The position numbers and the translations under genes were made by a program. Positions 1 to 64,000 of a stretch of 64,000 nt of DNA are shown here, one piece after another. The DNA comes from Mobula hypostoma. Its lineage: Eukaryota. The notes under the pieces were generated by a model. That model was not told the DNA's origin. It did no database searches and was given only the letters and a program-made list of their open reading frames with translations. The stretch lies in assembly GCF_963921235.1 (NCBI RefSeq), contig NC_086108.1, positions 40,178,001-40,242,000 on the forward strand, in the 5' to 3' direction. The number at the start of each line of letters is the position of its first letter. Position 1 is the first letter of the stretch.

Positions 1-500
1 CCTACAAAATGTGTGTTGGAAATGGCCCAGTCCATCACGGGTAAAGCCCTCCCCACCATTGAGCACATCTATACAGAGTGCTGTCACAGGCAAGTAGCAT
101 CCATCATCAAGGACCCCCGCCATACAGACCATGCTGTCCTCTTGTTCTGACATCAGGAAGAAGATACAGGACCCTCAGGACCCACACCACCAGGTTCAGG
201 AACAGTCATTACCCCTCAGCCATCAGGCTCGTGGTCCATAGGGGCTAACTCCACTCAAATGCCTCATCACCGAACAGCTCCCACAACCTATGGGCTCACT
301 TTCAAGGACTCTTCATATCACGTTCCTGATATTTATCGCTTTCTTGTTTATTTATTAGCTTGTTTGTTTATTTATTTATTTATTTATTATATTTTGCACA
401 ATTTGTTGCTTTTGCATATTGGTTGTTGATATCTCCTGTTGGGAGCGGTCTTTCATTGATTCTATTGTGTTTCTTGGTCCAGCATGTAAATGCCTTTACA
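1..500 (+). mobile_element. Rex1/Babar-type LINE, 3' fragment (decayed)
   Basis: 3' ORF-end motifs (gcccagtccatcacgggtaaagccctccccaccattgagcacatct...caccaccaggttcaggaacagt) shared with copies at 517-1105, 16345-17490 and 29295-30183; AT-rich tail. Boundaries approximate. Confidence 0.7.
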
Positions 501-516
501 AATAAAGCATACTAGT

Positions 517-1105
517 GCCTCTACATTCTTAGAAACTTACAAAAATTTGGGATGTCATCTAAAACATTGACAAACTTCAATAGATGTGTGGTGGAGAGTA
601 TATTGATTGGTTGCATCACGGCCTGGTTTGGAAACACTATTGCCCTCGAATGAAAGAAAAAGCATTTCAGGATGTATATTGTATACATTTTTCTGACATT
701 AAATTGTACCTTTGAAACCTTATGAAAATCTTACAAGAAGAATTGGATACAGTCCTGTCCATCACAGTTAAGCCTTCTCCGCATTCATTGGGCACATCTA
801 CATGAAGTGCTGTCGCTGGAAAACAACATCCAAAATCAAGGACCCCCACCATCAAGGCCAAGCCCTCTTCTCATAGCTGCCATCAGGAGGGAGGTTCAGG
901 AGCCTCAGGGTCCACTCCACCAGGTTCAGGATCATTATAACCCCTCAACCATCAGGCTGTTGAGCCGGAGGGGATAACTTCACTCGCCTCATCACTGAAC
1001 TGTTCCCACAATCTATGGACTCACTTTCAGAGACTTGGTGGTTGCTTTTTTTTTTGTTTCTTTGTATTTACTTTGAATGCCTGCAAAAAATTGTATTCAG
1101 AGTTG
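517..1105 (+). mobile_element. Rex1/Babar-type LINE 3' fragment, tail interrupted by the CR1 insertion (resumes 3781-3832)
   Basis: Same motifs as 1-500. Tail ...cagagttgt | atgatgacatatatgtactttgataac... matches the uninterrupted tail at 30115-30183. Confidence 0.7.
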
Positions 1106-1112
1106 TTAAGAT

Positions 1113-3659
1113 GTGGAATCGATATGGGTAGAGCTGCGTAACACTAAGGGGCAGAAGACGCTGGTGGGAGTTGTGTACAGGCCACCTAACAGTAGTAGTG
1201 AGGTCGAAGATGGTATTAAACAGGAAATTAGAAATGTGTGCAATAAAGGAACAGCAGTTATAATGGGTGACTTCAATCTACATGTAGACTGGGTGAACCA
1301 AATTGGTAAAGGTGCTGAGGAAGAGGATTTCTTGGAATGTATGCGGGATGGTTTTTTGAACCAACATGTCGAGGAACCGACTAGAGAGCAGGCTAATCTG
1401 GACTGGGTTTTGAGCAATGAGGAAGGGTTAATTAGCGATCTTGTCGTTAGAGGCCCCTTGGGTAAGAGTGACCATAATATGGTGGAATTCTTCATTAACA
1501 TGGAGAGTGACGTAGTTAATTCAGAAACAAAGGTTCTGAACTTAAAGAGGGGTAACTTTGAAGGTATGAGTCGTGAATTAGCTAAGATAGACTGGCAAAT
1601 GACACTTAAAGGATTGACGGTGGATATGCAATGGCAGGCATTTAAAGGTTGCATGGATGAACTACAACAATTGTTCATCCCAGTTTGGCAAAAGAATAAA
1701 TCAAGGAAGGTAGTGCACCCGTGGCTGACAAGAGAAATTAGGGATAGTATCAATTCCAAAGAAGTAGCATACAAATTAGCCAGAGAAAGTGGCTCACCTG
1801 AGGACTGGGAGAAATTCAGAGTTCAGCAGAGGAGGACAAAGGGCTTAATTAGGAAGGGGAAAAAAGATTATGAGAGAAAACTGGCAGAGAACATAAAAAC
1901 GGACTGTAAAAGCTTTTATAGATATGTAAAAAGGAAAAGACTGATAAAGACAAATGTAGGTCCCCTGCAAACAGAAACAGGTGAATTGATTATGGGGAGC
2001 AAGGACATGGCAGACCAATTGAATAATTACTTTGGTTCTGTCTTCACTAAGGAGGACATAAATAATCTTCCAGAAATAGTAAGGGACAGAGGGTCCGGTG
2101 AGATGGAGGAACTGAGTGAAATACATGTTAGTAGGGAAGTGGTGTTAGGTAAATTGAAGGGATTGAAGGCAGATAAATCCCCAGGGCCAGATGGTCTGCA
2201 TCCCAGAGTGCTTAAGGAAGTAGCCCAAGAAATAGTGGATGCATTAGTGATAATTTTTCAAAACTCGTTAGATTCTGGACTAGTTCCTAAGGATTGGAGG
2301 GTGGCTAATGTAACCCCACTTTTTAAAAAAAGAGGGAGAGAGAAACCGGGGAATTATAGGCCGGTTAGCCTAACGTCGGTGGTGGGGAAACTGCTGGAGT
2401 CAGTTATCAAGGATGTGATAACAGCACATTTGGAAAGCGGTGAAAGGATCGGACAAAGTCAGCATGGATTTGTGAAAGGAAAATCATGTCTGACGAATCT
2501 CATAGAATTTTTTGAGGATGTAACTAGTAGAGTGGATAGGGGAGAACCAGTGGATGTGGTATATTTGGATTTTCAAAAGGCTTTTGACAAGGTCCCACAC
2601 AGGAGATTAGTGTGCAAACTTAAAGCACACGGTATTGGGGGTAAGGTATTGGTGTGGGTGGAGAATTGGTTAGCAGACAGGAAGCAAAGAGTGGGAATAA
2701 ACGGGACCTTTTCAGAATGGCAGGCGGTGACTAGTGGGGTACCGCAAGGCTCAGTGCTGGGACCCCAGTTGTTTACAATATATATTAATGACTTGGATGA
2801 GGGAATTAAATGCAGCATCTCCAAGTTTGCAGATGACACGAAGCTGGGTGGCAGTGTTAGCAGTGAGGAGGATGCTAAGAGGATGCAGGGTGACTTGGAT
2901 AGGTTGGGTGAGTGGGCAAACTCATGGCAGATGCAATTTAATGTGGATAAATGTGAAGTTATCCACTTTGGTGGCAAAAATAGGAAAACAGATTATTATC
3001 TGAACGGTGGCCGATTAGGAAAAGGGGAGGTGCAACGAGACCTGGGTGTCATAATACACCAGTCATTGAAAGTGGGCATGCAGGTACAGCAGGCGGTGAA
3101 AAAGGCGAATGGTATGCTGGCATTTATAGCGAGAGGATTCGAGTACAGGAGCAGGGAGGTACTACTGCAGTTGTACAAGGCCTTGGTGAGACCACACCTG
3201 GAGTATTGTGTGCAGTTTTGGTCCCCTAATCTGAGGAAAGACATCTTTGCCATAGAGGGAGTACAAAGAAGGTTCACCAGATTGATTCCTGGGATGGCAG
3301 GTCTTTCATATGAAGAAAGACTGGATGAACTGGGCTTGTACTCGTTGGAATTTAGAAGATTGAGGGGGGATCTGATTGAAACGTATAAGATCCTAAAGGG
3401 ATTGGACAGGCTAGTTGCGGGAAGATTGTTCCCGATGTTGGGGAGGTCCAGAACGAGGGGTCACAGTTTGAGGATAGAGGGGAAGCCTTTTAGGACCGAG
3501 ATTAGGAAAAACTTCTTCACACAGAGAGTGGTGAATCTGTGGAATTCTCTGCCACAGCAAACTGTTGAGGCCAGTTCATTAGCTATGTTTAAAAGGAAGT
3601 TAGATATGGCCCTTGTAGGTACAGGGGTCAGGGAGTATGGAGGGAAGGCTGGGTTCTGA
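1113..3659 (+). CDS. CR1 ORF2 (partial APE endonuclease + reverse transcriptase), N-terminally truncated
   Basis: GVVYRPP, IMGDFN, LDWVL, SDH endonuclease motifs; KSPGPDG, NYRPVSLTS, YLDFQKAFDKV, GVPQGSVLGP, KFADD RT motifs; no stops over 848 codons. The true start lies upstream of the truncation. Confidence 0.92.
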   Translation: MESIWVELRNTKGQKTLVGVVYRPPNSSSEVEDGIKQEIRNVCNKGTAVIMGDFNLHVDWVNQIGKGAEEEDFLECMRDGFLNQHVEEPTREQANLDWVLSNEEGLISDLVVRGPLGKSDHNMVEFFINMESDVVNSETKVLNLKRGNFEGMSRELAKIDWQMTLKGLTVDMQWQAFKGCMDELQQLFIPVWQKNKSRKVVHPWLTREIRDSINSKEVAYKLARESGSPEDWEKFRVQQRRTKGLIRKGKKDYERKLAENIKTDCKSFYRYVKRKRLIKTNVGPLQTETGELIMGSKDMADQLNNYFGSVFTKEDINNLPEIVRDRGSGEMEELSEIHVSREVVLGKLKGLKADKSPGPDGLHPRVLKEVAQEIVDALVIIFQNSLDSGLVPKDWRVANVTPLFKKRGREKPGNYRPVSLTSVVGKLLESVIKDVITAHLESGERIGQSQHGFVKGKSCLTNLIEFFEDVTSRVDRGEPVDVVYLDFQKAFDKVPHRRLVCKLKAHGIGGKVLVWVENWLADRKQRVGINGTFSEWQAVTSGVPQGSVLGPQLFTIYINDLDEGIKCSISKFADDTKLGGSVSSEEDAKRMQGDLDRLGEWANSWQMQFNVDKCEVIHFGGKNRKTDYYLNGGRLGKGEVQRDLGVIIHQSLKVGMQVQQAVKKANGMLAFIARGFEYRSREVLLQLYKALVRPHLEYCVQFWSPNLRKDIFAIEGVQRRFTRLIPGMAGLSYEERLDELGLYSLEFRRLRGDLIETYKILKGLDRLVAGRLFPMLGRSRTRGHSLRIEGKPFRTEIRKNFFTQRVVNLWNSLPQQTVEASSLAMFKRKLDMALVGTGVREYGGKAGF

Positions 3660-3734
3660 GTTGGATGATCAGCCATGATCATAATAAATGGCGGTGCAGG
3701 CTCGAAGGGCCGAATGGCCTACTCCTGCACCTAT

Positions 3735-3780
3735 TTTCTATGTTTCTATGTTTCTATGTTTCTATGTTTCTGTGTTTCTA
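3735..3780 (+). repeat. (TTTCTATG)n CR1 terminal microsatellite
   Basis: Directly visible octamer repeat, about 5.5 units. Confidence 0.9.
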
Positions 3781-5429
3781 ATGATGACATATATGTACTT
3801 TGATAACATATTTACTTTGAACATTGAACTTTTAACCTTGACCTCCAGCAACCACAATCATCTTCATTGTGTGAACTCTGACTTCACATAATGTATGAGG
3901 TTTTATTTTAATGCCCACTGGCTTCAGTTTTACCAGGCTTCCTTGATGTGACACCCAGTCAAATGTTGCCTTGATAGCAATTGCGTCAGTCACATTTCAC
4001 CCTTGGAATCCATGTTGGATATGTGATGAGGCCTGCAGATGATTTGGTGAAACCCAAGCCAGTGTGCAGGCTATTTGTGGGTGAGTGCCACTTAGTAACA
4101 CTCTAATAGAACTAGACTATACTTCTTTGATGCAGGAATACTGCCAAGGGACTGCGCTTCTAGTAAAGCTAAAGTGCATATCTGAGACAAATTAAATACT
4201 AAAATGCAAATTTGTTAAACATCAGTATTAGAAAATACACAGACATGAGCATTCTATAATGTCATTATTACACACAAAAAAAACCTTCAACACAAGGTTT
4301 AACAGCAGTGGGGCATACATAAAGCAGAATATATGTATAACAAAAAGAAACCTCAACATATACTTAGAACATAATACAGAGTATGGAGAATTATTGTTCA
4401 GTAAAGGCCACAAAGTTTAGTTTCATCCAAAAATTCAAACGCTGATTAAAGTGCTAAACTAAAATTTCACACTTTTGTCAGATAACTGCTTGGTTGACAA
4501 GTATCAGTATACTGGGCAAACAGATTTGACATTTATCCACCACATCATTGTACATGCCTGTCCTCCTTCAAAGTGTTAGGTGATGTTTTTAGATGTCTAT
4601 GTATTTGCATATGCCTGGTGAGCTAATAATATAGAATCCATCCCTTCATCATATGCAACAAAAATGATAGACATGCATTACCATCATTCTGCAATGTGGA
4701 AATATCATGACCCCTTCTGACTAATAATAAACACTTTCTTAATGCTATATGCTATATATCTGAGCAGAATACTTCAAAAATCATATTATCCTTGAAAACA
4801 AGCATACTAACTATGAAACAGAAATACAGTCTTTAATCCCTCAGCAAACATCTTGCAGCACTTGAAAAAAAATTATAAACATCAAGGAAGTCCAATCTGA
4901 CACCATACCGAGCCATCTTCCAGTACCCTGTTGGAACACTCTGCATTCTTCCATTCAGGGTAATGCCAGCTCTAAATTATACATCTATAGTAAAGTGCAC
5001 TCTCCTTGACTAAACATTACAAAGACAAAAGGCAATGCAAAACAAGGTGTGGCAGTGAGATTTGTAATGTCATCCACCAGGCGCTCTGCACATTGAGGCT
5101 CACATTAAAGTCATTCATCATTCTGTCAATAATTGAACCACTTTGGGATTTGTTTTGTCTTTCTAAGCTACCTCCACACGATTTTTCACTTTGGATTTTT
5201 TCACTCTCCACCAACCTTGCACCTCACTCCCCTCTTGGGTGTGGTTATTGTAAGTGCTACATCGATCTCTCCCACCAAATGTAACCACTAAGTTGCTCTT
5301 TCTTTTTTGGTAACCATTTACATGAAAGGGAAAGCAAGCAAAAATGTTCCCTTGAGAGGAACAAACAACACCGGTAAGACTTGGGGCAATTTGCCTACTC
5401 TTTCACCATTCTGATTGAGAGACAAATGC

Positions 5430-6560
5430 TTGGCATGTGCTGTAATGATAATTTTAAAACATAACCTCATCCAGAAACCACACCCAGCATGGCCTTGTAA
5501 TTGGCTGATAGGCACTTTCACTTCTCGCATCTATTAAACCATCTCAAAGTTGAGAAAGAGATACTGGATTAGTATTTGGACATGAGAAATTCCATCTGTT
5601 CCAGTGCTCTGCTCTAGCAAAGGATCATAACCCACTCCTGGGAATATTAGATCCTAAATCAGTGAAGTCTTCTGTACCTGTATCAAAAACACAGTGACTG
5701 GCAAATTTTTCTTTCACTGCCTCACCATGCAGTTGAGGGTAGATCTTCTAAGTAGGATGCCTGGTAGCTCTGTCACAGCTCTGCTTGAGAACTCTAATGT
5801 TGAAGTGAAAATGTGCAAAGTGTAGCTGATTGGTACTCTCCCGATACTACATTTGAAACTGCAGACTTGAGGGTGCTATAATAATGTATGAATAAGCATC
5901 AACATGATAGACAGTATTGATGAGGAACTGAAATTATTCTGCATACATTGTAATGGGTTGCCACTTGAGCATGGACAACCAAATAGGTGCATGGGTTTAA
6001 TATACTGTGGAATATCAGGAGATAAAACCTTGGCCAACTGAACACACTAGGAACAAACAATATGAAAGTAATTGGAAGAAGCTTTGTTTGGATACAACCT
6101 TAAATCATTGGTGAGAGAATTCAGTGTGTTTCCCATTGGTTTAGGAAATAGAACAAATGGATTTCCTCTGCAGTCGTAGTAATGGCTGACTAGATGTTAC
6201 GGGGGGGCATGCTAGCAAGCAGCAAATGACAATTTTCTGATCATTCATAGTGGATTGGAGGGAAACACATACATTTATGTACCTAACACTGAACGTACTT
6301 TTGGGCTGAAACAGATTGTTGCATCACATGGCTTACCCACAGAGCATATTTTAGAAAATGGCCTCGGGTTTGACCAAGTCTGTTTGCAAACTTAATGACA
6401 TATGTGGTATCAAACAAGCACCTGTTTATTTATACTCTCTGGTTTCAAATGCAGCAATCAAAAGGTCAGTCAGAATAGTTAAAGAAACACTGTCGAATGA
6501 GGTGTTGCGGGGATATTCAAGTCTCAGAATGAACTATCATTTATAGTGAGAGAATACATT
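5430..6560 (+). pseudogene. Ancient, heavily decayed Gypsy pol remnant (RNase H - integrase)
   Basis: Broken translations KVEKEI/GLVFGHEKFHL (RNase H EKE..FG..KFH), QIVASHGLPTEHILENGLGF (integrase F..HGLP....DNG..F) and GIKQ...SNAAIKRSVRIVKETL, in the correct order. Confidence 0.55.
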
Positions 6561-6942
6561 ATTTATATCTCACTGGTAAAAGTGTAAAAGAAATAGAGAC
6601 ATTGTCTGGGCTGCAGAATGACCCCCTGGTGTCCAAGGTCATTTACATTCCCTTTGCACCGAGGGTCTGTTACCCATCCTCAGTGTATGGTCTCTGCCCA
6701 GTATCTTCAGTGCATGGATCACCACATATCTGTACCCTTAGTAAAATCTCTGAAGTAAACATACTCCATCACAGATGGGATTTCACTTAGCTGTCGTAAG
6801 TTCACATTTATTAAATAGACATGTGCTGAAACTTCAATGTGAGTGCCCACCCTGATGTATGGAGAAAGTGGAAAGGTATCCATTGCTTCAGCTGTTTATA
6901 AATGTGATTATTTGAACGTCAGACATTCTCATGCCAGGGATT

Positions 6943-7600
6943 ATTCAAAGATTCAAAGTACATTTATTGTCAAACTATGTATGCAATATACAACCCTGAG
7001 ATTCATTTTCCTACAGACAGCCACTGAAACAGAGAAAACCATTGAACCAGCTCAAAGAAAAACATCAAACCCCACAATGCACAAAAAAGAAACAAATTAT
7101 TTAAACAGCAAAATGAAGAGTGTAAAACACGGAATATAAAACAGAAGATTGTAAGATTTCGGTCATATTCAGTTCAGCTCAGTTTTAGTTCAATCTAATG
7201 CTGGGTTGTTCATTATCTGCAGGTTGCCCTGATCAAATTCGGCCAAAGTAGCAAGAAAAAAAAGTGACCAGAAACTAGAAACACTATAGAGTCCAATCCA
7301 TAAACCCCGTCGATTAAAACTTGCCCAAATCCCAGGACTCCAGTACCATCCTCTGACATCATTGAGGGAGAGAGAGAGATCTTTTGAACGCATGAACCTT
7401 CCTCTGGGAGCAGCAGGTGAGAGGTTAGTAGACAGTGCTGAACACCCACTCATCTTCCACTCTCGCCTCGATGATGTCAATCTTCTTCGGTGCTATAATC
7501 AGTGAGTTTGACGAGAAATGGAGTCGATCACAGGCTCGCACCCCATCTCCATGCTTCTTGTCCTTGAGGCTGCACACATCACTGAAAACCCTTGGAGACA
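6943..7600 (-). mobile_element. Non-autonomous retroposon with Rex-like 3' tail
   Basis: Minus-strand tail ctcagggttgtatattgcatac...aataaatgtactttgaatctttgaat; 5' boundary uncertain. Confidence 0.5.
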
Positions 7601-8195
7601 GCAAAGTGCCAATTGTTATGTTTATTAATGCTATCAGGCTGTGGTCTGGCGGATGTGGTGGGTATCCCAGAGGAGACTCAAAAGTATTTTTTATTCTTTT
7701 GTTTGGTACTACCACAGTTGAGGATAAGGAGGTTGTCCAAGTTACCTCCTCTATCTAGCTGTTCCCTTGTCCACTGCCATTGATAACTGGTAGTGGCAGG
7801 ACAGCAAAGCTTTGACCTGATCCGTTATCTTTGGGATTACTTGGTTCTCTACTACACATAGATTCCACATTTGGGTGTGCTTGTTATTAGCTGTCATAGC
7901 TATATTAGTTTGGCACCTCATTTTCAGGTCTGCCATGTTGTATCTTTCCTGGTAATGGCGCTGTGAAGGATCTGCTGGTCTACGCTTTTCCATGATGTCC
8001 AGGAAATAAAACGCTACTGCTGTTGGCCTTTTGCCTTTTGGCTTTCACTTACTAGATCTGTTAGGAGCAAATAGAATTGAATCTGATTTCCAATGATGCC
8101 ACTCTTTCCCAACTGTATATCACTCTGCCACCACCTTTGGTGAGTATTATGTGATGATGGGTCAGATCATATTGAGGAATGGTGATACAGTTATC

Positions 8196-8692
8196 TCTTG
8201 TACCTAAAAATAGGCCACTGAATATGTGTTTGTGGTCTTCTGCTGCTTTAGCCCATCCACTTCAACTTTCAATGTGCTGTGCATTTGAAGAAGTTCTTCT
8301 GCACACCACTGTTGTAACACATGGTTATTTGAGTTACTGTTGCCTTCCAATCAGCTCTGGCCATTCTCCTCTGACCTCTCTCTTTATCAAGGTGTTTGTG
8401 CCCACAGAACTGCCCCTCACTGGAGCTTTTTTTTGTTTTTCACACCATTCTCTGTAAATTCTAGAGTTTGTTGAGTGTGAAAATCCCAGGAGAGCAGCTT
8501 CTGAGATAATCAAACCACCCTGCCTGGCACCAACAATCATTCCACAGTCAAAGTCACTTAGGTCACATTTCTTCCCCTTTCTTACATTTGGTCTGAACAA
8601 TAACTGAACCTCTTGACCATGTCTGCATGCTTTTATGCACTGAGATGCTGCTACATAATTGGCTGATTAGATATTTGCATTAATGAGCAGGT
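8196..8692 (-). mobile_element. Non-autonomous Tc1-like element (left part; terminus continues at 13169-13201)
   Basis: Minus-strand GKKCDLSDFDCGMIVGARQGGL..SEAALLGFSHST HTH typical of Tc1 transposase N-termini; terminal gtacctaataaagtggccactgag after the LTR element; homologous to 50629-51197. Confidence 0.75.
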
Positions 8693-8924
8693 TGTGGTAA
8701 ACTATATATATGTTGTAACTGGGTTAACTGTCTGGACATGCCCCTCTGCTAACAGCCACTGTGGCTCCTCCCACAGATTCATGAATAAAGGTGATTCCGC
8801 CTTGCCCCTCCCCCTCAGTCCAGGGGCAAACACTCAGCATGGAGGTCGTATTGTTGTACAGCGCATAAAAGCCTTTCAGTATTTTACCCAACCTCAGTCT
8901 TTTGGAGTTATTGAAGGTGCTTCA
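8693..8924 (+). repeat. 5' LTR of Gypsy A
   Basis: tgtggtaaac...gaaggtgcttca; roughly 92% identical by eye to 12931-13163. Confidence 0.95.
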
Positions 8925-8925
8925 A

Positions 8926-8939
8926 TTTTATTCGCTGTA
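8926..8939 (+). promoter_or_regulatory. Non-tRNA primer-binding site, complementary to LTR motif (putative self-priming)
   Basis: TTTTATTCGCTGTA is the reverse complement of TACAGCGAATAAAA (14/14 at 13096-13109; 13/14 at 8857-8870); no TGG start. Confidence 0.75.
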
Positions 8940-8950
8940 TGTTTTAAAGC

Positions 8951-10394
8951 ATGGAACATTCACTGAAACCCAACAAGTTAGACCTTGATCCGCAAATGCC
9001 TGAAGCTGGAAAAGCTTTCGAACTCTGGCTGACCTGCTTCGAAGCGTACCTAGACGAGATTAAAGCGACCGACCCTGTAGCGAAGCGCAGAGTTCTACTC
9101 TCCAGGGTCATTCCACGGGTCTATTCGCTAATCAGAGACCAGCCGAGCTACGACGGCGCGATGAGCACCCTCAAAGGACAATACCTGCGGCCGATAAACA
9201 GCGTCTACGCACAACATCACTTAGTGACACGGCAACAACCGCCTGGGGAATCAAGTGCTGAGTTCATCCAGGCCCTACGGACACTCGTGCGGGCCTGCAA
9301 TTGCCAGGAGCTAACGGCGACGCAGCATGCAGAGCTCCTAGTGAGAGACGCCTTCGTCACGGGGACCAGGTCAGTGTATGTGCGCCAGCGGCTGTTGGAA
9401 AAAGCCGATCTTACCTTAAGTTCGGCGATTGAGCTGGCTGACACGCTGGAAGCCGCTCTGCGCAACTCTGAGGCTCTCCAGGCACGCGATCCCCCGACGG
9501 CCTTGTGGGAGCCGCGGACCCTGCAACCCACCGGCGAATTGACCTCGGCTGCTGCCAGTTGTGAGTCCGCGAAGTGCTACTTCTGCGGACTCGAGAAGCA
9601 CCCCCGGAAAATGCTGCCCGGCCCGAGAAGCTACCTGCTCCAGCTGTGGAAAGAAGGGCAACTTCGGGTAGGTTTGTAAGTCCAAACCGCAAGCGGGATC
9701 GAGCAGTGCCGCGTGCGAAACATGGGGGTCGCCATCTTCCCTGCACACTGCCACCACGTGCGAGACATGGGGGCCGCCATCTTCCCTGCACGCCACCACA
9801 TGCAAGACATGGGGGCGGCCATCTTGTTCGGCGCCACCTTCCACCGCCTACAACCAACGGGAGCTCACGGGGCACCCCACTGCGCCGAACCAAGACAGCG
9901 ACTCAACCCTGGCTTCCGTGACCCTCGACCAAAGCGCTCCCCACCAGCTCGCAAGGTCAATGATGGACATCCTGGTGGAGGGGCACAGGACAAGCTGCCT
10001 GTTTGACATGGGCAGCGCAGAGAGTTTTTTCCACCCGGCCACGGTGCAGCATTGCGGACTCATGATACGGCCGGTAAGTCAGAGGGTCACAATGGCTTCC
10101 GGGTCGCATACAGCAGACATCCGGGGGGGGTTGTGTAGCGACACTAGTGGTGCAGGGCACAGAATACCGGGACTTTACATTACTGGTCTTGCCTCAACTG
10201 TGTGCCCCTGTGCTGTTGGGGCTCGACTTCCAGAGCCACCTGAAAAGTGTGACAATGAAGTATGATGGGCCCCTCCCACCAATTACTGTCGTAAATCCCC
10301 AGTTTTGTAGGGATACCCCGCTACTGACCACACACACACACCGACCCGCACATCCCATCCAACACCATGCCAACTGCCACACTACCGACACCAC
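8951..10394 (+). pseudogene. gag: Gypsy A gag + protease, frameshifted
   Basis: Gag ORF from ATG 8951 with LVRDAFVTG. Zinc knuckles CYFCGLEKHPRK(C) and CSSCGKKGNF..VC are split by a frameshift near 9607-9610 and a TAG near 9669. Protease LFDMGSAESF and VLLGLDF, with frameshifts near 10125 and 10400. Confidence 0.85.
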
Positions 10395-12860
10395 TTGCAC
10401 CACTCCACCCTCAGGATCCCTCCCCCACCGCTGTTCGCCAACCTGACCCCCGACTGTAAACCTGTGACAACTAAAAGCAGGAGGTACAGCGCGGGGGACA
10501 GAGCTTTCATTAAGTTGGAGGTGCAGCGGCTGCTCAGGGAGGGGGTCACTGAGGCAAGTACAAGTCCTTGGAGGGCGCAGGTGGTGGTTGTTCGGAACGG
10601 GGAGAAGAATAGGATGGTCGTTGTCTATAGCCAGACCATCAATAGGTTCACGCAGCTCGACGCGTACCCTCTACCCCGCATCGCGGATATGGTCAATCAG
10701 ATAGCACAGTACAAGGTGTACTCGACCATAGACCTAAAATCCGCTTACCATCAGCTCCTCATTCGCCGGGAGGACCGCCCTTACACCGCTTTCGAGGCGG
10801 ACGGCAGGCTTTATCAATTCCTGCGCATCCCCTTCGGTGTCACGAATAGTGTATCTGTTTTCCAGAGGGCAATGGACCAGATGGTGGACGAGTGCCAACT
10901 GAAGGCCACGCTCCCATATCTGGATAACATCACCATCTGTGGTCACGACTGGCAGGATCATGACAACAACCTCCAAAAATTTCTCCAAGCGGCCAAAGCT
11001 TTCAATCTCACCTATAACAAGGACAAGTGTGTATTCGGGACCACCCAACTTGCTATCCTTGGGTGTGTCGTGGAGAATGGAGTCATTGGCCCTGACCCCG
11101 ACCGTATATGCCCCCTGTTGGAACTCCCTCTTCCCAACACCCTCAGAGCCCTCAAAAGGTGCCTGGGCTTCCTTTCATATTACACCCAATGGGTCTCTAA
11201 CTATGCAGACAAGGCCCGCCCCCTGGTCAAGTCCACCACATTCCCCCTCTCTGCCAAGGCCCGCGCGGCCTTCAACCGCATAAAAGGGGACATTGCCAAA
11301 GCAGCAATGCATGCGGTGGATGAGGCCATCCCCTTCCAAGTAGAGAGTGACGCCTCCAACTTTGCACCGGCTGCTACCCTCAACCAGGCAGGAAGACCAG
11401 TGGCATTCTTCTCCCGTACCCTTCAAGGCCCTGAAATTCGGCACTCTGTGGTAGAGAAAGAGGCCCAGGCCATAGTGGAAGCTATAAGGCACTGGAGGCA
11501 CTATCTTGCCGGCAAAAGGTTCACCCTGCTAACTGACCAGCGCTCAGTCGCATTCATGTTTAATAATCAGCAGCGGAGCAAAATCAAAAATGATAAAATT
11601 CTGAGGTGGAGAATCGAGCTCTCCGCCTACAACTATGACATCATGTACAGGCCTGGGAAGCTCAACGAGCCCTCCGATGCCCTATCCCGGGGAACGTGCG
11701 CCAGCACGCAGATCGACCGGCTATACGCCCTACATGTAGATCTTTGCCACCCGGGGGTCACCCGCTTTTTCTACTTCGTGAAAGCCCAGAACCTGCCTTA
11801 CTCCCTTGAGGAGATCAGGACGATGACCAGGGACTGCCAGGTCTGCACAGAGTGCAGACCGCACTTCTACCGACCCGAAAAGGCACAACTCATCAAGGCC
11901 ACCCGCCCTTTTGAGCGACTGAGTGTTGACTTTAAGGGCCCCCTTCCCTCCACCGACCACAATGTGTACTTTCTTAACGTAATTGACGAGTACTCGCGGT
12001 TCCCCTTCGCCATCCCCTGCCCCAACGCCACTACCATGTCAGTTATAAAAGCCCTGCGCAAGCTCTTCACTCTGTTCGGATACCCATGCTATATCCACAG
12101 TGACAGAGGGTCCTCGTTTATGAGTGATGAGCTGCTCCAATACCTGCCGGCTAGGGGTATCGCAACCAGTAGGACCACGAGCTATAATCCCCGGGGGAAT
12201 GGACAGGTAGAGAAGGAGAATGGCACAGTGTGGAAAGCCACACTCTTAGCCCTCAGGTCAAAGAGACTGCCGGTCTCTCGCTGGCAGGAGGTCCTTCCCG
12301 AGGCACTCCACTCCATCCGCTCCCTGTTATGCACAGCCACCAATGCCACCCCTCATGAGGGGCTCTTTTCTTTTCCCAGAAAATCGACCACTGGGACGAC
12401 CCTACCAACTTGGCTGACGTCCCCAGGGCCAGTGCTGCACCGGAAACAGGCGAGGAGCAATAAGTACACCCCGATGGTCGAGAGGGTTCACTTACTTCAT
12501 GCGAACCCCCAGTATACCTACGTAGTTTTACCTGATGGGCGGGAGGACACGGTCTCCATTCGCGACTTGGCTCCCGCAGGAGCACCGGGCCCCTACTCTG
12601 AACACTCCATGGTGACTATTGACCCCGTACCCACCAATGTATGTACTTACGAGACACCGTGCACTCCAAGCCCTACACAGACACCACACGACACTCCCAT
12701 ACCAGGCGCGACGCACACGCACGAGGGATTACCGACGCCTAACGTGCTGGCACCTCAAGTCAGGCTGGAGCCAGCACAACCGCCATCGCCGGTGCAATCA
12801 CCGCCGGTGCTACGTAGATCACAGCGACGGACTCGACCGCCTGATAGACTTAACCTGTAA
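10395..12860 (+). CDS. pol: Gypsy A pol (RT, RNase H, integrase), open frame
   Basis: SPW, YPLPRI, IDLKSAYHQ, PFG, YLDN; ESDAS, EKEAQAI, TDQ; HH-CC zinc finger and DDE core (SVDFKGP, HSDRGSSF, NGQVEKEN). The start is a frameshift artefact, not a real ATG. Confidence 0.92.
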   Translation: MHHSTLRIPPPPLFANLTPDCKPVTTKSRRYSAGDRAFIKLEVQRLLREGVTEASTSPWRAQVVVVRNGEKNRMVVVYSQTINRFTQLDAYPLPRIADMVNQIAQYKVYSTIDLKSAYHQLLIRREDRPYTAFEADGRLYQFLRIPFGVTNSVSVFQRAMDQMVDECQLKATLPYLDNITICGHDWQDHDNNLQKFLQAAKAFNLTYNKDKCVFGTTQLAILGCVVENGVIGPDPDRICPLLELPLPNTLRALKRCLGFLSYYTQWVSNYADKARPLVKSTTFPLSAKARAAFNRIKGDIAKAAMHAVDEAIPFQVESDASNFAPAATLNQAGRPVAFFSRTLQGPEIRHSVVEKEAQAIVEAIRHWRHYLAGKRFTLLTDQRSVAFMFNNQQRSKIKNDKILRWRIELSAYNYDIMYRPGKLNEPSDALSRGTCASTQIDRLYALHVDLCHPGVTRFFYFVKAQNLPYSLEEIRTMTRDCQVCTECRPHFYRPEKAQLIKATRPFERLSVDFKGPLPSTDHNVYFLNVIDEYSRFPFAIPCPNATTMSVIKALRKLFTLFGYPCYIHSDRGSSFMSDELLQYLPARGIATSRTTSYNPRGNGQVEKENGTVWKATLLALRSKRLPVSRWQEVLPEALHSIRSLLCTATNATPHEGLFSFPRKSTTGTTLPTWLTSPGPVLHRKQARSNKYTPMVERVHLLHANPQYTYVVLPDGREDTVSIRDLAPAGAPGPYSEHSMVTIDPVPTNVCTYETPCTPSPTQTPHDTPIPGATHTHEGLPTPNVLAPQVRLEPAQPPSPVQSPPVLRRSQRRTRPPDRLNL

Positions 12861-12911
12861 ATATACTTCTTGTAAATATTGTCAGTCACTTCACCCCGCG
12901 GGACTCTTTTT

Positions 12912-12930
12912 GAAAAAAAGGAGAGGTGAA
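12912..12930 (+). promoter_or_regulatory. Polypurine tract of Gypsy A
   Basis: gaaaaaaaggagaggtgaa immediately before the 3' LTR. Confidence 0.85.
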
Positions 12931-13163
12931 TGTGGTAAACCATGTATATATGTTGTAACTGGTTAACTGTCTGGACACACCCCTCTGCTGACTGCCCCTG
13001 TGGCTCCTCCCACAGAGTCCTGAATAAAGGTGATTTCATCTTGCCCCTCTCCCTCAGTCCAGGGGCAGACACTCAGCATGGAGGTCATATTGTTGTACAG
13101 CGAATAAAAGCCTTTCAGTATTTTACCCAACCTCAGTCTTTTGAGGTTATTGAAGGTGCTTCA
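12931..13163 (+). repeat. 3' LTR of Gypsy A
   Basis: Direct repeat of 8693-8924, followed by the TSD. Confidence 0.95.
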
Positions 13164-16100
13164 CAGGTGTGTAAGTGTACCTAATAAAGTGGCCACTGAG
13201 TAGAATCCTCTCGGGTGCTGGCTAATTGGTTGAAAGCAAAATGGTCTAATTCTTCAGTTGTTCATGATAGTCCCCTCATATTGGTTCCGCCCTATGTTCT
13301 AATGTCTTCAGGCCTCAATATATGTTGAAAACACCCTTTACGCAGCTAGATTGTTTTGCAGGTCAACAGGATGGCTAGTAGCAGAATGATAACCAAAAGC
13401 ATAACACAAATCTTTCTCATGCATCTTTAATCTTAAGCCAGTGCTATTCGAGTTGCAAAATTTGTGTGGTAAAACATGTGCCCCACATATTTCAAATACA
13501 ATTGTGAAAAAAATCACAACTTAGTTACATTAGTTGGTAGCATGAATTTCCAGCATCTGCAGAATTCCTCGTGATAACTTAGTTACATGTGGCTTTCAGA
13601 TTTCTTTCAAAACTGCCAGATGACAGAAAATTTCAACCATTTTGCAGAACAAACTTTGAAATGGAAAATGGTCAAAGCAAATTTAAAGCCATCATGGGGA
13701 ATTTGTACAGAGAAATATTGGGATAAAAGTGTTTCAAGAGTGTAGATATTTTATTAACATCAAGGTTTTTTTTGGTAAACAGCCAAAACTGTCAGTACAT
13801 ACAAAGATGATCACAAAACCTGGAAGGTGATTGTAAACATGAGGCTTGATCATTAAGAACTTATCAAAATGTTAAACTAAAGCAAGTCTTAAAAAAAGTT
13901 GATTTTACTTGTAAAGCTAGCCAGAGTCAGCTGTTAGTGTATTAAAAGCTAAGCCTCACATCAGCAGAGAGAAAATTCATTTTTCTGGTTGAAAGAACCA
14001 TGTTTTTTGGCAAGAAAATGGTGAAATGGAGGCCTAAAGAGGATGTGGTTATTGAAGGCAGAAACTGAGGTCAGAAGCAGTTGAGAAGACAAGGTCGGAA
14101 TACACAGAAGTAAGTTAAGTCAGCAGCGCGGGCAAGGCCAGTTGTACCTTAAAAGAACAGCTTATTATATTCTGAAAGAGTTGTTATATCTGTGCAGAAG
14201 TGACGTTCCAGGTAAGTTGAAGAAACATAGTACAGGTACCCGAGTGAAACCTAACAAATAAAAGCAGAACTTCTGAATGCTCATGGGGCCTGATAAGAGA
14301 GGGAGGAAAGCAATTTAACTTTGGTTTGCAAAATACTAACTTCCCATTTACAGCTGCAAATGCACCCACTGTCAAATAGTTGTGGTATAGCTTGTACTGT
14401 TATACTGAAAACAGGCTTTTATTCCGGGAAGAAAATAAAAGTAATTTTAGAAACCAAGTACAAGGGGTACTGCAAACAAGGAAGTGCATGTATCATACTT
14501 ACTCTTTTAAGGACAAGCCAATCTGATACGCACACATAAACACGAACATACAACCCTTTTGGAGATGGGCATATTGCTAAAGACAAAAGCAATCAAACTA
14601 ATGATACAGCATGAAGTAATTAATACCTCAGAGCCTTAACACATCAGCCTGTAAAACGTGTTGATTGACGCTGTTAAGTAGTAGGCTTTATTAATGTAAT
14701 AATTTTACCTTGGAAGGGGTAACAGATTGTGCAGCAATTAAATTCCCTTAAGAAAAGCAATAAATATCTGCACTAAAGATATCACAGGTCTGGAATGAGG
14801 AATTTACATGGCACTCTATATTGACTATTTATGTTTTTCACTCAAACGCCTGCTGCTTGTAGTGTTGTATGTTTTACAAAATGGTTTTGTTTACCAAGGG
14901 TTATAATAGGTGTGGGCTTTATTGATTAATGCAGCCTCCTGGATTCAGATCTTTCTTAAATAGTATGATACTGTATTATTAAATGAAATTGTGCTTAACC
15001 AGATGTTCAGGGTGTTCAGCTTTTCTATGAAAGAATATATGATAACCTTACATGTTGCCTGAGTTAAATATTATGTCTTTATGAAATAATATTTTATTAA
15101 TAGAGGGGTGCCTTTCTTTGGATAAATCCAGCAGTCATGAGCAATGATGTTGTAAACACAGAGGCTGAGAGTATGGGACAGGATTTCCAGATTTCATTGT
15201 GCAATGTTTGTATTGTCACAACAGTGAAAACAAAGGCTGGAGGTGCTCTACAAGGCATTCCAGGATTTTACAATGGCATTTACAGTGGCAGAAAGGTTTA
15301 ACTATTCTGCAGGCAAACTTTGAAGTGGCAAATGCTCAAATAAAATTTAAAGCCATCATGGGGAATTGGTACAGAGAAATATTGAATATAAACACAGTAT
15401 TAATCTTGTCTGAAACAGCAGCTTTTACGAAAATAGCCACGCAGAAATCTCTGATTTACTAAGCTCTCCAGCTGTTGACACATGCTTCTGTGCTGAGTCC
15501 AGTTTGCTTTCGTTTTTTTGATTTCCCTTTGAAAGCATTCTTTATATCCCTTTTCAGACTGTACTTCCTGGCAGTGCGATGAGGGGAAAAAGCAATGATT
15601 TGTCTTCTGAAATGTTATAAATTCCACCATTTGAAATGAACAAAATGGCCTTTCAATAATAACTGGCTGCTACTTGCTGGTCTGGCCTGATACTTTTAAA
15701 AGTATGTTTTTATTTTTATAAATAGAAATTTCAATTTGATGCCCTACCACAAATGGAAATGACTCTCTAACTGACTTCTCAGAAAAGGAGTGAAGCTGTT
15801 TTTTATTTATATAAGTAATAGTTTTGATATTCCCCTTGATCGAAAGCTAGAAGCGCAGGAGATCCATTATGCTCGTAAACGAAGATCTTAGCACTGACTT
15901 GAGCAGGACTTAATGTGCTTATTCCCTGCTGACTATAAATGATGCAGGAATGCAGCCAATGATGTCCGCGGTGTGCATTGGCTGCAGTACTGTCAAGGAG
16001 AAAGGAAGAGTGCAGACATTGTGAATTTCTCACATTTTTAAAGGCAGCTGATTCCTCTCAAAAGGGAGACGCATCCTGTGGGCATCAAGATTCTCTGATG

Positions 16101-16344
16101 CTCCCTGGTAGAGAGGAAGAAGGAGATCCTCCTTCCACCTTGGGTACAGGAAATGAGAAGCTCCTTTGCTAGTAGGAAGACATTTCCAGACTTGCCAATT
16201 CCAGGAGCATTAAACCTAAGACAAGGGTTCTCCACTGCAAGAAATTCAATGACCCAACTTGAGTTATTAAGGTAAGAAAGTTGCTTTTTTTAAAACTCCC
16301 TGATCTGAACAGCATCAGATAAATCCTAATTAAATTTAAATTAG

Positions 16345-17490
16345 TCCTATTTAAGTTTGCTGACAACAACGCTGTCGTTGGCCGAATCAAAGGTGGTGAT
16401 GAATCAGCATGTGGGAGGGAGATTGAAAATCTGGCTGAGTGGTGCCACAACAACAGCCTCTCACTTAACGTCAGCAAGACCAAGGAGCTGATTATTGACT
16501 TTAGAAGAAGGAAACGGAAGGTCCATGAGCCAGTACTCGTTAGGTGATCAGAGGTAGAGAGGGTCAGTAACTTCAAATTCCTCAGTGTTATCATTTCAGA
16601 GGATCTGATCTGGGTCCAGCACATAAGTGCCATTACAAAGAAATCACGGCAGTGGCTCTACTTTCTTAGAAGTTTGCAAAGATTTTGCATGTCATCTAAA
16701 ACTTCGACAAACTTCTATAGATGTGTAGTGGAGAGTATATTGACTGCTGCACCGTGGCCTGGTAGGGAAACACCATCCTATTGAACAGAAAAATCCTACA
16801 AAAAGAAGTAGATGCGGCTCAGTACATCACAGGTAAAGTCCTCCCTACCACTGAGCACATCTTCATGGAGCGCTGTTTCAAAAAAGCAGCATCTATTATC
16901 AAGGACCCCCATCATCCAACCCATGCTCACTTCTTATCGCTGCCACCAGGAAGGAGGTACAGGAGCCTCAGGACCCACACCACAGGTCCAGGAACAGATG
17001 TCACCCGATAACCATTAGGAAGGAGGTGCAGGAGCCTCAGGACCCACACCACAGGTTCAGGAACAGATGTCACCCGATAACCATTAGGAAGGAGGTGCAG
17101 GAGCCTCAGGACCCACACCACAGGTTCAGGAACGGATGTCACCTGGTAACGATCAGGCTCTGGAACTAGAGGTGATAACTTCATTCAACTTCACTTAACC
17201 CATTACTAAACTGTTCCCACAACATATATATTCACTTTGAAGGACTCTTTCTCTCATGTCCTTGACATTTATTGCTTATTTATTCATTATTATGATTATT
17301 TCCTTTTTTTTTTCATTTTGGTTTTGCAGTTTTCACATTGGTTGTCTGTCTGTCCTTTTGGGGCAGGCTTTCATTGATACTATTGTGTTTCCTTTATTTA
17401 CTAAAACTGCCCACAAAAAAAGATCAGGGTTATATATCATGACACATATGCTCTTTGATAGTAAATTTACTTTGAACTTTGAACTTTGAA
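16345..17490 (+). mobile_element. Rex1/Babar LINE 3' fragment with internal 3x69-bp duplication
   Basis: KFADNNAVVGRI..., [19 protein letters not shown] motifs; tail ending (ctttgaa)n. Confidence 0.85.
16948..17154 (+). repeat. 69-bp tandem repeat x3
   Basis: Units start at 16948, 17017 and 17086. Confidence 0.92.
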
Positions 17491-17694
17491 TTAGTAATGG
17501 CACTACAATTACCACAACAAACTTCACCAGTACCTCCTTTTCTTCATACTCACCTAACTTCTCTTTTCTCTTGTGAAACTCACAACCCTTATGCGACCCA
17601 GCAATTACTCTCTCATAACAGAAATGGAATAAGCTGGAAGCATTCCGAAAGCTGGGCCAAGTAGACACAACATTTCGGGTCAGAGACCTTCTTC

Positions 17695-17940
17695 AGGTTC
17701 AGATTCAGAATTCTCTGTCACAAGTACATTGAAACATACAGTGAGGTGTGTTGCTGGTGTTAACAACCAACAATGTGCTGGGGCAGCCCGCAGGTGTCGC
17801 TGGTCATTCCTTTGCTCAGATAGCATGCCCACGACGCTCAACAGTACAACACAGGACACAGCAAGCAACAAAACCGACTGCCGCTAAACAAGCTACTTTC
17901 CTCCCTTCCACCCACCTACCCACTCAGAATGAGTGACACG
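17695..17940 (-). mobile_element. SINE-like 3' fragment (same family as 24105-24930)
   Basis: Shared acatacagtga...aaccaaca...tgctggggc..ccc segment. Confidence 0.5.
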
Positions 17941-19031
17941 ATGACTCCATTCTCCAAGCTCCTCTCGAGAACCCCCCACGAACTCATTCTCGGGGAAGTC
18001 ATAAATGACACCAAATCCTAGACTCCCATAAATGTAGGAAGCTTCTGCCTATAAAATCTTCATATCAGTCAACAATAGCTTCCTATATGTGGAGTGGGTC
18101 ACATTTGAGGGTGCGGCAACTCAAAGCTCGAAAGAAGTGGTTAAGGTTTCCTTTAAGTTTAATTCTATTTTTTTCCCCACTGTTGAAGCTCTCAACAAAC
18201 CTCTACCCTTTCTGAACACCACAACTTAACCCACGTTTCTCCATTACTTTCAGCTGCCACAAATATCGAACACAAGGCTGGCTTCCAGAAGATGCTATGC
18301 TATTTCATTTGATTTTTGCAAGCGTCAGCTCAAATAATTATGTCATATAATTATTAGACCCTAGAGTAGAGGAGACAGCTGCACAAGATGACTCACCAGA
18401 CAGTTGGGCTATGAGTGGGATAATGGGATGCTGCAGGTGTGAAGAAAACAGAGGCTGAGCTCATCGTTGGTGTTAGTGAATGTAGCTGCGCCTTTCAAAT
18501 GCCCTGGTAACAGCAGTGCCAAATCTCTAATAGCCGCAATAGCACGGCACAATTGCTCAACTTGGGCAGCTGCAGTTCCCTCAAGAAGCTGGCAGCCATA
18601 TCCTTCAGGCCCATGGATACCTGAGGTGATCATTAAAGTCATTGCAAATGTGTTGTTTGCAAGTGCAACAACCTTTTCACCTTCCAAGCTAACTTTCACT
18701 GTCAATATACTTCACAGATAAATAAACCAGACAAAATTTTCATGGTTGGCATAGGGTCAACTTTGTCAGTGCTGAAGTGCTGATTGGGTCTCATTTTTCA
18801 AAAATGTGGTTTTTAGTCTGATTTGATCTTGATATTAATAAATCTGAAGATGATGATGATGTGAGTGGAGGAATGGATTTGAGGTGTTGACTATGAGGAT
18901 TCACTGAAAACTGGATGGTGGATAGCTCATTCAGGCATATACTGAACACAGGAAAGTGAAATGAAGTCAGCCCTTGGAGATTACTTACACCTGGAAGCAG
19001 ACAATTATTGAATGTAGAATTGTGCAGGAAT

Positions 19032-19532
19032 AGCACATAGAAACATTGAAATCTACAGCACATTACAGGCCCTTCAGCTCACAATCCTGTGGTGACCATG
19101 TAACCTACTCCAGAAGCTGCCTAGAATTTCCCTAGTGCATAGCCCTCTATTTTTTTAAGCTCCATGTACCTATCTGAGAGTCTCTTAAAAGACCCTATTG
19201 TATCCGCCTGTACCACCTTCACTGGCAGTGCATTCCATGCACCCACCACTCTGTGTGAAAAACTTATCCCTGGCATCCCCCTTGTACCTACTTCCAAGCA
19301 CCTTAAAACTATGCCCCCTGGTGTTAGCTATTTCAGCCCTGGGAACAAGCCTATGGCTATCCACAAGATCAATGCCTCTCATCATCTTATACAACTCTAT
19401 CAGGTCACCTCTCATCCTCTGTTGCTCCAAGAAGAAAAGGCCGAGTTCACTCAACCTCATAAAGCCCGCTCTCCAATCCAGGCAACATTCTTGTAAATCT
19501 CCTCTGCACTCTCTCTATAGTATCCACATCTT
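19032..19532 (-). mobile_element. CR1 3' fragment
   Basis: ERVQRRFTRMLPGL and RLSELGLFFLEQQRMRGDLIELYK..TRGHSFKV on the minus strand; ttctatg tail. Confidence 0.85.
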
Positions 19533-22500
19533 TACTCTGTGGAGGAAAATAATTTGGTTTTGACTGTTGAAGGACACCTAAAGGTAGCCAAAAGTTAACT
19601 GATAATGAACAATCAGCAATTAGTAAGAAACAAGATACCTGCAACTAATCTGTAAATTCTTCATAACTCTTTAAGTAGTACTAGTGAATGGAGGTTCTCC
19701 CATTATGTTCTGCTGGGTAAACTGAGCACACTGTGGATGTAGTACTGATGCATTGGCTAGTTTGCATCTTATAGGATTCTCGTTGCTGACTGAGATTCTT
19801 GCCAGATTTATGCCCATCTTATCCAGGAAGAAGTGTTTCCTTGCTGCCATGTTATGAGGTGGTAGTCCTGAGAAAATAAGGCAACAAAGCTAACGTGCCA
19901 ATGGTAATCCTACTTCACAAGCCCATGTGGTATTTCTTCTTGTGAGGTAATTTTTAACATTAAGTCAAACCGAACCTCAAAACAAGGCTCTTAGTGAGTT
20001 TAGAGTAGAGCTTTATGATTCAGCCCCCACCACTTTGATTCTGATGTAATGTCACTGCTAAGTGGGTAAGAAAGTCTGTTGTGTTCAACCAGACAATACT
20101 GAATCTGACCTACTTCCGCCCTTTGTGCCTCGTACTGTCTAATAAAACTTACCCAACACTTAAGTTAGCACTTCGTTGCATGCAAAATTTTCCATGCTTC
20201 TTTCCACAAGGGTGTAAAAGGGAATGGTCGTTGTTGTAATCTAGCACCAATATATGAATGGACTCAATAGAGTTATCTAAACTCTGATGCATACAGAGTC
20301 TATGTTGTTTTTGAACTCTCATCCCAGCCCAAGATATCAGAAATGAGTAATTAGTTTTTTAAAAACTAGTCGATGACTAAAAACTGCACCTTTTCACATT
20401 TTGGTCAATCAATGCATTCATGTTATTTCCAAAGAAACACCTTGGGCTCTTGCTGCCATCGCTCTGACATGCTAATGGATCACAGGAACTGAACGTGGAT
20501 GAAGTGTTTAATGCTCAGTGGAGCACTTGCTATAGCCCTGAAAAGCCAGTGTGCATAGCTTGCTGTGAAAAATGACTTTGAAACAGACAGTACGAATGAC
20601 AAATGATTTGTAGCACTTCTGCGATTTACGTAATTGCCTGATGAAAATGGGGGCGTTGTAAAGTCTGGAAACTGTCCTTCTGCTGCAGAATTTAAACTTT
20701 ATTTTTAAGTCAGCGCTGCTCCACCTTTTAAAAGATTTTTGCTTACAATATGCTCCTAATCCTCTGCCAGTTTGACTCTGGGATCAGGAAGCTCCCAGCA
20801 GATGGTGTAGGAATAAACCCTCCAGAGTGTGAGGAGTCCTGTATGGTGCTTGGTCTCTAGAAAACAGTGTAGGCAGGGAAGGTATATATAATGCATGTAA
20901 AGCTTCTTAAAGTAACTGCTGCTTATCTAATTACTGATTAGAGAACCCACACACACAATTACATGTCTCATAAGGCATGTGACCCTCAATGAAGTGTGTA
21001 ACTGATTAAACTGCTGATAGAGCATCCAAGCTTATGGCCATTGGTGAAGTGCCTGGAGAAATGGTGAAGCAAGCGAGGTGATGGTCATCTGAAGACCACA
21101 TAACCTGGCACTGCCTGAAACTGCTGCTCTTCATGGTCAGGTGCTCAGAAACAGGTCCAAGGCACTGCCTCTTGAAGCTGAATTAAGCAGAGACCCAGAG
21201 CTGTGGTCTCTGATGCAGAGCGATAGGTCACCAGCAAATGGCAGTGGAACACAAAAGTTCTGGATAAGCTTCTTCCCGGTACAAATACAGAGTAAAATGT
21301 GCACGGCACTGTTGAAATGATGATTGGGGGCTTTATTCAGGAAAAAAAAAGAACGACTATTTCCTTTCCTATTATCTGGCAGCAGTCTAGTGATGTCTAT
21401 TTGCAACATGTTTCCCTGAAGGACAGTGGCCGACTTGTACCCATGTGACTAATCTCTGGGTAATCTCACTTTAACAACATTCAGCTAGCCTGTGACTACC
21501 AGCCCTGTGACATCCAAATCTATTTCTGTTCCCCAGGAAGTCCCATAATGCCTTCTATTTGCACATGGTGCAAGCAGAAGAATTTCTTTAATATGTAAGT
21601 GGACCACACATCTCCTTCTAGCTGGAGAGCATACTTTTTGTTTTACTAAAGGAATATCAAGGCCATATGATCACAGCAATTTACCTATTCTGTGTTCCAT
21701 ATTGGGTGGATCTCTGTTGCTGATGCATTTGTGCCTCTATCTTTGCGGAAGATAGACTGAAACACACTTCTAGTGTAAAGAGACCAATTCTGAACCTAAA
21801 AACTTCTCTTTTTCACACATAGTATATTAAGAACAGGATATAGATTTAACAACAAAATGCACCGATATCCTATTTCTCCTTGCAACATGAAATAATCAGT
21901 TACATTTAACTGCCTTTATTACTGACTACATTTGTTCTTAAGAAAGCAGTCTTTCTGAACAATTCCTCAGTACCTACTGGTTTAGAATGTTCTTATTTTC
22001 ATTCTGGAATGTCCCAGCCTTTCTCCAGTGAACTAGGAATTAAGGCCTTCCTGTCTTCCTGATAGTTTTGACTGTCTATGATACACTTTTAGAAACGGGA
22101 GGAGAGGCAATAAAAACAGAAAATGTTAGACTGTAGTCAGTCGGAAGACATGTGGAAAGAGAGACTCAGTTTACATCTCTGGTTGAAGACCCTTCTTTAG
22201 AACTGGGAAAGAGAGAAAACAAGTTGAGCTTAAGTTGCAGAAAGGGTTAAAAAGAATGGATAAGGAAGGGAATAATGCTAATAGAGTGAGATTAGGCTTT
22301 CCATGGGAGTAAGCTGTAAATCACATCATCTGTTTTGTGGGTAATGGGAACAGTTAAGGTGGATCTCAGAGGAGAACATGAAGCATCCTACAAATTTCCA
22401 CAGCTATTCCTTCTTTTAACTCTCACCGTTAAGCCATCAAACAGTTGACCTCATTTGCACCTTAGAGTAGAAGTATGGAAAATATTTCATGTGGGGGAAT

Positions 22501-22603
22501 TTGAAATTAGAAACAAGGAATAAAAGATTGTCACCACCAAAACGTCAGCAATAGACTCTTTACTTAGAGAATGGACTGAATATGTCATCACAGAGTGGTT
22601 GAT

Positions 22604-23190
22604 AGTTGGCATCCATCTATCTCGAAGGACAATGCGTGATGGTGGTTATCATCACAAGCCTGGGCAGAAGGTATGGAGATCCTGAGATGCCCAGTCGTCA
22701 AGACGCCCTCTCGGCCTTACCCATGCAGTCCAAAAGGAAGCTTGTGAAGCAATACGTTTGGCACCAGCTTGGCTGCAGGAACTGCAGGAAGGATGTTCGG
22801 TGACACCCAGCCACCTTAGGGGCTTCGCTCCGGATTTGCTTTCTGGATTTACTTTGTCTCTCCTGGGGCTGCCCACAAAGCAACGGGGCTATTCATCCAT
22901 ATTTGGGGATGTGGTTCATGAGCACAAGGGTGTATCCACATACCCTTGCTACGTGTGCAGGGGCCGGACCTCCTCTCCAATCACTGTAGTTCAGCTTGAG
23001 TCCGAAAGGAGTTTAGTTTCTGTGTGTCACCAGCGAGGAGGCATTACATGAAACTTGCTGTTGGAGAGGCTATGTACTGCCAGGGAGACTTACATAGTCA
23101 GGTCTCCTTTTTGCAGAACTGCCAACCAGCAGTCGAAGCAGAATGTGAGAGCGACAAGCACTACCACACTAGATGCATCACAACAACCAT
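22604..23190 (-). mobile_element. RTE-derived non-autonomous element (5'UTR joined to 3' tail) with HDV-like ribozyme remnant
   Basis: Minus 3' end cattgtccttcgagatagatggatgccaac resembles RTE tails; GC-richer than flanks; ribozyme-like core at 22981-23051. Confidence 0.55.
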
Positions 23191-23834
23191 TTTGACACCC
23201 ACCCAGAGAATACTTCTGATAAACAGAAGAGCATGCATAGAATCAAGATCTTACTGCCCTGTCTCTGTGCTTTTAATTTTTTGTTATTATGGCTCAACAA
23301 AACAGCAAACCATTCCCTTAACTATGCTATATAACATTTGAGATGTGACTCATCCAATAGCAATTCTTATGAACAAATTCATTTATATTTAACATTTAAT
23401 GATGTCTGCAGTGCTTAAGGAAACTAGTCAGTAAATTACCTTTAAAGCTTTATCACAATATCACAGGAGATATAAAAGTGATTTAATGCACAGCAAGGTC
23501 CCACAGAAAGTAATTTGTAAATGACCTTATAATCAGCTTACTCTGGACAGTCTGCTTGAGAACCTACTCATCAATAGGAGCCAATATGATCAAAGGTCCA
23601 AGGTGAATCTTCTATTATTTAGCTCATGATCATGAAGTAAACCTGATGAAAACTTCATATATTAAACTTGTTTCTCTATTTATACCTTTCAGGATTATTA
23701 CTGAGGAACAGTTTAATCAGCACCTCAAGGTTTGTGGAATCAAATGAAGCAGTGGTGATGCAAATTCAAAAGAAAGCACAAGGAATCCTGAATGATCTTC
23801 TATGACAGATCTGGAAACCACGAGAAGGTAGAAA

Positions 23835-24104
23835 TTATTGTCTTTCATGCTGATTGAGTGGATTCCACACGTATAAAATCCTAGAAAGACCAAAGAGACT
23901 GCTGAGGGGAGGTTTGATAGTATATGAATTGTGGAGGGGGTTTGGATTATTAGAAGCTGTTCCTATTGCTAAAGTGATCAAGATGTAGAGGTTGCAAGTA
24001 TAAAAAGAAAAAGAATTAAAAGTCACACAAAGAAAAACATTTTTTATGCAGGGTGTGGTTGAAATCGGGAATGCAGGTTTCACAGTGGCTTTCAAGCAGG
24101 AATT
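23835..24104 (+). mobile_element. Old CR1 3' remnant (continues near 24950-25060)
   Basis: gagactgctgagggga..ttgatag and ttttttatgcagggtgtggttgaaatc.ggaatgc motifs. Confidence 0.5.
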
Positions 24105-24930
24105 GATTCAAGATTCAAAATTTATATATCACATGCACATCAAAACATACAGTGAAATGCATCGTTTATGTTAGCAACCAACACACCCCAGGGTATGCTG
24201 GGGGCTGCCCATAAATGTTGCCACACCTTCTGGCGCCAAGGTAGCATGCCCACAATACTTTGCAGAGCAACACAGAACACAGCAAGTAACCAAACAACAA
24301 CAGTAAAACAAGCCGTGTTCCTCCCTCCCCACCATACACAGTCCTCTAACCCTAAATCTTCACCTTCAAGCCTCTAGCAGACTCAGATTTGGGCTTGAAC
24401 ACACAGAAATTGGGCCTTCAATGACCCTGGCGGACTCACAGACCTGGGGCTCAGCCTAGTTGTCCTTAATTTCTAGACTTCTGATTTGACCTTGGGCCTC
24501 AATCCTTGGCATTGACCCCAGGACCGGCTAATCCTGAACACTAGACCTCAAAATCCAAACTTCCTGATGGCGGATCCCAAACAGTACAACTCCAGTCTCA
24601 ATGATTTGTGAAACCAGGTTGATTTATCCTACTCTCACAGAACTCTTGACTCTGGAACCTGCTGATCCTGGAGTTGCTCACCAACTGGTCAGCCGGTTTG
24701 GCATCCAGCTGGGCATCCCAGCTTGGCCTGTGGCTGTCCCGCATATGGTCTTCAAAAGCAGAATAGAGACTTATGACTCCAGCCTGTCCCCCACATACCT
24801 GTCCCTAAACCCTAACCTGACCCCTACCTCCTCCCATCCCTGTCCCCAAAAACATCCCGACAAACCCAAAAAAAACTTAAAACACCAACTAAAGCTGAGC
24901 CACAACCTCAATAGAATTTGCAGTTTGCAC
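24105..24930 (-). mobile_element. SINE-like non-autonomous retroposon inserted in CR1 remnant
   Basis: Tail (ttgaat)-type repeat at the left end; homology to 17695-17940. Confidence 0.5.
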
Positions 24931-25211
24931 AATCTTGAAAATAATTGGAAAAATTTAGATACATTTAAAAAATAGGCAACAGAGAAAAGGCCAAATAGTG
25001 AGTTGTTCTGGTAGATACCAATGCGGACATGAGGAGCTGATAGCCTCTTCAAGTTCTTTAAAATTTTGTGGTTCTATCATGATAGTTTTTGGAAGAATGG
25101 TAATTGTGATAATAATCTCCTATTCCTTTCCCCCAGCTCTGCAAATTTTACCCTCACAAGTATTCTTTGGCTTTGGTTATTATCGAATTTTCTTTCTGTG
25201 CCCTTTCAAAT

Positions 25212-25463
25212 GACCCGGCTGGTGGCGTAATGGCATCAGCATCGGACTTTGGGATGAAAGGTCCGGAGTTTGAATCCAGCCGGCTCCCCTGCATGCTTTC
25301 CATCCGTGCTGGGTTACGAGCTGGTGATCTCTTTGGAAACTCACCCGGCAGAAGGCAATGTACTTGCCTCATACGCGGTTCCCCATTACGTCAGAGAGGT
25401 GCAGAGGGAAATCGTCCACTAACACGGAGAAACTCCGGATGCGACATCCCATTCCTTTTCCAT
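25212..25463 (+). mobile_element. tRNA-derived SINE, type 1 body
   Basis: A box tggcgtaatgg, B box gagtttgaatcc; TSD CCTTTCAAAT at 25202-25211 and 25464-25473. Confidence 0.85.
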
Positions 25464-26794
25464 CCTTTCAAATAGGCAATCCGGAAAAGAACATAAAGAT
25501 TGAAAATGATATTCTCCCCAAATCACCTAAATATATGTCATTTGTTTACCATCCCATCAGACCCATAATTACTTCACTTTACCTGATTTTGAATGACTCT
25601 GTAATGTTATCAGAATGCAATGGATTACACAAAGATATATCCAAGAAATGTAGCAACTTATTTTCATGAACTTATCATTTTCAATGCTTTATGATCTTGA
25701 TAAAATTTCCTTCAACCTTTACAATTCCAAATTCCCTAGTCCCTTCAAGTTGACAAATTCTCTATCCTTTGGAATAATTCTGGTTAATCCTTTATACTCC
25801 CTTTAAACTTGACATTTTTCTTTGTGTTAATGCCCGGAAATGCATGCAATAAGTCGATCCAAGCTAGTTTCAGTCACCCCAAGGTACACAGACCTATTGA
25901 AGCCGTGCTTCATGATGGATGGGGAGTCTGTCTCTCTCACCCAAAAGGTCCAGACATTATAAGCACTGATTATATCATTTTAACTATTTCTTAGTGCTTA
26001 ATCAGTTTTAGTTAATTTCCTTCTAAATTTTAAATGTGTTTAGTAATTACTTTTTTTATTATTTAACAAACTCAGTATTTTTAAAATTTCTCTGAATATC
26101 AGATATTTTTTAAAAATTGCAAACAAGAATGTCTCCCAGCTTTGACAGGCAGTGAGGCACTAACCCCAGTCCTGCATTTTGCCAGCATTGTCATGGTGAT
26201 CTGGGGTGAAGTCCTGGTAATATGCCAACTGAGGCTCTACTTTGCCTCACTGGAGTCCATGTGGTGAAGGTATCAGCTCAATCTACCCTCTGCACCTGAT
26301 TCCTGTCAGTGCGGGTGAATGGACATTGTATGTGTTCAGTCTTTGTGGTATGGTGGGCCTGATCTAGTTTGATATGATTTGCTAATCTGCACAAATTAAG
26401 CAGCCCCATCAGCTCAGTAAGGTTACTCTGTAAATAGATGAGCTGTAAACCAGGGAGGGATTCGGTTTTAGTGGCAGTTAGTTCAGCTCAGTAGTAGCAG
26501 GAAATGAAACATCAGTGGTTCAAAGTCAAAGTCAAGTTTGTTGTCATATGTACAAGCATTTGTATGCACAAGTGCAATGAAAAGCTTACTTGCAGCAGCA
26601 TCTGTTCCGTTCTGTTCAATGGGAGATGGGTTGTCTCCTGGGCTATGGACAGGACACATCAAACGCTGTGTTTATGTTCTGAAGGTCTGCAAACCAATAT
26701 TGTTCCTCGGCAGTCTAGCTACAAATGGACCTCTTGCTGCTGTTCTAGATCCACGATCTGAACAGAGTGTGCAGAGACAACAGAGATTTGTGTT

Positions 26795-27150
26795 TACAGT
26801 GGCACAGTGGTAGAGCTGATAGAGCTGCTGCCTCATAACTCCAACAATCCGGGCTCAATCCGGACCTCGGGCACTGTCTCTGTAGTGACTGCATTATTCT
26901 CTCTCTACCCAGTTGGGAAATTTTTTCTGGATGCTCTTGTTTCTTTACATGGCCCAAAGACATGCAGGTTAGCAGGTTAATTGCCTTACAATAAGATGCC
27001 CTGAGTGTATACTGTCGGTGAGTGGTAGAATCTGTGGGATTCTTAGAAATGTGAGGAAAATAAAATAGGATTGTTTTAAATATGTGTTTATTGGCCAGTG
27101 TTGCTTTGTTAGTTTGAGGGATTTGTTTCCAAGCCATATGACTCTAAATA
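26795..27150 (+). mobile_element. HE1/V-SINE-like tRNA-derived SINE
   Basis: ggcacagtggtag..gagctgctgcctca..tcaatcc.gacctc.gg head and cccaaagacatgcaggttag..ggttaattg core; homologous to 44630-44925 and 59623-59975. Confidence 0.7.
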
Positions 27151-27979
27151 TACCTCAGCATTTTTACTGACACTTAAAAAGGAACAGAAAACATTTGGAG
27201 GGAGGAATCATTACATCTGAAAACGCGTCTTTCTAACCTCTGCCCTGGTTGATTGTTACATTCCATTTCTTGCCACATTATTCACTGTGTAAGGCAGTAT
27301 TTCTTTGGAAAACAAGCCTCAAATTAGCTAATTTTAAATGTTTGTGGTTTTGGCAGTCATTTTGCCACCAACGTCAGCAACTATTTCTGATGCCTATGAA
27401 GTTGCCGAGTTCAGTCAACTGGATTGTTGACCCCTTGACATTGGGGGCTCACACACCTCATAAAAAATCTTATCTAGAAATAATTTTGCAACCATTAAAT
27501 ATGCAGTACTGACTTTTTGCTGCACCTCAGGCCAGGAAGCTAAAGCAATGTAAGTAAAGGTTTATGATTATGTTATAATTGGAAAATAGTCATGTACAAG
27601 TAGAATATTTTAGGAGGAAATTACCATGATGTTGGAATATTCTTGACCAACAAAAGAGTGAATATAAATTGTAGACGAGTTGCACTCAAAATTACAGGAT
27701 AGTTTACAAATTTTCCAGAATATGCAAGATCCTATTGGACCTGAAAAGTTAAGGAATAACTATCTGCTGTTCCAGAAGTAACATGGGTATGAGGAGTGCA
27801 ACGCACAATAAATCCATTACACCTCTTCCAAGCAAAACCCTACTGGTACTCATTAGCATGACTCTTCATGCTGGTTTTTCTGTTCATTGGCTGCATACCT
27901 CACTTAGTCAGTGTCCACTTAAAGGAAAGTCGTGCAGGAAGATCACGGGTGTTAATGAGGATCAGTGCTGGGACTTCTT

Positions 27980-28855
27980 TATTTGCAGATGAAACAAAAA
28001 TTGGTGGAGTTCTGATTAGTGAAGAAGGCTGTAAAAGGCTCAGCAGGATAGAGATGAATTGCAGATATGAGCAGAGAAATGGCAAATGTAGTTTGACATG
28101 TTGCATTTTGAGAGATTAAATAGAAGGAGACTGTACACAGTAAATAGCAAGAATCTTAAAAGCATTGATGTATAGAGGAGTCGTGGGGTCCATGAAAATG
28201 GACAACACTGGTAAATAGGACAGTAAAACAAGCATGTATTATGTTTGTCTTCATTGGTCAGTGCATTGAGTGTAAGAATCAGGAAGCCTCGTCGCAATTG
28301 TATTAGTCTGCATTTGGAGCATGGTGTTCAGTTCTTATCACCCCGTTGCAGGAAAGACATGAAGGCTTTGGAAAAGGGCAGAGAGGGTTCACTGGGATGC
28401 TGCCTGGATTAGAGGGTATATGCTATAATATAAGGATAGGTTGGCCAGACTTCAATCGTTTTCTCTGGAATGCCAGAGAACAAGGGGAGATCCAATAGAA
28501 GATTACAAAATCATGAGTGGCATAGATGGGGGCAATAGGCTGAGTCTCTGTCCCAGGGCAGGTATCTGAAATATTAGAGAATATAGCATTAAAGTGAGGG
28601 GTGGGGGAGTTTAAAGCTGATGGGTCGGGCAAGGTTTTTTTGTACAGGGAGCAAGGTGCAGAGAACACTCTGTCAGGGGTGGTAGTGGAAACATATGATA
28701 GTTGCATTTAAGAGGTATTCAGGTAGACACATGAACACGGAGGGAATAGAATGATATGGATTATGTGTAGGCCGATGGGATCCGTTTCATTTAACAATGT
28801 GGTCAGCAGAAAAATCTTTGGCCAAAAGGCCTGTTCTTCTTCTATGTTCTATGAA
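27980..28855 (+). mobile_element. Decayed CR1 3' portion
   Basis: FADETKIGG, gttcagttct..tcacccc, ggatgctgcctggattagaggg, ttctatgttctatg tail. Confidence 0.75.
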
Positions 28856-29001
28856 GATATGTATAGGCCAGTCTTAGCTTGCTATCTTATGTCAATCTTT
28901 GATGTTAGAATCTGGAACAAGTAGCATTTGTGGTGGAAAAGGGACAATGGATGTTTTGGGTCAAGACTTGGAATTAGGTCCAAAAGTGTCTGAGAGACTG
29001 A

Positions 29002-29216
29002 GTGTTTCTAGTCCAGATGCAGGGTCACAGCCAAGAAAGTCGATGTGTTTCTAGTCCAGATGCAGGGTCACAGCCAAGAAAGTCGATGTGTTTCTAGTCC
29101 AGATGCAGGGTCACAGCCAAGAAAGTCGATGTGTTTCTAGTCCAGATGCAGGATCACAGCCAAGAAAGTCGATGTGTTTCTCGTCCAGATGCAGGGTCAC
29201 AGCCAAGAAAGTCGAT
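29002..29216 (+). repeat. 43-bp tandem repeat x5 (degenerate hammerhead-like unit)
   Basis: Unit gtgtttctagtccagatgcagggtcacagccaagaaagtcgat at 29002, 29045, 29088, 29131 and 29174; near-identical copies. Confidence 0.95.
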
Positions 29217-29294
29217 GATCGCTTTGTCTCCACAGATGTTCCCTGACCTTCTCAGTTCCTCCAGTTATTTGTTCTTTTTTTTTGCAACAATCGT

Positions 29295-30183
29295 TTGATA
29301 TCTAAAAACTTAACAAACTTCTACAGATGTGTTGTAGAGAGTATATTGACTGGCTGTATCACAGCCTAGTATGGAAACACCAATTCCCTTGAATTGAAAA
29401 ATCCTACAAAAAGTGGTGGATACGATCCAGTCCATCACAGGTAAAGCCCTCTCCACCTGTCATCACATCTACATGAAATACTGTCACAGGAAAATGGCAT
29501 CCATCCTCCAGGACCCTCACTGCCCAGGACATGCTGTCTTCTCACTGCTGCCATTAGGAAGAAGGTACAGGAGTCTCAGGACACACACTACCAGTTTCAG
29601 GAACAGTTCCTACACCTCTTATACCAAAGGAGATAACTTCACTGAACTTCACTTGCCCCATCATTGAAATGTTCCCATAACAATGGCTCACTTTTAAGGA
29701 CTCTTCATCTCATATTCTCAATATTTATTGCTTATTTATTTATTATTAGCTGGCTGCTGGTGTAGTGGCATCAGCGCCGGACTTCGGAGCGAAGGCTTCC
29801 AAGTTCGAATCCAGCCGGCTCCCCTGCACGCTTTCCATCCGTGCTGGGTTGAGCGTCGAGCTAGCAACTCAGCCTCATAAAAATAAGAAAGCCTGCTAAA
29901 AAAACGCCGTCATGACGGCGTCCCGATGACTCCACTCGGAGTTAAGGGCTTTCTTCTTCTTATTTATTATTATTATTATTACAAAGATTTGTATTATTTG
30001 TATCTGCACAGTTTGTTATATTCTGCACTTTGGTTGAACACCCAAGTTGGGTGGTCTTTCACTGATTCTGTTATAGTTATTATTCTATATATTTATTAAA
30101 TATGCCCAAAAGAAAATGAACCTAAGGGTTGTATATAGTGACATATATGCATTTAGATAATAACTTTACTTTGAATTTTGAAT
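29295..30183 (+). mobile_element. Rex1/Babar LINE 3' fragment, interrupted by a SINE
   Basis: aacttctacagatgtg..gagagtatattgactgg...; QSITGKAL..HIY..CHRK.ASI..DP; tail to tttactttgaattttgaa. Confidence 0.8.
29748..29960 (+). mobile_element. tRNA(Arg-TCG-like)-derived SINE, type 2 body
   Basis: A/B boxes (tggtgtagtgg, gttcgaatcc), gacttcgga anticodon arm, (ttc)n tail, inserted in a duplicated ttatttattatt tract. Confidence 0.8.
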
Positions 30184-31689
30184 CCACCTGCTGCACATTC
30201 ACCATCCAGGACTGAATGGCAGAAACATGAAGAATAGGGATCACCACCAACAAAGAAGATCGGTCACAGGACCAGCTGTTGTCCCTCATGCCACATTATC
30301 AGCGAGCCATGTTCCAGCCAAGATAAGGTCTGTTTATGGCCAATATCTACTGCTGGGAAGTTTGCAATGTTACATAATTGTAGCTGTGTCAAATAACAAA
30401 CAAAACTCCAGCTTTTTGATGATTTCCCACTGAGTTAGTGGTGGACTATAGCAAGTGTGACCAAAAGTCTTCTGATTGACTATGAAATATGACACTGTAC
30501 GAAGAAGACTGAACTCCATGTCTTTGGGACATTAAAGTGAATGCATTGGTGCAGAGATACAGTCATTGAATACAGAAGCATATCCTGTGGCCCGTCACAT
30601 CTATACCAGCCACCAAGTACCTATATATACAAATCCTATTTATCAACACTTGTTCCATAATGTTACTGCGCCAAAGTGATTCATGTCCTCGTCCAGATGC
30701 TACTTAAGTATTGAGAGTACCTAGTTCTACTATTTTCTCCGTAAGTGTCATCCAGATTTGAACAACCAGGAAAATAATCTTCCTGGGGTGGAAAGATGAG
30801 AAAGAGAAGGAATGTGATTCACAGGTCATTAAGAGGCCCTCCAGAGAAAAGCATTCGGAGCTTACAGCGTTATCCGTTAGAAGTCAAGTTGCAGCACTTG
30901 AATACGTTCTACAAATGGTCTACTGACCTCAGAAGACAACTAGCCTCAGGGACTAATGAAGCAACGCCAATCACACACCTCCCAGCAATCTCCATCCATC
31001 AGAACTCACAACTAATATCCATGGTTTTGCCTCAACACAGTGGCAAGGCTTATGCTCAGATCCAAACATCAGCTTTCCGACCACAACAGATACATCACTC
31101 CCAAACACTTGCTGACATGGCTCTTTCTCTCTAGTAGGACAAGGGGACATGTCAGGGATGAGTGCAGTCAAATAATATCACCCCAGGTAATGATGGCATT
31201 TTACATAAATGAACCAGCCATGATTATAAAGGGTGGCTCATTGATATCTAATTAGCTTATTTTCTTATTTTCAAGCTTATTTTCTCCTTAACCCCATAGA
31301 GTACAAACCCTACTCTCGGCATAACTGTATTCATGATCCCATTCCACTGGTGCTATTTTTGTTACCTGTTAGTCAACCATCCTGGAGCCATCCATGCCCC
31401 AAGGTGCTGCTGTTTTAATCTGGACTAACTGTACAACTGCATGTGGCTGCCTTCTTTGAATGCAGTCTCCAGTGTGAAGGCTTAGCAGTGGGATGCACAA
31501 GGTGGTTAGCTGGACGAGATGCCACAAGTTGATAAACTTCTAATGAATGTTACTACAACGTCATATCCCAGAGGTATAACCCTCACTACAAAGAGAAGTA
31601 CACCACAGGTTAGGTTGTGAACGGGGAGTTGGTAGGTCAGGTAAATCAAGTAATTTTGTGAGGAAGGGAGATATACAAATTGCTCTTGT

Positions 31690-32640
31690 TCTTCCTCATC
31701 ATCCTCCTATTCCACTCTTTCCCCTCATCTTCTGGAGATTCTCACTGCACAACTGATCACCAGTCCTTTGCTTCCATTATGGAGCACTCGTACACTTCCA
31801 AATCCAAAACAAAATCTAAGTCAACGTTGTGCACTTGGCAATTGATCACCATGGATCTCGAGAGGTGGTCTGTGGAATGCTATTTTTCCGAGTTCAGTCC
31901 TGGTGCCCTCTGTAAGGAGTCTCTGTACGTCCTTCCCATGGAATGTGTGAGTTTTCCTCAGGTGCTCTGGTTTCCTTCATCAGTACTAAATGTACAGGGT
32001 AGGTCAATTGTTCATTGTAAACTGTCCAATGATTGGGACAGGTTTAAACAGGGCTATCAGGAGTTGCTGGGTGGCATGGCACAAAGAGACAGAAGGGCCA
32101 ATTTTGTGCTGTATTTCTCAATAAATAATTAAAATAATCATGAGTATATCAAGGGAAGGAAGAGCCTTCTGGTTGTCTGGCATCTCCGAGGTGACCTGTG
32201 AAAGCTGCAGTCAGTGACACACTGCTTCACAGAGAGGCTTGTATTCCTCTCAGATCAATGGGCCCCTACTGGCTCCAACTCTCTGACGAAAGAGGATGAA
32301 GTGCAGTAGTCTCCCTTTTAAAGAAAGTCTCCATAGTTATTCACATACAAAAGTGGGCAGTTCCCTGTAAAATACAACTACAATGAAACTTGCACATAAA
32401 ATTTCATTGTCAAGGTCATCTTGGGAGCCACTAGATTGTCCTACTCCAGAGTCCATATCCAAGCCTGAATTTCTTTGTGGCTGGAGTGGGTGGCAAATTT
32501 CATTGAGGATATTCTTACTGAAATCATAAAATGTCATTGATTGATCCTTGCAGAGTCTTGGGCAAGAGCATTTTGGGTGAAGCATGATGGCCTCCTTCTC
32601 TTCTCCCTCTTTTTCTATCACTTTGTTGTGCCCTGTGTTT
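31690..32640 (-). pseudogene. Possible fossil PIF/Harbinger transposase
   Basis: PRLCKDQSMTFYDFSK..ILNEICHPLQPQ, VINCQVHNV and an acidic tail resemble HARBI1-like N- and C-terminal motifs; weak. Interrupted by a SINE fragment at about 31890-32135. Confidence 0.3.
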
Positions 32641-33174
32641 GCACTGTTCACTATTCCAAAGAGAATGCCTGTTAATGCATCCATATACCAGAACAGTTGG
32701 ACAGTGGAGAAGTCTGAAGTCCTCCAGCAGTTGGTATACCACACTCACAGCACTTAACCAACCTAAAGCAAAATCTCAAGAGATTACCAAGCTCTTGTAG
32801 AATTGTAACAACAAACCAGTAGAGATCAGTCAGTAATTAACCTTAAAATAATTGATGGTCCCTTTGATTGACGTTGCAGCTCAGCTATCCCATTGGCAGA
32901 TGCACTTTAACCAGTACAACTCACACCAGACGTATGTGCAAACTCATCTAAAGTAATACTGGTTCCAACATGGATTGCATTTCATACAAACACCGCTTAC
33001 TATTGAGTTGAATTTCTTGAACAATTATCTCCATCATTTTAAAGGAAAATGACTCAAGTATTTATCCAGCTGAAGGAAAATTCTTCAGTAGAATACAAAT
33101 CTTTGGGGCAAAAAAAGGGAAATAAAAGAGTATACAGTAAGTGTTTGGGGAGGATGGGGGAGGATGGGGTGGGA

Positions 33175-33635
33175 ATGAGGTTCCAAGATTTACCTGGATT
33201 CTGCCTGGATTAGAGGGCATGCCTTGTGAAGAAAGTCTCAGTGAGCTAGGGCTTTACTCTTTGGAGAGGAGGAGGAGGGTGAGACGTGACTTAATAAGGT
33301 GTACAAGATGGTAAGAGGCATAGATCAAGTGGACAGCAAGAAACTTTCTCCCAGGGCAGAAATGGCTAAAACAAGACAACACAATTTAAAGCGTTGGGAA
33401 GAAAGTATAGGTGGTGTGGATGTCAGAGAGGGGTAGGTGCATGGAGCATCCTGCCAGGTGTGGTGGTAGAGGCAGATACATTAGGGACATTTAAGAGACT
33501 CTTTGATAGGCACATGGATGAAAGAAAAATGGAGGGTGATGTGGGAGAGAAGGCTTAGATTGATCTAGGAGTAGGTTAAAGGGTCAGCACAACATTGTGG
33601 GTTGAAGAGCCTGTACTGTGCTGCACTGTTCTACT
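33175..33635 (+). mobile_element. CR1 3' fragment
   Basis: ctgcctggattagagggcatg..gagctagggcttt..gacatttaagagactc..gataggcacatggatg; tail gcctgtactgtgctg. Confidence 0.8.
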
Positions 33636-34067
33636 AAGATTGTGTGGAGGTAAAATGAAATTCCATGCATTTTGGAACATGATAAGGAAGAGATATTTGA
33701 GAATCAGGAGATGGTTTTGCTGCAGCAGTGGCAAGAGATTCATCTCCTAACATCCATCAACTTTTTTGGTATCTAGAAGTTGCACATTGTGAGTGTGACA
33801 GAACAATGAATATCTGTATGAATATAGGACACTGCAGATGCTGGGATCTGGGGTATGAAAAGACAAGCTAAATAGAAAATGACAGTGGACAGAAAAAGTA
33901 AATGGGGATGGAGGGGTGGAGATAGTGACAGAAGCTGGGAGGTGATTGGTGAAATCTTTGTGTAGATTCCATAATCAGCCACAAAGGGTGGCAGATTATG
34001 GAATCAGAGAAGAAAAGAAGGTTTTGAATGGAACCAGATGGGGGGGGGGTGGAAATGCCAGATAAAA

Positions 34068-34330
34068 AGGAACAAAGTAAATTTTTTTTATCAAAGTACC
34101 ATATACAACTCTGAGATTTATTTTCTTATGGGCATTCACAGTAAATACAAGAAACAATGAAAGACTGCACCCAACTGGATGAACAAACAATCGATGTCCA
34201 AAAGACAACAAACTGAGCAAATACAAATAATAATAATAAATAAGTGATAAGTATCAAGAACATGAGGTGAAGAGCCCTTGAAAGTGAGTCTGTATATTGT
34301 GGGAACAGTTCAGTGATAGGGTGAGTGAGC
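34068..34330 (-). mobile_element. Rex1/Babar 3' tail
   Basis: Reverse complement of the tail seen at 17200-17490. Confidence 0.7.
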
Positions 34331-35836
34331 AGTGGGTGTTGGGAATAGCGAAACGAGTGGGTAAAGTGTGTGGGTGCTAGACAGATGTACTCATATGCAA
34401 GAGGGGAAGAAGTGGGAAATGGGGGAATGACCTGCATCATCCAGGATAAAGCAGCCCTCATAATTGGTGCAGCACCAACCACCATTGTGCAGGGGAGGGG
34501 CTGTATTTTGCATCAACTACAAAAAACAATGTAATTACTTGCCCAGGCCACACTGATGGCTTCTCCTGAACCCACATCCCCATGCTTGCCTGGCTGAGAC
34601 CTTGATTGAATGTGAGTAGGGTGCCTACGTGTAAGTTGTGTGAGAGGGCCTAGTCACCTGGAAGCTATCACGCAGTCCAAGGTAGTGGTCCAGGAGAAGG
34701 GGGGTGCCATTCTCGTAGGCTCCAGGAGAGATTCACTCCTGTTACTGGTCTAATATAAAACCTGTGAAGCATTGTCCACCTGGCTGATCCTTTTGTAGTC
34801 CCTGATAATTATTTTCTGACAGTACAGCATTCCAATCCACCTGCACAACCACCCTCCCCCCATGAGGCTTTGAATTAAATTGACAGATCATGCCATGATG
34901 CCTCATCAAAGTCCATTTGACAAACTTGAAGGGCTTGGGAATAGGTGGTGTCAACATCTGCCGCTTAAAATTGCAATTAGCCTGATTGGAGCAGGAAAGC
35001 TGGGCAAAAATGCCCTGCCCTCCTCCCCTCCCACATCACTCTATTTTAGCTGCTCCCTCTAACCCCTGCCTCATTTCCGCCTAGCAGTGAAGATAAAATC
35101 AACCACACTCAAAAATAAGTACATTAAGTTGCACTTTCGATTGCACCTAAAATGCAACAAGAATCACCAACTGTTCAATGTGAAAACACAGGAAATTAGA
35201 AATTCACTGTTAAAAAACGCACTTAAATTCTTTGAACTAAGAGTAGAATGAAAACAGCAAAAAAGTTAACCAATGCATGTACTAACCTAATGAATTGGAT
35301 ATATCTGATAAGGCGTCAAGTGCTTGTTAATTCACCTTCAAATGAGTGGCTTTACTGGAATGTGGAAATCATAATCTGAGAAGGGTGATTCTGAGATTTT
35401 CAACAATAGCATTTAGTTGCCATTAAGGATAAGCTCCTTTCTATTCAAATACATTTGGTAGCAGTAGATGCTTACAAAGGTAATTATATCCGGAGTTAAC
35501 ATGAAGGACTTTCCACATCTTCTACGTTGTTACATCGAGTGCACTTCCAGTTTTGACTTTAAAGTGTTGAGAAGAATGGGAAAGTTTATATATGAATCCA
35601 GGACCTCCTTTTAGCTTTGAAATGGCATTGTTAACCTGATGATAACTCACTCCTTGATAAAGACAAAGGCTGCAAACCCACCTGTTGCAGAGGTTGCAAG
35701 GATAGAGGAACTAGAAATTACAATGCTTCTGCTTTTAAGTGGTTGCACATTTGTAACCTAGGACATAGTTGTACTCAGTGTCATGAACAGACCAATATCC
35801 TATTGTATAAGTCTACATCAGACACACCAAAGATTC

Positions 35837-37770
35837 ACATAGAAAATGCTGGAGAAATTCAGTAGGTCAGGCAGCGTCTATGGAAATGAATAAACCGTTG
35901 ACGTTTTGGGCCAAGACCCTTCTTCAGGACTGAAAATTAAGGGAGAAGATGCCAGAATAAAATGAAAAATGTAAGGGGGTGGTGGAGGGGAAGGAGGCTA
36001 GCTGGACGGTGATGATTGAAGCCAGCTGGGAAGGAAAAGTCAAGGTTGGCGGAGAAGGAAGCTGATAGGGGAAGAAAGTAGATCACAGGACAGAGGAAAG
36101 GAGGAGGGGGCCAAGGGGGAAGTAATAGGCAGGTGAGAAGAGGTAAAAGGTCCGAGTGGGGAATAGAGGAAGGGAGGATGTGGAAAATTAGTAGAAATTG
36201 ATATTCATGCCAAAAGGTTGGAAGCTACTTTGGTGGAATATAAAGTGCTGCTCCTTCACCCTGAGGGTGGCCTCATCTTGGCACAAGTGGAGGCTATGGA
36301 CGGACACATCAGAACAGGAATAGGAATGGGAATTAAAATGTTTGGCCACCGAGAAGTCCTGCTTGTGGTGGAAGGTGCGGAGGTGCTCGACGAAGCAGTT
36401 CCCCAATTTACAGCGGGTCTCACCAATGTACAGGAGGCTGCATCAGGAGCACCAGACACTATAGACGACCCCAGTAGATATGCAGGTGAAGTGTTGCCTC
36501 ACCTCTCAGCAGGAATGACTTCCTGGGGCCTGAAGGAGGTGCACGGACAGGTGTAGCACTTAGGCCACTTGCAGGGCTGAGTGCCAGGAGGGAAATTAGT
36601 GGGGAGGGATGAATGGAGAAGGGAATTGAGGAGGGAGTGATCCCCGTGGAAAGTGGGGGAGGGGTAAAGATATGTTTTGTTGTAGGATCCCTTTGGAGAT
36701 GGTGGAAGTTGCAGAGGATAATGTATTAAATGCAGGGTCTGATGGGGTGGTAGGCAAGAAGAAGAGAAACTTTCATTATCAAGGCGACAGGAAGGCAGAG
36801 TGAATGCGGATATTCAGGAAATGGAGGAGATGTGGGTGAGGGCAGCATCAATAGTGGAAGGAGGGAAACCCTGTTCTTCAAAGGGTGGATATCTCTAATG
36901 TCCAGGAACAGAAAGCCGTGTCCTGGGAACAGATGCAATGGACGTGAAGAAACTGAGAAAAGGGAATAGCATTTTTACAGGAGACAGTGTGGGAAGAAGT
37001 ATAGTCATGATAACCATGGGAATTAGTAGGTTTACAAAAGATGTCGGTTGATAGTTTGTCTCCAGAGATGGCGAAAGAGAGATCGAGAAAGGGGAGGGAG
37101 GTGTCAGAGATGGACTAATTGAATTTAAGGGCCGGGCAGAAGTTAGAAGCAAAGTTGATAAAATTGATGAGCTCAACATGGGTGCATGAAGCAGCACCAA
37201 TGCAGTCATCAATGTAGCAGAGGAAGATTTGGGGAGTATAACTGGGGAAGGCTTAGAAGATGTACTGTTCTCTGTAGCCAGCAAAGAGGCAGGTGTAGCT
37301 GGGGCCCATGCGAGTACCCATGGCTACCCCTTGAGTTTGGAGAAAGTGAGAGGAGCCAAAGGAAAACTTATTAATGGTGAGGACCAGTTCTGCAGATGGA
37401 GAAGGGTGGTTGTGGTGGCGGTGGCGGTGCTGGTGGGTGGGGGGTGATGGGTGCATTTGGTTAGTTCCTTTGACAAGAAAGAAGCAGAGAACTGTGAGGC
37501 CTTCTTGATGGGAATAGCAGTGTATAGGAACTGAACATCCATGTTGAAGATGAGGTGGTCAGGGCCAGGGAATTGAAAACTACTGAAGAGACTGAAGGCA
37601 TGAGAAGTGTCACTCATGTGGTGGATGAGACTGTACCAATGGGGATAGAACAGAATTGAGATATAAGGACACGAGTTCAGTGGGCTAGGAGTAGACAGAG
37701 ACAATAGGCCTATTCTGACAGTCAGCTTTGTGGATCTTGGGTAGGAGGTAGAAGCAAGCAATGTGGGGTA
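35837..37770 (-). mobile_element. Penelope-like element, 5'-truncated, decayed (RT + GIY-YIG endonuclease + pseudo-LTR)
   Basis: FYLLPKIHK..RPIVS, FSFGSSHFLQTQGVAMGTRMGPSY, GNCFVEHLR..VAKHFNS motifs; flanked by duplicated ACACCAAAGATTC (35824-35836, 37774-37786). Confidence 0.9.
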
Positions 37771-38384
37771 GATACACCAAAGATTCTAAACTGCAGAAAG
37801 TGTATATAACTCTTCTGGTAATACTTCTACTATGTAAAGTCCACTGTCCAGGAACCCCTCCCCACTCCTCACTCCTGCCCTGTATAGTCTAGGATACTAG
37901 CGGCAAGAATGCTCGAGCTACTTGGATAGAGTACAAGCCCATTTTGAAGGCTGTGTGTCGTCTCTGCCTGTATGGTAGGTCAGGTCAAATAGGAAAGATT
38001 GCCAAGCATCCAATATTACCTAGGGGTTGAAAATGATCTCTGGGAAATGACGTAACCAATCCAGAAGAGGAATCTTCTAGGAATTTACAACATTATGGCT
38101 GGCATGTTCTACTGTATAGTGACATTTTAGTGCACCAGGTAAGGGAGCTTTTTTTTTATATAAAGGTCAGTGATCAAATGCAGTTGAGTACATTGTACAA
38201 CTCCTGTCATTAGGTATGAATCCACTGCCTGGACTGAGTGGAACTCCAACAATATTAAAAAAAGCATTGCACTGTCCAGGACAATACAGCCCGTTCACTG
38301 ACTGAATATCTACCAGCCTGTCATTCTCATTCACTCCTATCTACAGCATACATCTCTTCCATCAAGAAGGATAGAATCAGCAGG

Positions 38385-38600
38385 TGTAATTCTGAAATAA
38401 AAACAAAAAGGATGGAAACACTCAGCAGGTCAGGGAACATCTGTGGAAAGAGAAAGAGTTAAAGTTTCATATCCAGGACCTTTATCAGAACTGGGGAAGG
38501 GAGAAAATAAATTAGGAGCTGAGACGGTAGGGGAATGATGGGTAGAACAGAGGAAATATCTCTTATAGGATGAGACCAGTTGGGTTATTGAGGGCTTTCA
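38385..38600 (-). mobile_element. Penelope-associated terminal repeat fragment
   Basis: aaacactcagcaggtcagg..catctgtggaaagagaaa.. resembles 35840-35935; a similar piece lies at about 22110-22230. Confidence 0.55.
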
Positions 38601-38734
38601 CAGTAGAAGTGAAGCCCCTTATGTTACATCATCTGCGTGATATTTTGCAAAAGTGTGGCTGAGGGATATGCCCAGCACAATATAATATACTAATAGAAAA
38701 TGATGACTGAGCCAAACTGATGCTTTCCTGTGAC

Positions 38735-39258
38735 AGCACTCCATATTGATGTGCTCAGTGGTAGGGAGGGCTTTACTCATGTGGGCTGAGCCATATTTAC
38801 TGCTTCTTGGAGGATTTTCTGCTCAAGGAACTGGTGTTTCCCTACCCGGCCATGATGCAACCAGTCAAATAAACTTCCCACCACACATCTATAGAAGTTT
38901 ATCAAAGTTTTAGATGTCATGTTGACTCTTTGCAAACATCTAAGGAAGTAGTGATGCAGCTGACCTTTCTTCAGAATTTCACTATGGGCTGGGCCCGGGA
39001 CAAATCCCCAGAAATGATAACACCAAGAAATTCAAAGTGGCTGATCTTCTCCACCTCTGATCCTCTGATGAGGACTAGTTCATGGACCTTTGGTTTCCTC
39101 CTCCTGAAGTTAATGATCAGCTCCTTGGTCTTGCTGACGTTGAATAAGAGGTTGTTGTTGTGACACCACTCAGCCAGATTTTGAATATACTTCCTATATG
39201 CTGAATAGTCACCACCGTTGATTCAGCCAATGACAGTGATGTCATCAGCAAATTTAAA
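38735..39258 (-). mobile_element. Rex1/Babar RT fragment
   Basis: Minus strand [31 protein letters not shown]. Confidence 0.8.
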
Positions 39259-39922
39259 ACATGTAGTAAATGTGATAAGTTGTGGTAAATGAATAAAATA
39301 AATGAAGTTTATTCCAGGAGCAGAGTTTTCCTGGGTAAATTGAAGTATTTTTCCTTTATTGATTTTTTTTTCAGTTTCTTCCATTTTGAACTAATTTGTT
39401 GTGTGTCTATGCTGGGCTGTTTCTCGTAGTGGCTTCATCATAACAGACTTGGGGCAAGACAGCTTTCAGTCTTTATTCGGGATTCTTATCATAAACTGTC
39501 TTAAAATATGGCTTTCTGAGAAGTTGATCAACTTTTTAACAGCTGTAATCTGCAAATATAGTGATGTAGAGATCATTGCAATTTTAGTTTGGCCCCTCAA
39601 TAGAATTCCTATTTGCCAACAGCCAGACTTTGCTCCTGTGAAAGGCCTTGACATACTTTGCTACGTAAAGGGTGGTGTAAAAGAGCACACAATCAGTTAT
39701 TCACTTCATTTGTATGAAGAATCCCAAACTATTCAAGAAATAAGGTTTCACTAGATGACTTGTTGATGATTGACCCTCAAGAACAGGAGGAAAGCTGGTA
39801 ATTTAAACTAACAAAGTATGTTATTAAAGCAAAGACCAAGACCCCATAGAGAGGGAGAGACATGTAGCAATTCTTAACCATTGAGCAAAACTGTATCTAG
39901 ACCCGTCATATAGCCTCTGCTT

Positions 39923-40000
39923 CAGGGGTTCCCAATTTTTTATGCCATGAACCTGTACCATTTACCAAGGGGTCCATGGACATGAAGTTGGGAATCTCTG
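39923..40000. mobile_element. ~80-bp hAT-type MITE
   Basis: TIR caggggttcccaa / ttgggaatctctg; second copy at 43741-43820. Confidence 0.7.
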
Positions 40001-40312
40001 CTCTACGTATACAACTTCTATATGCTCACTTTCCACTACCAATCTGCAGCTGTTCATGAGGAGCCTCAGCTGTTGGTAATGCTCTAACTCTGTTCCTACT
40101 GTTGTCACCCCTTCTCCTCCTATCATCTGGTTTTCATCTTTGCCCCATACCACAAACGGCATCCAGTCTTTGCTTTGATTCCTCTGATGCTCTTCCAACC
40201 TGCAAAGGTGTTCTTGATGAAGCAGTTTAAACATAAAGTCTCCTCATCAAACTCCAGAGGCCAGAACTGATTCTCTCCATCCAACATTTTGTAAGTTATT
40301 GCCCGTTCAGGT

Positions 40313-41559
40313 AAGTGGATTCTGGTTAATTGTGGACCAATACATATTGGCCCAATTAGCCAAATGCCTCAGTAGGTACATTTAATGTCAGAGAAATGTA
40401 CGCAATATACATCCTGAAATTCTTTTTCTTTGCAAACATCCACAAAAACAGAGGAGTGCCCCAAAGAATGAAAGACAGTTAAATGTTAGAAGCCCAAAGC
40501 CTCTCCCCAACTCCCCCTCCCACACACAACCAGCAGCAAGGCAACAAGCCACTCCCTCCCTCACCAGCAAAAAAGCATCGGCATTCCCCACCAAGCACTC
40601 AAGCTGCACAGTGTGCAGCAAAGCATCAATAAAGACACAGACTTGCAGTACCCCAAAGACTACTCGTTCACCCAGTATTCAACATACCACAGGCTCTCTC
40701 TCTCCCTAATAAGGGAGAAAGAGTTGTCTCTGTTTCACAGTGAGAGGGGAGACATAACAAAACAACTCACTGATTTATAGTGTTAAAAGTCTGTTGCGTC
40801 GCTTTTTCTGAGCTCTGTGCTGCTGGACACACAACCAACAGCAAGCCCACTGCTTTCGATCTTCCTTGTTCTCCTGCAACGCATCAGCTCAATTAGCCAA
40901 AGCTCCATGGAAATAGTAAAAAAGGTATAAAAAAGACAAACTACTGTTTAACTGAGTAATGAATTACGTAATTAAATGAAATACAGAATAAATTACAACA
41001 CTATCAACACTACTACAGCAAGATAAAACTGTGTATTAGTTTCTAACAGTTATCGATGGAGGAATTCATCCAGTGTATGCTGCCACGTTCTTTTGATTGA
41101 GTGTAAATAAACAAAATCTGCGCAGACACCTAATATAGATAAAGTACAGCTTTTATGCATACAATCCTTTCGACAATTGCATCCTCCAAATCATCATTTT
41201 AATTATAACATTCAAGAAGATCATCGATACCTTCAAATTCTTTGTAGTGCCTAACATGTTGAAGTAGTGAAATCATTTTGATTTCACTCCCACCTGTTTC
41301 TGGCATCTCCAGGTCTGAATGCTCAAAATCGCAATGGTCCTGAATTTTCTTACTGCTTATTTCTCACCAACTATCAGTAACAAAAATCATTGCTTTTTGA
41401 ACACAAACACACGTGACTGACGCTAGTTAAGTGACACAGTGTCCCAAATAAATGAATGGAATCCCGGCTATTTACTCGATTAGTTTTTGTTCTTTAAAAT
41501 TTGGCCCAAATAAGTGGCTGCCCCGATTGACCAAGGCACAATTGACTGGTATCCACTGC
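40313..41559. mobile_element. pogo/Tigger-like non-autonomous DNA transposon
   Basis: Imperfect TIRs agtggattctggttaattg / caattgactggtatccactg; interrupted at 40365-40889. Confidence 0.6.
40365..40889 (-). mobile_element. Non-autonomous retroposon with Rex-like tail
   Basis: 12-bp TSD CAATTAGCCAAA at 40353-40364 and 40890-40901. Confidence 0.75.
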
Positions 41560-41999
41560 ATGACAAAATTTCCACTTGTCTTTAAGGGGTAGGAAGTCTG
41601 CTTCAATGTTCCATAAAGATCTCTAAGTTTTTAGCTTTCTGCTTCATTTTTCAATGTGCGTGTGAGGAGGTAAGCCCAATGATCTACTTTCTCTGCCTTT
41701 ATATAGTGCTTCCATTCATCATTAAGCTTGCCCTAGAGAGCCACTGTAAACCGCCCAGGTAGGGATATGACTGGCTATGTCAGCACAAGGGTCAGTAGGA
41801 CTTTGCATCTAGTTTTCTCATTTGTGAAAAATATCTTCACAATGCTGTTTTGAGCTGTGTGATTAAAGTGATGCTTGCATTGAAATATTCCTGATAATCC
41901 TACCCTGACATAACCATTATTAGTCCCAACTTCTGTATCTCACAAAGGAAGGCAAAATGAAAGGTTGATAATATTTTGAAGATGAGTAGCAGGCCAAAA

Positions 42000-43680
42000 G
42001 ATAGAAAGCAGCAAAGATGCATAAATGCAATGCGAAAGGAGAATGTAGATTATGAGAATAAGTCACATAAAATATGAACTTCTACAAGTATATAGCTCGA
42101 GGATGATAGATGTAACTATTGATCTCATTGAGTATGAGAAGAAGGGAAATGGAAGAGACTTTGCAGATAGACACCAAGTATTGCTTTATTGTAGGAGACA
42201 ACAAAAGCATCCCAATAATAGAAGAGAATCCAAAGGTAAAAGAGTGAGAGGAACTTAAATGAGGAACTGTTGCCAGAGGTAAGGAATGAGGCAAACTAAT
42301 GATGCAAAAGCAGACAGGTTCCATCAATCTCAAGACCTTCTTCTTAGAATCCTAAACAAAATGACTGCAATGGTGCTGGTTGTATTAGTTGCAATCTGCC
42401 AAAATTCCTTCACAGATCAAAGCACCACAAATGTAACATTCTTATTCCAGAAAGGAGAGGGACAGAAGTCAGGAAACTTGTGTGCCAGTGAACCTGCTGG
42501 GAAAATACTGGAACCAATTAATAAGGACATATCAAGACAAATCTATGTGCTTTTAAGAGAGGGAAATTGTGTTTGACAAGTTTCTTAGGGTTTTTTGGCA
42601 GTATGATAAATAGGTTGTGTAAAGAGGAATTATTAGATTTAGTGTATTTGGATTTCCAAAGGATATTTAATGAGATGCCATATAAAGATTTCATCAACAA
42701 TGGTTGCTTCATAAGCTTTGGTAGAGAGTTGGCTGGTGAACAGAAGGCAGATAGTTGTGATAAAGAAATATTTTTTAAGTTGGCAAGCTGTACCTCAGGG
42801 ATCAGTTCTGGTGGTTCAACTAATTACAATCTACGTTAGTGGATAACAAAATGTATACTGTAATCAAATTTGCTGATCATGCGAAGTTAGATGGGAAAGT
42901 AGGTTGTGAGAGGATCCAAATCATCTGTAAAGGGATCTGAATTGTTTAGCAGGTGAAGAAAATTTCAACATCTGAAGTAATAACGTGGGAAATATGAGGC
43001 TACCCACTTTGGTAAGAGGAAAACAGAAACAGAACATTGTATTTGACATTGTATTTGGAGAGAGACCACAGAATCCTTCCATACAGATGAATCTGCATGT
43101 TCTTATATCCAAAGTCAGCATGCATTTACAGGTAATAATTGAGAAGTGAAATGGTATTTTGAAATGAAACAGAATTAAAAACAATGAAAGTAATAAGCTG
43201 GTTGAGCAGCATCTGCAAAGAGAGAAACAAGACTAAATGATATATGGTTTATTGTAAAGAAGGCAGATTATAAAATAAAAAAGTTTTGCTCTAGCTCCCA
43301 GTATGAGGAAGGAAGTATGAGGAAGTACATTGGATGGAGCTTACGGCAAATTCACTAAGATAATTTCTGAAAAAAGCGCTTGATTTATGAAGAAAATTTG
43401 AGTAGGTAGGCATATACTCATTGGAGTTTAGAAGAATGAGAGGTGATCTTAATGAAACAACTAAGATTCTGAAGAGGATTGAAAAGATCAGTGCTGAATA
43501 TTTCCCCACATTGGGGAAAAGACTTGGGAACAAATTTTTAGCATATTAGGTCATCCTTTAAGGATGAGGATGAGGAGGACTTTCACCTCCTAGAAGGTTT
43601 TGACTTTGGAATTTGCTATTCCATAGAGATGTCAAAACAGAGTCAATGATTCAATGTAGATTCAGATTAGTTTGTTGTCA
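42000..43680 (+). mobile_element. Old, heavily decayed CR1
   Basis: NVTFLFQKG, CLTSFLGFF, DLVYLDFQRIF, tttagaagaatgagaggtgatctt motifs. Confidence 0.75.
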
Positions 43681-43740
43681 TATTCATCAGAGTGCAATGA
43701 AATTCAGCAAAGCTTGGGATAGTGCAAGAAAGGTTTAGTG

Positions 43741-43820
43741 CAGGGGTTCCCAATCTTTTTTATGTCATGGACCCTGACCAGTAACCAAGGGGTCCATGGA
43801 TCCCAGGTTGGGAACCACTG
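43741..43820. mobile_element. ~80-bp hAT-type MITE
   Basis: TIR caggggttcccaa / ttgggaaccactg; imperfect 8-bp flanks gtttagtg / ctttagag. Confidence 0.75.
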
Positions 43821-44629
43821 CTTTAGAGAGATATGACCAAAAGCAGGCAAATAAGATGAGCTGAGGGTGGTACCTTGGTCCACATGGATGAGATTGAATG
43901 AAAAGGCCTGCATCCATGCTGTACATCTAATTCCCTGTGTCCACTTGTTAAGAGTATCAAATTTAACAAGATTCTTAGCAGGAATCTCCTACAGTAAATA
44001 AATTTCCTCCTGGTTTCTTTCCTACAAACTGAATCTTTCCCAGTCCACCACTGACAACACTCATCCACACAAACACAAAATCCATTAACTCAAAAATGGT
44101 TTCTCTTTTTGCCTTTCTATCTTGTTCAATTTTCACAGATTCTGGATTCATTTTATCGATTGGTCTGATGTGTTCCATTATTGATGTTAAAAACCAAATG
44201 TCCCTGTGGGAGATGATGCTATCATCGAGCGACATACAATTAGCTCATTTTCTACCCTGATCAAAAATCAACAATACACTGTGAAGTTCCTGTTATTCAG
44301 CCTGTGTTGGAATTTGAAGATGCCAGTTCATTCAATGCAGGTTATGGAAATTTCTTTCCAAACTTGTTGCAGTTATTTGCAGTCTTGGTACACTTCTTAA
44401 GTCTTGCTGCTTTTCTTTGGGACCCGTCTGCTTGAGCATCATGGTGGCCATTCACCGCATGCAAGCCTAGATGGTTTAAAGGGCCACAGGCTTGGAAACC
44501 ACCGGGAAGATGCTAAAGGTTAATTTTACAACATGGAAGGTGTTGCGGCAGAGGGAGAAAATGAAAATATTCTGCATCATGGGATAGCCGAGACTTATGG
44601 GGACGATCAACTGCAGTAATGATGAGTGA

Positions 44630-44925
44630 TTATTAATAGAGTTGCTGTCTCACAGCCCCAGCAATATGAATTCAATCCTAACCTCTGCTGCTGTCTGTGT
44701 GGAATTTGGATGTTCACCCTGTGAGCTTGTGGATTTTTTTCTGATTCCTCCTGCTCCCAAAGGCATATGGGCTGATAAGTTAATCGTTCAGTGTAAATTT
44801 CCACAAGTCTGTAGACGAGTGGTAGAATCTAAGGGGAGTGATGGGATTATGGGTAAGATGAAATAGTATCAGTGCTTAACGGTCAGCAAAAGGCCTATTT
44901 TTCAGCTATGTGATTCCAGAACTCT
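44630..44925 (+). mobile_element. HE1/V-SINE-like SINE
   Basis: Homologous to 26795-27150. Confidence 0.65.
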
Positions 44926-45367
44926 AGGACAAACCCTTGGATTTCTCTTGAATAAATTATGGATATCAAGCCAGTTAAGTTAAAAAGATCTCCAGATGCC
45001 TGTTACTGTAGTGCGTCTGGTGTTGAGGTGCCAGATTTCTGGTCTTTTATCATACAGGGAGCTTGGATGTTAAACACCGGACAGCAGTATTATTCAGCAA
45101 TGTTCTATTATTTTATACACTTCACAGTGAACAAGGACCTTGAAACGGAGTGGCGTGTAGAAGCAACAAGGTAGTTGTTGTGTTACTTCTGTCTAAATAT
45201 ACCGTGGGTTAACAGTAAAGAATCATATTCTGGAAGAATTAGAGAACTCTTATTTATAGCAATAAACAAACACGTCTTAATCCAGCCACGTGCTGGAACA
45301 TTCTGGCAATCCCACGCATGCTTAGTGCTCTGTCCAATCAAGTACTGTCACATCATTGCACGTGATA

Positions 45368-46335
45368 CTGTTAACTAGTGCGCATGCGCCGGTCGTGCAT
45401 GCAGCCTGTTACAGCTGTTCCGACGAGTATTCTTACTTTTTTAACTTACGTTATTTTTTGTATTTTTTTTCACGGTAACACGTTGAAGTTGCACCTTCTC
45501 TAACACGCTGGTAGAGAGAGTTTTATTTAGGTTTTTAGCGCTGGAAATAGTTACATTCTGACACGTCTCATTAGCGGGACAGAAGCATGGTCGCATTGTT
45601 TATTCCAGCGACCAGCTGATTGAGCTTATGCCAGCCAGTTTAGCCAGCAGAGCGGCGGACACCCCTGCTGAAATGTGGAGGAAAACACACAGAGGATGCA
45701 GAGGGGGATCACAAAGGTGAGGAAAGAGGACTGGGTTGAGACAACAGAGACTTATGGAGAAGAGGAGTTCGGTGGGTAATAAAATGGATGAGTTCACGGC
45801 ACTAGCCAGGCATCAGAGAACATTTCGGGAGTGCAGTGTTATACGTTTTACTGGAACGGGGCTGCACGAGTACATACCCGATCAAATCTTTTCCATGGAT
45901 GGCTTCCAGACCGTTCGGGCTGACCGGAAGTGCACTGAGAGCGGTAAGCGTAAAGGAGTTGGGTGCTTACTGTTCTGGTTAACAACGGATGGTGCAATCC
46001 GGGTCATATTATGATCGAGGAATGTGTTTGTAGACCGGATATTGAACTTTTTGCTGTTGGACCCCGGCCATATTCCACCAAGATACAACACTGGGCATTA
46101 CGGGAGGTTGTTCCTGCCTGTGGCCATCGAACTTTGCAGCTCCTCCCATGGAGGGTCAGACACCCTGAGCCAATAGGCTGGTCCTGGACTTATTTTCACC
46201 TGGCATAGTCTGCATTTTGTTGTTTGATTGTTTGTGGTTTCTGTATTGCTGTATTTATGCTCTGTTCTTGGTTGGTGTGGCTTTAACGAAACCCAATTTC
46301 CCTCGGGATCAATAAAGTATATCTATCCATCTATC
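45368..46335 (+). mobile_element. Internally deleted Rex1/Babar element inserted in the 3' LTR of Gypsy B
   Basis: 5'UTR and endonuclease N-terminus (SVGNKMDE..FRECSV..GFQTVRADR..SGKRKG) joined directly to the ORF end and ggatcaataaagtat(atct)n tail. Confidence 0.8.
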
Positions 46336-46404
46336 ATATCACCACATCTTTCCTTCCTTAAAAAGAAAAACAATTAACAATGTTAATCAAGGCAAATACA
46401 TAAT

Positions 46405-49400
46405 TCAACAAGTCTCTATCAGTCTCTCTGTGGGTTTACGAACATGAGTAGACCTTCTAAGTGGTACACAGAGATCTTGTGTTTCCTTGTTATTATTTTC
46501 ATGTTTTGTCTCGTCTCCATCAGTTAACTGAGTCTCTGAAGTTGGCTCTTTCTTGAGGTCTTTGTGATTTCTTCTTACCACTGCTCCCTCCTCTGTTTGG
46601 ACCACATATGATCAGGGTTGTACTTCAAGTACTGTAGCTTTCTGTGTCTATGTGTCCATTTTGTCTTGTATCCTCACTTCATCTCCCTGATGCAGTTCAG
46701 GTAACGGTTGAGAACTTCTATCAAAATATATTTTCTGCTTTGTTTTGTGTTCATCTTTCCATCTTTTCACTTGTTCACCTTCCTCTGTTCTCAGAAGGCT
46801 CTCATCCCTTGGCAGATTAAATCTCAAACGTCGTCCCATCAAGAGCTGAGCAGGCAAAAATCCACATTCAAGTGGAGTACTGCAGTAGGCTAACAAGTTT
46901 TTATAAAAATCACTTCCACTATCTTTTGCTTTGTGCATCAGTTTCTTGACAATTCCTACCGATTTCTCAACTAATCCATTAGACTGAGGGAAAAATGGAC
47001 TAGATGTTGTATGAACAAAGCCCCATTCACAAGCAAAATGTTTCATGCATTCACTACTGAATTGTGGACCGTTGTCTGTGAAAAATTCATCAGGTACACC
47101 ATGTCTTGAAAAATACGATTTCATGCGTGTAATTACATTTTCTGCAGTCGTTCTGCCAGACAACACACTTCAGGATACAGTGAGTAGTAATCTGTTATTA
47201 ATAGATAGTCTTTGTAGTTAGTTATAAGAAGATCAATGCCTACCTTCTGATAAGATCTCTGAAGATTTGGATGTGGATGCAGTGGCTTCTTAGGGTTGCT
47301 AGGTTGGTACTTAAGGCATATTTGACAAGAAGACACCAATCCTGCAATCTCTTGATTCATCCTGGGCCAAAACATCACTTCCCATGCCCTTCTCTTACAT
47401 TTTTCAATGCCTAGGTGGCCTTCATGAATTTTAGCAAGCATTTCTTTATGGAGACTTTTAGGTATAACAATTCTACTACCTTTGTACAATACCCAATCCA
47501 CAACAGACAGTTCTGATCTGTGGTTCCAATAATCTTGTACTACTGAGGTACAGACTTGCCTAGTATCTGGCCATCCATCCAACACCACTTGTATTACCTG
47601 ATTGAGAAATTTGTCCTTCTCTGTCTCAAGACGCAGCAGTTCCAACTTTTTGGGAGCAACAGGTACAGTTTCTATGACCATATCAATAAATACCTGAACA
47701 TCAATAACGTTCCTGTGGCTGTCTTATGTTGTTGGATCCACAGCTCTGGAAAGTGTGTCAGCTGTGTACATGAATTTTCCAGGTGTGTATAACACATTCA
47801 ACAGATATCTTTGCAATTTGATCATCATTTGCTGAATTCGCAAAGGACTGTCGCTTAAAGGTTTGTTAAACAATGCAATCAACGGCTTATGATCGGTTTC
47901 AACATCAATAGATTGCCCTGACACAAACTGATGAAATCTCTCACAAGCAAACATAATGCTGAGCAACTCTTTTTCAATTTGGACATACCTTGTTTCTGGA
48001 TCAGATAATGAACGAGATGCGTATGCCAGTGGTAGCCACTCCTGATCATGTTTCTGGAGTAATACTGCCCGTAAGCCTGCCTGAGATGCATCACATGAGA
48101 TTTTGATGGGTCTCTCAGCATCATAAAATTTCAACACAGGTTCTTTTGTGAGTACTTTCTTGGGATTTTTCCATGCCTTCTCCTGTTCATGGTTCCAGCT
48201 CCATTTGTTTCTCTTTTCTGTTAGCTGCTTCAATAGAGCAAGCTGTTCCGAGAGATTGGATATGAATTTTCCCATATAGTTAACCATTCCCATAAACCTC
48301 TGAACATCCTTTTCACATTGCGGTCTTGGCATGTTCTCAATAGCAGAAACCTTCAATGGATCAGGACACACACCCTCTTTGCTGATGATATCACCCACAA
48401 ATGTAAGTTCAGTCACTCCTAGCTGACATCTGTCTTTATTCAATTTCAGGTTAGCCTTGCATGTTGCGTCAGAGGCTTGTCTGAGCCTGGTGTCATGCTC
48501 TTGTTTAGTCGATCCCCAAATAATAATATCATCCATGGATGTATCTATGCCCTCAATATGCTCATATAACATGTGAATGGTTTTATGGTACACTTCAGGA
48601 GCTGATGAAATTCCAAAAGGGAGCCTAAGAAAACAGTATCTGGCAAAAGGAGTGTTAAAGGTACACAATTCTGAACTCAGTTCATCTAATTTGAGTTGCC
48701 AGAATCCAGAGGATGTATCTAATTTACTAAAATACCTTGCATTAGCAAACTGTGATATCATTTCTTCATGAGTAGGCAATTTGAGATGCTCTCTTTTAAT
48801 GGCCCGATTCAAGTCTCTTGGGTCTAAACAAATCTTTATTTTTCTATTTTTCTTATCAACAATGACAAGCGAATTGACCCATTAATTTGGTTCATCAATT
48901 TTTTTTTATGACTCCAAGCCTTTCCATTCTGTCTAGCTCCGTTTTTAGTTGATGACGTAATGCAAAATGTACTTTTCTGCACTGATGTATTACCAGTTGC
49001 ACTGTATAGTCAATTTTAATCGAGTTCTCTTCTGAAGATAACCAAGCCCTTTAAACAAGTCTTCATACTCTTTCATCAAGTCACTGTGTTCTGACTCTGT
49101 GTCGTTATACAGGACTAAAATTCTTCTCACCAAATTAAATCTTTCATAGGTAGATAAACCCTGTACATTGACTGTACATTTTTTGGCACGACCGCAAATG
49201 AAAGCGTATGCATAATATTTTTGTGTAATACCTTTGCCACGCATGTTCCTTTAACTGAAATGTCTGCACTTGAATACCCAGTCACTTTTATATTTGTCTG
49301 ATGTAACTTCAGTCTTGGCTTTAAAGCATTAAACTCAGATTCTGCAAGAACATTTACTTGCGCTCCAGTATCAAGTTTAAACAGAATATTGTTTTGACTC

Positions 49401-50280
49401 ACTTGCAACGGAATAGTCCAGTCATTCTTACTTTGTTTATTTTCACAAAGCACATCTATATAAAATTCCTAACGTTCATCTTCAAGCACAGCATTTATTT
49501 GTTTCATTTTATTTTCCTTCTTTCTACTTTTACAACAGCGTGAAAAATGATTAATCTTACCGCAGCCATTGCAAATTTTGCCATGTGTGGGACACTGATT
49601 AAGATGATGTTTCTGCGCACAGCGATCACATAACTTTTTTCTTTCCAATGCCGTCTTGCTCTCTGTTGGTTTCATTGACGTATTATTACATTTCTTAATG
49701 TTTTCGCGCTTTTTTACAGCGTTTACAGTTGCAGTTTTTGACAAAAAGCTCTTCAGCCTGCAATGTTACGGAATCAGAAGCTTTGCAAAGCGCCAAAGCT
49801 TTTTCAAAATTTAAATCTTGCTCTCTCAACAGCCTTTCTCCTTCAGAGTATTATCTTGAATGCCACAAACAAGTCTATCTTTAATGAGAGAGTCCGTGAG
49901 CAATCCAAACTCGCATGTTCTACTACGCTTTCTTAATTCAGTAACATACTGATCAATTGTTTCAGCTGCTCTCTGCACACGTGTGAAGAATTTATATTGC
50001 TCATACGTTAAATTACGCTTAGGTATGCAAAATACTTCCAATCTGTCCATAATCGACTTTAAATCGAAATTTTCTCCATCTTCAAAGACAAACTTATTAT
50101 ATACCTCTACTGCATCATTCCCGATTACATGGAGCAAAAGTGCAGCTTTGGTTTTTTTCAGATTTTTCTTCATAATCGATCGCTGATAAGTACAGTTCAA
50201 ACTGTTGCTTGAATATCCTCCAAATCTCAGCTACATTGCCAGTCAGCTGAAGTTTTGGTGGGAGTTGTAAACCTTCCATT
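46405..50280 (-). pseudogene. Gypsy B gag-pol with stops and frameshifts
   Basis: Gag (KAALLLHVIG, LIKDRLVCGI), two CCHC-like knuckles, protease FKLDTGAQVN, RT (FSKLD..SGFWQ, RLPFGI, SMDD), RNase H (CDAS, EKELL, TDHKPL), integrase (HEGHLG..CQIC, TDNGPQF, SNGLVEK). Confidence 0.92.
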
Positions 50281-50375
50281 TTACTGTTTACAGTTCAAAT
50301 TTTTTTCTTCTTCTCTTTTTTTTTCAATTATCTTCGATTCTCGATTCTGGATTCTCCCATATTATTCTTCCAGAA

Positions 50376-50390
50376 CCACTTCTGACACCA
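50376..50390 (-). promoter_or_regulatory. Primer-binding site, tRNA-Leu type
   Basis: TGGTGTCAGAAGTGG directly after the 5' LTR, complementary to the vertebrate tRNA-Leu 3' end ...CCACTTCTGACACCA. Confidence 0.8.
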
Positions 50391-50589
50391 TGTTATGTTA
50401 CTTCTGTTTAAACGTACTGTGGATTAACAATAAAGAATCATATTCTGGAAGAGTTAGAGAACTTTTTTCTACAGTAATAAACAAACACGTCTTAACCCAG
50501 CCACGTGCTGGAACATTCTGCAATTCCGCACATGCTCAGTGCTCTGTCCAATCATGTACTGTCACATCATTGCACGTGATATCACCACA
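50391..50589 (-). repeat. 5' LTR of Gypsy B
   Basis: TG...CA ends; direct repeat of 45176-45367. Confidence 0.92.
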
Positions 50590-50628
50590 GTAGTGGTGAT
50601 CAGAAGTAGCATGGGGAAGGATAGAAAG

Positions 50629-51197
50629 TACACTCTGTGGCGACTCTAGCAGATACTTCCTGTACTTATTAAGTGGCTACTGAAGGTATTTCTGCACGTT
50701 CATGGCCTCCTGCTGTTGTAGCCCATCCACTTCAAGGTTCAATGTTTTGTGCATTCAGTGATGCTCTTCTGCACACCACTGTTGTAAAGCTTGGCTATTT
50801 GAGTTACTGTCCCCTTCCTGTCTGCTTGAAACAGTCTGGCCATTCTCCTCTGACGCCTCTCTCATTAGCAAGGTGTTTTTGCCCACTGAACTGCTGCTCA
50901 CTGGAAGTTTATTGTTTTTCCACACCATTCTTTGTAAACTCTAGAATCTAGCGACTGATGTGGATGAAAACCCGAGGAGATCAGCAGTTTCTGAGATGCT
51001 CAAACCACCCCATCTGGCACAAAGTTATTCCACAGTCGAAGTTCCCCATTCCTTTCCCATTCTGATGTTTAGTTTGAACATAACTGAACTGCTTGTCCAT
51101 GTCTGCATGCTTTTATGTATTGAGTTGCTGCCACATGAGATATTTGCATTAATGAGCAGATGTACAGGTGTATCAAATAAAGTGGACACTGACTGAA
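50629..51197 (-). mobile_element. Non-autonomous Tc1-like element
   Basis: Homologous throughout to 8196-8692 + 13169-13201; degenerate TIRs. Confidence 0.75.
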
Positions 51198-51509
51198 CGA
51201 TGTGAATGCTAAACATCTACTTAAAATGCTGGGAAAATGGGATCTCTCATGAAGTATTTTGCTTCACAGAACTAATGACGATAGATATTGCTAGCATTCA
51301 TATGCTAAATTCCATATGCTAAATAGCACCGATCACAAATAGAAGACACTCTTGAGTGATTGTAAAACTTCAGGTCAGTCAGATCAGTCCATGTGAGCTT
51401 TCTCCCTTGCCTCACTGCAGTACATTGCTTTATCCTTCATTTACTTATCCAGCTTCTCTGTGAATGCTAGTTTGAGATGATGCTACTGAAGGCATGTAAC
51501 AGCTTACTG

Positions 51510-52304
51510 GTAGTTCAAAAGCAAATAAGTTGAATCAAAAACATTACTAATAATACTTTCTTTGAAGTAAATTGGTGTAAACTATCACTGCAAACAATAA
51601 AGAGGCGAGCGAAGACAAAGCAAATTCGAGAGATGCCCTGCTGGTGCGCTGCAAAATCGACACGGTTGGAGCTGGAGCTGGCTGGAGTGAATGATTCAGA
51701 GAGCAGAAGATGAGGCAGAGAAGTTCTGATGCCCGTCCAACTAACTTGGGCGCTGAGCCAATTTGGAAGGGTCAAGAAAGGCTTCTTCAGCAGTGAAATC
51801 TAGGCCCAAAGTGAATCACAGGGCAGTGTGTACTAGACCCTAAGTGATTCACTGTGGTGCAGCCCGGTTCCTAATGCGAGGCAAAGTCTGCTGGTTGGAC
51901 TATTTAAATGCTGGCCCACATAAACTGGAAAGGCAGGGTGCTGAGAGCCAGGCAAGGTAGGATCGCTCAAAGCGTTGAGCCGATTTGGAGAGGTCGAGGA
52001 TGGCTTCTTCAGCAGCGAAATCTAGGACTGGAGTGATTAGCCGTGGCGGAGCCTGGGTCCTAATGCTAAGTACGATTCGCTGCTTGGACAATTTAAACGA
52101 CGACCCAGAGAGACTTGGAGCTCCTCTCTCTGCGGCGCTAAGGTAGTGAGATTGCCCCTGGCTGCTGTGCTGTGTGTCTGCGAACTTCGCGGCAATTTGC
52201 CCCACTAATATGGTGAACTGAATACCGAGGCTTTGGGCCTACTCCGGGTGTGTGGATGGATCTAAGGTTTGGTTCGGAATGTTTTGTTGTTGCTTGCTTA
52301 TTGG
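51510..52304 (+). mobile_element. GC-rich non-autonomous retroposon with internal duplications (tail resumes 53641-53822)
   Basis: Internal repeat gagcc.atttgga..ggtc.ag..ggcttcttcagcag.gaaatctagg at about 51756 and 51978; Rex-like tail after the inserted LINE. Confidence 0.5.
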
Positions 52305-53640
52305 TACTAGAACGTACAATGATCACAGCGATATTTGATTCTGCGCTTCACACTCCCTGGATTACAAATAGTAAATATAAAAAATTTAAATTATAAATCA
52401 TAAATAGAAAATAGAAAAATGGGAAGTAAGGTAGTGCAAAAAAACTGAGAGGCAGGTTCGGATATTTGGAGGATACGGCCCAGATCCGGGTCAGGATCCA
52501 TTCAGCAGTCTTATCGCAGTTGGAAAGAAGCTGTTCCCAAATCTGGCTGTACGAGTCTTCAAGCTCCTGAACCTTCTCCCGGAGGGAAGAGGGACGAAAA
52601 GTCTGTTGGCTGGATGGTTCGTGTCCTTGATTATCCTGGCAGCACTGCTCCGACAGCGTGCGGTGTAAAGTGAGTCCACAGACGGAACATTGGTTTGTGT
52701 GATGTGCTGCGCTGTGTTCACGATCTTTTGCAGCTTCTTTCGGTCTTGGACAGGACAACTTCCATACCAGGTTGTGATGTACCCTAGAAGAATGCTTTCT
52801 ACGGTGCATCTATAAAAATTAGTGATGGTTTTAGGGGACAGGCCAAATTTCTTTAGTTTTCTCAGGAAGTAAAGGCGCTGGTGAGCCTTCTTGGCATTGA
52901 ACTCTGCTTGATTGGACCAAGTCAGGTCGTTTGTGATATTGACCCCGAGGAACTTAAAGCTTTTGACCTGTTCCACTTGTGCACCACTGATGTAAATTGG
53001 GTCGTGTGGTCCGCTACTCCTTCTGAAGTCAACAACCAATTCCTTCGTCTTGCTGACATTGAGGGATAGGTTATTGTCTTCACACCATGCCACCAGGTTC
53101 TTAATTTCCTCTCTGTACTCAAACTCATCATTACCCAAGATACGGCCTACAATTGTTGCAAACTTATTTATTGAGTTTGATGGAAACTTGACTACACAAT
53201 CATGGGTGTACAGTGAGTACAGCAAGGGGCTGAGTACACAGCCTTGTGGGGCACCGGTGCTCAGAGTGATTGTAGAGGAGAGCTTGTCCCCTATTTTTAC
53301 AGCCTGGGTCCTGTCTGTGAGGAAGTTGAAGATCCAGCTGCAGAGCTGAGTGCTAAGGCCCAGGTTCCGGAGCTTAGGAATCAGTTTATTTGGAATGATG
53401 GTATTAAAGGCAGAGCTGTAGTCAATGAAAAGGAGCCTTATGTATGCGTCTTTATTCTCCAGGTGTTCTAAGGAGGAATGTAGGGCCAGAGAGATGGCAT
53501 CTGCTGTTGACCTGTTGCTCCGGTAGGCGAATTGCAAAGCGTCGAGGTTGACCAGTAGGCTGTGATTGATGTGTGCCAAAACCAATCTCTCGAAGCACTT
53601 CATAGCAATTGATGTCAGAGCCACAGGTCGATAGTCGTTC
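52305..53640 (-). mobile_element. Rex1/Babar LINE, 5'-truncated, young copy
   Basis: Open 377-aa frame plus complete 3'UTR. Confidence 0.9.
52491..53624 (-). pseudogene. Rex/Babar reverse transcriptase lacking the catalytic DD
   Basis: [26 protein letters not shown] and [17 protein letters not shown] present; KFA-TIVG instead of KFADDTTIVG. Confidence 0.85.
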
Positions 53641-54092
53641 TATTTATTGTTTTTATTGTTTGCATGATTTGTGCTTTTTTCTCTTTCTCTGTATGCTTTG
53701 GTGTCGGTCTATTTTTGAAAACTGGGTTCTTTCGGGTTTCTTGCTTTACGGCGACCTGTAAGCAAATAAATCTCAAAGTTGTATAATTTATACACTCTTT
53801 GATCATAAATGTACTTTGAATTGCTTTGAGTGCCTCACCTTTGGTTGCATGTGTATCCTGAACTTCCTGACTTTTATGAGAAGGAGGGTCAGGAATGTAA
53901 TGATGTGTAAACATACCAGATATTAACATTTTTTCTATAAAATTGTTTTAGAGTCATAGAGAAGCTCAGCATAGAAAGAGGCTCTTTAGCTACCAAGTCT
54001 ACACTGAATGTCTTATATTAATTTCATTGTTAAAAATACTCCCCATATTCTTACCAACATCTGTTATTAAACAGTATGTGTAAAGACCTACC

Positions 54093-54878
54093 ACAATGAA
54101 CCACTTCACACTTATCTGGGTTGAACTTCATCTGCTACTTCTCAGCCTAGTTCTGCATCCTATCGACGTCCTGCTGTAACCTCTGACAAGCCTCCAGACT
54201 ATCCACAACATCCCCAATTTTTGTGTCATCAGCAAACTTATAACCTACTCTTCTACAACCTCATCCAGATCATTTATAAAAATCACAAAGAGGAGGGGTC
54301 CCAGAACAGATCCTTGTGGAACACCACTAGAATACAAGCCATCTACAACCACCCTTTGCCTTCTGTGGGCAAGCCAATTCTGGATCCACAAAGCAAGGTC
54401 TCCTTGGATCCCATGCCTCCCTACTTTCTGAATGAGCCTTGCATGGGGAACCTTATCAAATGCCTTACTGAAATCCATATACACTACATCAACTGCTCTA
54501 ACTTTATCAATGTGTTTAATTACATCCTCAAATAATTCAATTAGGCTTGTAAGGCACAACCTGCCCTTGACAAGCCATACTGACTATCCCTAATCAGATT
54601 ATGTCTCTACAAATGCTCATAAATCCTGCCTCTCAGGATCTTCTCCAACAACTTGCTGACCACTGAAGTAAGACTCACTGGGCTGTAATTTCCTGGGTTA
54701 ACTTTACTCCCTTTCTTGAAGAAGGGAATAGCATTTGCAACCTTTCAACCCTTTGGTACTTCTCCCATCTCTGTTGATGATGGGACGATCATCACTAGAG
54801 GCTCAGTAATCTCCTCCCTTGCTTGCCACGGTAGCCTGGGATATATCTTGTCCAGTCCCAGTGACTTATCTAACTTAG
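54093..54878 (-). mobile_element. CR1 RT fragment (copy of 62780-63560)
   Basis: CLTSLIELFE, VVYMDFSKAFDKVPH, GVPQGSVLGP. Confidence 0.88.
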
Positions 54879-55866
54879 TACACTGCAATTTTTTACCATT
54901 CTTTGTAAAACTGCTCAAGCACTGCAAGGTAGCATGGGGATCATGAGTGAACAGCCCTTTTCAAGTCCGGCCACAAATTCTCAATTGGATTGAAGACCGG
55001 ACACTGACTTGGCCACTCCAGGAAATTAACTTTGTTGTTTTTATGCCACCTCTGTGTAGCTTAGGCTTTGTGTTTGGTGTCATTGTCCTGCTGGAAAACT
55101 AATTTTCTCCCGAGTTGCAGTTCTCTTGCAGACTGCATCAAGTTTACCTCCAAGGTCCCCCTGTATTTTGCTGTATTCATTTTAACCTCTACCTTCACAA
55201 GCATTCCAGGTTCTGCTGTGGTGAAGCATTCCTTCTGCATAATGCTGTCACCACAATGTTTCACGGTAGGGATAGTGTGTTTTTTATGATATGTATTGCT
55301 TGGCTTACACCAAAGGTAGCAATTAATCTGATAGCCAAAAAGCTGAATTTTGATTTTAGCTGCCTTCAGAGGCTACTACATGCCTTCCAGCAAACTTTAG
55401 CTGAGATTTCATGTGAGTTTTTTTTTTCCAACAGTGGCTTTCTCTTTGCCACTTTCCCATAAAGCTGAGACTGGTGAAGCACCTGAGTCACAGATGTCGT
55501 AAGTTCAGGCTCTCCAGTCTCAGCCACTGAAGCTTGTAACTTCTTCAGAGCTGTCATAGGTCTCTTGGTGGTCTCACTCACTCGTACCCTTCTTGCATAG
55601 TCACTTTGTTTTTGAGGATGGCTTGCTCTAGGCAGATTTACATATTCTTTCCAGTTCTTAGATTGACTTAACTGTACTCCAAGGATACTCACCAGCAGTT
55701 GGACCTTCCAAATACAGGTGTATTTTTACTACAATCAATTGAAACACCTTGACTACACACAGGGCTCCAAAAACAGATCTCCATTTAACTAATTATGTGA
55801 CTTCAGAAACCAATTGGCTGCATCAGTGAAGATTTGGTGTGTCATATTAAAGCGGGGGGGGGGTGG
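54879..55866 (-). mobile_element. Tc1/mariner transposon remnant
   Basis: VAKRKPLL, KHCGDSIM, FQQDNDTKH motifs on the minus strand. Confidence 0.85.
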
Positions 55867-55869
55867 CAG

Positions 55870-57010
55870 AGGGCGTATCCATCTAATGCAGGATGGCACT
55901 TCCATTGTATCCTGGATAATGGATTACCTGACAGGTAGACCACAGTTTGTGCAGCTTCAGAGCTGTGTGTCAGACATAGCTAAAAGCAGCACTGGGGCCT
56001 CACAGGGGACTGTATTGGCTCCCTTCCTGTTTACTCTGTATACCTCAGACTTTAGATACAACACTGAGTCATGTCATCTGCAGAAATTTTCTGATGACTC
56101 AATAATAGTTTGGTGTATAAAGGGAGTGCAACAGCTCGCTCTCCATGTTGTACTGCCCAGGCTTGTGCATCTAGACAGCTTGGATGCAATATCCATGGTC
56201 AATGCTGACCAATGGAGGCCCTCATATAAAGAGAGGACAAGAGGATGACATCAAAGCCCTGGTGGAAGACTTTGTCCAGTGGTGCAAACTGAACCATTTG
56301 CAGCTCAACATCAATAAGGCAAAGGAGATGGTGATGCACTTTAGGAAGACTAGACCTGCACTGCTCCCTGATACTACTGATGGTGAGAATGTAGATGTGG
56401 TGAGGACCTACACATACCTGGAGCTGCACCTGGATGACAGACTTGAGTGGAGCACCACAGAGGCTGAGCACAAGAAGGGCCAGGGTTGTCTCTACTTCCG
56501 GAGGAAGCTGAGGTCCTTTGGAGTATACAGGCCTCTCCTTCACATGGTTTACCAGTCTGCTGTCACCAATACGATCTTCTGTGCAGTGGTGTGTTGGGGC
56601 AATGGCATCAGCACAGGTGATGCCAACAGTATCAATAAACTGATTAGAAAGGCTGACTCTGTTATAGGAGTCAAACTCTGGAGACCGCGGTAGATCAAAA
56701 GACCCTATGGAAAATCTTGGGAATTCTGGACCATGCTTCTCATCCTCTGCATGCCACCTTGGCATAACAGAGGAGCACTTTTTGTAATCGACTAAGACAA
56801 CAGCACTGCTCCAAAGAGTGCTCTATGAGGTCATTCTTACCCTCAGCCATTAAGCTCCATAGTGAGTCAACCTATAGCGGGTAAGTGATGCCCCCCCCCC
56901 CGCCGTTAGACTTAATTTTGATTCTTACTTGTCTTCTAATATTTGTAATGCTACTGTGACACTGTAATTTCCTTTAGGATCAATAAAGTATCTATCTATC
57001 TTATCTTATC
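55870..57010 (+). mobile_element. Rex1/Babar LINE 3' portion with ~100-bp insertion (56127-56224)
   Basis: WIMDYLTGRPQFV, GASQGTVLAPFLFTLYT, QKFSDDS, LQLNINKAKEMV; tail ggatcaataaagtatctatc; insertion flanked by TATAAAG(G/A)GAG. Confidence 0.85.
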
Positions 57011-57889
57011 CCCAGACTTGCATCATGACAAAGGTCATCAGGGTGTGGAGCCAAATTACCTAAAGTCTAGCTAGTTGAGACGCTGCCACACCTCACGACT
57101 CATCTCCCTGGAGTGGGGGAGTCAACACATTCCACTCTCTGCATCTGGTACTGATGAGCAGATCTGGACAGCATGTGAAATTTGCCTGGTGTCTTGTCAA
57201 ATTTCCTTCTGCAGACAGCAAAAAGAAACAATCCTGCCCAATTTTCAGCTATGTTCCCAGTGCGAATTGGTAGACTTCTCTGAGTAAAGGTGGCTATCAC
57301 ATTTGCAGAAAAGTGTCCTCTTCAAAATTAATGTCCCTAGTGCTTTGCTTCTTTAGGTTGTCAGTAAGATCAATAAAATGTTATACAAGTTCAAAGTGAT
57401 GCTGCAGTGGACAATGGGTTACATTCAATTGTATGTAGTCCGAGCAATCATCTACTCTGGGCGGTTAGGACTGAGGAATTTTAGGTAAGAACATTGGGCA
57501 GTAAGGGAGGGAGGGTCATTAGCCATCATCTTACATGACTGATGCTGAAGAGCATCAAAGAGAAAGGAACCAGCAGGACAACCTGTTGCCGAGAAGATTG
57601 AAAAAGGCTTGCATGGAATGGAGAGCTGGTGCTCTAACTGGCCTGATTTTGTCCTGTCAAATCAACATTTCGTAAAAGTATTTTGTTTTTGCTCAGATAT
57701 TGTAAAAGCACACCAGATTGAATCTTGCATGATCTGGCAATTGTTTCATATCCACATCTCAACTTCCATAATTATATGTTTATCTCAATTCTTCTCTTGG
57801 GAACTCAGGGATGAAAACTTCCTACCCTGTGTCTCAACAGCAAATAGAGAGAGAATAATATTGTCCACAAAGTAGCTCAGATAGCTTAG

Positions 57890-58432
57890 GGAATTATCTT
57901 ATTATCTGATCTGGACGCATCACTGCTTGGTATGGCAACTACTCTGCCCATGACTCCAAGAAACGGCAGAAAGCTGTGGACACAGCTCAGCACATCATAG
58001 AAACAACCCCCCCCCCATGGACTCTAATGACACTTCTTACTACCTCAGTAAAGGGACCAACATACTTGAAGACCCCACCCATCTCAAAACATTCTTTTTT
58101 TACTATTCCTTAGGACAGAAGATAGAAAGGCCTGAAAACATGTATCACTAGGTTCAAGGACAGCTATTCATCACTATTATAAGACTATTGAATGGTTCTG
58201 TACTATAAGGTAGGCTCATTCTCATAGTCTAACTCATTATGACCTTGCATCTTATTGCATGCCTGCACTGCACTTTCTCCGTAACTGTAACAGTTTGTAT
58301 CCCAGTTCTGTCATTGTTTTACCCTGTACTACCTCAATGCACCATGTAATGAATTGATCTGTATGAACAGATGCAAGTTTTTCTTTCATTGTGCCTTGGT
58401 ACATGTGGCAATAATAAATCAATTTATCAATT
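57890..58432 (+). mobile_element. Rex1/Babar 3' fragment
   Basis: gcatcactgcttggtatggcaact..acacagctcagcacatca..ggttcaaggacagct..agactattgaatgg. Confidence 0.7.
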
Positions 58433-59622
58433 TACTTCATGTAAATTTGAGGTGCCTGTAAAATTTAACTCGTACAATGATAAGTTGGAATAGAGCTGGA
58501 AAAAGTTATTAAAATCTTTGACAAAGAAGAAAATAGCATTGGTAGGTCGGACTACATCATCTGACTCTGTTTTGGTAGATTTTCCTTTAGCAGACTTTCA
58601 CCTTCAGCCAAGTCTCTGCTATTTAAACCAAGGCTATTCAAAATATCAAAATGGGCAGAGGATAGGTCTGCATTCTCTACCATTTTTCTCATGGTATCTC
58701 TATGGGTTTTATCTACATGCTGGGCATTAACAAGGCCATTAAGTGGTGTCAGCTTGGTGGATAAATCAGTAGATAGTAGAATCAAAGTTATTTATGAAAG
58801 AGAAGAAAGTGATATGGCCCATGGTTTTCATCTTAGTAAAAATTGATTTATCTAAGCTATGAGCCAACTTTCTGGCTCTTAGTCCATTATCTTGTAGCTT
58901 AAGGCTCTTGTTCATATGAATATTTTAAATTATCATAGAGTCATACAGAACAGAAACAGGCACTTAAATCTGCAAATTCTGTGCTGACCACCAAACAGCC
59001 ATTTACCCAAATCCCAGTTTATTTCCTCCACGTTACCATGAACTCGTCCAGATTCTACTCCTCACCTACATGTTATTTGCCAACCCAAACCTATAGTTAA
59101 TGCACAAAATCTGCACAGACAGCACTAGAAGTCAGGACTGAACCTGGAGCTGTGAGCCAGTGGATCTATTCAGTGTAGTGTGCGATCATTCTCAGAAACT
59201 GAATTCCAGATGCCTCTTATGATTATAGTTAAAAATAAATTCCGAGTCCTTTCTCAATTCTTTCGACTGATGTGTTTAAAAGAACAGTTCTAAGTAATGA
59301 GCTCTAATCTCCCAATCTAACTGTCTAAGGAGATCTTAACAACTCCGTTCACAATTTTCGTACCAGAGTTAGCAATCTCTTTAGTTTTCTGGTCCCCAAA
59401 AGGAAAAAGGCCATCTTAGAGTCTCCTCATGACAACAATACTCCAGCCCTAACAACTTATATATAATTCAGAACAAGGGGTGAGAAGAAATTAATTTCTC
59501 CGAGAGTGGTAAATTTTTGAAATTGCTTACCCTAGAGGGCTGCAAAGACACAGTTGCTGAGTGCGTTCAAAAATGATTCAACGGGATTTTATATATTAAC
59601 AGATAGAAGGAATATTGAATGA

Positions 59623-59975
59623 GGCAGCACAATGGTGCAGCTAGCAGAGCTGCTGTCTCATAGCCCCAGTGAGCTTGGATTCAATCCTGACCTCAGGCGC
59701 TGGCTGCATGAGATTAGCAGATTCTCTCTGTGTCTACATGCGTTTCCTCAGGGTGCTCCACTTTGCTCCTACATCCGAGAGGTTTGTGGGTTGCTAGGTT
59801 AATAGGTCACTTTGAAATTATCACCAGTGCATAGGTGAGTTTTAGAATCAGGGAGGAAATGGTGATAATGTGGGGAAAATAAGAATGGGATTAATGTATT
59901 ATTGGTGTAAGAAGGTGGTTGATGCAATTGTTGGGGTGAAGGTCCTGTTCTCCACTGTTTGTCTTTATGACTCTG
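59623..59975 (+). mobile_element. HE1/V-SINE-like SINE
   Basis: ggcagcacaatggtgcagc..gagctgctgtctca..ttcaatcctgacctc; homologous to 26795-27150. Confidence 0.7.
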
Positions 59976-60620
59976 GAGTAGGGAAGTGGTATAGAGGAAC
60001 AAGATTAAGCATGAACTTACAGAATGGTAGGTCCTTCAGTGTCTACTTCTCATGTTTTTAAGTTCCTCTACACCCTTTCTAGTGCTGTCATATCCTTCCT
60101 GCATTGTGGGGAGAGGAACTGTGCACAGAACTCCACCAGTGGCTGAGGCAACGTTTGTGAAATTATGATTCAGAAAGCTCTCCAGCACTTTCTTGGGCAA
60201 CATTCCAGGCAATGGAGGCTGAGGGAGATTTGTCTGCCACTTTGGAGCTGCCTCCTCTTGGGAGATGCTAAATAGAGCTTCTGGGTCAGCTTGTTGCAAG
60301 GGGATGCTACAAGGCCAGTGCTTGCAATCACCGTAGTAACCTGGTGCTCTGACTCAAACATGAATCGAACAGCAATTCTCTCATTGGTGTTTTCTTTTCC
60401 CAGAGAGTAAATGAATTATCTATCTACACTGAGAGCCAATGTGCAGAAACAACTCATTGTGTGAAATTATTTATCTTTTGCATTGCTCTTTTGAATTGTG
60501 ATTACATGCCCAGTGAGCCCATACTGTTTTGTCTTTGTTCTTGATATGGTCCTGGCCAGATTTAATTTACTAATTTAGTTTTGGAACATCCTGGCAATAT
60601 ATATCAGTGCATACTGTATA

Positions 60621-61096
60621 GGGGGCCGTCATCGAGTGGTTGGTGACTTGACCGGCTTCCCCATCGGACTTAGTCTGGTGAGGAGGGTGTGAGGACACCC
60701 AGCAGGACTTAAAAAAAAAACAAGACCTGACAAAGGGCAGATGAGCTCCTTGTGAGCCAACAGCCATCTCCTGTGGAAGAGATTAAAGTCTCACCACATA
60801 TCTACGAATCGTATCACCTAGTGACATGATGAACTTGGGCGCTGCACCGTGTGCCTGGACCTGCCCAAGGCCTCCACCTAAGGAAGGGCCGAGCTTGAAG
60901 AAGCGGCCGCAACTGGAGGCCGACACGGCCCCGGGTTCGAGTTCGGCGGGGGCAGCGGCAGCAGGCGGTGCCAAGGTGGCCAGTGAGAACAAACTGGAGG
61001 AGAGGCTGTACTTGGTGCTGTCGCAAGATCGAAGAAGATGGAGGTGCATAGCCGCCAACCCCAGATTAAGGATGGCACCCACTGACTGACTGACTG
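60621..61096 (+). mobile_element. Bipartite non-autonomous RTE/RTE-X-type retroelement carrying a captured host gene fragment
   Basis: TSD ACTGTATA (60613-60620, 61097-61104), (ACTG)n tail, ORF end SQDRRRWR..AANP typical of RTE-clade C-termini. Confidence 0.75.
60841..61021 (+). pseudogene. ZFTRAF1: Captured, circularly permuted fragment of ZFTRAF1 (CYHR1) N-terminal coding sequence
   Basis: 60883-61021 encodes ..KKRP..(A/G-rich)..[10 protein letters not shown] and 60841-60875 encodes (C)[11 protein letters not shown]; as I recall it, the vertebrate protein reads KKR..[25 protein letters not shown]. Confidence 0.85.
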
Positions 61097-61359
61097 ACTG
61101 TATAAAGCTGATTTCACCTTTTTTTTGTTTAATTCTGTTCCTGCTGCATGCTAATTTTATCTAAAATAAGTGCTGTAGCTCAGTTGAAGAGACAACCAGT
61201 TACTATTATGCTGTTAGGCATCCTACCTTCAATCAGATATGGACTATTCCAGTATTAGGAGAGTTAGGAAGAAAAATTGAAATTGTTTTCATTGGAATGT
61301 CAACAAAGAGAAAGCCTTGGTCCATCTGAGAAATTGATAAAATAACCGTAAATGATTAA

Positions 61360-61694
61360 TATCCCAGTAGTGCTCACACCTGTGGTGATGAAATGCTTTG
61401 AGAAGTTGGTCATGGCTAGAATAAATTCCTGCTTCAGCAAGGAGCTGGACCCACTGCAGCTTGCCTATCTTCAAATTATGTCTATGGCAGATGCAATTTC
61501 AATGGTCCTTCACACGGCCTTAGATCATCTGGACAATACAAACTCCTGTGTCAGGATTCTGTTCATTGACTATAGCTCAGCATTTGACACCATAATTCCC
61601 ACTGTCCTGATCAATAAGCTATACCTATGCCTCTGCAATTGGATCCTCAGCTTCCAAACCAGAAAACCCCAATCTGTGTGGATTGGTGATAATA
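61360..61694 (+). mobile_element. Rex1/Babar RT fragment interrupted by Tc1
   Basis: [36 protein letters not shown]. Confidence 0.85.
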
Positions 61695-64000
61695 CAGTGC
61701 CTATAAAAAGTATTCACCCACCACCTGTTGGTTTTCATGTTTTATTGTTTTACAACATTGAATCACAGTGGATTTAATTTGGCTTTTTTGACACTGATCA
61801 AGAGAAAAAGATTACTTCATGTCAAAGTGAAATCAGATCTCTACAAAGTGATCTAAATAAATTACAAATATAAAACACAAAATAAATAATTACAAAAGGA
61901 TTCATCCCCTTCAAGTCAGTATTTAGTACATGCACCATTGGCAGCAATCACAGCCTTGAGTCTGTGTGGATAGGTCTCTGTCAGCTTTGTACATCTGGAC
62001 ATAAAACATAGAACATGAAAATCTACAGCTCGTTACAGGCCCTTCAGCCCACAATGTTACGCTGACCATGTAACCTACTCTAGAAACGGCTGAGAATTTT
62101 CCTATGGCATAGCTCTCTGTTTTTCTATGTTCCATGTACCTATATAAGAGACTCTTAAAAATCCTTATTGTATCCGCCTCTACCACCGTCACTGGCAGTG
62201 CATTCCATGCACTCACCACTATCTCTGTGAAAAACTTACCCCTGACATCCTCCTTGTACCTACTTCCAAACACCTTAAAACTATGCCGCCTGGTGCTGGC
62301 TATTTCAGCCCTGGGGAGAAAGCCTCTGGCTATCCATATGATCAATGCCTCTCATCAGCTTATACACCTCTATTAGGTCACTTCTCATCCTCTGTTGCTC
62401 CAAGGAGAAAAGGCCAAATTCACTCAACCTATTCTCATAAGCCATGCTCTCCAATCCAGGCTATATCCTTGTAAATCTCCTCTGCACAGTCTCTATAGTA
62501 TCCACATCCTTCCTACAGTGTGGTGACCAGAACTGAACACAATACTCCAAGTGGGGTCTAACTAAGGTCTTGTATAGCTGTGACATTACCTCACGGCTCT
62601 TGAACTCATCCCACGGTTGATGATGGTCAACACACCATACGCCTTCTTAATAACACTGTCAACCTGAGCAGCAGCTTTGAGTGTCCTATGGACATGGACT
62701 CCAAGATCTTGCTGATCCTCCACACTGCCAAGAGTATTACCATTAATATTATATTCTGTCTTCAAATTTGACCTACCAAAATGAACCACTTCACACTTAT
62801 TTGGGTTGAACTTCATCTGCCACTTCTCAACCCAGTTCTGCATCCTATTGATGTCCTGCTATAACCTCTGACAATCTTCCAGACTATCTAGAACACCCCC
62901 AACTTTTGTGTAATCAGAAAACTTATAACCTACCCTTCTACTTACTCATCCAGATCATTTATAAAAAATCACAAAGAGGAGGGGTCCCGGAACAGATCCT
63001 TGTGGAACACCACTAGAGTACAAGCCATCTAAAACCACCCTTTGCCTTCTGTGGGCAAGCCAGTTCTGGATCCACAAAGCAAGGTCTCCTTGGATCCCAT
63101 GCCTCCCTACTTTCTGAATGAGCCTTGCATGGGAAACCTTATCAAATGCCTTACTGAAATCCATATACACTACATCCACTGCTCTAACTTTATCAATGTG
63201 TTTTGCTACATCCGCAAATAAATTAGGCTTGTAAAGGACAACCTGCCCTCGACAAGCCATACTGACTATCCCTAATCAGATTATGTCTCTACAAATGCTC
63301 ATAAATCCTACCTCTCAGGATCTTCTCCAACAATCTGCTGACCACTGAAGTAAGACTCACCGGTCTGTAATTTCCTGGGTTAACTTTACTCCCTTTCTTG
63401 AAGAAGAGAATAGCATTTGCAACCCTTTCACCATCTGGTACTTCTCCCATCTCTATTGATGATGGGAATATCATCACTAGAGGCTCAGTAATCTCCTCCC
63501 TTGCTTCCTACTGTAGCCTGGGATATATCTTGTCCAGTCCCGGTGACTTATCTAACTTAGTACACTGCAATTTTTTTACCAGTTTTCTTTACAAAACTGC
63601 TCAAGCACCGCAAGGTAGCATGGGGATCATGAGTGAACAGCCCTTTTCAAGTCCGGCCACAAATTCTCAGTTGGATTGAAGACCGGACACTGACTTGGCC
63701 GCTCCAGGAAATTAACCTTGTTGTTTTTAAGACACCTCTGTGTAGCCTTGGCTTTATGCTTGGTGTTATTGTCTTGCTGGGAAACAAATTTTCTCCTTAG
63801 TTGCAGTTCTGTTGCAGACTGCATCAAGTTTACCTCCAGGATCCCCCTGTATTTTGCTGCATTCATTTAACCTTCTACCTTCACGAGCCTTCCAGGCTCT
63901 GCTGCAGTGAAGCATTCCCTCAACATGATGCAGTCACCACTATGTTTCACGGTAGGGATAGTGTGTTTCTGATGATGTGTAGTGTTTGGCTTACACCAAA
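61695..64000 (-). mobile_element. Tc1/mariner transposon (TIR at 61695, after TA) with nested CR1; runs off window end
   Basis: ta|cagtgcctataaaaagtattcacc terminus; VSQQDNNTKH, ERPSQCPVFNPTENLW motifs at 63627-63866. Confidence 0.85.
62002..63560 (-). mobile_element. CR1 3' half nested in Tc1
   Basis: PGNYRPVSLTS, YMDFSKAFDKV, WQMKFNPNKCEVVHFG, TRRHSFKV; ttctatg tail at about 62002-62020. Confidence 0.9.

Follow-up and report, generated by a model that had tools for sequence, protein, structure and literature searches.

A Ty3/gypsy retrotransposon in the genome of Mobula hypostoma, referred to here as element A, appears to start minus-strand synthesis in the manner of Tf1, using its own RNA in place of a tRNA; on the sequence comparisons described below we assign this reading a probability of roughly 0.75. 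The complementarity between the LTR of element A and its putative primer-binding site (PBS) goes beyond chance, and the site is not a tRNA site. A sequence-only reading of the window, meaning the whole stretch of 64,000 nucleotides analysed, had proposed tRNA-independent priming of the Tf1 type. This proposal is supported by related families, which keep the pairing in the same place with different sequences.

Element A and its self-complementary primer position

Element A is a decayed copy of 4.47 kb, and all features given for it lie on the plus strand. It shows the Ty3/gypsy (Metaviridae) layout with gag, the order PR-RT-RNase H-IN, TG...CA LTRs, a polypurine tract and a short target duplication. 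The 5′ LTR (8693..8924, 232 bp, TGTGG...TTCA) and the 3′ LTR (12931..13163) form a direct repeat of 91-92% identity; contigs of other copies diverge at 8924 and have loose ends at 12931. The element is flanked on either side by the 5-nt target-site duplication CAGGT (8688..8692 and 13164..13168), the two copies of which are identical. In contigs from four of four public runs, 8687 was joined directly to 13164, with five letters fitting either side, which represents the empty site. Because these contigs show the empty site of a Tc1-like host repeat, the borders of element A are fixed independently. The host repeat itself is a fragment of a Tc1-like transposon (window 8334-8692 and 13164 onward) with a 110-aa frame on the minus strand (8334-8666), and many contigs of the four runs carry it without the insertion.

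The open frame of gag (8948..9679, ATG at 8951) contains a CCHC knuckle and starts 9 nt past the PBS; its N-terminus aligns with the M..LRP start of the relatives, and no Pfam match was obtained for this frame. According to the list of open frames, the protease region (9672..10265) lies in a frame other than that of gag and has in-frame stops before RT. It is followed by an RT-RNase H-integrase frame of 849 aa (10311..12860) with the Pfam domains RVT_1, RT_RNaseH, RT_RNaseH_2 and rve. The RNase H domain corresponds to PF17917, and the best relative among solved structures is Ty3. A polypurine tract, GAAAAAAAGGAGAGGTGAA (12912..12930), as read from the sequence, abuts the 3′ LTR and has the same placement in relatives. 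In the relatives, gag and pol share a single frame of about 1200 aa, which contains PF13650/PF13975. The window copy is dead, since its gag and protease frames differ, its LTRs are ~8% diverged and two in-frame stops stand ahead of RT. At the gag-protease junction (9709-9840), three tandem units of 42-45 nt were observed, the other two being 87% and 60% identical to the first.

Past the LTR end at 8924, and separated from it by a spacer of one base (A at 8925, by direct reading of the sequence), the primer position begins with TTTTATTCGCTGTA (8926-8939), which has no TGG. The reverse complement of this stretch is found exactly at 13096-13109 in the 3′ LTR and with 13 of 14 positions at 8857-8870 in the 5′ LTR. 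Sequence inspection and alignment of the LTRs bear out the sequence-only reading on both counts, the missing TGG one base past 8924 and the two matches to its own LTRs. A search of the window with the 14-nt PBS, allowing up to two mismatches, yielded three matches, all inside element A, where 0.38 were expected. When the 30 nt past the LTR were shuffled 2000 times, complements to the LTR reached at most 11 nt (in 3 of 2000 shuffles), compared to the 14 nt observed.

The family copies extend this pairing. The LTR-leader stretch was searched in the host genome (3.48 Gb), resulting in 3160 first-look candidates, 40 of which, 90-93% identical, were scored. Position 8941 is A in 27 of 30 copies and position 8940 is C in 19 of 30, so that most family copies pair over 16 nt, and the candidate self-primer in the 5′ LTR comprises 8855..8870 (8857-8870 in the sequence-only reading), paired with a putative PBS at 8926..8941, the first 14 nt of which are exact against the 3′ LTR. 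Among the 30 genomic copies, all 16 pairs are Watson-Crick in 7; 12 contain no non-pair, counting G.U as paired, and 24 contain at most one. In the window copy the hexamer of the 5′ LTR motif reads CATAAA (8864-8869), as the C at 8864 spoils one pair together with the AATAAA that the motif had been said to hold. This C is private to the window copy, being A in 29 of the 30 genomic copies and in all contigs covering the site, and in the 3′ LTR motif (13094..13109) the AATAAA is indeed intact (13103-13108).

The stretch between motif and PBS is also predicted to contribute to the structure, as had been suggested earlier. For 8853-8955 a minimum-energy fold of -26.7 kcal/mol was calculated (z = -3.38), and none of 200 shuffles was as stable. 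The predicted fold is closed by the PBS helix and continued by a hairpin (8871..8920) with the arms 8871-8881 and 8909-8920, which starts at the first base past the primer motif and presumably lies within the rest of R and U5. In some of the copies L111-L122, the first base past the motif, which is also the first base of the hairpin, is A or C instead of G.

Conserved geometry and covariation in related families

Homologues of the element A pol were found in rays and sharks (76-91%, in proteins that look intact), more distantly in a sea anemone, and by the hundreds on contigs of ~4 kb (53-65%). An alignment of 25 of these homologues served to retrieve the loci compared here, 70 on metagenome contigs and 10 in records filed as bacterial MAGs. 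The latter ten contigs (L101-L110) encode an animal-type gypsy pol, and one of them, 4023 nt long, consists of nothing but such a retrotransposon; most likely they represent mis-binned eukaryotic DNA.

Among the 80 loci, which belong to other hosts and are related to element A at 39-65% pol identity, about 32 show the same geometry of LTR motif and PBS, with 23-24 distinct motif/PBS sequence pairs, not counting the pair of the window. In loci with both LTRs, one or two bases past the LTR end precede a stretch of 10-19 nt that complements a motif located 35-56 nt upstream of that end. This motif varies in sequence between families, and the PBS lies 31-69 nt downstream of it. An unbiased scan for exact inverted repeats with a loop of 25-80 nt was performed on the 1 kb upstream of pol, for which 52 of the 80 loci had sequence and 28 had none. 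Arms of at least 9 nt were detected in 30 of the 52 loci, 25 of them sharing one common geometry, and in 24 of these 25 the motif ends in UAAA followed by RCC, and the LTR ends in CA plus one nucleotide followed by UUUA. L061 represents a variant of the common geometry with the motif end AAAU. Coding controls of the same size (n=51) contained nothing of at least 9 nt in 48 cases and exactly 9 nt in the other three. Scanning whole loci revealed at least five further families on permuted contigs (L035, L046, L056, L101, L105). The pairing of L088 comprises 11 bp including one G.U, and in L044 the PBS is located at the contig start and the motif at the contig end.

Details of the junction recur as well. 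The spacer is a single base in nearly all related families, mostly A, with G in L088 and T in L061 and L101. In 14 of the 20 families folded, a predicted hairpin is opened by the first three bases past the motif, usually as RCCU...AGGY. Reading by eye, the last six bases of the motif are AAUAAA, AUUAAA or a known variant in about 15 of roughly 24 pairs. As AATAAA or ATTAAA stands at the motif end in most families, in the 3′ LTR these six bases probably double as a polyadenylation signal.

No signature was detected in about 15 of the 52 scanned loci (e.g., L052, L057, L063, L065, L076, L083, L089, L103, L107). Since most of these have broken frames or lack the junction, they count neither as support nor as counter-examples; L052, judged by eye, may have short-loop imperfect pairing only. 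A clear counter-example to a self-pairing PBS was not found in the 52 loci.

Covariation between motif and PBS had been named in the sequence-only reading as a check, and it was evaluated on 19 distinct motif/PBS combinations, which represent fewer than 19 independent events because of common ancestry, many motifs sharing a ...GTTGAWTAAA core. L034 and L091 were left out as copies of counted families with a shifted junction. The four junction pairs, UAAA with UUUA, are nearly invariant in the 19 combinations. At positions 5-12 from the junction, 147 of 152 cells are Watson-Crick, compared to a mean of 82.7 and a maximum of 117 after permuting the PBSs among families, and none of 5000 permutations reached 147. 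Three to five types of Watson-Crick pair occur at each of positions 5-9 and 11-12, position 10 being nearly invariant. Matched changes also separate sister families, G>T with C>A in L094 versus L095 and T>C with A>G in L036 versus L039. The check was positive across related families; within the element A family it was not, as variation among the 30 copies is chiefly CpG decay and the single matched double change (L005) does not exceed chance.

Matches of 14 nt do arise somewhere in large genomes, and the complementarity might be regarded as an accident of a single old element. This explanation is hardly credible, being refuted by the shuffles, the coding controls and the permutations, which show that the pairing is not due to chance.

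Primer identity and the start of the genomic RNA

Minus-strand synthesis by definition starts where the LTR meets the internal region, a border set by the 3′ end of the primer. In nearly all families the duplex follows this border at a distance of 1 nt and no other primer site fits, so the pairing points to priming and not just to a stem. The distance from the 3′ end of the PBS to the gag ATG is only 0-21 nt in the related families, and in L033, L037, L047 and L109 the PBS touches or overlaps the ATG, leaving no room for a tRNA or other primer site.

The window also holds a Steamer-like gypsy element, referred to as element B (45176-50581, minus strand), which serves as a positive control for the ordinary layout with a tRNA site. 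Directly past its LTR end it carries TGGTGTCAGAAG (PBS 50390-50379), the PBS of Steamer, which is complementary to tRNA-Leu according to PMC8905726; its earlier description as an element with a normal tRNA-Leu PBS was correct. Just past this PBS, a leader arm of 12 nt (50375-50364, minus strand) complements the LTR of element B ~50 nt before the LTR end, over 12 nt in the 3′ LTR and 10 nt in the 5′ LTR. This arm is located downstream of the tRNA site, and it looks like a U5-leader stem flanking that site; a stem of this kind could be the structure from which self-priming evolves. Two further pairs of repeats were observed in the window. Direct repeats of 1.2 kb (54085-55314 and 62770-64000), 92% identical, 8.7 kb apart and reaching the window end, are probably the LTRs of a larger element, and another pair (16694-17292 and 29300-29748) shows about 75% identity at a distance of 12.6 kb.

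The arm of element B demonstrates that such stems occur beside true tRNA sites, and the pairing in element A might accordingly be a structural RNA stem of the U5-leader type, serving packaging, dimerisation, translation control or strand transfer, while another primer is used. The RNA start of element A being only a candidate, with no promoter motif conserved upstream of the LTR motif in 23 families, would agree with this. We nevertheless regard a purely structural stem as unlikely, since the paired segment itself fills the primer position from 1 nt past the LTR end up to the gag ATG, the end of the duplex coincides with the LTR border in nearly all families, and neither a TGG nor a site resembling the sampled tRNA-Lys sequences is present.

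The tRNA sample was drawn from the top-scoring Rfam tRNA matches genome-wide (30 loci) and contained 35 ARAGORN genes, all tRNA-Lys, with 9 distinct sequences. Against these nine tRNA-Lys sequences the longest match of the PBS was below 6 nt, so that the search for a host tRNA partner, likewise named as a check beforehand, found none within this sample; ARAGORN found no tRNA gene within the window. Where the 14-mer of element A occurs elsewhere in the genome with an atypical next base, 12 of 12 sampled occurrences are family copies (10 LTRs, 2 PBSs). Priming by half-tRNAs is known in copia-type elements (PMC6317226), and with a sample made up of tRNA-Lys one might still consider a host tRNA, tRNA fragment or other small RNA of the host, resembling the LTR motif by chance, as the partner of the PBS. 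Such a partner is very improbable, as about 24 families from different hosts each have a PBS of their own, which nevertheless always matches the LTR of that family, and as the PBS of element A shows neither a TGG nor a sampled occurrence outside its family.

For self-priming, we propose the following course. Transcription of the genomic RNA would start within the LTR, at or just upstream of the 11-19-nt motif (TGTACAGCGAATAAAA, 8855-8870 in element A). The motif would then fold back across the rest of R-U5 (31-69 nt) and pair with the site one base past the LTR (8926-8941), the predicted hairpin at the first base past the motif stacking on the motif/PBS duplex. The RNase H of the element would cut the RNA past the terminal ...UAAA, and the freed 3′ OH would be extended through the spacer base and then through U5, followed by strand transfer to the 3′ R as described for Tf1/Tf2. 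Motif and PBS would be re-matched in each round if the primer is copied during plus-strand strong-stop synthesis, which would explain their covariation. The 3′ end of the RNA, cut right past UAAA, was also considered as primer and rejected on two grounds: the bases preceding the PBS (...ACAA) would offer no pairing to a poly(A) tail, and a terminal hexamer misfits cleavage 10-30 nt downstream of the signal.

The proposed start depends on where the promoter lies. Across the 23 families, neither a TATA box nor an initiator is conserved at constant spacing upstream of the motif. The contigs of the four public runs, possibly derived from RNA, showed neither starts nor ends nor poly(A) tails of element A. 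By eye, the LTR of element A contains two pairs of TATA-like and initiator-like sequences, ATAAAG at 8785 with TCAGTCC (A at 8817) and AATAAAAG at 8863 with TCAGTCT (A at 8896). Were the latter pair the promoter, the motif would belong to U3 and be absent from the 5′ end of the RNA. The AATAAAAG-like motif end would then act as a TATA-like box for a start ~30 nt downstream, in keeping with the initiator-like TCAGTCT at 32 nt, and the motif, which is also contained in the 3′ part of any full-length RNA, would pair with the PBS only from there, in circularisation or the first strand transfer. Several consequences make a U3 location of the motif quite unlikely. R plus U5 would shrink to about 10-30 nt, several families would lose their polyadenylation signal, and a primer cut from the 3′ copy would detach R and the tail from the genome. 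In several families the motif end is a poor TATA match (GGTAAA, GTGAAA, ACAAAT), and the primer would still be left unexplained.

Relation to known self-priming elements

Experimental proof of self-priming is, to our knowledge, confined to Tf1-type elements of fission yeast. Tf1, Tf2 and Tj1 are fungal chromoviruses which carry a chromodomain, are larger and have longer LTRs. The element A clade differs from this type in lacking the chromodomain, in LTRs of about 150-240 bp, a leader of about 100 nt and a size of about 4-4.5 kb, as well as in the end of its putative primer, UAAA, usually within AAUAAA or AUUAAA, followed by the RCC hairpin. Cleavage and priming have been demonstrated for Tf1, whereas we infer them for the element A clade. 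The likeness is evident in the design of the primer position, as Tf1 and Tf2 of Schizosaccharomyces pombe and Tj1 of S. japonicus have no tRNA site and a PBS past the 5′ LTR that complements their own upstream R (PMC7175516, PMC5341516, PMC4600332). The duplex of Tf1 measures 11 nt compared to 11-19 nt in the element A clade, and further RNA structure adjoins the duplex in both, though as a prediction in the latter.

Self-priming is described as established for Tf1/Tf2 and has been proposed for Tj1, other fungal chromoviruses, vertebrate sushi elements and the plant elements Tcn1 and TAR (PMC6317226, PMC4600332, PMC7175516). The vertebrate Tf1/sushi elements (sushi-ichi; Butler et al. 2001 as cited in PMC6317226, PMC4600332) resemble element A as vertebrate gypsy elements with proposed self-priming, but they are chromoviruses. 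In element A no chromodomain was found by Pfam, and PF00385 was present in none of 120 homologues among the matches listed, which agrees with the earlier description of the element as chromodomain-less and sets it apart from the Tf1/sushi group. For plant chromoviruses of the Tcn1 clade and TAR copia elements, self-priming was likewise predicted clade-wide from LTR-PBS complementarity (PMC6317226); they belong to another superfamily or clade and another host kingdom.

Short LTRs, compact size and aquatic animal hosts from several phyla are shared with the Steamer/SURL C-clade of the Mag lineage (PMC8905726). This C-clade has the tRNA-Leu PBS TGGTGTCAGAAG, whereas element A has no TGG site and shares only 25.5% identity with the Steamer-like element B across 388 aa of RT-RNase H. 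Neither the tRNA-Leu or tRNA-Ser PBS nor the close pol that characterise C-clade members is found in element A. Mosquito elements of the Mag lineage are reported to use tRNA-Ser, tRNA-Leu or tRNA-Arg primers (PMC3286476). Over the same RT-RNase H stretch, the bit scores to Ty3 were 156 for element A and 174 for element B; being no closer to Ty3 than element B gives a weak hint that element A stands outside the Tf1/sushi group. The ESM Atlas, solved structures and papers on mollusc and annelid clades (PMC6238403, which holds no PBS data) provided no clade name for element A. We found no published self-priming in a chromodomain-less animal gypsy clade in the full-text literature, a coverage that leaves aside subscription journals and Repbase notes.

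More tentatively, and at slightly under even odds, the sequence comparisons may define a compact clade of animal gypsy elements, in rays, sharks, sea anemone and many aquatic hosts, which dispenses with tRNA primers. Its motif of 11-19 nt would serve as capped 5′ end of the RNA, as primer of reverse transcription and, with its last six bases, as polyadenylation signal, and the hairpin would mark the cut. Such a clade would be independent of Tf1/sushi and invisible to defences that direct 3′ tRNA fragments against tRNA primer sites.

The principle of self-priming is already known, and the element A clade would be a further lineage of that kind. As self-priming had been described for vertebrate Tf1/sushi elements, the finding is less novel than the sequence-only reading implied. 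A second animal lineage with this signature would nevertheless mean that tRNA-independent priming is commoner and wider in animals than annotation pipelines assume, and pipelines seeking tRNA primer sites will label such elements "PBS-less". About two dozen natural variants of one primer/PBS design offer material for studying the requirements of an RNase H in cutting RNA duplexes. The clade is also relevant to the suggestion that priming by hairpins is older than priming by tRNAs (PMC3601003). Finally, elements of this clade would be predicted to escape silencing by 3′ tRNA fragments (cf. PMC7472051).

What the first reader, a model, noticed from the sequence alone, without database searches (positions are those of the whole stretch)
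60841..61021. Circularly permuted ZFTRAF1/CYHR1 coding fragment captured inside a short retroelement
Seen: the GC-rich insert ends ...AAA CTG GAG GAG AGG CTG TAC TTG GTG CTG T (61021) and begins GC TGC ACC GTG TGC CTG GAC CTG CCC AAG GCC TCC (60841-60875). Joining end to start restores [22 protein letters not shown] with no base lost or duplicated, split inside a Cys codon. Known (recalled): ZFTRAF1 reads [25 protein letters not shown] at the start of its RING-like domain; S>L is consistent with CpG decay (TCG>TTG). Inference: an ~180-bp piece of the gene was circularised (microDNA or circular RNA/cDNA, closing near 60875/60876) and reopened on integration between the two ends of an RTE-type element. 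The TSD suggests the chimera then retrotransposed as a unit.
Basis: partly seen in the sequence, partly recalled or inferred. Interest (0 to 1): 0.85.

Follow-up and report, generated by a model that had tools for sequence, protein, structure and literature searches.

The report
Rotated host exon inside jumping repeat
A 178-base piece of the host gene ZFTRAF1, with its two parts swapped and no base lost at the cut, is the core of a short jumping element copied to hundreds of places in this genome; it was likely captured once, when the element's copying enzyme hopped onto a looped or cut piece of the gene's RNA.

Summary
The insert matches one host locus, ZFTRAF1 exon 1, in swapped order (40 + 138 bases, family majority 175/178 identical), with no base lost or repeated at the opening. 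It is not a private insertion: the window holds a 5'-truncated copy of a ~570-bp non-autonomous element with at least 422 copies, target-site duplications and an (ACTG)n tail. The element is the two ends of a resident RTE-type LINE whose ~2.9-kb interior is replaced by the insert. All three junctions lack microhomology; no empty element was found. The piece is sense-oriented, wholly exonic, ends 4 bases before the splice donor and is in frame with the LINE ORF at both outer junctions; the family's 5' hairpin carries an ADAR-like A>G excess. I favour one capture by reverse-transcriptase template jumps (0.55) over a DNA microcircle (0.3); a true circle is not proven. The scan noted this family before at other copies in this genome. 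New variant of a known kind.

The parts
60613..60620 (+). Left target-site duplication (8 bases)
60621..60840 (+). 5' part of the element: RTE-type LINE 5' UTR and first codons; this copy lacks the first ~91 bases of the family (most of the fold-back hairpin head) and has private 6- and 7-base deletions
60841..60880 (+). ZFTRAF1 exon-1 segment B (host L061 1517-1478, 40 bases, ends 4 bases before the splice donor)
60881..61021 (+). ZFTRAF1 exon-1 segment A (host L061 1655-1518, 138 bases plus a private 3-base insertion)
61022..61080 (+). 3' end of the RTE-type LINE, last codons of its ORF
61081..61100 (+). (ACTG)n tail, containing the LINE's stop codon
61097..61104 (+). Right target-site duplication (overlaps the tail end)

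Best explanation
This is one worn copy of a short non-autonomous retroelement family made of the two ends of an RTE-type LINE with a rotated 178-base piece of ZFTRAF1 exon 1 between them, and the piece was likely captured once, in the family's founder, by template jumps of the LINE's reverse transcriptase. Inferred steps: cDNA synthesis began on the LINE's 3' end, jumped after ~70 bases to ZFTRAF1 exon-1 RNA (a nicked RNA circle, or the two fragments on either side of one cut), copied A then B, and jumped back to the LINE's 5' region, skipping ~2.9 kb. Shown: the product kept the LINE's 3' end and tail and was amplified with target-site duplications; inferred: by the resident LINE's enzyme in trans. 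The founder lineage also gained a fold-back 5' hairpin whose A>G changes would be fixed ADAR edits (inferred). No function for the host is shown; the default is selfish amplification.
For: Family: 422 exact junction matches; 37 of 55 sampled copies carry that exact pattern, which scales to ~630 and is a lower bound because the sample is of best hits; 927 and 1813 first-look candidates. TSD >=8 bases in 26 of 75 copies versus mean 0.9, max 3, in 50 shuffles. Parent LINE: 27 of 30 fetched loci with the same 3' end continue upstream as a LINE; two near full-length copies share 3.2 kb, with an endonuclease domain (Pfam PF03372, E 5.6e-11) and a YADD-motif stretch; all 8 LINE-type 5' copies run on as LINE past the junction. 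RNA-side signs: sense orientation, wholly exonic, end 4 bases from the donor; zero microhomology at 3 of 3 junctions, as expected from end-to-end jumps that use non-templated bases (PMC8857657, abstract); double jumps making tripartite LINE chimeras are described (PMC2104539, abstract); no empty precursor and no copy with an intact LINE 5' part joined to the insert (0 matches). Head: ~118-base hairpin, -99.9 kcal/mol, 14 of 53 pairs G-U; A>G makes 12 of 18 differences to LINE copy L105 and 12 of 19 to L104, against 0 A>G among 4 differences in 194 body bases.
Against: The size (178) and the CpG-island exon origin fit a microDNA equally well (PMC8040306, passages), and a single cut of a DNA circle also gives an exact rotation. 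Blunt junctions also arise by end joining; for R2-derived short elements the authors judged non-homologous recombination more likely than a template jump (PMC3414825, passages). Three or four jumps in one reaction are rare. The A>G excess shows RNA passage of the family, not of the capture; against LINE copy L108 (locally rearranged) A>G is only 5 of 17, and some A>G calls are CpG decay in the LINE copies. The phase match at both outer junctions has a 1-in-9 chance probability (my arithmetic).
Confidence: 0.55

Rival explanations
1. A ~180-bp DNA microcircle from the ZFTRAF1 CpG island was cut once and patched by end joining into a large deletion in a genomic LINE copy in the germ line; that copy became the master.
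For: Exact unit-length rotation; source is a CpG-island first exon (GC 0.63-0.79, CpG o/e ~1), the preferred origin of microDNAs of ~200-400 bp (PMC8040306, passages); the founder carries other DNA-type scars (7- and 10-base deletions against the LINE). If two bases were lost later, the circle's ends share a 3-base repeat (flanks).
Against: Sense orientation and an end 4 bases from the splice donor are coincidences under this model; no microhomology at any junction as the sequence stands; no empty or interior-bearing precursor.
Confidence: 0.3
2. Sub-case of the best explanation: the template was a true back-spliced circRNA of 180 bases (exon-1 donor joined to an AG inside exon 1); a later 2-base loss at the junction compensated the 10-base deletion upstream, keeping one ORF from the LINE's first ATG to the LINE's stop.
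For: The closing junction differs from the back-splice product only by two missing bases; A begins at an AG; a 180-base circle is stop-free in all frames, and both LINE breakpoints and the opening are codon phase 1, so intact LINE + 180-base circle is fully in frame, 10 + 2 = 12, and the present majority ORF is open from LINE start to LINE stop. circRNA-derived pseudogenes exist (PMC4897178, main text).
Against: No copy keeps the two bases: all 100 listed of 422 have the same gap, only 2 copies have a longer gap and both are local duplications, and run X5 shows the same junction. The AG has no pyrimidine tract before it (flanks). First exons rarely back-splice (recalled).
Confidence: 0.2
3. 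A 178-bp tandem duplication of exon 1 (DNA) existed and a unit-length window across its junction was captured.
For: It would give the same order without a circle (logic only).
Against: The host locus shows each segment once; capturing exactly one unit length with no overlap would be a large coincidence.
Confidence: 0.05

Closest known systems
Bipartite non-autonomous RTE LINEs (Bov-A, RTESINE1/2, MAR4_MD, WALLSI3; Kojima 2018, PMC5786205, passages read)
   Same: 5' and 3' parts of an RTE-type LINE, interior lost, microsatellite tail, amplified in trans (inferred)
   Different: The interior is replaced by a rotated host coding-exon fragment; a fold-back, A>G-rich hairpin forms the head; a short ORF runs from LINE start to LINE stop
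LINE template-switch chimeras, including tripartite ones (Gogvadze et al. 2007, PMC2104539, abstract; R2 SIDEs, PMC3414825, passages)
   Same: Direct fusion of LINE and cellular sequence, flanked by target-site duplications
   Different: LINE-host-LINE order, host piece rotated, and the chimera became a master with hundreds of copies
circRNA-derived pseudogenes (Dong et al. 2016, PMC4897178, part 1 of 2 read, the main text)
   Same: Non-colinear exon sequence fixed in the genome in many copies (33 for circRFWD2); the paper also names reverse transcription through open-ended structured RNA as an alternative
   Different: There the junction is an exact exon-exon back-splice and the flanks are LTR-rich; here one exon, junction two bases off the splice product, carrier a non-LTR element
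microDNA (review PMC8040306, passages)
   Same: Small size, origin in exon / CpG island
   Different: No circle observed here; germ-line fixation and amplification inside a retroelement are not described in the passages read

Membership tests
Bipartite non-autonomous RTE LINE | 5' and 3' parts match one autonomous LINE present in the genome | tested here: met
Bipartite non-autonomous RTE LINE | Parent has an apurinic-type endonuclease and reverse transcriptase in one long ORF | tested here: met
   Pfam PF03372/PF14529; YADD stretch in the same copies, ORFs broken
Bipartite non-autonomous RTE LINE | Parent belongs to the RTE clade by RT phylogeny | not tested
   Clade assigned from recalled traits (single ORF, ~3.5 kb, short-repeat tail, C-terminal motif); no tree built
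Bipartite non-autonomous RTE LINE | Dispersed copies with variable TSDs, 5' truncation and repeat tail | tested here: met
   26 of 75 TSD >=8 vs 0.9 shuffled; 5' starts from 1 to 249
SINE (small-RNA head, pol III) | tRNA/7SL/5S-derived head | tested here: not met
   Head is a fold-back of the LINE 5' UTR; no Rfam match below E 0.5 in L055, L052, L093
circRNA-derived pseudogene | Non-colinear order of exon sequence | tested here: met
circRNA-derived pseudogene | Junction is an exact splice donor joined to a splice acceptor | tested here: not met
   Ends 4 bases short of the donor; fits only after a 2-base loss that no copy contradicts or supports
circRNA-derived pseudogene | Parent circRNA detected | not testable with these tools
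Reintegrated microDNA | Small, non-repetitive, exon/CpG-island origin | tested here: met
Reintegrated microDNA | Short direct repeat at the closing junction (recalled feature) | tested here: inconclusive
   0 bases as it stands; 3 bases if two bases were lost later
Reintegrated microDNA | Empty target site exists | tested here: not met
   5 of 5 pattern hits are an unrelated repeat; exact-word search only

The most novel reading that the evidence does not exclude
The family is a germ-line fossil of a small host circle, most boldly an in-frame back-spliced ZFTRAF1 circRNA, copied exactly once round by a LINE reverse transcriptase, spliced in frame into the LINE's own ORF, kept open by compensating frameshifts, hyper-edited by ADAR in its head, and then amplified into hundreds of copies: a circle-to-retroposon route of host-gene capture.
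Probability: 0.2. Interest if true: 0.85.

Novelty: new variant of a known kind. Interest (0 to 1): 0.6.

Why it matters
It is a clean, base-exact record of host coding sequence being rotated and then spread by a non-LTR retroelement, a capture route better known from DNA transposons and LTR elements (recalled). If a circle was the template, it shows small RNA or DNA circles reaching the germ line and founding a repeat family. Practical point: hundreds of genomic copies carry a junction that looks like a ZFTRAF1 circRNA or microDNA and will inflate ZFTRAF1 exon-1 read counts in these fishes (summed contig depth over segment A was 7 to 20 times the rest of the exon in run X5). The hairpin head would be a rare case of ADAR editing fixed in a retroelement master.

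Tried and rejected
Protein search with the window's own 60-residue reading found nothing (0 of 259 candidates). A generic RING search did not help to find the gene. A pattern for a LINE-type continuation after the element's own 5' junction gave 2 hits, both one deleted element copy. Older subfamily: 16 copies have the host-like T near the closing junction but share no other diagnostic change, in line with background C>T (1.8% in the body); the T-form in run X5 matches one of them, L139, so it is not evidence of an ancestral state. Empty element: 5 hits, all unrelated. Rfam: nothing significant, no ribozyme match. Expression: no RNA holder listed on record; only contigs could be laid and not over the donor region, so no back-splice test was possible; no joint was listed in 4 runs; runs X19 and X22 gave no cover of segment A. 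Selection on the chimeric ORF: five master substitutions are too few to test. Earlier-finding look-up by sequence was empty. Literature: searches listed no paper on this family (listings only; Repbase and Dfam could not be searched); the ADAR search listed no paper on edits fixed in retroelement masters among 12 of 121 shown.

Full report
Observation. Window 60841-61021 is a GC-rich block that reads ...[10 protein letters not shown] at its end and GC TGC ACC GTG... at its start. A pattern asking for the end followed by the start finds one place in the genome, on contig C5 (L061). That place is a CpG-island first exon with an ORF from ATG to ...ASVYQ followed by GT. The ORF's relatives are ZFTRAF1/CYHR1, best among rays and skates, so the host is likely a batoid-like cartilaginous fish (inference). 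The next exon is ~91 kb downstream and starts at the next residue. The family majority matches host segment A at 136 of 138 and segment B at 39 of 40 bases; A ends at L061 1518 and B begins at 1517, so the rotation loses and repeats nothing. The closing junction is at window 60880/60881.

A family, not an insertion. DNA searches return 927 and 1813 first-look candidates, 40 scored each, on many contigs. The closing junction's flanks match exactly at 422 places, control 0; 37 of 55 sampled copies carry that pattern, giving ~630 as a lower estimate. Copies end in (ACTG)n, are variably 5'-truncated, and 26 of 75 have a TSD of 8 or more bases against 0.9 in shuffles. Median non-CpG distance to the majority is 2.6% in 55 copies chosen as best hits; the window copy has 11 of 371 non-CpG and 18 of 76 CpG differences. 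Contigs of two public runs (organisms coded A and B, close to the host by 0 and 1 differences in ~400 exon bases) show the same junction; those of run X5 match one specific copy, L139.

The carrier. Of 30 fetched loci (of 131) sharing the 3' end but with another preceding base, 27 continue as a LINE and 3 are element copies. Two copies align over 3.2 kb and hold endonuclease and reverse-transcriptase sequence. Eight LINE-type 5' ends show the element's 5' part is the LINE's 5' UTR and first codons with 7- and 10-base deletions. About 2.9 kb of interior is replaced by the 178 bases (from coordinates). This is the bipartite design described for RTE-derived non-autonomous elements (PMC5786205, passages). 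The RTE label rests on recalled traits; no tree was built.

Junctions. All three have zero microhomology. The host piece is sense to the LINE, lies wholly in exon 1 and stops 4 bases before the donor. Both LINE breakpoints and the opening point are codon phase 1, and the majority has one ORF from the LINE's first in-frame ATG through B (shifted frame), A (native frame) and the LINE's own last codons. If two bases were lost at the closing junction, the circle would be 180 bases, would equal the product of joining the donor to an AG within the exon, would have a 3-base repeat at its ends, and would be in frame throughout with an undeleted LINE start; 10 + 2 would then be compensating frameshifts. 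Against this, no copy retains those bases (100 listed of 422 uniform; 2 longer gaps, both duplications), no copy has the undeleted LINE start joined to the insert, and the AG lacks a pyrimidine tract. No empty element exists at exact-word sensitivity.

The head. Full-length copies begin with a ~118-base fold-back built from an inverted and a direct, deleted copy of the LINE 5' UTR. It folds at -99.9 kcal/mol with 14 G-U among 53 pairs; one arm keeps T opposite positions where the other arm has G and the LINE has A. A>G is 12 of 18 and 12 of 19 differences against two LINE copies, 5 of 17 against a third, rearranged one, and 0 of 4 in 194 body bases. I read this as ADAR editing fixed by reverse transcription (inferred). 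The window copy lacks most of this head.

Mechanism. Best reading (0.55): one reverse-transcription reaction jumped LINE 3' end -> ZFTRAF1 exon-1 RNA -> LINE 5' region. Non-LTR enzymes jump between separate templates by non-templated addition (PMC8857657, abstract) and double jumps are recorded (PMC2104539, abstract). The template may have been a nicked circle (a true back-splice, 0.2, is included in this) or two fragments from one cut; sequence alone cannot tell. Main rival (0.3): a DNA microcircle patched into a deletion, fitting size and CpG-island origin (PMC8040306, passages); recombination was preferred over jumps for R2 short elements (PMC3414825, passages).

Known and new. The carrier is a known kind; rotated exon copies are known as circRNA-derived pseudogenes (PMC4897178, main text), whose exact-splice criterion is not met here. 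The combination, an exactly rotated host exon piece as the core of an amplified non-LTR family, was in none of the listings; repeat databases were not searchable and no supplements were read. The scan's own notes describe the same family at other copies in this genome (2 shown; 8 shown of 14); I saw them after my analysis and they agree. Verdict: real, new variant of a known kind, interest 0.6; this locus itself is an ordinary decayed copy.

Noticed in passing
L055, L052, L011 and other full-length copies, first ~120 bases of the element: Fold-back hairpin head with strand-specific A>G excess against the parent LINE; one position is A in some copies and G in most, as if edited in part of the lineage.
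   Followed up: partly
L139 (G000:C80:19049302): Copy with a 13-base deletion in segment B that matches the junction contigs of run X5, likely a shared orthologous insertion.
   Followed up: partly
L092 (G000:C2:26354700-26361000): LINE copy with a 5' inversion of ~515 bases, the twin-priming pattern (name recalled).
   Followed up: no
window 61360-61700: Fragment that looks like the reverse-transcriptase region of another, older non-LTR element, read by eye.
   Followed up: no
L140-L144 (small contigs C140, C148, C169, C178): Multi-copy unit embedded in a ~61-bp tandem satellite, with a GC-rich ORF-like stretch on the opposite strand; the same 61-bp unit occurs just upstream of the ZFTRAF1 promoter (L061 2726-2788).
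   Followed up: no
G000:C12 0.4-30 Mb and C96 5.3-7.4 Mb: Very large clusters of C3HC4 RING genes make up most of the 150 scored matches.
   Followed up: no
L100 and L101 (G000:C12:196.97 and 197.08 Mb): Identical element copy with identical flanks in opposite orientation 100 kb apart: an inverted segmental duplication.
   Followed up: no
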